Assembly (NCBI GenBank): GCA_045657645.1
Contig: JAZOTL010000014.1
Span: 1-34,845 of the forward strand
Source: Eubacteriales bacterium
GTDB taxonomy: Bacteria > Bacillota > Clostridia > Oscillospirales > CAG-272
DNA length: 34,845 bases
Direction of reading: 5' to 3'
How positions within the stretch are numbered: the first letter of the stretch is position 1; every line of letters starts with the position of its first letter. Of the stretch, positions 1 through 34,845 are shown in pieces. A program made the position numbers and the translations under genes. The notes below the pieces were generated by a model, which searched no databases, was not told where the DNA came from, and saw only the letters and a list, made by a program, of their open reading frames with translations.

Positions 1-107
1 CGTTCAAGTTGATTTGACAAAGAATAGTGCCCTTTTATACTTTCAGTTAGTTTTAATATCTTTATTGCAAATTCTGTAGACATATCTGCAAGTTTATTTT
101 CTGCCAT
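1..107 (-). CDS. Four-helix-bundle protein (23S rRNA IVP / Avd-like family), 5' part only; runs off the window edge
   Basis: Manual translation from the ATG at 107-105 gives MAENKLADMSTEFAIKILKLTESIKGHYSLSNQLER..., which resembles the N-terminus of that family (F-A-x-x-I, then QLxR(S)). RBS GAGGTG upstream. Not in the ORF track because it is truncated. Confidence 0.8.
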   Translation of the reverse strand, partial: MAENKLADMSTEFAIKILKLTESIKGHYSLSNQLE

Positions 108-128
108 CGAAGTCACCTCTTTAGTATA

Positions 129-157
129 ATTGTACCATAGTTTTCTATATTTCGCAA
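129..157 (-). promoter_or_regulatory. Putative sigma-A promoter of the four-helix-bundle gene
   Basis: Minus strand TTGCGA-17 bp-TACAAT with a TG extended -10. Confidence 0.55.
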
Positions 158-160
158 TGA

Positions 161-318
161 CATCGTGCAGAGCACGATGAAATCCGAACGATGTTCGGAT
201 GAAATCTGCCGTGCAGATGAAATTAAATCCGTCCTTCTCCCGACAAAGTCGGATTTCATCACAGGGTGATTTCATACCACGAAAGTGGGATTTATCCCGT
301 CCAAAAGGACGGATTTAG
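161..318. repeat. Array of 7 short hairpins joined by GATGAAAT (x3), GATTTCAT (x2) and GATTTA (x2) motifs; REP/MITE-like element or structured ncRNA
   Basis: Stems CATCGTGC/GCACGATG, ATCCGAAC/GTTCGGAT, ATCTGC/GCAGAT, CCGAC/GTCGG, ATCAC/GTGAT, CCAC/GTGG, CCGTCC/GGACGG. Long-range pair TAAATCCGTCCTT (224-236) with AAGGACGGATTTA (305-317). Confidence 0.8.
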
Positions 319-320
319 TT

Positions 321-362
321 GAAAAGAAAAGCCTTTGTCAAACGACAAAGGCATTTCTTTTC
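321..362 (-). terminator. Intrinsic terminator abutting the tRNA-His CCA end
   Basis: GCCTTTGTC-AAAC-GACAAAGGC stem flanked by GAAAAGAAA and TTTCTTTTC tracts. Confidence 0.7.
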
Positions 363-440
363 TGGGGTGAGCGATGGGAGTCGAACCCACGGCCTTCAGG
401 GCCACAACCTGACGCTCTAACCAACTGAGCTACGCCCACC
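363..440 (-). tRNA. tRNA-His(GUG)
   Basis: Cloverleaf with anticodon arm TCAGG-TT-GTG-GC-CCTGA, G-1, TTCGA T-loop and encoded CCA. Confidence 0.97.
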
Positions 441-445
441 ATATA

Positions 446-522
446 TGGCGCACCCTGGGGGATTCGAACCTCCGACCTACTGCTTAGAAGGCAGTTGCTC
501 TATCCTGCTGAGCTAAGGGTGC
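446..522 (-). tRNA. tRNA-Arg(UCU)
   Basis: Anticodon arm ACTGC-CT-TCT-AA-GCAGT, GGTTCGAATCC, encoded CCA. Confidence 0.97.
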
Positions 523-553
523 AGAATTATGCGCGTTTCGACACGCAAATGGT

Positions 554-582
554 ATTATAGCACAAGTTATTTTAATTGTCAA
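554..582 (-). promoter_or_regulatory. Sigma-A promoter for tRNA-Arg/His
   Basis: Perfect TTGACA-17-TATAAT on the minus strand. Confidence 0.85.
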
Positions 583-619
583 TAGTAATTTTATCACTTT
601 TTTTAATATATCTCCTTGG

Positions 620-648
620 TTGACAAAGGTTTGTTATAGGTTTATAAT
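620..648 (+). promoter_or_regulatory. Sigma-A promoter for the MATE operon
   Basis: Perfect TTGACA-17-TATAAT. Confidence 0.8.
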
Positions 649-683
649 TTATTATGGATAACTTTATTAAAAGGGTATATTAA

Positions 684-2051
684 ATGAACGCTAAAACTAT
701 CGATCCTACAAGGGGTCCGCTTTTCAAAAATACTATCGTATATACGTTGCCCGTTATTGCCACAAGTGTGCTGCAGTTGCTTTTTAATGCGGCCGATCTT
801 GTGGTTGTTGGTCGTTTCGGCGCAAACGGCAGCACCTCGGTTGCGGCGGTTGGTGCCACAACCTCTTTGTTACACCTTTTTATAAACCTTTTTATCGGTT
901 TAAGTGTTGGCGTAGGTGTTGCAGTTTCCCACGCTATGGGTGCCAAAAAAGAGGAAGAAATAAGCCGTACCGTTCATACGGCTCTGCCTGCGGCTTTTAT
1001 ATGCGGTATAATTATGACCTTTATAGGCCTTTTCTTCTCTGAGCCTATGCTTGGCGTTATGGGAACCCCAACAGATATTCTTCCCCTTGCCGCACGCTAT
1101 ATGAAGATATACTTTTGCGGTATGATACCCTTTATGATATATAACTTTGGTACTGCAATACTGCGCGCCGCAGGTGACACACGATCCCCCTTGTACTTTT
1201 TGAGCATTGCGGGTGTTATAAACGTACTGCTTAATCTGTTTTTTGTAATAGTATGCAAAATGACTGTAGAGGGTGTTGCTCTTGCCACCGCCATTTCCCA
1301 GTTCCTTTCGGCAGTTCTTGTGGTTCGTGCGCTTATGAAACGGGATGATGGCTGCCGTGTTGAGCTTAAAAAGCTTCGTATATATAAAAAGCCCCTGTTA
1401 AAGATTATAACAATAGGGCTTCCTGCGGGAATACAGTCCTCCCTTTTCTCTATATCAAACGTTATAATCCAATCCTCCATAAACTCCTTCGGCAACGCCG
1501 CTATGGCAGGGAGCGCTGCGGCAGGCAGTATAGAGGGATTTGTGTTTGTAGCAATGGATGCCTTTACCCAAACTGCCCTTAACTTTACCGGCAGATGTGT
1601 AGGCGCAAAGGAATATAAGCGTATAGGCAAGATAGTTACCACCTGCCTTATCCTTGTGTGCAGTGTAGGCGTGGTTATGGGCGTGGTTTGCCGCGGTTTT
1701 GCCCAGCCCCTCCTTTCTATATACATTTCGGATTCTGCCAAAGCCATTGAATACGGCACAATACGTATGACCTACGTTTGCCTTGCCTATGGCATTTGCG
1801 GAGTTATGAACGTTATGACAGGTGCGATACGCGGTATGGGCTCCTCTGTGGTTCCTATGATAATTACGGTTGTTGGTGTGTGCGGTCTGCGTATGCTTTG
1901 GATATTTACCGTATTTGCAATTCCTTCGTTCCATACCTTCGGTTGCCTTTTCTTCTCATATCCCCTTTCCTGGGCAATAACAGGTGTGGCGCAAACGGTA
2001 AGCTATTTTGTGGTTCGCCGCCGATTGGAAAGTAAGGGGGTTGAGGTTTAG
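684..2051 (+). CDS. MATE family efflux transporter
   Basis: 455 aa with about 12 TM segments. Motifs LQLLFNAADLVVVGRF, ILRAAGDTRSPL, GVALATAISQ, IRGMG. Confidence 0.95.
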   Translation: MNAKTIDPTRGPLFKNTIVYTLPVIATSVLQLLFNAADLVVVGRFGANGSTSVAAVGATTSLLHLFINLFIGLSVGVGVAVSHAMGAKKEEEISRTVHTALPAAFICGIIMTFIGLFFSEPMLGVMGTPTDILPLAARYMKIYFCGMIPFMIYNFGTAILRAAGDTRSPLYFLSIAGVINVLLNLFFVIVCKMTVEGVALATAISQFLSAVLVVRALMKRDDGCRVELKKLRIYKKPLLKIITIGLPAGIQSSLFSISNVIIQSSINSFGNAAMAGSAAAGSIEGFVFVAMDAFTQTALNFTGRCVGAKEYKRIGKIVTTCLILVCSVGVVMGVVCRGFAQPLLSIYISDSAKAIEYGTIRMTYVCLAYGICGVMNVMTGAIRGMGSSVVPMIITVVGVCGLRMLWIFTVFAIPSFHTFGCLFFSYPLSWAITGVAQTVSYFVVRRRLESKGVEV

Positions 2052-2052
2052 T

Positions 2053-3024
2053 ATGTTGAACTTTGCTTGTATAGGAAGAAATTTTGTAGTTGACGAAATG
2101 CTCTCTGCCTTTGAGCATTTTCCTGATATTAAGCTCCTTGGCGTTTACTCACGTAACGAGAGTACAGGCCGTCAATATGCAGATAAGTGGGGAGCAAAGA
2201 AGGTCTACACCACACTTGCACAGCTTGCAGAGGATAAGGATATTGACGCTGTGTATATAGCAAGCCCCAACTACTGCCACGCACAGCAGAGCATTGCCAT
2301 GCTTAATGCCGGCAAGCACGTTTTGTGCGAAAAGCCCTTTGCCTCTTCCTTTGAGGATGCAAAGGCTATGGTGGAAGCTGCCGAAAAAAACGGACGGGTA
2401 ATAATGGAGGCTATGATGAGCGCCCACGTACCCGGAACGGGGAAGATAAAAGAGCTTTTACCCCGTATCGGTAAGGTGAGAAGGATAAACTTTTCCTTCT
2501 GCCAGTATTCTTCAAGATATGACAGCCATAAGGCGGGGGTAGCGCAGAACGCCTTTGACCCCACCCTTCATAACGGCTCCTTTATGGATATGGGCGTTTA
2601 TCCTCTGCACCTGATGCTCCAGCTTTTCGGTGCGCCCGACTCTTTTAACTCAAAGGCGGTATTTTTACCTCAAAGCATTGATGGCGAAGGAACCCTTACT
2701 GCAGAATACAAGGATATGCTTGCAACCCTTACCTGGTCAAAGATAACACAGGGCTATCTGCCCTCGGATATACAGGGCGAGGATGGCTCAATACTTATCG
2801 ACCGTATTTCAAAGCCTACGGAGCTTACCCTTATACTGCGTGACGGTACAAAAGAGGTTTATGAAACCCTCGGCGGTAAGCCTGTTATGTATTATGAGCT
2901 TTATGACTTTATAAAGCAGATAAAGGGTGAGGCGATGCCCCGATTCAATAAGCTCTCCTTGCTTGAAGCACAGATAATGGAAAGTGCAAGAGGGCAGATG
3001 GGGATTGATTTTATAAGAAAATAA
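2053..3024 (+). CDS. Gfo/Idh/MocA family oxidoreductase
   Basis: [19 protein letters not shown] and GSFMDMGVY motifs. Start moved to ATG 2053 (RBS GAGG, coupled to the MATE stop). Confidence 0.92.
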
Positions 3025-3034
3025 GAAAAAAATC

Positions 3035-3063
3035 TTTACATATTTATTTATAGAGTGTATAAT
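3035..3063 (+). promoter_or_regulatory. Sigma-A promoter for asnA
   Basis: TTTACA-17-TATAAT. Confidence 0.6.
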
Positions 3064-3094
3064 TATTTCATATTGTGAAAAAACGGAGAAAATT

Positions 3095-4102
3095 ATGGGA
3101 CAAACATTTATTCCCGAAGGTTACAGATCCACCCTCGGATTATACGATACCCAATCGGCAATAGGATTTATAAAGCGCAGCTTTGAGGATAGACTTTGCG
3201 TTGCCCTTAATCTTAAGCGTGTATCAGCACCCCTTTTTGTTGACCCTGCCCTTGGTCTTAACGATAATCTTAACGGTATAGAGCGTCCTGTTACCTTTGA
3301 TATAAAAGCAACCGGCTCGGATGCAGAGGTAGTGCACTCTCTTGCAAAATGGAAGCGCCTTGCCCTTAAGAGATACGAGTTCCACACAGGTAAGGGACTT
3401 TATACAGATATGAATGCTATACGCCGTGATGAAGACCTTGATAACCTTCATTCGGTATATACAGACCAGTGGGACTGGGAAAAGATAATCGCCCGTGAGG
3501 ACAGAAATACCGATTTCCTCAAGGCTACAGTAATAAAGATAGTTAAGGCTATATGCTATACTCTTGATGAGGTAAAATACAAGTTCCCCGATGTAACTGT
3601 TGAGCTTGAGCCCAATGTAAGCTTTGTTACCACACAGGAGCTTGAGGACCTTTACCCCGATAAGAGCGCAAAGGAAAGGGAATACCTTTACCTAAAGGAG
3701 CATAAGACCGCCTTTATAATGAAGATAGGCAGAAAGCTTGCCAGCGGCAAACCCCACGACGGCCGTGCCCCCGACTATGACGATTGGGACTTGAACGGTG
3801 ATATTATGTTCTATAACGAGGTGCTTGACTGCGCATTTGAAATATCCTCTATGGGTATCCGCGTAGATGAAGAAGCCCTTGACAGACAGCTTGGTGAAGC
3901 GGGCTGTGATGACAGACGTGAGCTTATGTTCCACAAGATGCTCCTTGCGGGTGAGCTTCCCCTTACTATGGGTGGCGGTATCGGTCAGTCAAGACTTTGT
4001 ATGCTGCTCCTGGGCAAGGCTCACATCGGTGAGGTGCAGGCCTCGGTTTGGGATCCCCACACCGTAAAGGAATGCGAAAAGGCAGAGGTTGTGCTGCTGT
4101 AA
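3095..4102 (+). CDS. asnA: Aspartate--ammonia ligase (asparagine synthetase A)
   Basis: [26 protein letters not shown] and GGGIGQSRL motifs. Confidence 0.97.
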
Positions 4103-4122
4103 AAATATAATTAAAAAAACTC

Positions 4123-4152
4123 TTGACAGAATATAACTGTTTGGTGTATAAT
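4123..4152 (+). promoter_or_regulatory. Sigma-A promoter for the rpmH operon
   Basis: TTGACA-18-TATAAT. Confidence 0.7.
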
Positions 4153-4201
4153 ACTCGTTGACACATGGTTTTTTTGTTCAAAGGAAGGAGGAGACCGTAC
4201 A

Positions 4202-4336
4202 ATGCTTAGAACTTATCAACCCAAGAAACGCCAGAGAAAGAAAGAACACGGCTTCAGAAAGAGAATGGCTACTGCTAACGGCAGAAAAGTGCTTAAGAGA
4301 AGACGCGCTAAGGGCAGAGCAAGACTGACTTATTAA
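4202..4336 (+). CDS. rpmH: 50S ribosomal protein L34 (not in the ORF track)
   Basis: [44 protein letters not shown], with RBS AGGAGG. Confidence 0.98.
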
Positions 4337-4416
4337 TCTAAGATTATTATTGGTGAGCCGAAAACGATTTCGTTTTCGGCTCCAGTAATGTTTAGGCAAA
4401 ACCTTAGAGGTAAAAA

Positions 4417-4794
4417 ATGAAATACGTTGCAATAGGTGAAAACCATTTATATTCCAAGGCCTACGCCAAGGGAAAGAAATTTGTAACACGCCTTGCAGCT
4501 GTATACGTGTTGCCGGACCTGAAGGCTAAAAAAATTCAGAAGGCAACTCGCAACAAACAAAAAATTAACCGCATCGGACTGACCGTTTCCAAAAAGATCG
4601 GCGGCGCAGTTGTGCGTAACCGTGTTAAGCGTATAATACGGGAGGCGTACAGAGCCGTGGATTGTGAGCACAGCGTAAAATGCGGTTTTTTAATTGTTAT
4701 AGTTGCGCGTGCACAAGCGGCAGAGGCAAGCTCAAAAGAAATGACAAAAGATATTAAAAGGGCGCTTGACAGGCTCTCTATGCTTACGAAATGA
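4417..4794 (+). CDS. rnpA: Ribonuclease P protein component
   Basis: RIGLTVSKKIGGAVVRNRVKRIIRE (RNR motif) and synteny. Confidence 0.96.
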   Translation: MKYVAIGENHLYSKAYAKGKKFVTRLAAVYVLPDLKAKKIQKATRNKQKINRIGLTVSKKIGGAVVRNRVKRIIREAYRAVDCEHSVKCGFLIVIVARAQAAEASSKEMTKDIKRALDRLSMLTK

Positions 4795-5024
4795 AACATA
4801 TTTTTATATTTTTCGTTCGTCTGTACAGACGCTTTATTTCGCCCGTGAAAAAACCGTGTTGCCGATTTTATCCTACCTGTTCCCAGTATGCTATAGAGGC
4901 ATTTCAAGAATGGGGAGCAGTGAGGGGGTTAGGGCTTACTATATGGCGCGTTCTGCGCTGTAATCCCTTTTGTAAGGGTGGGAATGACCCCGTGCCCCGT
5001 AATAACCGTAAAAGGATCAGATAA
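4791..5024 (+). CDS. yidD: Membrane protein insertion efficiency factor
   Basis: CRFYPTCSQYAIEA...RVLRCNPF and synteny. Confidence 0.96.
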   Translation: MKHIFIFFVRLYRRFISPVKKPCCRFYPTCSQYAIEAFQEWGAVRGLGLTIWRVLRCNPFCKGGNDPVPRNNRKRIR

Positions 5025-5062
5025 AGACAGTAGATCCGTAATTTTAAAAGAAGGTATTACAA

Positions 5063-6388
5063 ATGAATTTTATTAAAACAAACAGAAGAGCTTCTGCTAT
5101 AGTAGCTTTCGTGCTTGTTACGATGCTTCTTTTTTCACAGCTCTTCACAGTTGCGGTATATGCCGACACTACCGCTGCAGACGATACTACCCCTGCAGTA
5201 ACCGAGGCAACAGATACCGAAGCAAAGGAAGCCAAGACCGATAAGGCTTCAAAGGATGAAAAGTACGTAGCAAAGGACGGCCTAATGTACAAGCTTGCCG
5301 TGCCCTTTGGCTTTGTTGTACGTTACAGCTACCAGCTTGTGCCCAACTATCTTTTTGCCCTTATAGTTTTTGCGGTATTTATGAAGATAGTGCTTTTCCC
5401 CTTTGGTATAAAGCAGCAGAAGAACCTTGTAAAGCAGGCTTCCCTGCGTCCCAAGGAAGCGGCTATCCGTAAGAGATACCAGGGCCGTAACGACCAGGCT
5501 ACACAGCAGAAGGTAAATCAGGAGATAATGAATCTCTATCAAAAGGAGAACTTTAATCCTGCAGGCGGTTGCTTGCCCATGCTTCTCCAGCTTTTTGTTG
5601 TATTTATCCTTATTAACGTTATTTATAACCCCTTGAGATACCTTTGCGATATCTCTCCCGACGTTATAACAAAGATAGGACAGACCCTTGCCGATAACGG
5701 TGTTGAAAGCGTAAAGGAGCTTGCTAAATACGGCGATATCAGTATTCTTCGTGTTCTTAACGCAGATAACTTTAAGTACGTTGCTGATATATTTGCAAGC
5801 GAAGGAATAAGCAGCTTTGCACAGCTTCCCAGTATGAGCGTGTTCGGCGCAGACCTTTCTATAGAACCCTCTTGGTCAAGCTGGCTTGTTATTATTCCCT
5901 TACTGACCTTCGTTATAGTTTACTTCACTTCCGTTCTTACCCGCAAGCTTTCTTATCAGGCGATACAGTCGGATGATGTTAGACGCTCTAACATGATAAT
6001 GGATATAGCTATGCCCTTGATGAGTGCTTGGTTTGCATTTATGTTCCCCGCACTCTTGGGTATATACTGGATGTTCCAGAATATCCTTGGCGTTCTTCAG
6101 CAGCTTGTTCTTAAAAAGATGTTCCCCGCACCTGTGTTTACAGAGGAGGACTACAAGAAGGCTGAAAAGGAATACTTTGGTCAGCAGACTGCAAAGAAGA
6201 AAAAGAAGGCGACTAACGCTAAAAGACATCCCAATTCTCTTCACCACGTAGATGATGATGAGGAATATATCCCTGCGGCAAAGGAAGAAAAGCCATCTAA
6301 GCCCGCAAAGGAAAGCTCGTTTGTGGATATTGCTCCCTTAAAGGAAGATCCAAAGTCCGGCGAGCAGGACAATGAAGGAGAAGAATAA
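5063..6388 (+). CDS. yidC: Membrane protein insertase YidC (housekeeping copy)
   Basis: KIVLFPF..KQQK, NPAGGCLPMLLQ, LGIYWMFQN..QQ, basic C-terminal tail; lies between yidD and jag. Confidence 0.93.
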   Translation: MNFIKTNRRASAIVAFVLVTMLLFSQLFTVAVYADTTAADDTTPAVTEATDTEAKEAKTDKASKDEKYVAKDGLMYKLAVPFGFVVRYSYQLVPNYLFALIVFAVFMKIVLFPFGIKQQKNLVKQASLRPKEAAIRKRYQGRNDQATQQKVNQEIMNLYQKENFNPAGGCLPMLLQLFVVFILINVIYNPLRYLCDISPDVITKIGQTLADNGVESVKELAKYGDISILRVLNADNFKYVADIFASEGISSFAQLPSMSVFGADLSIEPSWSSWLVIIPLLTFVIVYFTSVLTRKLSYQAIQSDDVRRSNMIMDIAMPLMSAWFAFMFPALLGIYWMFQNILGVLQQLVLKKMFPAPVFTEEDYKKAEKEYFGQQTAKKKKKATNAKRHPNSLHHVDDDEEYIPAAKEEKPSKPAKESSFVDIAPLKEDPKSGEQDNEGEE

Positions 6389-6391
6389 TTT

Positions 6392-7102
6392 ATGAGCAAG
6401 GAAATAATTGCTACAGGCAGAACCATTGAGGGCGCTATTGCTAACGGCGCAAGCGAGCTTGGTGTTCCTGTTGCCAATGTTGATTATGAAATACTCGAAC
6501 AGCCTAAGAAGGGATTCCTTGGCTTTGGCGAGGTAGATGCAAAGGTAAGAGTTTTTGTTGTTGAGCGCGCAGACCTTACTGCACTTAACTTTGTTAACAC
6601 TCTTATCGGCAATCTTGGTATTGATGCAGAAGCAGAGCTTTGTGCTGATACCATTTCCAACGGCGACCGTATGATAAACATTACAGGTGAGTCTGCAGGA
6701 CTCCTTATAGGTCACCACGGCGAGACCCTTGAAGCTCTCCAGTACCTCTGCAATCTTGCGGCTAACCGCAAGTGCGATGCAGACGGCATTGAGCATATCA
6801 AGATGACCGTTGATATTGAAAACTACCGTTCACGCCGTGAGCAGACCCTGCGCCGCCTTGCAAGAGGTGTGGCACAAAAGGTACTGCGCTACCACCGTGA
6901 TATCACCCTTGAGCCTATGAGCCCCTATGAAAGAAGAATAATCCATTCCGAAATTCAGTCTGTAAAGGGCGTTACCACAAATTCTATCGGCAGCGATAAT
7001 AACCGCCGCGTTGTAGTTATCTATGACAGCAAGCGCGATAACAACCGCCGCCGTAACAACCACAAAGCAGCTCCTAAAACCGAAGAGGCTGTTGAAGAAT
7101 AA
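6392..7102 (+). CDS. jag: RNA-binding protein Jag/KhpB (Jag_N, KH, R3H)
   Basis: PKKGFLGFG, LLIGHHGETLEALQYL and ERRIIH motifs. Confidence 0.96.
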   Translation: MSKEIIATGRTIEGAIANGASELGVPVANVDYEILEQPKKGFLGFGEVDAKVRVFVVERADLTALNFVNTLIGNLGIDAEAELCADTISNGDRMINITGESAGLLIGHHGETLEALQYLCNLAANRKCDADGIEHIKMTVDIENYRSRREQTLRRLARGVAQKVLRYHRDITLEPMSPYERRIIHSEIQSVKGVTTNSIGSDNNRRVVVIYDSKRDNNRRRNNHKAAPKTEEAVEE

Positions 7103-7109
7103 GATAACA

Positions 7110-7138
7110 AAAAGCCTTCCTTGAAAAAGGAAGGCTTT
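7110..7138. terminator. Bidirectional intrinsic terminator
   Basis: AAAGCCTTCCTT-GAAA-AAGGAAGGCTTT between convergent genes. Confidence 0.8.
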
Positions 7139-7143
7139 AATAT

Positions 7144-7851
7144 TTAAAGGATATAGATGTCGTTATCTTCGGGTAATAGCAGCTCAAAGCTGTCCTTACC
7201 TTTAAGGGGTATGAGCTCCTCGTACTTTTCCATAGGGTAAACGTGAATGATTGCGGCGCGGTCTATTTTGCTTTTACGCAGTCTTTCGAAAAGCTCTGTT
7301 GCCGTAAAGTGGGCACATTCCGAGATAACGAGGTCAGCCTTTTTTGTGTAAATCTCTTTGGGGAAGTCGCAAAGGTCTGCGCTCATATCGCTTGTAACAA
7401 CAACTCTTTTACCTTCACCTTCAAGGGTGAAGCCGTAGGAGCGGTAAGCGTCCTCAGTATCGTTTATATGCATAGTGCGTCTGGCCCAAAGGGTTAAGGT
7501 GCCGTCGTTGTATATCTCACCGTCCTCAATACGCTTAAAGGAAAGTGCAGAGCCTCTGTATTCTTCCTTTATCCTATCAAAGGTGGCCCTGTCGGGTAAA
7601 AACACAGGTATATTCATATCCTTTATATCAGAAAGCAGATCAGCTAACCCTTCTGTATGGTCGCCGTGGGCGTGGCTTATAAATATGGCTTTCAGCTTTG
7701 ATAGCTCAAAGCTTTTCTCCGAAAAAAGCTTTAAAACAGGAGCGCCTGCATCAACAAGATACGCATTTTCATTTACTTCAAATAACATAGCCTGACGGTT
7801 CCTTACGGGGTTTTCCATACCGTGGCTTGTGCCTAAAAAGGTTATTTTCAT
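7144..7851 (-). CDS. MBL-fold metallohydrolase (RNase Z-like)
   Basis: ITFLGT, LVDAG, ISHAHGDH (HxHxDH), TSD, ECAH and IIH motifs. Confidence 0.88.
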   Translation of the reverse strand: MKITFLGTSHGMENPVRNRQAMLFEVNENAYLVDAGAPVLKLFSEKSFELSKLKAIFISHAHGDHTEGLADLLSDIKDMNIPVFLPDRATFDRIKEEYRGSALSFKRIEDGEIYNDGTLTLWARRTMHINDTEDAYRSYGFTLEGEGKRVVVTSDMSADLCDFPKEIYTKKADLVISECAHFTATELFERLRKSKIDRAAIIHVYPMEKYEELIPLKGKDSFELLLPEDNDIYIL

Positions 7852-8531
7852 CCGTTTCCCTCTATAATTGTATAATTTCCGCCGCGGAGTACCTCAACAA
7901 GCTCACCTGAGCTTGTTATTTTTTTATCTGTAACAATACCGCCAAGAGCAAGGGCGTCGCTATTATGAAAATCCGAACCTGAGGTCATAGGCTTGTTATA
8001 ATGCTCGGCGTACAATTTTGCCATTTTATTTCTAAATTCGGCAGTTCCGCCGTTGTATACCTCTACACCAAAAAGCTTTTCGGGGTCCTTTACGGTCATA
8101 TTATCACGGAAGGGATGTGCCTGCACCACTATAGCTTCTTCGGGGAGAATTTCAAGGAGCTCATCCAAGCCCTTTAATCGGTTCAGCAGGGGAGCGTTAT
8201 ATAAAAACTCCTCGGTTATACCGTAAACAAGATAATCGTTTATCATAGGGCCATCAAAGCGCACCTCTGCGCCTAAAAGCACGGTAAAGCCCTGCTTGTC
8301 ACCCTCAGCCTTTGCGGCTCTGTAGCCACACAGCCAACGGTCTATTATTCCGCGATGGTCCTTTCCGGCAAGTTCATCCTTGAACCAATCGTAAAACATT
8401 GCAAAATAGTGGTCGGTTATAACTATACCGTCGTAGCCAGCGTTGCGGTATAGGTTTACTATACTTGCACCGCCCTCTTTGGCCACAAGGTCATTTTCGG
8501 CAGTATGTATATGCAGTTCGTACTTTCCCAT
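7848..8531 (-). CDS. PHP domain phosphoesterase
   Basis: ELHIHT, ITDHY, QAHPFR and GSDFH motifs. Overlaps the MBL gene by 4 nt. Confidence 0.9.
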   Translation of the reverse strand: MGKYELHIHTAENDLVAKEGGASIVNLYRNAGYDGIVITDHYFAMFYDWFKDELAGKDHRGIIDRWLCGYRAAKAEGDKQGFTVLLGAEVRFDGPMINDYLVYGITEEFLYNAPLLNRLKGLDELLEILPEEAIVVQAHPFRDNMTVKDPEKLFGVEVYNGGTAEFRNKMAKLYAEHYNKPMTSGSDFHNSDALALGGIVTDKKITSSGELVEVLRGGNYTIIEGNG

Positions 8532-8607
8532 AATTCCTCCGTGGTCTTTTTCTGCTGTTTACTCATTATAACATATATGTACAAATATTTCCACACACTT
8601 TTATAAG

Positions 8608-8636
8608 TTGACATGTATTTTGATTTTTGATAAAAT
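8608..8636 (+). promoter_or_regulatory. Sigma-A promoter
   Basis: TTGACA-17-TAAAAT. Confidence 0.6.
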
Positions 8637-8665
8637 AGTATAAGCAGATTTATACGGAGGCAGCC

Positions 8666-8989
8666 GTGAGGATAAAAGAACCTAAGCAAAAACTGTTGTT
8701 AACAGGCATATACATAGCAATGATAGGCATAATGCAAGCTCTGGGGATATCCTGTGTGTTTAGGTATTTCTTGGGCTTTACCTGTCCCGGCTGCGGTATG
8801 ACAAGAGCCGTGATTTCTGCTCTCAGGTGGGATTTTGTTGCTGCCCTTGAATATCATTTAATGTTCTGGTCGGTTCCCATATTATATCTGTATTTTCTTT
8901 TTGATGGCAACTTGTTTAAAAATAAATTGCTGAATAGAGGCGTTTTTACAATTATTGTTGTGGGATTTATTATTAATTGGATCGGATAA
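8666..8989 (+). CDS. DUF2752-type small membrane protein
   Basis: C-x-F-x4-G-x2-CPGCGMTRA signature. GTG start with GGAGG RBS. Confidence 0.85.
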   Translation: MRIKEPKQKLLLTGIYIAMIGIMQALGISCVFRYFLGFTCPGCGMTRAVISALRWDFVAALEYHLMFWSVPILYLYFLFDGNLFKNKLLNRGVFTIIVVGFIINWIG

Positions 8990-9003
8990 AGGAGGGCGTG
9001 TTT

Positions 9004-9210
9004 ATGTATTGCAGAAATTGCGGAGAACAGATGAATGAAAACCAGGCTATATGTTTGAAGTGCGGAGTAAAAAAGGGTGACGGAAACTCCTTTTGCAAAA
9101 ATTGCGGTAAAGCGGTTGACCAAAATGCTTCGGTTTGTGTAGCTTGCGGCTTTGCGTTGGATACAAAATACGAGAAGTTAAAGAAAAAGATAACCAACCT
9201 TTTCAGCTGA
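9004..9210 (+). CDS. Double zinc-ribbon protein, soluble or truncated paralog of 9348..9734
   Basis: Four CxxC motifs. ATG 9004 preceded by GGAGGG. Confidence 0.7.
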   Translation: MYCRNCGEQMNENQAICLKCGVKKGDGNSFCKNCGKAVDQNASVCVACGFALDTKYEKLKKKITNLFS

Positions 9211-9286
9211 TAAGCACGGTCATATTTATATCCCATTTATTGTTCTGTGGAAAAATGGGAAATTTGTCGAAAATGTTAATTTAATG

Positions 9287-9316
9287 TTGACACGTTGTGT
9301 ATAAGCGTGGTATAAT
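9287..9316 (+). promoter_or_regulatory. Sigma-A promoter
   Basis: TTGACA-18-TATAAT with a TG extension. Confidence 0.65.
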
Positions 9317-9347
9317 GTCACAAAGCAAATATTTGGAGGATAGATAA

Positions 9348-9734
9348 ATGTATTGCAGAAATTGCGGAAAAGAACTTAACGATAATCAGGCTATATGCCT
9401 TTCCTGCGGTGTGAAGACTGGTGATGGTAACGCTTTTTGCGATAATTGCGGAAATCCCGTTTCCCCTGATGCATCTGTATGTCTAAATTGCGGCGTTTCT
9501 CTTAAAAATGCTGCAGCTAATGACCTTGCAGGTAAGGATAAGGTTACCATAGCTCTCCTGTGCTTCTTCCTTGGCGGCATTGGAATTCACAACTTTGTGA
9601 TGGGCGAAACCAAGAAGGGCGTATTCAGGATAATTGCAAGCTTGTGCTGCGGTATCGGTAGTATATTCGCTCTTATTGATTTTGTTAAGATACTTATGGA
9701 TAAGTACGTTGTTGACCCCGATAAGCTTATCTGA
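9348..9734 (+). CDS. Double zinc-ribbon plus TM2 domain protein
   Basis: Four CxxC motifs, then the TM2 motif ALLCFFLGGIGIHNFVMG. Confidence 0.88.
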   Translation: MYCRNCGKELNDNQAICLSCGVKTGDGNAFCDNCGNPVSPDASVCLNCGVSLKNAAANDLAGKDKVTIALLCFFLGGIGIHNFVMGETKKGVFRIIASLCCGIGSIFALIDFVKILMDKYVVDPDKLI

Positions 9735-9800
9735 TAGAATTGCAACACAGGCAAGCCGCAAGGCTTGCCTATTATATAATTTAAGTAAGGAGATGATGTT

Positions 9801-10145
9801 ATGCCGTTTTGTTCTCATTGCGGAAATGAAATTAGTGAAAAGGCGGTAGTTTGCGTTAAATGCGGATGTGCTGTTAATAACAAGCTGAACAATAATTCAG
9901 GACTTAAGGATAGAGGCGGTTTTGGTTGGGGCTTGCTTGGTTTTATGGTTCCCATTGCCGGTTTGATCCTTTGGCTTTTGTGGAGAGATACCTCTCCCCG
10001 AAATGCAAGAAGTGCAGGTATAGGAGCTTTGGTGCAAACAATTCTGAGCGTGGTATTTGTTATACTGTATTTCGTGTTTATCTTCATACTGATTGGAATA
10101 GGCACTTCTTCCGTAGCTTCATCGAGTGTGGGAGTAATGATATAA
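9801..10145 (+). CDS. Zinc-ribbon membrane protein
   Basis: FCSHCG..VCVKCG, then GWGLLGFMVPIAGLILWLLW and a second TM helix. Confidence 0.82.
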   Translation: MPFCSHCGNEISEKAVVCVKCGCAVNNKLNNNSGLKDRGGFGWGLLGFMVPIAGLILWLLWRDTSPRNARSAGIGALVQTILSVVFVILYFVFIFILIGIGTSSVASSSVGVMI

Positions 10146-10146
10146 C

Positions 10147-10184
10147 AAAAAAGCTTCAGCTTTTAAACAAGCTGAAGCTTTTTT
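10147..10184. terminator. Bidirectional intrinsic terminator (ends the lic operon)
   Basis: AAAAAAGCTTCAGCTT-loop-AAGCTGAAGCTTTTTT. Confidence 0.85.
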
Positions 10185-10198
10185 ATTATATTAAGTTA

Positions 10199-11143
10199 TT
10201 ATTTGCGGCGGCTGATTATTTCTTTAAAGTCTGCCGCTGCAAATATACCGCATACAAGAACTACTATAGCACAGAGTATTGTAAGGGGAGAAAGAACGCT
10301 TGTGTCACGGAGTATAATAACCGTAAATGCTATAGCCCAGGCAGAGTATGTAACGTTAAGTGCCATAGCCTTTGATGCGCCTATCTGTGCGATAGCCTTG
10401 TAATAGAAGAGGTAGGATACGGTTGCAAAGAGTGCCGCAATAACTATTGTGGGTAAAAGCCAAGTGGTGCCGCCTGTGAAAAGACTTGCGGTAAAGCCCC
10501 AAGCCTTGAGGGCAGGGAGAATAATAATACCGTAGGTAAGGGCGGATGTGGTTTGGCGTATCTGGAGAGCGTATTCGTCGGTAACCTCGGGGTCCTTTAA
10601 GCATTTTGCAAGGATAACCGCTTCAATGCCCCAGCCAAAGGAGCACATAAGAGCGCCTGCAAGACCGAGCCAGAAGTTTTGAATTTCAAGATTGGGGGAG
10701 TAGCTTAAGCCGTACACACCAAGCAGGGTAAGTACAAGGAATATCCACTGGTGCCACTTCATCTTTTCTTTAAGGAAGATGTAAGCAAGCAAACTGCCTA
10801 TTGCGGGGAATATGGCACTTGCAACAGCGCCTATGGATGCGCCCATATAGTTTACTGCCATAACGTAGCCGGTCATACCGATAGGGCCGCCTATAACTGC
10901 GGCAAGCACTACCCATTTACCGCTTTTTGTTTTAAAAGCCTTCCATACGTTGCCAAGGTTGCCTCTTACACCGTTGTAGATAAAAGACCATACAGCGGAG
11001 CAAGCATCGTGCAGGAAGGTGGAAACAAAGGGAGCGAGGAACACTGCCTGCTCTGTGGAAACAAAGGGTGACATACCGAGGGCTATACCTAAAATTACGG
11101 TTTCAAGAGCCCAGGTTATACCTGCAATAATACCGGGAAACAT
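10199..11143 (-). CDS. licB: LicB-like choline transporter (DMT/EamA superfamily)
   Basis: About 10 TM segments, a PFVSTFLHD motif similar to pneumococcal LicB, and position next to licA/licC. Confidence 0.8.
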   Translation of the reverse strand: MFPGIIAGITWALETVILGIALGMSPFVSTEQAVFLAPFVSTFLHDACSAVWSFIYNGVRGNLGNVWKAFKTKSGKWVVLAAVIGGPIGMTGYVMAVNYMGASIGAVASAIFPAIGSLLAYIFLKEKMKWHQWIFLVLTLLGVYGLSYSPNLEIQNFWLGLAGALMCSFGWGIEAVILAKCLKDPEVTDEYALQIRQTTSALTYGIIILPALKAWGFTASLFTGGTTWLLPTIVIAALFATVSYLFYYKAIAQIGASKAMALNVTYSAWAIAFTVIILRDTSVLSPLTILCAIVVLVCGIFAAADFKEIISRRK

Positions 11144-12052
11144 TTATTTTACCTCCTTTAGAGCCTCAAAGGCTTTTATATTATCCTTCATACGTTCGTA
11201 GCGTTCAACAGCCCAATCCTCCATAGGCTGGCCGTCATAGGGAACTCTTGCTTTGGCCCACAGTGTCCAAAGAAAGTCTACGTATATCTTGCTTGCAAGA
11301 AAATGCTTCATATTTAAAACATCGGGTTCCTTGTCAAGGTACTCTGTTAAAAGCAGCTTATCATAAGCCTCATTAAAGTTTGCTTCAATGGATATATCGG
11401 CAACGTCCCACATACCGTCGTTCATGCCGGCATATTCCCAGTCTATAAGATACATTCTGCCGTTACCCTCTACCCAATTTTCACACACGGGATCGTTGTG
11501 GCAGGGAACCTTGGGAGCGTTAACCTCACGGTCTATGAGCCCCTTTATTTCCATAACCTTTTGCTTGTTTTCGGCATAGTCCTCAAACATAGGCACGTTC
11601 ATATCATTTATTATCTTTTCATAGCCTGCTGCCATATCAAATACTTCAAAGGGTACTCCCGTATCCTCGCCACTATGGTGCATTACTTTGTAAATCTCGG
11701 CTATCTGCTTTATATGGCGGGGTTCGCAAATAGTATCTGCAGACATTGTAACTGCGTTAGGGATATACTCTGTAACCTTGGCACCGTCGTTTCCAAAGTA
11801 GAGCATCTGGGCATCCACGCCGAGGCGGCAGGCAAGCTCGGTGCTCTTCATTTCATCGCTTCTTACTATAAGCTCTTCGGTGCCCTCTCCCGGAATTCGT
11901 ACCACATATTCCTTGCCGTTTTCAAGGGTTACATGATAAGTATGGTTTGTAAGTCCTCCCATACGTTCGATTTTGGTATAAGAATCTGTTCCGATAACCT
12001 TTTTTAAAAGTTTTTTTATTGGGGAAATATCCTGTTCAAGAACCGCTCTCAT
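11144..12052 (-). CDS. licA: Choline kinase LicA
   Basis: GGLTN, VVRIPGEGT, Brenner motif CHNDPVCEN and LIDWEYAGMND. Confidence 0.88.
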   Translation of the reverse strand: MRAVLEQDISPIKKLLKKVIGTDSYTKIERMGGLTNHTYHVTLENGKEYVVRIPGEGTEELIVRSDEMKSTELACRLGVDAQMLYFGNDGAKVTEYIPNAVTMSADTICEPRHIKQIAEIYKVMHHSGEDTGVPFEVFDMAAGYEKIINDMNVPMFEDYAENKQKVMEIKGLIDREVNAPKVPCHNDPVCENWVEGNGRMYLIDWEYAGMNDGMWDVADISIEANFNEAYDKLLLTEYLDKEPDVLNMKHFLASKIYVDFLWTLWAKARVPYDGQPMEDWAVERYERMKDNIKAFEALKEVK

Positions 12053-12054
12053 TT

Positions 12055-12927
12055 TCAGAGCCTCCTTAATTTTTTGTTTTCGTAATTATATTCGTAGCCA
12101 ATGCCCTTTGCCTTAAAACGCATACCTGCGGCGGCGTTATCCTTATCCTTGTAGGCTGTTACCTCGGTAATATCCTGTTGATTGCAGGAAAGCTCCCTTG
12201 CCACGTTTTCTATAATAAGTGAACGGGTGTCAGTTATATAGCTTTTATCAAACACGCGAAGCTCGTCAAGGGTGTCAAATTCAAAGATAACTTCGTCGGG
12301 GTACTTGCGTATCTTCATTTTAAGCTCGTCAAGATGCTGCATATAAATAGTTTCCCACAGCATATCCGCAGTTTCGGGCAGGTCGTATATATCGGTAAGT
12401 ATTTCTACAAATCTTTTGCTGAAATTTTCATCCCAAAAGGTATGTCCCAGCATATACCATGCGTTTTTACCTCCTACGGTAACGCTGTTTATGTAACCCT
12501 TGGCATCCTCGGTCATACACCATTCCTTTGTGTCACCTTCTGCATAGAGCGCGGCGTAATAGGAGGAGTCTACCCGGCTTTCGAAGGGGTTTTGGGAAAA
12601 GTAGTTGTCGGAGGAGCATATGTAGGTATTGCGCAGATAGTCTTTTACTACATAAATGCTTGCATTGTTGTTTCGGGTAAGATAATCGTTGTTTTCGACT
12701 ATCTTGACACCAAATTTTTCTTCAAGGTAATAGAATTGCTCCTTTTTATAGCCTGCAACTACTATTATTTCATCTATGCCGGCCTCTTTTAACTGCCTTA
12801 TCTGTCTTTCTATAAGCACCTCTCCTTTTACTTCAATAAGTGCCTTTGGGCGCTCGTAGGAGAGGGGGGCAAATCGGCTTGCCGTACCCGCCGCCATTAT
12901 AACGGCGTTGTCTACTTTATAAGCCAT
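12055..12927 (-). CDS. licC: CTP:phosphocholine cytidylyltransferase LicC with a C-terminal extension
   Basis: AVIMAAGTASRFAPLSYERPKALIEVKGEVLIERQI, YLTRNN, SSDNYF and EFDTLDEL motifs. Confidence 0.88.
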   Translation of the reverse strand: MAYKVDNAVIMAAGTASRFAPLSYERPKALIEVKGEVLIERQIRQLKEAGIDEIIVVAGYKKEQFYYLEEKFGVKIVENNDYLTRNNNASIYVVKDYLRNTYICSSDNYFSQNPFESRVDSSYYAALYAEGDTKEWCMTEDAKGYINSVTVGGKNAWYMLGHTFWDENFSKRFVEILTDIYDLPETADMLWETIYMQHLDELKMKIRKYPDEVIFEFDTLDELRVFDKSYITDTRSLIIENVARELSCNQQDITEVTAYKDKDNAAAGMRFKAKGIGYEYNYENKKLRRL

Positions 12928-12945
12928 TTTATTTTCTCCATTTTA

Positions 12946-15705
12946 TCAGGGTGCTTTGTGTTGGCTTAATGCAACCTTGTTTGTGTAGTAGGTTATGTTG
13001 TTTTTATCCCAAATGTTATTCTTAATGCCTAACCAAGGAGAAGGGAGGAAGGTGTTTTTGTTGTTCTCCTCTACGTCCCATTGATGAGAAAGAATTATAA
13101 ATTGGTCGTGGGCTGTTTTTTCGCTGTTATTTATTGCTTTACCGGTAAAGGGGTTGGTGGGATTTTCTATAATATCCTTTGTGGCAAGGGTAGGTACGTC
13201 AGCACTTGTCATAAACTCGTTTGAGGTAGTAAAGCCCGTGCTGTTGAAATCCTTAACCATAAGCAGAGGGAAGTAGCGCTCCATACTTATACCGGAATCC
13301 AGCGTTAATTCGTTTATCTGGAAAAGGTCGGTTCCGTGGTCGGAGGCAATGATTATTCTTGTGTTATCATAAACCCCGTTTTCACGCAGATAGTCAAAGT
13401 ATTTACCAAGCTGTATAAGTGCCGCCGCATTGCTTTGGTAATGTACTACGTGGTAATCCTGGGTAATCTCTATTCTATTACCTTCTGCCGTTGTTTTGTA
13501 AAGGTTGTTTGCGTCAAACGCCGTATTATCAACCACAACCTCGGGGGTATAATCGGGGGCCTGTAAAAGCATAGGCTCGTGGGTAGTATCGTTTGCTATA
13601 AACAGATAGGTGCTTTCCTTGTCCTCGGTTATCTTTGTTATATCGGGCAGGTTAAGAAGCACGTTGTATGGGTCCATAAAGTCTTTGCTTAAGCCCTTTG
13701 CGGTAGATAGGCTGTCCCTTGTTTGGGTAGAGTAGTTTATCTCTTTGGGCGAGAAGGAACGATGATAATTACCGTTATTGTATATGGTGCTCTGCAGGCA
13801 AAGGGGCATAGTCTTCATTATTCCAAAGCAGAAGAAATTGCGGTGGTTGTTGACTATTGCCTGTTCCTTTGAGGCGGGGTCACTAAACAATCCCTTTGTT
13901 ATGTAAGTGTCTATCTCGGGATAATCATCAAAGATCGTAAGGTCGGGTATCCACTCATAGTTAGCATAGGGCGGGTCACATACGGTAACGTCATATCCGG
14001 CATCCGAAAAGATGGCAGGCATAAGCTTAAGCGCCTCGTTGTGCTTTGAAACAAGGGACTGTGAATCTCTTTTATTCATTTCAACAGGGGTATATTCGTA
14101 GCCGCCTAAAAGACCGGGAACGCCAAAGTTTGTATAACCGCCATGAGAAATGGTGTTGGAATAGTAGGTAAAGCCGTCAAATTGCTCTTTAAGTTCCGGC
14201 TTTTCATTAAAAATGTAAGGAACGTAATGGCCAAGACCACGATCCAGCATTATAACCATTACATTGTTAGCGTTTTTATCCAGATTAAATTCCGGAGCTT
14301 TTGCGGGGGGAGCACTTGATATTTCATCTACCGATTTTTTAATGGTAAACATATTCACTGCAGACATAGCTCCCAGAGCTATTACCGCTACAGTTAATAT
14401 AGCTGTGCAAGCCCGGTTCCATTTGGATATAATAAAGTACAATACTGCAGCAAGTGCAAAGAGTGCCAATATATTGATAAGCTGCTGTGTAAGGGTAAAG
14501 TACACTCCGCGCTCGTACTGCAGATTGGATGAGATAATACCAAGATCTGTGCCAAAGAACATATAGTTTACAAGCATTGCTCCGCACAGTATCCAAGCGG
14601 CCTTTTCAAATATCACCTTGCCCTTTGGTGTGGCAAGCCAGTAGAACACTCTGAACCATACAAGGAAGGTTCCTGCCGCTAAAGCTGCGGTGCTTACTAT
14701 ATACCACAGAGGATTGTGGAAATAGGTTATATCCACGTATTCCTTCGGGGATGCGGAAATAAATACAGAGGGGATAAGAAGTCCTACAAGTATGGTAAGG
14801 AAAAGGCTTGCAAGGAAGAAGAGCTTTTTGTTGGGGGTAGCTTCTTTTATAGCTGTAGAGGTATTCTTCTTTTTAATAAGGAACGTAACAACAAAGGGGA
14901 TTAAGAGAATAACGCCTATACCGCAAATAAAAAGCTTTTTCTTTAGTGAGGGTGTTGTGTATACAAATCCACCGAAAGCCACAAAGCCTATTCCCAAAAG
15001 TGCGGTAAGTATACTAAGTACCTTTCCGGGGTTCTTTATCTTATAGAATATTGTTTTTACAAGGGAGAATAGGTTGTTAAGTGTCCAGTAGAATACAAGT
15101 CCTGCAGGGGATGTGTAAAGGAACACAAGGAAGAACAGCGCCATTCCGTAAAGCTGTATTTTTGTTTTTAAGGGAAAGCCCTTAAGATAAAGCGCGCTTG
15201 ATATAACGTTTATCAAGGTCATAATAACGGGCAGCAGGTTTATGGCAACAGAGCCTATAACAAGCATACCGTCGGGGGCGCCAAGGTCCTTTATAGGCCC
15301 CAGTGAAACGCCATTTAAAAGGTCAAGGTTAGATAAGAACTGGTACGCCGCCATAAAGAAGGGTATTTCCAAAAGCAGAGATACCGACCCCTTTAAGGCA
15401 TCTGTTGGCTTGTAATTGTTCTGGCGATAGTAGGTCTGCATTATCATCATCTTTTCGTCGCCCGAAAAGACCTTTTTGATGTGGGATACACCCTTTTGCA
15501 GTCTTGCCTCGTTATCACGGCTTTCCTCCTGCATTGCGTCTGCTCTTTTATAAAGGGGCAATACAAGGATGTTCATTATAAGGCTTAAAAATATTATGGA
15601 TAATCCGGGATGCCCTACAAAGCTGTTGGCTAACTGAAAGATTATTTCAAATAACAGCTTAAGGGGCCCAATAAATATTTTTCCAAGTATATTGAAAAAC
15701 GACAT
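12946..15705 (-). CDS. Fusion of a YidC/Oxa1-like membrane domain, a multi-TM region and an extracellular alkaline-phosphatase-superfamily (LtaS/EptA-like) phosphotransferase domain
   Basis: aa 1-~220 are YidC-like (ILVLPL, coiled coil, LLEIPFF, GLVFYWTLNNLFS). About 7 more TM segments follow. The C-terminal domain has VIMLDR, GGYT(525)NFG, TTHEP and IIIASDHG. Confidence 0.85.
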   Translation of the reverse strand: MSFFNILGKIFIGPLKLLFEIIFQLANSFVGHPGLSIIFLSLIMNILVLPLYKRADAMQEESRDNEARLQKGVSHIKKVFSGDEKMMIMQTYYRQNNYKPTDALKGSVSLLLEIPFFMAAYQFLSNLDLLNGVSLGPIKDLGAPDGMLVIGSVAINLLPVIMTLINVISSALYLKGFPLKTKIQLYGMALFFLVFLYTSPAGLVFYWTLNNLFSLVKTIFYKIKNPGKVLSILTALLGIGFVAFGGFVYTTPSLKKKLFICGIGVILLIPFVVTFLIKKKNTSTAIKEATPNKKLFFLASLFLTILVGLLIPSVFISASPKEYVDITYFHNPLWYIVSTAALAAGTFLVWFRVFYWLATPKGKVIFEKAAWILCGAMLVNYMFFGTDLGIISSNLQYERGVYFTLTQQLINILALFALAAVLYFIISKWNRACTAILTVAVIALGAMSAVNMFTIKKSVDEISSAPPAKAPEFNLDKNANNVMVIMLDRGLGHYVPYIFNEKPELKEQFDGFTYYSNTISHGGYTNFGVPGLLGGYEYTPVEMNKRDSQSLVSKHNEALKLMPAIFSDAGYDVTVCDPPYANYEWIPDLTIFDDYPEIDTYITKGLFSDPASKEQAIVNNHRNFFCFGIMKTMPLCLQSTIYNNGNYHRSFSPKEINYSTQTRDSLSTAKGLSKDFMDPYNVLLNLPDITKITEDKESTYLFIANDTTHEPMLLQAPDYTPEVVVDNTAFDANNLYKTTAEGNRIEITQDYHVVHYQSNAAALIQLGKYFDYLRENGVYDNTRIIIASDHGTDLFQINELTLDSGISMERYFPLLMVKDFNSTGFTTSNEFMTSADVPTLATKDIIENPTNPFTGKAINNSEKTAHDQFIILSHQWDVEENNKNTFLPSPWLGIKNNIWDKNNITYYTNKVALSQHKAP

Positions 15706-15706
15706 T

Positions 15707-16942
15707 TTATCTTCCTTCTTCGGTTTTACTTAATTCGGATAATTTTTCAAGCAGGTAATTTACGGCAAGTTCTGCTCCCTTACCGCAGTGCTCCCAGGTT
15801 TCTTCCTTTACTTCCCGGCGCCCTTCGGCATATTTGGGGTCAAGTATGCAGGTGTCTATCAGCTCCTTGAGATTTTCCATATTCTCGTTTGTAAGCTGTG
15901 CTCCAAGGCGTGGCAGGGCAGAGGCCGTCCACAAGGGGGTGTCAAGCCACCAAGCGTCGTAAAGGCTTAAATCAAAATCGGGATTGGTGTATATTACGGG
16001 CTTATCGTATATAAGTGTAAAATCAAATATAACGCCGGAAAAGTCTGAAATAAGTATATCACTGCGGCGCAATACTTCAAAGTTATCGGTATCTCTGTTC
16101 CATTCAAGCTGACTTGAGGGGGGATACTTTTTCATAAGGGAATCCATCAGTTCTTTTTCAGAGGCGAAGGATTGGGGGTGGGGACGCACGATGATGTGAT
16201 AGCCTGTTTTTAAAAGCACCTCTATTATCTTTTCGCCGTATACCGAAAAGATAGCGCTGCTGCCCCAGGAGGGGGCAAGGAGCACGGTGCGGGGATGTTC
16301 GGGTGCGGGACCTGTTTCAGCAAGCCTTGCAGCCATTTCATCCATATAGGGTATACCTATCTTTACAAGCTCCTTTTCGGTGAGGCCGCGGAGCTTTTCA
16401 AGATTTCTTATATCATTTGCCTGGTACTGACCTGAAAGCAAAATGGCGTCATAGTAATCAATACCGAACATTCTGTAAAGGATTATTTCACTTGCCGCGT
16501 GGGGTATATGTACGTAAAAATCTACCTCTTTTGAGCGTTTCCATTGGTAAACGTCAAGGCCGGGCGTTGTGGATAGAACCACCGAAGCGTTAAGGAAGTT
16601 AAGACGGGTGTACACCTTGTTGCCGCTGCCGGGGTATTCTGCTTTTATATGGGGATAGGGGTTGTTAAGTGCAGGGTCGTCGGGAGAGGCTGTAATGTAG
16701 AGTACGTCCTTTCCGCGCTTGTCAAGCTCACGGCATATAGGTTCAAAAACCGACCAATAACGCTTGTTATCCGAAAATATCACAAGGGGGAGCTTTTTGT
16801 TGTTTGCCTGCACCTTGCCGCCGCTTAATCTGAAACGGAGTTTGATTACAAGCATACGCAGGGAATAAAAGGCTGCGCCTATAACTCCTATTAAAATTGT
16901 AAATAGCATACTTCCCGTGCCGGGATCAATATACAGTTTCAT
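15707..16942 (-). CDS. TagF/TagB-family CDP-glycerol:glycerophosphotransferase-like enzyme with an N-terminal YIDPGTGS-TM segment
   Basis: GIPYMD, LLAPSW, VRPHP, SDILISDFSGVIFDF and KPVIY motifs. Confidence 0.88.
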   Translation of the reverse strand: MKLYIDPGTGSMLFTILIGVIGAAFYSLRMLVIKLRFRLSGGKVQANNKKLPLVIFSDNKRYWSVFEPICRELDKRGKDVLYITASPDDPALNNPYPHIKAEYPGSGNKVYTRLNFLNASVVLSTTPGLDVYQWKRSKEVDFYVHIPHAASEIILYRMFGIDYYDAILLSGQYQANDIRNLEKLRGLTEKELVKIGIPYMDEMAARLAETGPAPEHPRTVLLAPSWGSSAIFSVYGEKIIEVLLKTGYHIIVRPHPQSFASEKELMDSLMKKYPPSSQLEWNRDTDNFEVLRRSDILISDFSGVIFDFTLIYDKPVIYTNPDFDLSLYDAWWLDTPLWTASALPRLGAQLTNENMENLKELIDTCILDPKYAEGRREVKEETWEHCGKGAELAVNYLLEKLSELSKTEEGR

Positions 16943-17598
16943 TTACTGTTCTCCTTGTTTTTAATGCAAAGGCTTATAGCACAAAGCAGGTATATGATAA
17001 CCAGTGGCCATAGCCACAAGCTACCTGTGCTAAAGCTTGAGGTTAGGTTTGTAAAAATGTGTGCCAAAATACAGGGTAGTATGCTGCCTATCCTTAGTGT
17101 AAGGGCGGCATAGAACAGCCCTGCGGCAAATGCCCACACTACCTGCATAAGGGTGGATTGTATACCAAGCTCCCCTATGTTTGCAAGGTGGATAAGGGCA
17201 AACAATGTACTTGAAAGCACAATTCCCATATCCCTTCCCTTTGTTGAGAGAAAGCTTAATAAAAATCCCCTGAATAAAAGCTCCTCTGCCACGGCTGCAA
17301 CGGAAAGCAAGATAAGCGTAGAGAAACTTGGCCTTATTTCTTGGGCCGAAATTAAATTGAAAAGCGTGGGGAGAAATAAGGGTAAAATAAACAGGTATAT
17401 AATAGGGTTAGTTGCTTTGGGTAAATTCAGGTATGCATTGCTTCTGCGCCCTGTTTTAAATATCCATATGATAAGTATGCCAATGAAAACAATCATAAAA
17501 ACAGGTGTTATCCATAGGCATTTTGCAAGTTTTGAAAAGGCTTGGCACAGGGTGTATAGCATACCGTAGGCTAAAACCCATATAAAAGCATACAGCAT
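16939..17598 (-). CDS. CPBP (CAAX/Abi) family intramembrane glutamic protease
   Basis: EELLFRG, FALIH and ILAHIFTN motifs. Overlaps the TagF-like gene by 4 nt. Confidence 0.9.
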   Translation of the reverse strand: MLYAFIWVLAYGMLYTLCQAFSKLAKCLWITPVFMIVFIGILIIWIFKTGRRSNAYLNLPKATNPIIYLFILPLFLPTLFNLISAQEIRPSFSTLILLSVAAVAEELLFRGFLLSFLSTKGRDMGIVLSSTLFALIHLANIGELGIQSTLMQVVWAFAAGLFYAALTLRIGSILPCILAHIFTNLTSSFSTGSLWLWPLVIIYLLCAISLCIKNKENSK

Positions 17599-17640
17599 TA
17601 TTGCTCCTGTAAAATTGTTTTAGTTTGTATGTCCGATTAA

Positions 17641-18525
17641 CTATTTTTTCATTCTGAAGTCGTTTAACAGCATTCCGCTGTAAAGGGGAACCCCAAAGCG
17701 CTTTGCAAACATAGAGCACTTACACATAAAGATATAATATACATTTTTATTGCAATAGCTCAGGGTTTCAAAATTGCCCTGCCCCTTTGATATAATAACG
17801 TCAGCTTCTTCTAACTTTCTTCTTGCCTCGTTTGATATTCTGTTAAGGCAGGTGCCCGCAATATGGGAACCGTTATGGCTTACGGGCAGTATGGCATCAA
17901 GTCCTATCTGCAGGGCATCCTCACAGGTGGCATCGTTCAAAACAGGCTCGCCACGCACTATTACCTCTGCTTTCAGGTGGGGAAACTCCTTTAACAGCTG
18001 TATAATAAACAGCTTATCAAGGGCTATTTCTCCGCAATTATCGGTGAGATAGATAAGCTTTTTTGCCTGTGAAAGATCTTTTTTCAGATTATAATATTCC
18101 GTATTATCAAATTCAAGGGTGTGGGCACGGGAAAGCATTTCTTTCAGCTTTTCTTCATCCACGTTTACAGTGCCAAAGTCTACGTAGTTGCCGAGCATTG
18201 AGTAGCAAAGGGCAAGGTATAAGGGATCTTTTGCGGCTTCTATGGCGGAAAGCAATTCCTCTTCCATTGAAAGGATAAGGGCGTTAAAGTGCTTTTTTAT
18301 ATCGGTATAGTCAGGGTCAATGCCTAAAAGCTCCTCTTGGAGAGCGTATATTTGAGAGGCAAGCTCGGGGGAACTTGTTTCAAGGGTGGCATCATAAAGT
18401 ATTTTTATAAGTCTTTTGCTGTATTCAAGGCGTACCTCCTCCGAAGCAGCTTCGGGGAGATTGTCAAGATACTTTGAAAGCAGACATTTTATACATTCTG
18501 AATTAAGTCTAACAGGTGTTTTCAT
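17641..18525 (-). CDS. DUF89 / ARMT1-like damage-control phosphatase
   Basis: CIKC, GNYVDFG, TDNCGE, VLNDAT and ISKGQGNFETL motifs. Start moved to MKTPV (18525). Confidence 0.88.
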   Translation of the reverse strand: MKTPVRLNSECIKCLLSKYLDNLPEAASEEVRLEYSKRLIKILYDATLETSSPELASQIYALQEELLGIDPDYTDIKKHFNALILSMEEELLSAIEAAKDPLYLALCYSMLGNYVDFGTVNVDEEKLKEMLSRAHTLEFDNTEYYNLKKDLSQAKKLIYLTDNCGEIALDKLFIIQLLKEFPHLKAEVIVRGEPVLNDATCEDALQIGLDAILPVSHNGSHIAGTCLNRISNEARRKLEEADVIISKGQGNFETLSYCNKNVYYIFMCKCSMFAKRFGVPLYSGMLLNDFRMKK

Positions 18526-18535
18526 AATCTTTAGC

Positions 18536-19903
18536 TTACATTTCTGCAATGCAGCGTGCAACGTGTACGCCGCTTGCGGATGCATGGGAAAGTGAGTGGG
18601 TGATACCGCTGCCGTCACCTATGATGTAAAGGCCGTCATAGCAGGATTGGAGGTTTTCGTTAACCGATACTTCCATATTGTAGAACTTAACTTCTACGCC
18701 GTAAAGCAGGGTATCGTCGTTTGCGGTACCGGGTGCAACCTTGTCAAGGGCGTATATCATTTCAATAATACCATCAAGAATACGCTTTGGCAGAACAAGA
18801 CTTAAATCTCCCGGTGTGGCTTTAAGTGTAGGGGTTATAAAGGCTTCCTCTATGCGGTTGTGGTTGGAACGTCGGCCACGAATTAAGTCGCCAAAACGCT
18901 GAACTATAACACCGCCGCCAAGCATATTGCTGAGGCGTGCAATAGATTCGCCATAGCCGTTGGAATCCTTAAAGGGCTCTGAAAAATGCTTTGCTACCAA
19001 AAGGGCAAAGTTGGTGTTTTCTGTCTGCTTTGCAGGATCCTCGTAGCTATGCCCGTTTACTGTTATAATACCGTTTGTGTTTTCGTTAACAACGGCTCCT
19101 TTGGGGTTCATACAGAAGGTGCGTACCTTATCCCCGTATTCCTTTGTACGGTAAACTATCTTGCTTTCGTAAAGCTCGTCTGTAAGATGGGAGAAAACCT
19201 CTGCAGGTAATTCTACACGCACACCAATATCAACTCTGGTGGATTCGGTAGGTATATCAAGCTCCTTACAAACCTTTTCCATCCATTTGCTGCCGATACG
19301 ACCTACAGAAATTATACAATTTTTGCAGAAGTAGTCACTATCCTTTGTTTTTACCTCATAACCGCTGTCTGTCTTTTTTAAGGTTTCAACAGGGGTGTCA
19401 AAATAAAAATCTACCTTGTCCTTAAGCTCTGCGTAAAGGTTCTCTAAAACCACGTAATTTATATCTGTTCCAAGGTGGCGTACAGATGCGTTAAGCAGAT
19501 GAAGGTCGTGGCGGATGCATTCCTTTTTGAGCGGAGTTTGGGCGGTGGTGTACAGCTTTGTGCCCTGACCGCCGTAGCGCATATTTATTTCGTCTACGTA
19601 GTGCATAAGCTTAAGGGCGTGCTCTTTGCCTATATATTCGTGGAGGGTTCCTCCAAAATCGTTGGTGATATTATATTTTCCGTCAGAAAAAGCACCTGCA
19701 CCTCCAAAACCGCTCATTATAGAGCAGCTTTTACAGGCTATACAGGTCTTTACCTTCTCGCCGTCTATGGGGCAATGGCGCTTGCTTAGCTCGTGTCCCG
19801 CTTCAAAAACTGCAATTTTAAGATCCGGTCTTTTAAGGCATAACTCATATGCCGAAAAGATACCACCGGGGCCTGCGCCTATGATGATTACGTCATAATT
19901 CAT
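18536..19903 (-). CDS. NAD(P)/FAD-dependent oxidoreductase (uncharacterised flavoprotein family)
   Basis: IIGAGPGG, GFGGAGAFSDGK, RTFCMNP and IGDGSG motifs. Confidence 0.9.
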   Translation of the reverse strand: MNYDVIIIGAGPGGIFSAYELCLKRPDLKIAVFEAGHELSKRHCPIDGEKVKTCIACKSCSIMSGFGGAGAFSDGKYNITNDFGGTLHEYIGKEHALKLMHYVDEINMRYGGQGTKLYTTAQTPLKKECIRHDLHLLNASVRHLGTDINYVVLENLYAELKDKVDFYFDTPVETLKKTDSGYEVKTKDSDYFCKNCIISVGRIGSKWMEKVCKELDIPTESTRVDIGVRVELPAEVFSHLTDELYESKIVYRTKEYGDKVRTFCMNPKGAVVNENTNGIITVNGHSYEDPAKQTENTNFALLVAKHFSEPFKDSNGYGESIARLSNMLGGGVIVQRFGDLIRGRRSNHNRIEEAFITPTLKATPGDLSLVLPKRILDGIIEMIYALDKVAPGTANDDTLLYGVEVKFYNMEVSVNENLQSCYDGLYIIGDGSGITHSLSHASASGVHVARCIAEM

Positions 19904-19947
19904 ATTTATATCCTCCGTTCGGGATGCTTTTTAATTAAACCTTATAT

Positions 19948-19977
19948 ATTATAACATAATGCTATATAAAATGTAAA
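19948..19977 (-). promoter_or_regulatory. Putative sigma-A promoter heading the 19903-10199 run
   Basis: TTTACA-18-TATAAT with a TG extension. Confidence 0.55.
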
Positions 19978-19978
19978 G

Positions 19979-20010
19979 AAAAAAGCTTTCCTTTATAGGA
20001 AAGCTTTTTT
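19979..20010 (-). terminator. Intrinsic terminator after glnA
   Basis: AAAAAAGCTTTCCT-loop-AGGAAAGCTTTTTT. Confidence 0.8.
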
Positions 20011-20077
20011 GATTTATATGAAATTTCTGTGCATTTGAGGAGATAATTCCCGATTATGGGAACGGCTCCTTGCTGCT

Positions 20078-21502
20078 TTAAAGGTTGTAATATTTATCAA
20101 ATTCTGCGGGATGGGGGATAGCGGAAAGCTGTCTGCACTCAGCGCGCTTTGTCTTGATAAAGTTGCGGATAAGCTCTTCGGGGAATACGCCGCCTTCTGT
20201 AAGGTAAGCAAAGTCATTTTCCAAGCAATCAAGAGCATCCTCAAGGCATACGGGCAGACCCTGAAGCTTTGCTTTTTCCTCTTCGGGAAGATTGTAAAGG
20301 TTCATATCATAGGGGCCCCAACCGTTTGCGTGGGGGTCTATTTTGTTCTTTATACCGTCAAGACCTGCCATAAGGATAGCCGCATAGCAGAAGTAGGGGT
20401 TACAGGTAGCATCGGGATTGCGGAGCTCAAAGCGGCGCTTATCGGGGCTCTTTGCGTATGCAGGAATACGGATAACCGCACTTCTGTTAGAGGTTGCGTA
20501 TCCTACTGTTACAGGAGCTTCAAAGCCGGGAACAAGACGCTTGAAGGAGTTTGTGCTGGGGTTGGTAATAGCGCAGAGAGAACCGATGTGCTTAAGAAGA
20601 CCGCCTATAAAGTAATGCGCGGTTTCACTTAAATGGGAATAGCCGTTATCATCAGAGAATACGGGCTGTCCATCCTTGAAAAGTATCATATGAACGTGCA
20701 TACCGTTACCCGCTTCACCGTAAATGGGCTTGGGCATAAAGGTTGCGCTCTTGCCGTATTTGAGGGCTGTGTTATGGATGATATACTTTATCATCATTGT
20801 AGCATCAGCCATATGAACAACCTCACCAAGCTGGGGCTCTATTTCAAACTGACCGGATGCGGCAACCTCGGGATGGTGGTAGTTTATATCTATTCCCGCT
20901 TCCTTCATAAGAAGGCACATTTCGCTGCGGCATTCATAGGATGTGTCAAAGGGCTTTGCTATATGGTAGTTCTTCTGCTTCTGAACTACTACGCCGTGGC
21001 CTTCGCTGTCGGAGTTCCAATAGGACTGCTTTGCATCCACTTCAGCGCCTATATATCTGCCGTCAACGTTCCATGCAACGTTATCGAAAAGATAGAACTC
21101 AAACTCAGGAAGGATCTTCATTTCATCAGCTACACCGCTGTTCTTCATATATTCAACGGCTGCCTTTATGATGTTGCGGGGGTATTGTGCAAGAGGGCGG
21201 TTTTCGGGAGTGTCTATTATCATTGCGTTACCCGTCATTGAAAGGGTAGGAATATCGCAGAAGGGGTCTATAACAGCGGTATCAGGGTCTGGTATGAAAA
21301 CCATATCGCTCTTTTCAACTACCGCGTAGCCGTAGTTGGAGGCATCAAAGCCTATTCCGCTTTTCATTGTGTCTTCCGAAAAGTTTTCTGCAGGTATGGT
21401 AACATGGCGGTATTGACCGTTTATGTCTACCATTTTAAAGTCAACCATTTTAATGCCGTTGTCTTTGATGATATTAAGGATATCCTGAACAGTTTTAGCC
21501 AT
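20078..21502 (-). CDS. glnA: Glutamine synthetase type I
   Basis: GFDAS, PEFEFYLF, HHPEV, ATFMPKP..GNGMHVH, KRLVPGFEAP and RFELRNPD motifs. Start at MAKTV with RBS GAGGTG. Confidence 0.96.
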   Translation of the reverse strand: MAKTVQDILNIIKDNGIKMVDFKMVDINGQYRHVTIPAENFSEDTMKSGIGFDASNYGYAVVEKSDMVFIPDPDTAVIDPFCDIPTLSMTGNAMIIDTPENRPLAQYPRNIIKAAVEYMKNSGVADEMKILPEFEFYLFDNVAWNVDGRYIGAEVDAKQSYWNSDSEGHGVVVQKQKNYHIAKPFDTSYECRSEMCLLMKEAGIDINYHHPEVAASGQFEIEPQLGEVVHMADATMMIKYIIHNTALKYGKSATFMPKPIYGEAGNGMHVHMILFKDGQPVFSDDNGYSHLSETAHYFIGGLLKHIGSLCAITNPSTNSFKRLVPGFEAPVTVGYATSNRSAVIRIPAYAKSPDKRRFELRNPDATCNPYFCYAAILMAGLDGIKNKIDPHANGWGPYDMNLYNLPEEEKAKLQGLPVCLEDALDCLENDFAYLTEGGVFPEELIRNFIKTKRAECRQLSAIPHPAEFDKYYNL

Positions 21503-21543
21503 AAAAGTGCACCTCATTAAACATTATTAATTATTATAAATAG

Positions 21544-21572
21544 AGTATAACAATTTTTTGTTTTTTTGTCAA
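21544..21572 (-). promoter_or_regulatory. Sigma-A promoter for glnA
   Basis: TTGACA-17-TATACT. Confidence 0.65.
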
Positions 21573-21598
21573 TAAACTTAGGAGCAAATATAAACAAA

Positions 21599-21631
21599 AA
21601 ATGAACTGTTGCTTTATACAACAGTTCATTT
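21599..21631 (-). terminator. Terminator after upp
   Basis: AAATGAACTGTTG-loop-CAACAGTTCATTT with a U-tract on the minus strand. Confidence 0.75.
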
Positions 21632-21638
21632 ACCTTAA

Positions 21639-22280
21639 TTATTTTGTGCCGAAAAGTCTGTCACCCGCATCACCAAGACCGGGAAGGATGTAGCCGTTTT
21701 CGTTAAGGCATCTGTCAAGGGTAGAAACGTAAATGTTTACGTCGGGGTGAGCCTCTGCTACCTTTGAAACTCCCTCGGGAGCGCCGATAATAGCCATAAA
21801 CTTAATATGCTTACAGCCCTGATCCTTTAAGGATTGGATAGCGTCACAAGCGCTTCCGCCTGTTGCCAGCATAGGGTCTACAACCAGTACAAGCTTGTCC
21901 TCTATTCCGGAGGGAAGCTTGCAGTAGTAGGACTTGGGCTGCAGAGTTTCTTCATCTCTGTACATACCAATGTGACCTACTTTTGCCAAGGGGAAAAGTA
22001 CGTGCACGCCGTTTACCATACCTAAGCCTGCGCGGAGTATGGGAACTATAACAACGGAATTATCGGTTACCACCTTCTGTTTGCAGGTTTCAAGGGGTGT
22101 CTTTACCTCAATTTCTGTGGTGGGCACACCCTCTTTAAGGGATTCGTAAGTCATAAGTGTGGTAATTTCCTCAACTAACTCACGAAATTCTTTCATACTT
22201 GTGCGTTCGTCACGGAGAATTGCTATCTTGTGACGGATCAAGGGATGATCAAAAATTACAACGTTATCGTAATTTTTCAT
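21639..22280 (-). CDS. upp: Uracil phosphoribosyltransferase
   Basis: PILRAGLGM, VVDPMLATGGS and YILPGLGDAGDRLFGT motifs. Confidence 0.98.
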   Translation of the reverse strand: MKNYDNVVIFDHPLIRHKIAILRDERTSMKEFRELVEEITTLMTYESLKEGVPTTEIEVKTPLETCKQKVVTDNSVVIVPILRAGLGMVNGVHVLFPLAKVGHIGMYRDEETLQPKSYYCKLPSGIEDKLVLVVDPMLATGGSACDAIQSLKDQGCKHIKFMAIIGAPEGVSKVAEAHPDVNIYVSTLDRCLNENGYILPGLGDAGDRLFGTK

Positions 22281-23683
22281 TAGTTTTCTTCCTCCTTAGA
22301 GCTTTCAACAACCGGCTTCTTAAACTTGTTAAGAAGGATGTTTACAACAATGCCGAGGATAAGAGCGCAAGCTATGGAGGTCAAGGTTACCTTGCCGATT
22401 GCCATAGACATACCGCCGATACCCGATATAAGTATTACCGAAACTGTGAAGAGGTTTGCATTATCTTCAAGGTCAACCTTCTGGATCATCTTAAGACCGG
22501 AAACTGCTATGAAGCCGTAAAGGGTAATGCAAACACCGCCCATTACGCATCCGGGAATGGAATCCAAAAATGCAACGAAGGGGGATACAAAGGAGATAAG
22601 AATTGCAATAATAGCTGTTGTAGTAATAGTTGCAACAGAAGCGTTACGGGTAATAGCAACACAACCAACAGATTCACCGTATGTTGTGTTAGGGCAACCG
22701 CCGAAGAAAGCGCCTGCAACAGAACCAACGCCGTCACCTAAAAGTGTGCGGTGAAGACCGGGCTCTTCAAGAAGGTCTTTGTCAATGATAGAGGAAAGGT
22801 TTTTGTGGTCTGCAATATGCTCTGCAAATACAACGAATGCAACGGGGATATATGCAACTGCGATGGTTGCAAGGTAGCTTATTTCAAAGTCTTTTGTGCC
22901 TTTTAATGCGTTGATAAATGTGAACTCGGGAACTGCAAGGAAGGTGCCAACGCCTACTCCGTTTGCTACAAGATTTGTGAAAGGAGTAAAGTCAATAACC
23001 TTCAGGGCATCAACGTTTGTGGCATAACCGATAACGGTGAATATCAAAGCAACTGCATAACCTGCAAGTACGCCTATGATAAAGGGGATAAGCTTGGTCA
23101 TCTTTTTGCCGTAGGTTGAGCAAAGAACAACAACTATAAGAGTTACAATTGCGCAAACAAAGGACAACCAGATGTTGGTGGTCATAATAAATGCACCGTT
23201 GGCATCCTGGGGACCGTAAGAGAAAACGTCCTTAACTGCCGCACCTGCAAGGGAAAGACCGATTATTGCAACTGTGGGGCCGATTACTGCTGCAGGCATA
23301 AGCTTGTTTATCCAGTTAACGCCAACAAACTTAACTACAAGGGCAATAACAACGTATACTAAAGCTGCAAATGCCGCACCGATCAAAATGCCAAGATATC
23401 CAAGATTAACGGATACCGCACCTGCAAAAGCTGCGGTCATTGAGCCGATGAAAGCAAAGGATGAACCAAGGAATACAGGACTGCGGAATTTAGTGAATAA
23501 CTGATAAACAAGTGTACCGATACCTGCACCGAAAAGTGCTGCGGAAGCGGACATACCGTTACCTACGATAGCGGGAACGGCGATAGTTGCTGCCATAATT
23601 GCAAGCAACTGCTGGAAAGCGAATATAAGGAGCTTGTCGAATGATGGTTTGTCGTGGATGTCGTAAACTAAATTTTTAGCCAT
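22280..23683 (-). CDS. uraA: Uracil permease (NCS2 family)
   Basis: PVFLGSSFAF, EHIADH and PNTTYGE motifs. Start moved to MAKNL (RBS GGAGG). Overlaps upp by 1 nt. Confidence 0.92.
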   Translation of the reverse strand: MAKNLVYDIHDKPSFDKLLIFAFQQLLAIMAATIAVPAIVGNGMSASAALFGAGIGTLVYQLFTKFRSPVFLGSSFAFIGSMTAAFAGAVSVNLGYLGILIGAAFAALVYVVIALVVKFVGVNWINKLMPAAVIGPTVAIIGLSLAGAAVKDVFSYGPQDANGAFIMTTNIWLSFVCAIVTLIVVVLCSTYGKKMTKLIPFIIGVLAGYAVALIFTVIGYATNVDALKVIDFTPFTNLVANGVGVGTFLAVPEFTFINALKGTKDFEISYLATIAVAYIPVAFVVFAEHIADHKNLSSIIDKDLLEEPGLHRTLLGDGVGSVAGAFFGGCPNTTYGESVGCVAITRNASVATITTTAIIAILISFVSPFVAFLDSIPGCVMGGVCITLYGFIAVSGLKMIQKVDLEDNANLFTVSVILISGIGGMSMAIGKVTLTSIACALILGIVVNILLNKFKKPVVESSKEEEN

Positions 23684-23734
23684 GATTTCCTCCAATATTT
23701 TTTGGGCCGTTTGGGCCCTGTTTTTCAATTAAAA

Positions 23735-23763
23735 ATTATATCACTTTTATCGAAATAAGTCAA
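23735..23763 (-). promoter_or_regulatory. Sigma-A promoter for uraA-upp
   Basis: TTGACT-17-TATAAT. Confidence 0.65.
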
Positions 23764-23861
23764 CCGTTGTCGAGGTCCTTTAAGCTGTATTGAATGTTTT
23801 GCAATTATCTGTTATAATTGTTTTGCTTAAAGGATTGAAAAAACGAAAGGTGCGGTTGAAT

Positions 23862-24578
23862 ATGGATTTTTGTGATAAGGTTGTTGTAATAACAGGCGGT
23901 GCTCACGGGATAGGCCTTTGCACGGCAGAAGAATTCCGAAAAGAAGGGGCGCAGGTAGTTGTTATTGACAGTGCTCCCGGGGAGCACTACGTTGGAGATA
24001 TTGGAAATAAAGAGGTGTTGGAGGATTTTGCCCGTACAGTTATTGAAAAATACGGACGAGTGGATGTTTTGGTAAACAACGCGCCGCCCAAAATGCAGGG
24101 TATTGACAACTGCACTTGGGAAGAGTTTGAAAATGCAATGAACGTGGGCGTAACCGCACCCTTTTATTTAAGCAAATTGTTTGCTCCCTATTTTTCAAAA
24201 GGTGCTTCTGTTATCAATATTTCATCTTCCAGAGATAGAATGAGCCAGCCCCAAACCGAGAGCTATACTGCAGCTAAAGGCGGCATTGCCGCCCTTACCC
24301 ATGCCCTTGCTGTCAGCTTTGCGGGCAAGGTTCGTGTGAACTCAATTTCCCCCGGTTGGATAGATACGGCATATACCGTATATGAGGGGCCGGACGCAGC
24401 CCAACAACCTGCAGGCCGTGTGGGCAATCCCTTGGATATTGCAAATATGATTTTGTTTTTGGCTTCGGATAAGGCAGGATTTATCACAGGGGAAAATATC
24501 TGTATCGACGGTGGACAGACTAAGCTTATGATCTACCACGGTGATAACGGTTGGAGTTTTGACAATTTGAAAAAATAA
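23862..24578 (+). CDS. SDR family oxidoreductase
   Basis: TGGAHGIG, LVNNA, YTAAK and RVNSISPG motifs. Start at ATG 23862 (RBS AAGGTG). Confidence 0.93.
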   Translation: MDFCDKVVVITGGAHGIGLCTAEEFRKEGAQVVVIDSAPGEHYVGDIGNKEVLEDFARTVIEKYGRVDVLVNNAPPKMQGIDNCTWEEFENAMNVGVTAPFYLSKLFAPYFSKGASVINISSSRDRMSQPQTESYTAAKGGIAALTHALAVSFAGKVRVNSISPGWIDTAYTVYEGPDAAQQPAGRVGNPLDIANMILFLASDKAGFITGENICIDGGQTKLMIYHGDNGWSFDNLKK

Positions 24579-24737
24579 TAAAGCAAATTATACTTTCGGC
24601 AATTTAAAGTGATATACCGAGTTATGTGTTTGATGGAAATATTGAAAACGGAGCACAACTTTTTTTAATATAATGTTGCAATTTATCTCGTTTAGTGGTA
24701 AAATGCTTACGTAGATTATAAGGGAGAGCTTTGCTTT

Positions 24738-27251
24738 ATGATAGATTTTTTGAAAAATAAAAGAATAATGGCCTTTATCCTGTCGCTTCTTATGATGATG
24801 TCGGTAATTACTGTACCATCTTTTGCGCAAGATACGGAAATTACGGAAGCGGATACCTACGTTTTAAACCGTGATGGCAATGGACTACCCTTATTCTTTT
24901 ATCAAAGCCCCTGTATGCTTGGATATGACTTTAACAACCAATTAGGTGGAAACGGTATTCCCATACAGGCGTTTGTATTTACTATGTATAATTCTATATC
25001 ACAGGAGCATTTCCCCACCTATTGTGTTGATATTAACGTTACTGCAGTGCCGGGGGCAGATTACCGCCGTTTGAATTTGGAGGATTCCTCTTACTCTAAA
25101 AATGCGGCAGGTAAGGTTCGTGCTATATTGCAGGAAGGCTTTTATATCATTCCCATAAGCGGTGAATCTGACGCCGACCACCAGGCAAGAGTTAATGCAA
25201 AAACTGCAGCCTTGGCAAAGGCTGCGGGAGTAGAGGGCCTTACTACGGGTGAGGCTATAGCGGCAACTCAGGCGGCTATCTGGCGTGTTATCCACGGGCC
25301 GGAGCTTTCCTTTCCCAAGTTCTGCAGATACGTGTTTAATCCCACAAACACAAAATATGCCTCCCTTTGTTCTTATAGTGAATTGCGGTACAAAAACAAT
25401 GCTTTGATAAATTCTACCATTGAAGCAGCCTATAACTATCTTATCTCTCTTGCTCCCGTGGCACCTACTGCGAAAGCGGTTTCTCCGGCTTCCTTTACGG
25501 ATCTGAACGACCCGGTCTTCACACCTAACAATAACGGTACCTACAACGTTTCGGTTACTACCACCGTGGATGTGGAAATGGCTGCAGGAGATGCTCTTAC
25601 CTTGAAGGCCAAGATCGGTGATAACTACGCTTCGCAGGTAGATCTTACAAACGGTAAGCAGGTTGTTACTTTAACCTTAAAGGATGTTCCTGCTTCCCTT
25701 ATATCAGAGGACGTAATCCTCTCTATTTCCGGTTATCAAACCTCTGCAGAATATTTCTTCTTTGATGCCACGGGCGATCGTGGCTCCTCCCAGTCTATGG
25801 TTGGTTATAATAACAGCCGCCTTCCTGTGTACGCACAGGTTCGCGCAGAAGAGGACCGTGTACTCAACATTTACAAAACAGCTAAGGTGGCAGTTGGTAA
25901 CGATGCTTACGTAAATAAACCTCTTAGTAACATTTCTTTTGATATTTTCCCCGTTGCAACAAGAGAGGAATATATGTCGGGCGCGGTTATACTTCCCGAT
26001 GCTACCGAATATAATCATCCCCAATATGCCGATTATACAATCACAACCGATGAAAACGGCGAAGCTTCTTTCAGCTTCACCCATTACGGATTGCCCGACG
26101 GAGTATATTTGGTGGTGGAACATCCACACCCAAGTATAGTTTCACCCATCGAACCTTTCTATCTGCATGTTCCGATGACCGATCCCGATACGGGCGAAGA
26201 GCTTTATGAGATAACAATAAAACCCAAAAACGACGTTAAGGGCTCTGTGTATATTGAAAAGGACGTTACTTCAATCGGAAATGACCAATCCACCGTTAAT
26301 GCTTATGAAGCTCATAGATGGATCATAGGCTCCACGATTCCCGAGGATATTGCTACCGGTAAGTCCTATGTAATTACAGATACCTTGGATAACCGTTTAG
26401 ACTATCTCGGTAATCTGATAGTGATTCTTGAAAAGAACGGTGAAGAGGCCGGCGTAACCCTTACACCCGATGACGATTACATACTTACCGTAACAGATGT
26501 GGATTCTCTTTTGGAGGCCAAACCTCGTGATTCCTTTAAGATAGAGCTTACCGTTAACGGTATGAATAAGATTGCAAATGCTATAGGTAACAACAGCTTT
26601 AACAGCTATATGTTGCGCGTGTATTTTGATGCTCAGATTAATGCAAATGCAGAAATGGGAACTCAGATACCCAATAGTGCAAATCTGCAGTACATCAACG
26701 CGGTGAATTTCGAATTTATAGAAAAATCCGATACACCCGTTGTTTATACCGGCGGTGTGAATTTGCTTAAGGTAGATTTCAAGAACACAAACAAAACCCT
26801 TGCGGGGGCCACCTTTGAATTGTACCGTGCCGCAACTCCGGAAGAACTTGCAGCAGGGGATGCACGCTTAACCCAGATCGACGGGGTAGTAGGAAAGGTA
26901 ATAAAGGTAGCTTTCTTTGATAATAGCTCACTTATGGGCGAAAAGGTAACCTCTGTTGTTTCGGGCGAGGACGGCAAGCTTTCGATTTACGGTCTTGCCT
27001 ACGGAAAATACTTCCTTGTGGAAACAGCACCTCCTGCGGGTTATAATCCTTTGGGCGAAACCTATGAATTAACTATCAACGAGTTAAGTCATAACGATGA
27101 AAATGTAATCGTTGTAAAAAATAAATCCGGTGTAATTTTACCTTCCACCGGCGGTATAGGTACAACAGTATACAGTGTGGGCGGTATCTCACTTATCACG
27201 GTTGCTCTTGTCCTGCTTTATATCAAAAAGCGCAGAACGGCTGAATTTTAA
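24738..27251 (+). CDS. Sortase-anchored surface protein: thioester (TED) domain, SpaA/isopeptide pilin domains and an LPSTG anchor
   Basis: Signal peptide, then YCVD, TQAAIW and SQSMV (TED), IKPKN (pilin-motif-like), YVITDTLD, YFLVETAPPAGY (E-box), and LPSTG-TM-KKRR. Confidence 0.88.
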   Translation: MIDFLKNKRIMAFILSLLMMMSVITVPSFAQDTEITEADTYVLNRDGNGLPLFFYQSPCMLGYDFNNQLGGNGIPIQAFVFTMYNSISQEHFPTYCVDINVTAVPGADYRRLNLEDSSYSKNAAGKVRAILQEGFYIIPISGESDADHQARVNAKTAALAKAAGVEGLTTGEAIAATQAAIWRVIHGPELSFPKFCRYVFNPTNTKYASLCSYSELRYKNNALINSTIEAAYNYLISLAPVAPTAKAVSPASFTDLNDPVFTPNNNGTYNVSVTTTVDVEMAAGDALTLKAKIGDNYASQVDLTNGKQVVTLTLKDVPASLISEDVILSISGYQTSAEYFFFDATGDRGSSQSMVGYNNSRLPVYAQVRAEEDRVLNIYKTAKVAVGNDAYVNKPLSNISFDIFPVATREEYMSGAVILPDATEYNHPQYADYTITTDENGEASFSFTHYGLPDGVYLVVEHPHPSIVSPIEPFYLHVPMTDPDTGEELYEITIKPKNDVKGSVYIEKDVTSIGNDQSTVNAYEAHRWIIGSTIPEDIATGKSYVITDTLDNRLDYLGNLIVILEKNGEEAGVTLTPDDDYILTVTDVDSLLEAKPRDSFKIELTVNGMNKIANAIGNNSFNSYMLRVYFDAQINANAEMGTQIPNSANLQYINAVNFEFIEKSDTPVVYTGGVNLLKVDFKNTNKTLAGATFELYRAATPEELAAGDARLTQIDGVVGKVIKVAFFDNSSLMGEKVTSVVSGEDGKLSIYGLAYGKYFLVETAPPAGYNPLGETYELTINELSHNDENVIVVKNKSGVILPSTGGIGTTVYSVGGISLITVALVLLYIKKRRTAEF

Positions 27252-27273
27252 ACAGTACAAATATTGAAAATAT

Positions 27274-27307
27274 AAAAGCCTTGGTATTAAGTGTACCAAG
27301 GCTTTTT
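27274..27307. terminator. Bidirectional terminator
   Basis: AAAAGCCTTGGTA-loop-TACCAAGGCTTTT. Confidence 0.8.
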
Positions 27308-27309
27308 CT

Positions 27310-27747
27310 TTAATAATAAATAGATATCTGCATTTGTCCGTTTTCGTGATCGGTAAAATGAATGCTTCTGTTCTCGGGGTCGGTTCCCGTGTAAGAATAA
27401 CTTTCGGTCTGCTCAATAGTATAGCCGAAATCTGTTAAAGACTGCACATAAGTGTGAAATGCAGCAGAATCGTGGGAGCTTATAAAAATTGTGTAGCAGC
27501 TGATGTTATCCTGATTCTGTCCCTCCCAATTCTCAAAGGGAAGATCCGGAATATATACCTCGCCCAGCAACCAGGTCCAACCCTCGTGGGGGTCCTCGGT
27601 CTGTGCTTGTGTAGTAGTTGCTTCGGTTGTGTCGCCAACAGAAGTCTTATCCGTATTTTCATCCGTGTTCACGTCGTTGTTTCCGTTATTGCAGGCAGAC
27701 ATACAAAACATAGCGAGCAACAGCAAACAAATAAGAATTTTTTTCAT
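27310..27747 (-). CDS. Hypothetical lipoprotein
   Basis: MKKILICLLLLAMFCMSAC lipobox-like signal, an N/T-rich linker and a small globular domain. RBS GGAGAGG. Confidence 0.75.
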   Translation of the reverse strand: MKKILICLLLLAMFCMSACNNGNNDVNTDENTDKTSVGDTTEATTTQAQTEDPHEGWTWLLGEVYIPDLPFENWEGQNQDNISCYTIFISSHDSAAFHTYVQSLTDFGYTIEQTESYSYTGTDPENRSIHFTDHENGQMQISIYY

Positions 27748-27940
27748 GGGAACCTCTCCGTATTGTATTAAATTGCCTTGCAATACATTACAATTACAAG
27801 GTGTTTTCATTATAACAACTCCCTGTCTTTTTGTCAATGGAGGTACTTTTAAGTAGGAGGTTTGTACGTCTGAGTATAGTCTATTATCATTTTGATTGCT
27901 CAGACAGGGAACTTATACACTCAATGAAGTCGGTGCAAAC

Positions 27941-28105
27941 ATATCCCTCCTTGCGGTGCCCGAAAAAGCTATCGGGATGCTACCGCATCTTTTCCTCTGC
28001 TTTTTCGACCGCGGCGGTGCTCGCGCGTTGCCTGTTTCTGCCACCGGCAGCGGCAACCCACGAGCCCCAACGAGCTACGCTCGCCGGTCTCATAACCCGG
28101 AAGAC
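27941..28105. repeat. GC-rich multi-hairpin element ending in an inverted fragment of tRNA-fMet
   Basis: Stems TGCGGT/ACCGCA, CGAAAAAGC/GCTTTTTCG, GTTGCC/GGCAAC, CTGCC/GGCAG, CGAGC/GCTCG. 28079-28103 is 22/25 identical to the anticodon-arm region of the adjacent tRNA, in the opposite orientation. Confidence 0.65.
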
Positions 28106-28132
28106 ACAAATTTCAATATCTATTTCTGAAAT

Positions 28133-28174
28133 CAGAAACGAAAAAAGACATCCGTGTGGATGTCTTTTCGTTTC
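28133..28174 (-). terminator. Terminator abutting the tRNA-fMet CCA end
   Basis: GAAACGAAAAAAGACATCC-GTGT-GGATGTCTTTTCGTTTC. Confidence 0.75.
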
Positions 28175-28249
<75 letters not shown>

Positions 28250-28282
28250 ATGTATATCAAGCCGACCTTTTTGCCGGCTTGA

Positions 28283-28371
28283 TGGTGCCGGAAACCGGGG
28301 TCGAACCGGTACGGGAAATTAATCCCACGGGATTTTAAGTCCCGGGCGTCTGCCTATTCCGCCACTCCGGC
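28283..28371 (-). tRNA. tRNA-Leu(UAA)
   Basis: Anticodon arm CGGGA-CT-TAA-AA-TCCCG, long variable arm and CCA. Confidence 0.96.
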
Positions 28372-28386
28372 GTTTTTTGCTCGTAT

Positions 28387-28415
28387 ATTATAACACAGGG
28401 TATGGCGTTTGTCAA
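28387..28415 (-). promoter_or_regulatory. Sigma-A promoter for tRNA-Leu/fMet
   Basis: Perfect TTGACA-17-TATAAT with a TG extension. Confidence 0.85.
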
Positions 28416-28496
28416 TACTTAATTTATTTTTCTTGATTATTATATGCAAGTGTGATACAATTAATTCACACAGTAAGATATTTTTTTGAGGTTAAT

Positions 28497-29609
28497 ATGA
28501 AAAAGATAATCATAGCTCCCGATTCATACAAAGGAACTCTCAGCGCGCTTGAGGTGGCCCAAACCATTTCCCGCGCGGTAAAGGACGTATCCGCCGAGTA
28601 TGAGACCCTGCTTATACCCATTGCCGATGGCGGCGAGGGAACCATAGAGGCGCTTGGCGCAAAAAAGATACCATGTACCGTTTCGGGCTCTCTTTTTGAA
28701 AAGGTGGAGAGCTTTTGGGGCGAGCTTGGGGACAAGGCTGTAATTGAGCTTGCTGCCTGCGCAGGTCTTCCTATGGCAAAACGCCTTGACCCGGAGGCTG
28801 CCACTACCTTTGGTGTGGGTCAGCTGATTTCCGCTGCTCTTGATGCAGGCAAGCGCGATTTTATAATTGCTCTTGGCGGAAGCTCTACCAACGATATGGG
28901 CTGCGGTATGGCCGCCGCTTTAGGCGTTAAGTTTTTTAACGGTGAGGGAAAGGAATTTATTCCTACGGGCGGTACCCTTTGCGATATTGCTTCAATCGAT
29001 CGAAGCGGTATAGATATAAGGGTAACAAAATCCCGTTTTGTAACTATGTGTGACGTTGATAATCCGCTTTTCGGTGAAAAGGGCGCCGCTTACGTTTTTG
29101 CTCCCCAAAAGGGTGCAACGCCCGAGGCGGTACAGCGTCTTGATAACGGTCTTCGCCATGCTGCCCAGGTGGTGAAAAGCTGCCTTGATGTTGACGTTTC
29201 CTCTTTTGAAGGTGCAGGTGCCGCAGGCGGTTGCGGCGCAGGCGTTGTAGCTTTCCTTGATTCGGTGTTGAAGCGAGGAATAGACGTTGTTCTTGATGCC
29301 GCTGACTTTGACAAGGCTCTTGAGGGTTGCGCTCTTGTGTTTACCGGGGAAGGAAAGTTCGATTCTCAAAGCATTGACGGCAAGGCTATTTCCGGCATTG
29401 CGGCTCGCACAAAGGAGAAAAACATTCCCCTTATCGTGCTTGCGGGTGCGGCTGAAGAGGCCGAAAACTGCTATGATATGGGTGTTACCGCTGTTTTTTC
29501 TATACAGAGAAAAGCATTGCCCTTTAAGGAGGCAAGGCTTATAAACGGCCCCTCCCTTTACAGAACTGCATACAACGTGATGAAGTTATTTGATTGTACA
29601 AATAAATAA
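28497..29609 (+). CDS. glxK: Glycerate kinase (GlxK/GarK family)
   Basis: IAPDSYKG, PIADGGEGT, GGSSTNDMG, CDVDNPL, GAGAAGG and TGEG motifs. Start at ATG 28497. Confidence 0.93.
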   Translation: MKKIIIAPDSYKGTLSALEVAQTISRAVKDVSAEYETLLIPIADGGEGTIEALGAKKIPCTVSGSLFEKVESFWGELGDKAVIELAACAGLPMAKRLDPEAATTFGVGQLISAALDAGKRDFIIALGGSSTNDMGCGMAAALGVKFFNGEGKEFIPTGGTLCDIASIDRSGIDIRVTKSRFVTMCDVDNPLFGEKGAAYVFAPQKGATPEAVQRLDNGLRHAAQVVKSCLDVDVSSFEGAGAAGGCGAGVVAFLDSVLKRGIDVVLDAADFDKALEGCALVFTGEGKFDSQSIDGKAISGIAARTKEKNIPLIVLAGAAEEAENCYDMGVTAVFSIQRKALPFKEARLINGPSLYRTAYNVMKLFDCTNK

Positions 29610-30146
29610 AAACACCGCAAGGGCAAAAACGCTTAGATTCCCGTTTAAAAAGAGCAGAATATAGCTTCCTGCTATCCATATAAGGATTATAAAGAAAATC
29701 GAAACTGCGTTAGCAATTCTGCTTGCCTTATACGGGTGAGTCAGCTTCAGGAGAAGGGTGTAAAATGCCTCTCCGCCGTCGAGGCTCTTTATTGGCAGTA
29801 GGTTAAATACGGCCAAAAACAGGTTGCTGAAGGCAAAAAAGCCGGGCGTGCCCCCAAAAAGGCATATTAATGCAAAGGTCCACAGGTTCACAAGGGGACC
29901 TGAAAGGGATATGAAAAATTCTCTCTGCAAGGGGAGAATTTTTGTTTTTCGCTCTATATCTATACCAAAGGGAAGTACAGTTATCCTTTTTACCCCCGCG
30001 CCGCATAATCCTATTGCCGCAAGGTGGCCTGCCTCGTGCAAAAGTGCGGCCGCAAGCATCTGCGCAAGGTATGGGGTAGGCTCAATAAGGCAGAGCAGGG
30101 CAAGGGTTAAAAAGGTGATGGGAGGAATGTGTATAAGCCCCCTCAA
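29586..30146 (-). CDS. M50 site-2 protease, SpoIVFB-like
   Basis: HEAGH, LPFG, SGPLVN and FNLLPIKSLDGG motifs. TTG start overlapping the upstream stop. Confidence 0.85.
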   Translation of the reverse strand: MRGLIHIPPITFLTLALLCLIEPTPYLAQMLAAALLHEAGHLAAIGLCGAGVKRITVLPFGIDIERKTKILPLQREFFISLSGPLVNLWTFALICLFGGTPGFFAFSNLFLAVFNLLPIKSLDGGEAFYTLLLKLTHPYKASRIANAVSIFFIILIWIAGSYILLFLNGNLSVFALAVFLFICTIK

Positions 30147-30355
30147 CTTTCAGGCTGCTCCTCGGTTGTATCGCTTGTTTCGTTTACTGTTGCCATAACG
30201 GTTTGTGCCGCCTCCGTCATGCCCTCGCTTTGCGGATAGAAAACTTTTATTGCCCCCATTACTGCAAGCAATGAAACCAGTATTAAGGCTGTGCGCGCAC
30301 CGCTTTTTTTGTTTTGCTGCCTGTTACGGGGGGCGTTTGTGTATATTACCTTCAT
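30143..30355 (-). CDS. Small single-pass membrane protein
   Basis: 70 aa with a basic N-terminus, one TM and an acidic tail. RBS GAGG. Coupled to the M50 gene. Confidence 0.6.
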   Translation of the reverse strand: MKVIYTNAPRNRQQNKKSGARTALILVSLLAVMGAIKVFYPQSEGMTEAAQTVMATVNETSDTTEEQPES

Positions 30356-30437
30356 TCTTTTTTACCTCTTTTGCTTTCTTTGTAATATGTATATTGCGAA
30401 AATGACGTAATATTCACATTAAAATGCGGCCTGTTTC

Positions 30438-30466
30438 TTGACAAAAAACGCATTTTACCATATAAT
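30438..30466 (+). promoter_or_regulatory. Sigma-A promoter for the aspartokinase operon
   Basis: TTGACA-17-TATAAT. Confidence 0.8.
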
Positions 30467-30507
30467 AATTATCGAATGCGTTAAATATATCAAAATTGGA
30501 GAATATA

Positions 30508-31824
30508 ATGTTAAAAGTAGTAAAGTTCGGCGGAAGCTCCCTTGCCGATGCAAAGCAGTTTAAGAAGGTTGCAGAGATCGTACTGGCCGAGGAAAGCCGT
30601 AGATACGTAGTTCCTTCTGCTCCCGGAAAGCGCTTTAAGGAAGATGATAAGGTTACAGACCTTTTATATGATTGTTACGAAGCGGCTTCCCGCGGAGAGC
30701 CTATTGATGAGGCGTTCTCTTACGTTACCGACCGTTACAATCAGATTATTGAAGAACTTGGAATTAAGGACTTTAGCCTTGACGATGAGTTTGCTTATAT
30801 CAAAAAGTCTGTTGAGCATAAGGCGGGCCGTGACTACGTTGCCAGCCGCGGTGAGTATCTTAATGCAAAGATACTTTCCAAGTATATAGGATACGATTTT
30901 ATTGACGCTGCAGAGGTTATCTTCTTCCGTGAGGACGGTAGCTTTGATGACGAGCGTACAAATCAGGTAATGGCAAAGGTTCTTGCCTGCCATGACCACG
31001 CGGTAATACCCGGCTTCTACGGTTCTATGCCTAACGATACCATTAAGACCTTCTCACGCGGAGGCTCTGATATCACAGGCTCCATCGTTGCCCGTGCCGC
31101 AAAGGCAGACCTTTACGAAAACTGGACAGACGTTTCAGGCTTCCTTATGGCTGACCCCAGAATAATCGAGAATCCCAAGGTTATTGATACAATTACATAC
31201 CGTGAGCTCCGTGAGCTTTCCTATATGGGTGCTACCGTTCTTCACGAGGATGCTATCTTCCCCGTAAGATTTGCAGGTATTCCGATAAATATCCGCAACA
31301 CCAACCATCCCGAGGATAAGGGTACTATGATAGTTCCCACAGCCGATACCAGCGCTTCCAATGACGTGCTTACAGGTATAGCGGGTAAGAAGGGCTTTAG
31401 CGTTATCACCCTTGAAAAGGATATGATGAACTCCGAACTCGGCTTTGGACGCAAGGTGCTTGAGGTGCTTGAGCAGGAGGGTATCTCTTTTGAGCATCTG
31501 CCCTCCGGTATAGACACAATGAGCGTAATTGTTAACACTAACGCTCTTGAGGGCAAGCGCGAACGCGTTATCAATCAGATATGCAAGGAAGCAGAGCCCG
31601 AAACAATAACTATTGAAGATGAACTTGCTCTTATTGCCGTGGTTGGACGCCGTATGGTTTCTGCCAAGGGTACTGCGGCAAGAATGCTTACTGCTATTGC
31701 AGATGCGGATATTAACATCCGTATGATAGATCAGGGCTCCTGTGAGCTCAATATCATAGTTGCCGTTTCCGAGGGTGACTTTGAAAAGGCTTTGGGCGCT
31801 ATATACTCTGAGTTTGTGAAATGA
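30508..31824 (+). CDS. Aspartate kinase (with ACT domains)
   Basis: VVKFGGSS, VPSAPG, FSRGGSDITG and WTDVSG motifs. Start at ATG 30508. Confidence 0.96.
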   Translation: MLKVVKFGGSSLADAKQFKKVAEIVLAEESRRYVVPSAPGKRFKEDDKVTDLLYDCYEAASRGEPIDEAFSYVTDRYNQIIEELGIKDFSLDDEFAYIKKSVEHKAGRDYVASRGEYLNAKILSKYIGYDFIDAAEVIFFREDGSFDDERTNQVMAKVLACHDHAVIPGFYGSMPNDTIKTFSRGGSDITGSIVARAAKADLYENWTDVSGFLMADPRIIENPKVIDTITYRELRELSYMGATVLHEDAIFPVRFAGIPINIRNTNHPEDKGTMIVPTADTSASNDVLTGIAGKKGFSVITLEKDMMNSELGFGRKVLEVLEQEGISFEHLPSGIDTMSVIVNTNALEGKRERVINQICKEAEPETITIEDELALIAVVGRRMVSAKGTAARMLTAIADADINIRMIDQGSCELNIIVAVSEGDFEKALGAIYSEFVK

Positions 31825-32858
31825 CGGACATCTGGAGTTACTTAGCGCGCGCCGATAAACCTATAGTAATATACGGAATGGGAAACGGAGCGGATAAGAT
31901 CCTCTCCGTTTTTTCTGACTATGGCATTACCTGTTCGGGGGTGTTTTGCTCTGATGAGTTTGTGCGCCCGGGTAAGACCTTTCACGGTTTTGAAATAGGT
32001 AGTTATGCCGATATGTGTGAGCGCTTTGAGGATTTTATAGTGGTTGTGGCATTTGCCACCTTCCGTGATGAAGTGCTTGAAAACATATTCCGTATAAAAA
32101 AGGAGCGCGAGCTTTACGTTCCAAGCGTTCCGGTGTACGGTGAGGGCGTTTTTACAAAGGATTATTATACCGCTTTTGAAGAGCAAATAAAGTCTGCGGC
32201 AGGGCTGCTGTGTGACGAAAAATCAAGGGAAATATATGAGGGTATCATAGAGTACCGTCTTAACGCTTCCCTTGACACTCTGTTATCGGCGGTATCGGAT
32301 AAAGAAGAAAGCTGGAACCTGCTTTCTTTTGAAAATTATACAAGCGCCGTTGATGCAGGTGCCTATACGGGTGACACGGCAAAGGAGCTTTTGGAGCGTT
32401 GCCCCGCAATAAAACGTATATGGGCACTTGAACCCGACCCCCGAAACTTTAAGCGGCTTTCAAAATTTGCCGAAGAGGAAAAACGGGTCTTGCCTTTAAA
32501 CCTTGGAGCTTGGAGCAACCCTGCCCAAATGGAGTTTAATGCAGGTGCAGGCAGAGGGGCAGGCGCCGCAGGAGTAAAGAAAAGTAGTATCGTTAATTTT
32601 GAAAAAATCGATAATATTGCTCAAGAGAGTGCTTCCTATATTAAATATGACGTAGAAGGCGCAGAATACGAAGCCCTGCTTGGCAGTATTGAAACCATAA
32701 AAAGCTATAAGCCCGAACTGCGCATAGCTTTGTACCACAGAACAGAGGATATCTTTAAGCTGCCTTTGTTTATAGAAAGCCTTGGTATGGGCTACAGAAT
32801 GTATATCCGCAGAACAAGGTGTATTCCCGATTGGGAAATAGATCTTATATGTATATAA
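31821..32858 (+). CDS. FkbM family SAM methyltransferase
   Basis: VDAGAYTGDT, ALEPD, IKYDVEGAE and IALYH motifs, plus an N-terminal IVIYGMG domain. Confidence 0.9.
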   Translation: MTDIWSYLARADKPIVIYGMGNGADKILSVFSDYGITCSGVFCSDEFVRPGKTFHGFEIGSYADMCERFEDFIVVVAFATFRDEVLENIFRIKKERELYVPSVPVYGEGVFTKDYYTAFEEQIKSAAGLLCDEKSREIYEGIIEYRLNASLDTLLSAVSDKEESWNLLSFENYTSAVDAGAYTGDTAKELLERCPAIKRIWALEPDPRNFKRLSKFAEEEKRVLPLNLGAWSNPAQMEFNAGAGRGAGAAGVKKSSIVNFEKIDNIAQESASYIKYDVEGAEYEALLGSIETIKSYKPELRIALYHRTEDIFKLPLFIESLGMGYRMYIRRTRCIPDWEIDLICI

Positions 32859-32873
32859 AAGGATAGTTAACAA

Positions 32874-33746
32874 ATGATAAAACTTACCCAGCGGGATGTT
32901 ATATCCCTTCTGCCTGAAAGGGCGGATGACAGCCACAAGGGAAGCCACGGAACTCTGCTCAGCATATGCGGCAGCAGCATGTACAGGGGTGCGGCGGTGC
33001 TTTCATCACTTGGCGCTTTGCGTTGCGGCGTTGGAATACTGCGGCTTTGTTCGGTTGAAGGGGTGATAAGCGTCGTTGCGGCCAGATTGCCCGAAGCTAC
33101 CTACCTTCCCGTAAATGGGGATGATAAGGGCTTTATTTGTGGGCTTGATTACAAGGCAACCCTTGAAAGCTTTAAGGGTATCACAGCCTGCCTTTGTGGT
33201 TGTGGACTTGGAAAAACACAGGCAACAGCGGATTTGGTAAAGCAGATTGTAAGTGAAACTCCCTTCACTCTTGTGCTTGATGCCGATGCCCTTAATATCA
33301 TTTCCGAGAATACCGAAGTTCTCAAAAACGCCGTAGGTGATATTATAATTACACCCCATTTAGGAGAGTTTTCAAGGCTTACGAAAAGGGAAGTAGCGGA
33401 TATAAAAAACAACCGTGAAAAATATGCCCTTGAATTTGCCGGGGAGTACGGTGTAACGGTTGTTTTAAAGGATAGTGATACGGTAATTGCTACACCAAAC
33501 GGGGAAAGCTTTATTTCCTGCTTTGGTAACAGTGGGCTTGCAAGGGGCGGAAGCGGAGATATACTTGCAGGTATGATAGCCTCCTTTGCTGCCCAGGGCC
33601 TGGACTGCAAAAATGCCGCAATTTTAGGTGTTGGTCTGCAGGGTATGGCGGCGGATATCTGCGCAAAAAGAAGGTCAAAGCGCGGGATGCTTCCTTCGGA
33701 AATAACAGATTGTTTAACAGAAATATTTTTAAAATACGAGAGGTAA
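32874..33746 (+). CDS. nnrD: ADP-dependent NAD(P)H-hydrate dehydratase
   Basis: SHKGSHG, VLDADAL, TPHLGEF and GGSGDILAG motifs. Confidence 0.92.
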   Translation: MIKLTQRDVISLLPERADDSHKGSHGTLLSICGSSMYRGAAVLSSLGALRCGVGILRLCSVEGVISVVAARLPEATYLPVNGDDKGFICGLDYKATLESFKGITACLCGCGLGKTQATADLVKQIVSETPFTLVLDADALNIISENTEVLKNAVGDIIITPHLGEFSRLTKREVADIKNNREKYALEFAGEYGVTVVLKDSDTVIATPNGESFISCFGNSGLARGGSGDILAGMIASFAAQGLDCKNAAILGVGLQGMAADICAKRRSKRGMLPSEITDCLTEIFLKYER

Positions 33747-33751
33747 AAAAG

Positions 33752-34000
33752 ATGGAATACAGCTATAAAACTAAAGGAACCTGCTCAAGGGAGATTCTTT
33801 TTTCCATTGAGGATGAAAAGGTAAAGAATATTAAATTTATCGGCGGTTGCGACGGCAACCTTAAGGCTATAGCAAAGCTGGCAGAGGGCATGGAAGCCCG
33901 TAAGGTAGCTCAGTTGTTGCGCGGCAACACCTGCGGCTTTAAAACAACCTCCTGCGGTGACCAGCTTGCCTGCGCTATTGATAAGGCCCTTGAAAAATAA
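33752..34000 (+). CDS. Small TSCPD-domain protein (TIGR03905-like)
   Basis: YKTKGTCS, FIGGCDGNLK and TSCGDQL motifs. Start at ATG 33752. Confidence 0.88.
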   Translation: MEYSYKTKGTCSREILFSIEDEKVKNIKFIGGCDGNLKAIAKLAEGMEARKVAQLLRGNTCGFKTTSCGDQLACAIDKALEK

Positions 34001-34011
34001 GGAGCAGGAAT

Positions 34012-34830
34012 ATGGAAGAGATTTTAGGGAAATTTAAAAATTTTCTTGAGGCAGGTACAGGCAAGCTTACTGTGGGAACGGTGCTGCTTGCGCTTCTTAC
34101 CTTTGTTGTTTGCGCGGTGATAATCCGCCTTATCCTGACAGTAGCAAAAAAAGCCTTTAAACGTTCCAAGCTGGACCACGTTGCTGTGGGCTATGCCCTT
34201 ACGGTGGCAAGGATAATACTTTATTTTGTAGCTGTTATCATTGTGTGTGATATATTAGGTATACCTGTAAGCTCACTTCTTGCGGTGCTTAGTATTGCGG
34301 GTCTTGCCCTTTCCCTTGCGGTACAGGATCTTTTGTCTAATCTGATAAGCGGTTTTGTGTTGCTTGTTACAAAGCCTTTTTTAAGCGGGGATTTTGTGGA
34401 AGTGGCAGGGAACACCGGAACTGTTACCGAAATAGGGCTTATGTATACCACCCTGAAAACACCGGATAACAAGGTAATCTCTATTCCCAATAAGGATGTA
34501 AATACTTCAAACATAATCAATTATTCCAAGGAAAGTACGCGCCGAGTTGATATCAGCGTAAGCGCTTCCTATGATAACGCTACTGATGAAGTTAAAGAGA
34601 GCATACTAAAGGCTATCTCCAAGGTTGAGGGTATAAAAAATACACCCACCGAGCCTTTTGTGGGTGTAAAGGAGTATGCTTCAAGCGCTATATTCTACGA
34701 CGTGAAGGTATGGTGCGAAAATGCAGATTATTGGAACGTTTATTATTCCTTGAACGAGCTTATAAAGAAGCAGTTTGATGAGGATGGCGTTGAAATGACC
34801 TACGACCATATAAACGTCCATATGAAATAG
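34012..34830 (+). CDS. mscS: Small-conductance mechanosensitive channel
   Basis: LALSLAVQDLLSNLISG, PFLSGDFVE, GTVTEIG, IPN and RRVDI motifs. Confidence 0.92.
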   Translation: MEEILGKFKNFLEAGTGKLTVGTVLLALLTFVVCAVIIRLILTVAKKAFKRSKLDHVAVGYALTVARIILYFVAVIIVCDILGIPVSSLLAVLSIAGLALSLAVQDLLSNLISGFVLLVTKPFLSGDFVEVAGNTGTVTEIGLMYTTLKTPDNKVISIPNKDVNTSNIINYSKESTRRVDISVSASYDNATDEVKESILKAISKVEGIKNTPTEPFVGVKEYASSAIFYDVKVWCENADYWNVYYSLNELIKKQFDEDGVEMTYDHINVHMK

Positions 34831-34845
34831 CGGCGGCAAGGTGCC

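Follow-up and report, generated by a model that had tools for sequence, protein, structure and literature searches.

What is the hairpin-rich stretch that separates a tRNA-His gene from the start of a four-helix-bundle (4HB) gene at one end of this contig, and do the two belong together? The window is the whole 34,845-nt stretch analysed here, contig JAZOTL010000014.1 (assembly GCA_045657645.1) of a Eubacteriales bacterium, and the features at issue lie within its first 522 nt (Table 1). We are highly confident that positions 155-321 constitute a diverged two-armed hairpin-and-word module, its arms being of the Gut-1 type and convergent, within a tRNA-end cassette that also comprises a terminator, a promoter and the 4HB gene. 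We hold with the same confidence that such cassettes, of about 0.6 kb, are found behind the CCA end of tRNA or tmRNA genes in Oscillospirales-type gut Clostridia. What the array does is a separate matter, on which we offer a more tentative proposal below.

Table 1. Features of the cassette and its flanks, by position in the window.
Feature	Position	Strand	Remarks
PF05635 (23S_rRNA_IVP, Avd-like) gene, first 35 codons	3..107	-	ATG at 107; remainder lost at contig end
Shine-Dalgarno GAGGTG of 4HB gene	114..119	-	sequence reading
Sigma-70-type promoter-like site, TTGCGA-17-TACAAT with TG extension	129..157 (157->129)	-	
Arm B, promoter-proximal	155..228	+	hairpins 161-179, 183-199, 205-217, with GATGAAAT after each
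Seven hairpins	161-179, 183-199, 205-217, 240-252, 258-270, 277-288, 297-312		+ coordinates
Centre	221..236		inverted copy of first word and 5' half of hairpin 1; partner 305-320
Arm A, tRNA-proximal	248..321	-	CAAC, then hairpins 312-297, 288-277, 270-258, 252-240
A-run / 19-bp-arm hairpin / T-run	321..362	both	terminator-like score on each strand
tRNA-His (GTG)	363..439	-	module starts at base following its CCA end
tRNA-Arg (TCT)	446..522	-	first gene of two-tRNA unit

The array consists of seven mini-hairpins joined by GATGAAAT and, further along, by its reverse complement. Read directly from the sequence, GATGAAAT starts at 176, 198 and 216, GATTTCAT at 252 and 268, and GATTTA at 289 and 312, in agreement with the first-pass annotation, which had three hairpins running into one word and four into either of two others. 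A repeat search of the window recovered the same word families, and both approaches bear out the earlier statement that the left and right junction motifs are reverse complements; on the minus strand, the joining words of arm A read GATAAAT/ATGAAAT. The stems are 4-8 bp long, no two of them alike, and their loops measure 3-4 nt. In the hairpin at 258-270 the stem amounts to only 3-5 bp and overlaps the adjacent words, and the arm B loops (AGA, GAT and CGT, by sequence reading) fall outside the GNA rule described below. A long-range helix, previously given as 13 bp (224-236 with 305-317), is present and slightly longer, pairing 221-236 with 305-320 (16 nt, 94% in the repeat search). The folding energy of positions 108-362, a stretch that takes in the terminator hairpin, lies far below that of shuffled sequences (z = -8.1 on the minus and -8.3 on the plus strand; 0/200 shuffles as low). 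When whole modules were folded to minimum free energy on each strand, under RNA as well as DNA parameters, the energies came out similar, with many inter-arm pairings, and did not tell the models apart.

Gut-1 is catalogued in Rfam as type Gene; sRNA, and to our knowledge it has stood there since 2010 without a context, a cultivated host or a function. Against this family (RF01706), arm A (321-248) scored 41.8 bits (E 9e-7) and arm B (155-228) 41.1 bits (E 1.4e-6), neither reaching the gathering cut-off of 50 bits; our own model R1 gave 48.0 and 41.2 bits, respectively. Both arms align over model positions 1-77, which cover three hairpins and (G)UGAAAU linkers. Variable hairpins, three in Gut-1, with UGAAAU-type linkers are common to the family and the window arms, but the Rfam model spans a single arm whereas the module in the window has two. 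The first-pass annotation had stated that a match to an already described Rfam family would count against its reading, and in part this applies, because the array halves match Gut-1, albeit with scores under the cut-off. The same genome contains 20 Gut-1 matches, eight of them above the cut-off (51.7-86.8 bits), and matches occur in 86 of 151 genomes of the family. This dispersal fits the REP-like family that had also been suggested; the accompanying idea of an association with RAYT/HUH genes did not hold, the genome's single Y1_Tnp gene (C65:581-913) having no array beside it. Gut-1 matches form convergent pairs at seven loci in this genome, and at the loci of its relatives 21/29 were convergent and none divergent. 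We conclude that Gut-1 matches scoring under the threshold are real elements where they stand behind tRNA genes in convergent pairs. Gut-1 was described as a likely noncoding RNA by Weinberg et al. (2010; PMC2864571). The main-text passages and supplement tables of that paper drawn on here (PMC2864571) contain neither convergent arm pairing nor a variable word, nor a terminator, tRNA-end position, promoter register or 4HB gene, though its other supplementary material may say more. Our literature search on Gut-1 and on PF05635/S23p proteins turned up no account of a two-armed module or of a 4HB link. What goes beyond the papers searched is the recognition of Gut-1 as one arm of a larger module that is fixed between the CCA end and terminator of a tRNA gene and a -35 box.

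The complete module is about 175 nt long; it begins after the tRNA CCA end and the terminator and stops at the -35 box of the next gene. The plus-strand terminator lies at 331-352. The flanks of the terminator hairpin recur behind other tRNAs and behind a protein gene with stems that differ in a compensated manner, 13/19 pairs having changed on both sides among 14 aligned homologous heads. Judged from these comparisons, the terminator-like hairpin at 321-362 travels with the array and not with the tRNA. At the other end, the -35 box of the promoter-like site abuts the last word of the array in the window. It starts within -2 to +3 nt of the last word in 10/18 4HB-linked arrays, and the same layout is seen in alignment A4. 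Across the 14 heads, AAGAGGTGA is kept at the Shine-Dalgarno region. These flanking features confirm the placement originally given for the array, between the tRNA terminator and the promoter of the 4HB gene. There is also a weak promoter-like site on the plus strand (101-130; 10/12) that is directed into the array.

Across loci, the 7-nt word varies and is complementary between the two arms; ATGAAAT, GTGAAAT, GTGATGC, GTTATGA and ATGATAT were all found in this one genome. Such complementarity could reflect base pairing between the arms instead of recognition by a protein. Words are spaced 13-36 nt apart with modes at 18, 20, 22, 24 and 25, and with five modes over this range they are not phased, which speaks against binding to straight B-DNA. 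A stem of at least 4 bp was present in 216/250 inter-word segments, and the stem positions comprise 1216 Watson-Crick pairs and 21 mismatches of 1237. A strand test comparing G-T with A-C had just these 21 mismatches to draw on, with arm labels unoriented in two of three sets. The 241 spacers contain 93 distinct stem strands, the linker being conserved and the stem not. Most loops have 3 nt; on one strand, loops read GNA or GNNA, and in 183/216 the closing pair is C-G.

That stems vary while pairing is kept, as claimed from the window, is upheld by two alignments. Among 14 homologous heads of the same type aligned with MAFFT, the positions of the window hairpins were paired in 82.9% of cells compared to 72.6 ± 0.8% in shuffles, and 26 pairs had changed on both sides compared to 17.3 ± 2.1, with 0/500 shuffles reaching either value. 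For 69 distinct arms, in an alignment that was fitted to the model, 95.6% of cells were paired versus 57.7% in shuffles, with 236 versus 71 double changes. In the 14 heads, 13 pairs of the long-range helix were 92.3% paired and four of these pairs had changed on both sides; across arrays, an exact complement of at least 10 nt was present in 22/48, against 73/2254 cross-pairs. The array structure is, on these alignments, under selection, and the covariation and the recurrence behind tRNAs both support the earlier proposal of a conserved structured element in a tRNA-associated module. A second long-range helix in the window (176-187/249-260) consists only of word-to-word complementarity that is invariant in the cassette type; with a covariation score of 0.083, compared to 0.080 in shuffles, it is uninformative. 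Two genome-wide scans, one for words only (28 matches versus 26 in the reversed genome) and one for hairpin chains (187 versus 82 in shuffles), were too noisy for a census.

Strong covariation is what one would expect of a structured small RNA, and Gut-1 has been placed among the likely noncoding RNAs (Weinberg et al. 2010; PMC2864571). A search of sequencing runs listed no holder recorded as RNA, the best share of words being 0.14, in contigs only, a result that is neutral as to expression. Such an RNA could arise when transcription runs past the tRNA terminator, or it could be transcribed from the opposite strand and stop at the bidirectional terminator, and it might serve as a protein sponge with hairpin-spaced single-stranded GUGAAAU linkers or as a processing platform. 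As in RNA switches, hairpin 1 and the long-range helix are mutually exclusive and both covary. Read as in Rfam, a word can wobble-pair through its last T with the first G of the word that follows (U-G 53, U-A 15), and U-G pairs are possible on the word-sense strand only; this observation fits an RNA on that strand and counts against a DNA reading. The weak plus-strand promoter-like site and the plus-strand terminator also speak for this reading. We nevertheless consider both this origin and these roles quite unlikely. Arm A starts right at the T-run of the terminator and leaves no room for a promoter, gene-less copies lack the promoter-like site, and antisense promoter-like sites are weak and present at 6/18 loci. 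Any single transcript would moreover contain the two arms in opposite orientations, one sense and one antisense. Finally, triloops dominate, which is not usual among stable RNA hairpins.

The large family PF05635 comprises open reading frames (ORFs) of rRNA intervening sequences (IVS) and relatives of Avd; we know of no role for its members outside diversity-generating retroelements (DGRs). On its own, the window's 35-aa fragment has no Pfam match. It is identical at 24/35 positions (69%) to the N-terminus of a paralogue on contig C3 of the same genome, which scores 90 bits on PF05635 (threshold 33.8 bits), and at 32/35 positions (91%) to complete genes in L135 and L139. The fold was compared using the C3 paralogue in place of the window's cut gene. 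Its structure model (pLDDT 94.3) has helices at 2-23, 28-48, 54-80 and 86-114 and a TM score of 0.89 to 2RLD and 0.79-0.83 to Avd (8UB7, 4DWL), at about 13% sequence identity to Avd. The paralogue is thus predicted to have a four-helix-bundle fold like 2RLD and Avd. The entries 2RLD, 2GSC and 4DWL have chains up to E. Locus-to-locus comparison of the ORF downstream of the 4HB gene found it unrelated each time, so there is no conserved second gene.

The association of arrays with 4HB genes, for which the first-pass annotation had argued, was substantiated by position. Among named species representatives, an array was present upstream of 65/75 4HB genes and downstream of 2/74; the corresponding figures within the family were 18/30 and 1/29, and in this genome an array precedes each of the four 4HB genes whose upstream region is visible. 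The 4HB gene thus follows the module far more often than expected by chance. Of 151 genomes, 68 have both Gut-1 and a 4HB gene, 18 Gut-1 only, 14 a 4HB gene only and 51 neither, counts in which related genomes are not independent. The word class follows the 4HB clade, a co-variation that is also expected from simple linkage within one cassette.

These associations have to be weighed against the possibility that the array is an intergenic repeat of the REP/BIME or MITE kind, selfish or structural and functionally independent of the 4HB gene, both simply favouring tRNA flanks as a landing place. Its general roles would be those of a terminator backup, an insulator against supercoiling or read-through, or an upstream promoter context. 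Gut-1 matches outnumber PF05635 matches by 705 to 199 in the 151 genomes, and 26/29 top Gut-1 loci have no adjacent 4HB gene. ATGATGT-type arrays occur in six genomes (completeness 71-98%) where a PF05635 gene was not found, so the hairpins persist without the protein. Tandem copies occur, gene-less arrays precede the promoters of unrelated genes, and tRNA flanks, being a general hot spot, also receive inserts of other kinds. We regard this repeat, and the general roles just listed, as unlikely: the fixed upstream position at 65 of 75 genes and the correspondence of word class with 4HB clade speak against it. A 4HB clade without array linkage exists (L082-L088), so that being a 4HB gene is not in itself enough to attract an array. 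No transposase linked to arrays was found, and a general host role would leave the word differences between loci of one genome unexplained.

The cassette appears in many places. One type (87% identity, about 620-630 bp) lies behind different tRNAs in four genera with unrelated flanks, and the window's type was found behind His, Ser, Gly, Val, Gln, Trp, Leu and Arg tRNAs as well as tmRNA. Its left boundary is exactly at the CCA, and one tRNA-less copy retains 9 nt of a tRNA-Ser end. Each of these findings would suit a recombination or homing site at which folded single-stranded DNA is recognised by a recombinase or retrohoming machinery acting in trans, the 4HB protein being an accessory; integron attC sites, group IIC intron targets and DGR target hairpins could serve as models. 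The DGR precedent ties Avd systems to DNA hairpins in the part of that report drawn on here (PMC3240598). This homing site and its models strike us as improbable, given that there is no linked recombinase or reverse transcriptase, a search of this genome (90.3% complete) for RVT_1 having given no match. In same-genus genomes, other arrays, other inserts or nothing lay behind tRNA-His/tRNA-Arg; for lack of synteny in the far flank, the comparison yielded no clean filled/empty pair in which both flanks are conserved, nor was a target-site duplication found. The fixed -35 box register would also be unexplained.

We therefore return to the array as a cis-acting partner of its neighbouring gene. 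As a tentative proposal, which we hold to be possible and somewhat short of probable, the array is a folded platform, probably of DNA, that is read by the Avd-like protein controlling the cassette promoter. Beyond the anatomy, conservation, covariation and linkage documented above, we infer here a DNA rather than an RNA form, protein binding and autoregulation. The array would act in cis as a folded nucleic acid, with DNA likelier than RNA. GC-rich palindromes of free sequence would fold into mini-hairpins that gather and display A/T-rich 7-nt words as far as the -35 box, typically with four words in each of the two senses. The 4HB protein of the cassette, probably a pentamer like Avd, would read these words and thereby control its own promoter, and it may also serve cassette maintenance or spread; gene-less arrays would be derived or non-autonomous copies. 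GNA/GNNA loops, mostly triloops, with a C-G closing pair, together with the DGR hairpin precedent, may be taken as a pointer to DNA. Against this main reading stand the stems, which at 4-8 bp are short to extrude as cruciforms without help, the arm B loops outside the GNA rule and the many arrays, indeed the majority, that lack a 4HB neighbour.

A broader version is conceivable, though we think it rather doubtful: non-DGR PF05635 proteins would read short words between DNA mini-hairpins in a sequence-specific manner, and array plus gene would form an autonomous selfish cassette homing to the 3' flanks of stable RNA genes. Equally doubtful is its extension, by which the cassette settles at tRNA or tmRNA genes here and inside 23S rRNA in the IVS, with gene-less Gut-1 arrays as non-autonomous derivatives. 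If true, this would amount to a REP/RAYT-like partnership that rests on folded DNA and the Avd fold, and both Gut-1 and the proteins of the IVS family would thereby acquire a function. The hairpin motif itself was already catalogued as Gut-1, and by the linkage described above the 4HB protein is its candidate partner. Because the module is tied statistically to one PF05635 clade, two orphans become one testable protein-array pair, and our comparison suggests that partnership with DNA hairpins may be general among proteins of the Avd fold. The module also explains why these metagenome-assembled genomes break at such places.

Several known systems resemble parts of this cassette. At DGR target sites, where Avd takes part, a DNA hairpin or cruciform is required whose GC stem is free in sequence and whose GRNA loop is sequence-dependent, in the part of the report drawn on here (Guo et al. 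2011, PMC3240598). The likeness to our locus lies in an Avd-fold protein combined with a DNA hairpin that has a GC-rich, free-sequence stem and a short polar G..A loop (PMC3240598, same part); the difference is that here seven to eight hairpins with repeated words lie in two opposed arms upstream of the gene. Membership in a DGR was rejected for this genome, which has no RVT_1 match, and the TR/VR repeats that belong to a DGR were not seen.

REP/BIME elements are dispersed extragenic palindromes that alternate in orientation and lie where transcription units end (3'), and in REP/RAYT systems a family-specific protein gene is flanked by its own repeats, most repeats being solitary. Here too, palindromic units are dispersed and alternate, some flanking a protein gene and most solitary, but the palindrome is conserved in REPs, whereas here the palindromes vary and the linker is conserved. 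A REP/RAYT link was rejected, the flanks of the Y1_Tnp gene (C65:581-913) scoring 0 and 4 in the array scan. IVS elements are removed from the 23S rRNA precursor. That of Coxiella, which carries an S23p ORF, is considered a selfish element of unknown mechanism in the part of the report used here (PMC4990558). It shares with our cassette a PF05635 protein on a small element in or beside a stable-RNA gene, but, by the same part of that report (PMC4990558), it lies inside helix 45 of the 23S rRNA precursor. Our cassette, placed behind a tRNA terminator, comes with a promoter of its own and an array of hairpins and words.

Integron cassettes are promoterless and share a common upstream promoter, unlike the cassettes described here, which have their own. 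The omega repressor of Inc18 plasmids with its heptad operators and the iterons of parC/ParR consist of contiguous words on B-DNA that are read by ribbon-helix-helix proteins. As in those systems, several 7-nt words, direct and inverted, stand right upstream of a strong promoter in a small, putatively mobile unit that encodes the candidate reader; here, by contrast, the words are separated by hairpins at unphased spacing, and that candidate reader is a four-helix bundle.

The identity of the element at the start of the window is secure. The first-pass annotation had proposed an Rfam search, and both arms of the array (the run of hairpins and linker motifs) match the already described Gut-1 motif, RF01706, yet each stays below the gathering score. 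The motif itself is thus known; Weinberg et al. (2010; PMC2864571) listed it as a likely noncoding RNA with 43 representatives, 0 in RefSeq 25, under 'human gut only'. The genome to which the window belongs (1.54 Mb in 154 contigs, 90% complete) holds 20 Gut-1 matches, of which 8 exceed the cut-off, and Gut-1 is present in 86 of 151 same-family genomes (above the cut-off in 74) and in 0 of 14 control genomes. In our genome, nearly every array is about 1 kb or less from a contig end (window start; contigs C106, C78, C116, C114, C34, C90, C93 and C146). The window starts inside a PF05635 four-helix-bundle (4HB, Avd-like) gene, just short of the family's conserved core, and C106 breaks off at the corresponding point in a different 4HB gene. 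Since the assembly evidently breaks at these repeats, array copy numbers are lower bounds.

Features at the start of the window
Feature	Position	Strand	Detail	Source
Gut-1 match 1 (arm A)	248-321	-	41.8 bits, E 9e-7	permissive Rfam scan (gathering score 50)
Gut-1 match 2 (arm B)	155-228	+	41.1 bits, E 1.4e-6	permissive Rfam scan (gathering score 50)
Junction motif GATGAAAT	starts 176, 198, 216			read from sequence; word families also from repeat search
Junction motif GATTTCAT	starts 252, 268			read from sequence
Junction motif GATTTA	starts 289, 312			read from sequence
Seven hairpins	161-179, 183-199, 205-217, 240-252, 258-270, 277-288, 297-312			read from sequence
Long-range helix	221-236 with 305-320		16 nt, 94%	repeat search
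Terminator-like hairpin	321-362		19-nt arms	repeat search
Terminator-like sites	331-352	both		pattern scan
tRNA-His	363-439	-		ARAGORN
tRNA-Arg	446-522	-		ARAGORN
Promoter-like site TTGCGA-17-TACAAT	157->129	-		pattern scan
SD, then ATG, 3' of promoter-like site	ATG at 107	-	open frame runs off contig	

Gut-1 is half of a larger, two-armed module. In our genome its matches form convergent pairs, a plus-strand arm followed by a minus-strand arm, at 7 loci; among 29 loci from relatives, selected by Gut-1 score alone, 21 were convergent, 8 single-armed and none divergent. A model built in this analysis found 74 arms in 44 sources, again as plus-then-minus pairs, and gave the two arms in the window scores of 48.0 and 41.2 bits. 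Typically, four 7-nt linker motifs ('words') in one sense are followed by four in the other (22/48 arrays), over a median span of 174.5 nt. The word varies within the genome (ATGAAAT in the window; elsewhere GTGAAAT, GTGATGC, GTTATGA, ATGATAT and GTGAAGT) and is complementary between the two arms at each locus, and relatives add GTGATAT, ATGATGT, ATGAAGC and AGCTAAA. In the literature searched, we did not find the two-armed module, its variable word, its register with tRNA ends and promoters or its link to PF05635 described.

The structure is under selection. The seven hairpins and both sets of junction motifs called in the first-pass annotation were recovered in the window, and the folding energy of 108-362, a stretch that takes in the terminator, lies 8 sd below shuffles on either strand. 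Over 69 distinct arms, the ten modelled pairs were intact in 95.6% of cells against 57.7 ± 1.5% in shuffles and no more than 47% in slid controls, and 236 cells had changed on both sides (71 ± 7 in shuffles); these figures are favoured by an alignment fitted to the model. A stem of at least 4 bp occurs in 216 of 250 distinct inter-word segments from 48 arrays, with 1216 Watson-Crick pairs and 21 mismatches, and in spacers alone stems of at least 5 bp are found in 44% against 2.6% of shuffles, built from 93 different stem strands. For the window's own type, we aligned 14 heads (stretches homologous to the start of the window) with MAFFT, an aligner that takes no account of structure. Pairing in the terminator and the seven hairpins of the window was kept in 82.9% of cells (72.6 ± 0.8% shuffled) with 26 pairs changed on both sides (17.3 ± 2.1), and 0 of 500 shuffles reached either value, a result favoured by taking the structure from the window row. 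The long-range helix suggested earlier also held among these heads, its 13 pairs being 92.3% paired with 4 changed on both sides, as did the competing hairpin 1, the first of arm A (94.5% paired); two mutually exclusive pairings are therefore retained. More widely, in 22/48 arrays, against 73/2254 cross-pairs, the first word plus the 5' half of hairpin 1 has an exact complement of at least 10 nt in the centre.

The module occupies a regular position between a tRNA end and a promoter. Arrays follow 7 of the 19 tRNA-cluster ends in our genome with enough downstream sequence, by scan threshold, and an eighth (C34) is followed by an array with a wide centre; in relatives, a tRNA or tmRNA lies within 300 nt of 16 of the 29 top Gut-1 loci, with the array always on its 3' side. 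Starting at the base after CCA, the order is A-run, hairpin and T-run, then CAAC, then arm A. The terminator-like hairpin belongs to the module, because its flanks are constant, its stem varies with compensation (13/19 pairs changed on both sides) and it is also present behind a protein-coding gene (C106). Of 18 4HB-linked arrays, 13 lead into a sigma-70-type site on the far side, and in 10 of the 18 the -35 box starts at -2 to +3 nt of the last word, a layout that the window shares. Separately, two perfect 12/12 sigma-70 consensus sites stand back to back at 554-582 (-) and 620-648 (+), between tRNA-Arg and a MATE-type transporter gene (684-2051); these are presumably the promoters of the tRNA operon and the transporter.

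The window's 35-codon 4HB fragment alone has no Pfam match. Its identity is 69% with the N-terminus of a paralogue on contig C3 (90 bits on PF05635) and 91% with complete genes at two relatives' loci (L135 and L139); the heads of these two loci share 81-83% identity with window 1-365. The predicted structure of the C3 paralogue is a four-helix bundle (pLDDT 94.3) that matches 2RLD (TM 0.89), followed by 2GSC and by Avd (8UB7 and 4DWL; TM about 0.8, 13% identity). The proposed association of arrays with such genes was borne out on three scales: an array lies upstream of 4/4 4HB genes with a visible upstream region in our genome; within 480 nt upstream of 18 of the 30 best PF05635 genes in the family sample (array score at least 6; 2 of the 30 with less than 120 nt available), against 1/29 downstream and 0/30 shuffled; and upstream of 65/75 against downstream of 2/74 in named species representatives (best 80 relatives, 75 assessable) labelled Acutalibacteraceae, Oscillospiraceae, Clostridia, Eubacteriales, Christensenellaceae and others. 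A same-strand tRNA or tmRNA lies within 420 nt of 35 of those 75 genes. Word classes match 4HB clades, one of which (L082-L088) is without arrays. Over 151 genomes, 68 have both Gut-1 and 4HB, 18 Gut-1 only, 14 4HB only and 51 neither, counts whose odds ratio is overstated because related genomes are not independent. One 4HB gene (G058:C7 96868-97158) sits between unusually long ATGATGT-word hairpin runs on both sides (96532-97417). Two proteins closely related to the 4HB protein (56-59% identity) occur in MAGs labelled Victivallaceae, outside Clostridia (L155 and L172; upstream array scores 4 and 0), and may reflect transfer or binning error.

We tentatively read the array as a cis-acting folded platform, probably of DNA, that is read by the cassette's Avd-like protein and so gives autoregulation. 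The platform would present its locus-specific words as far as the -35 box, the cassette's own protein would be their candidate reader, and gene-less arrays would be derived copies. A structural or selfish repeat independent of the protein is unlikely in our estimation. Against it stands the upstream bias of arrays at 4HB genes; in its favour, a 4HB gene lies at only 3/29 top Gut-1 loci, no PF05635 gene was found in 6 of the 31 genomes (of 151) that carry ATGATGT-type arrays (71-98% completeness), and gene-less arrays in our genome adjoin promoters of unrelated genes.

The cassette recurs in unrelated surroundings. In four genera, copies of the ATGATGT type share 87% identity across some 620-630 bp, beginning at the base after CCA and ending at the 4HB stop codon; their flanks are unrelated and the tRNAs differ, and one copy without a tRNA keeps 9 nt of a tRNA-Ser end. 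Depending on the genome, the window's type stands behind His, Ser, Gly, Val, Gln, Trp, Leu or Arg tRNAs or behind tmRNA. Behind tRNA-His in the same genus, G152 has a homologous array without the gene, G153 and G156 have arrays with other words, and G155 and G157 carry an insert of another kind, about 210 nt long. At the C3 tRNA-Arg flank, relatives show either the 210-nt insert, another 4HB type accompanied by a purine/pyrimidine inverted repeat, or nothing. We give little credence to a reading as a recombination or homing site. Among relatives, neither the tRNA-His nor the C3 tRNA-Arg flank yielded a clean empty site with conserved sequence on both sides.

Several other features of these flanks deserve mention. 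At L075:1-434 (G153, tRNA-Arg flank), a different PF05635 gene lies behind a long polypyrimidine/polypurine inverted repeat with no hairpin-word array. The ~210-nt insert (L061, about 330-560; L062, L073, L074, L080 and L081) ends by repeating the final 17-18 nt of the adjoining tRNA, starts with a complement to that tRNA's T arm, and reaches the gathering score of no Rfam family; although the versions behind tRNA-His and tRNA-Arg are homologous to each other, each fits its own tRNA. The ORF 3' of the 4HB gene is unrelated between loci. At 8/32 loci (L102, L106, L107, L098, L094, L100 and L087 among them) its start overlaps the 4HB stop by 4 nt (ATGA), and its SD sits within the conserved 4HB 3' end.

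Whether the module acts as DNA or RNA bears directly on the platform reading. A true sRNA seems improbable to us: it has in its favour the original authors' classification, the two conserved competing helices and a possible U-G pair at word ends on the word-sense strand only, but an independent sRNA gene is hard to reconcile with arm A beginning at the terminator's T-run, with the absence of any promoter-like site from gene-less copies and with antisense promoter-like sites that are weak and found at 6/18 loci. Triloops predominate: 85/216 loops read T-N-C on the word-sense strand (G-N-A on the other strand). G-N-N-A tetraloops also occur, and a C-G pair closes 183/216 hairpins, its polarity relative to the word being the same in the two arms. 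In DNA, C(GNA)G mini-hairpins have exceptional stability, and the triloop/GNA pattern with its C-G closing pair counts in favour of folded DNA. The spacing of the words, 13-36 nt with modes at 18 to 25, shows no phasing, which argues against reading on straight B-DNA.

Among known systems, the element is neither a diversity-generating retroelement (DGR) nor a REP/RAYT element, since no reverse transcriptase was found in our genome (90% complete) and the RAYT link suggested earlier did not hold there, no RAYT being linked to arrays; both identities were rejected. DGRs do use Avd, and Guo et al. (PMC3240598) showed that their target sites need a DNA hairpin or cruciform that forms in supercoiled DNA, with a GC stem free in sequence and a sequence-dependent GRNA loop. 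By analogy, we take this requirement as a point that would favour folded DNA in the hairpin-word array.
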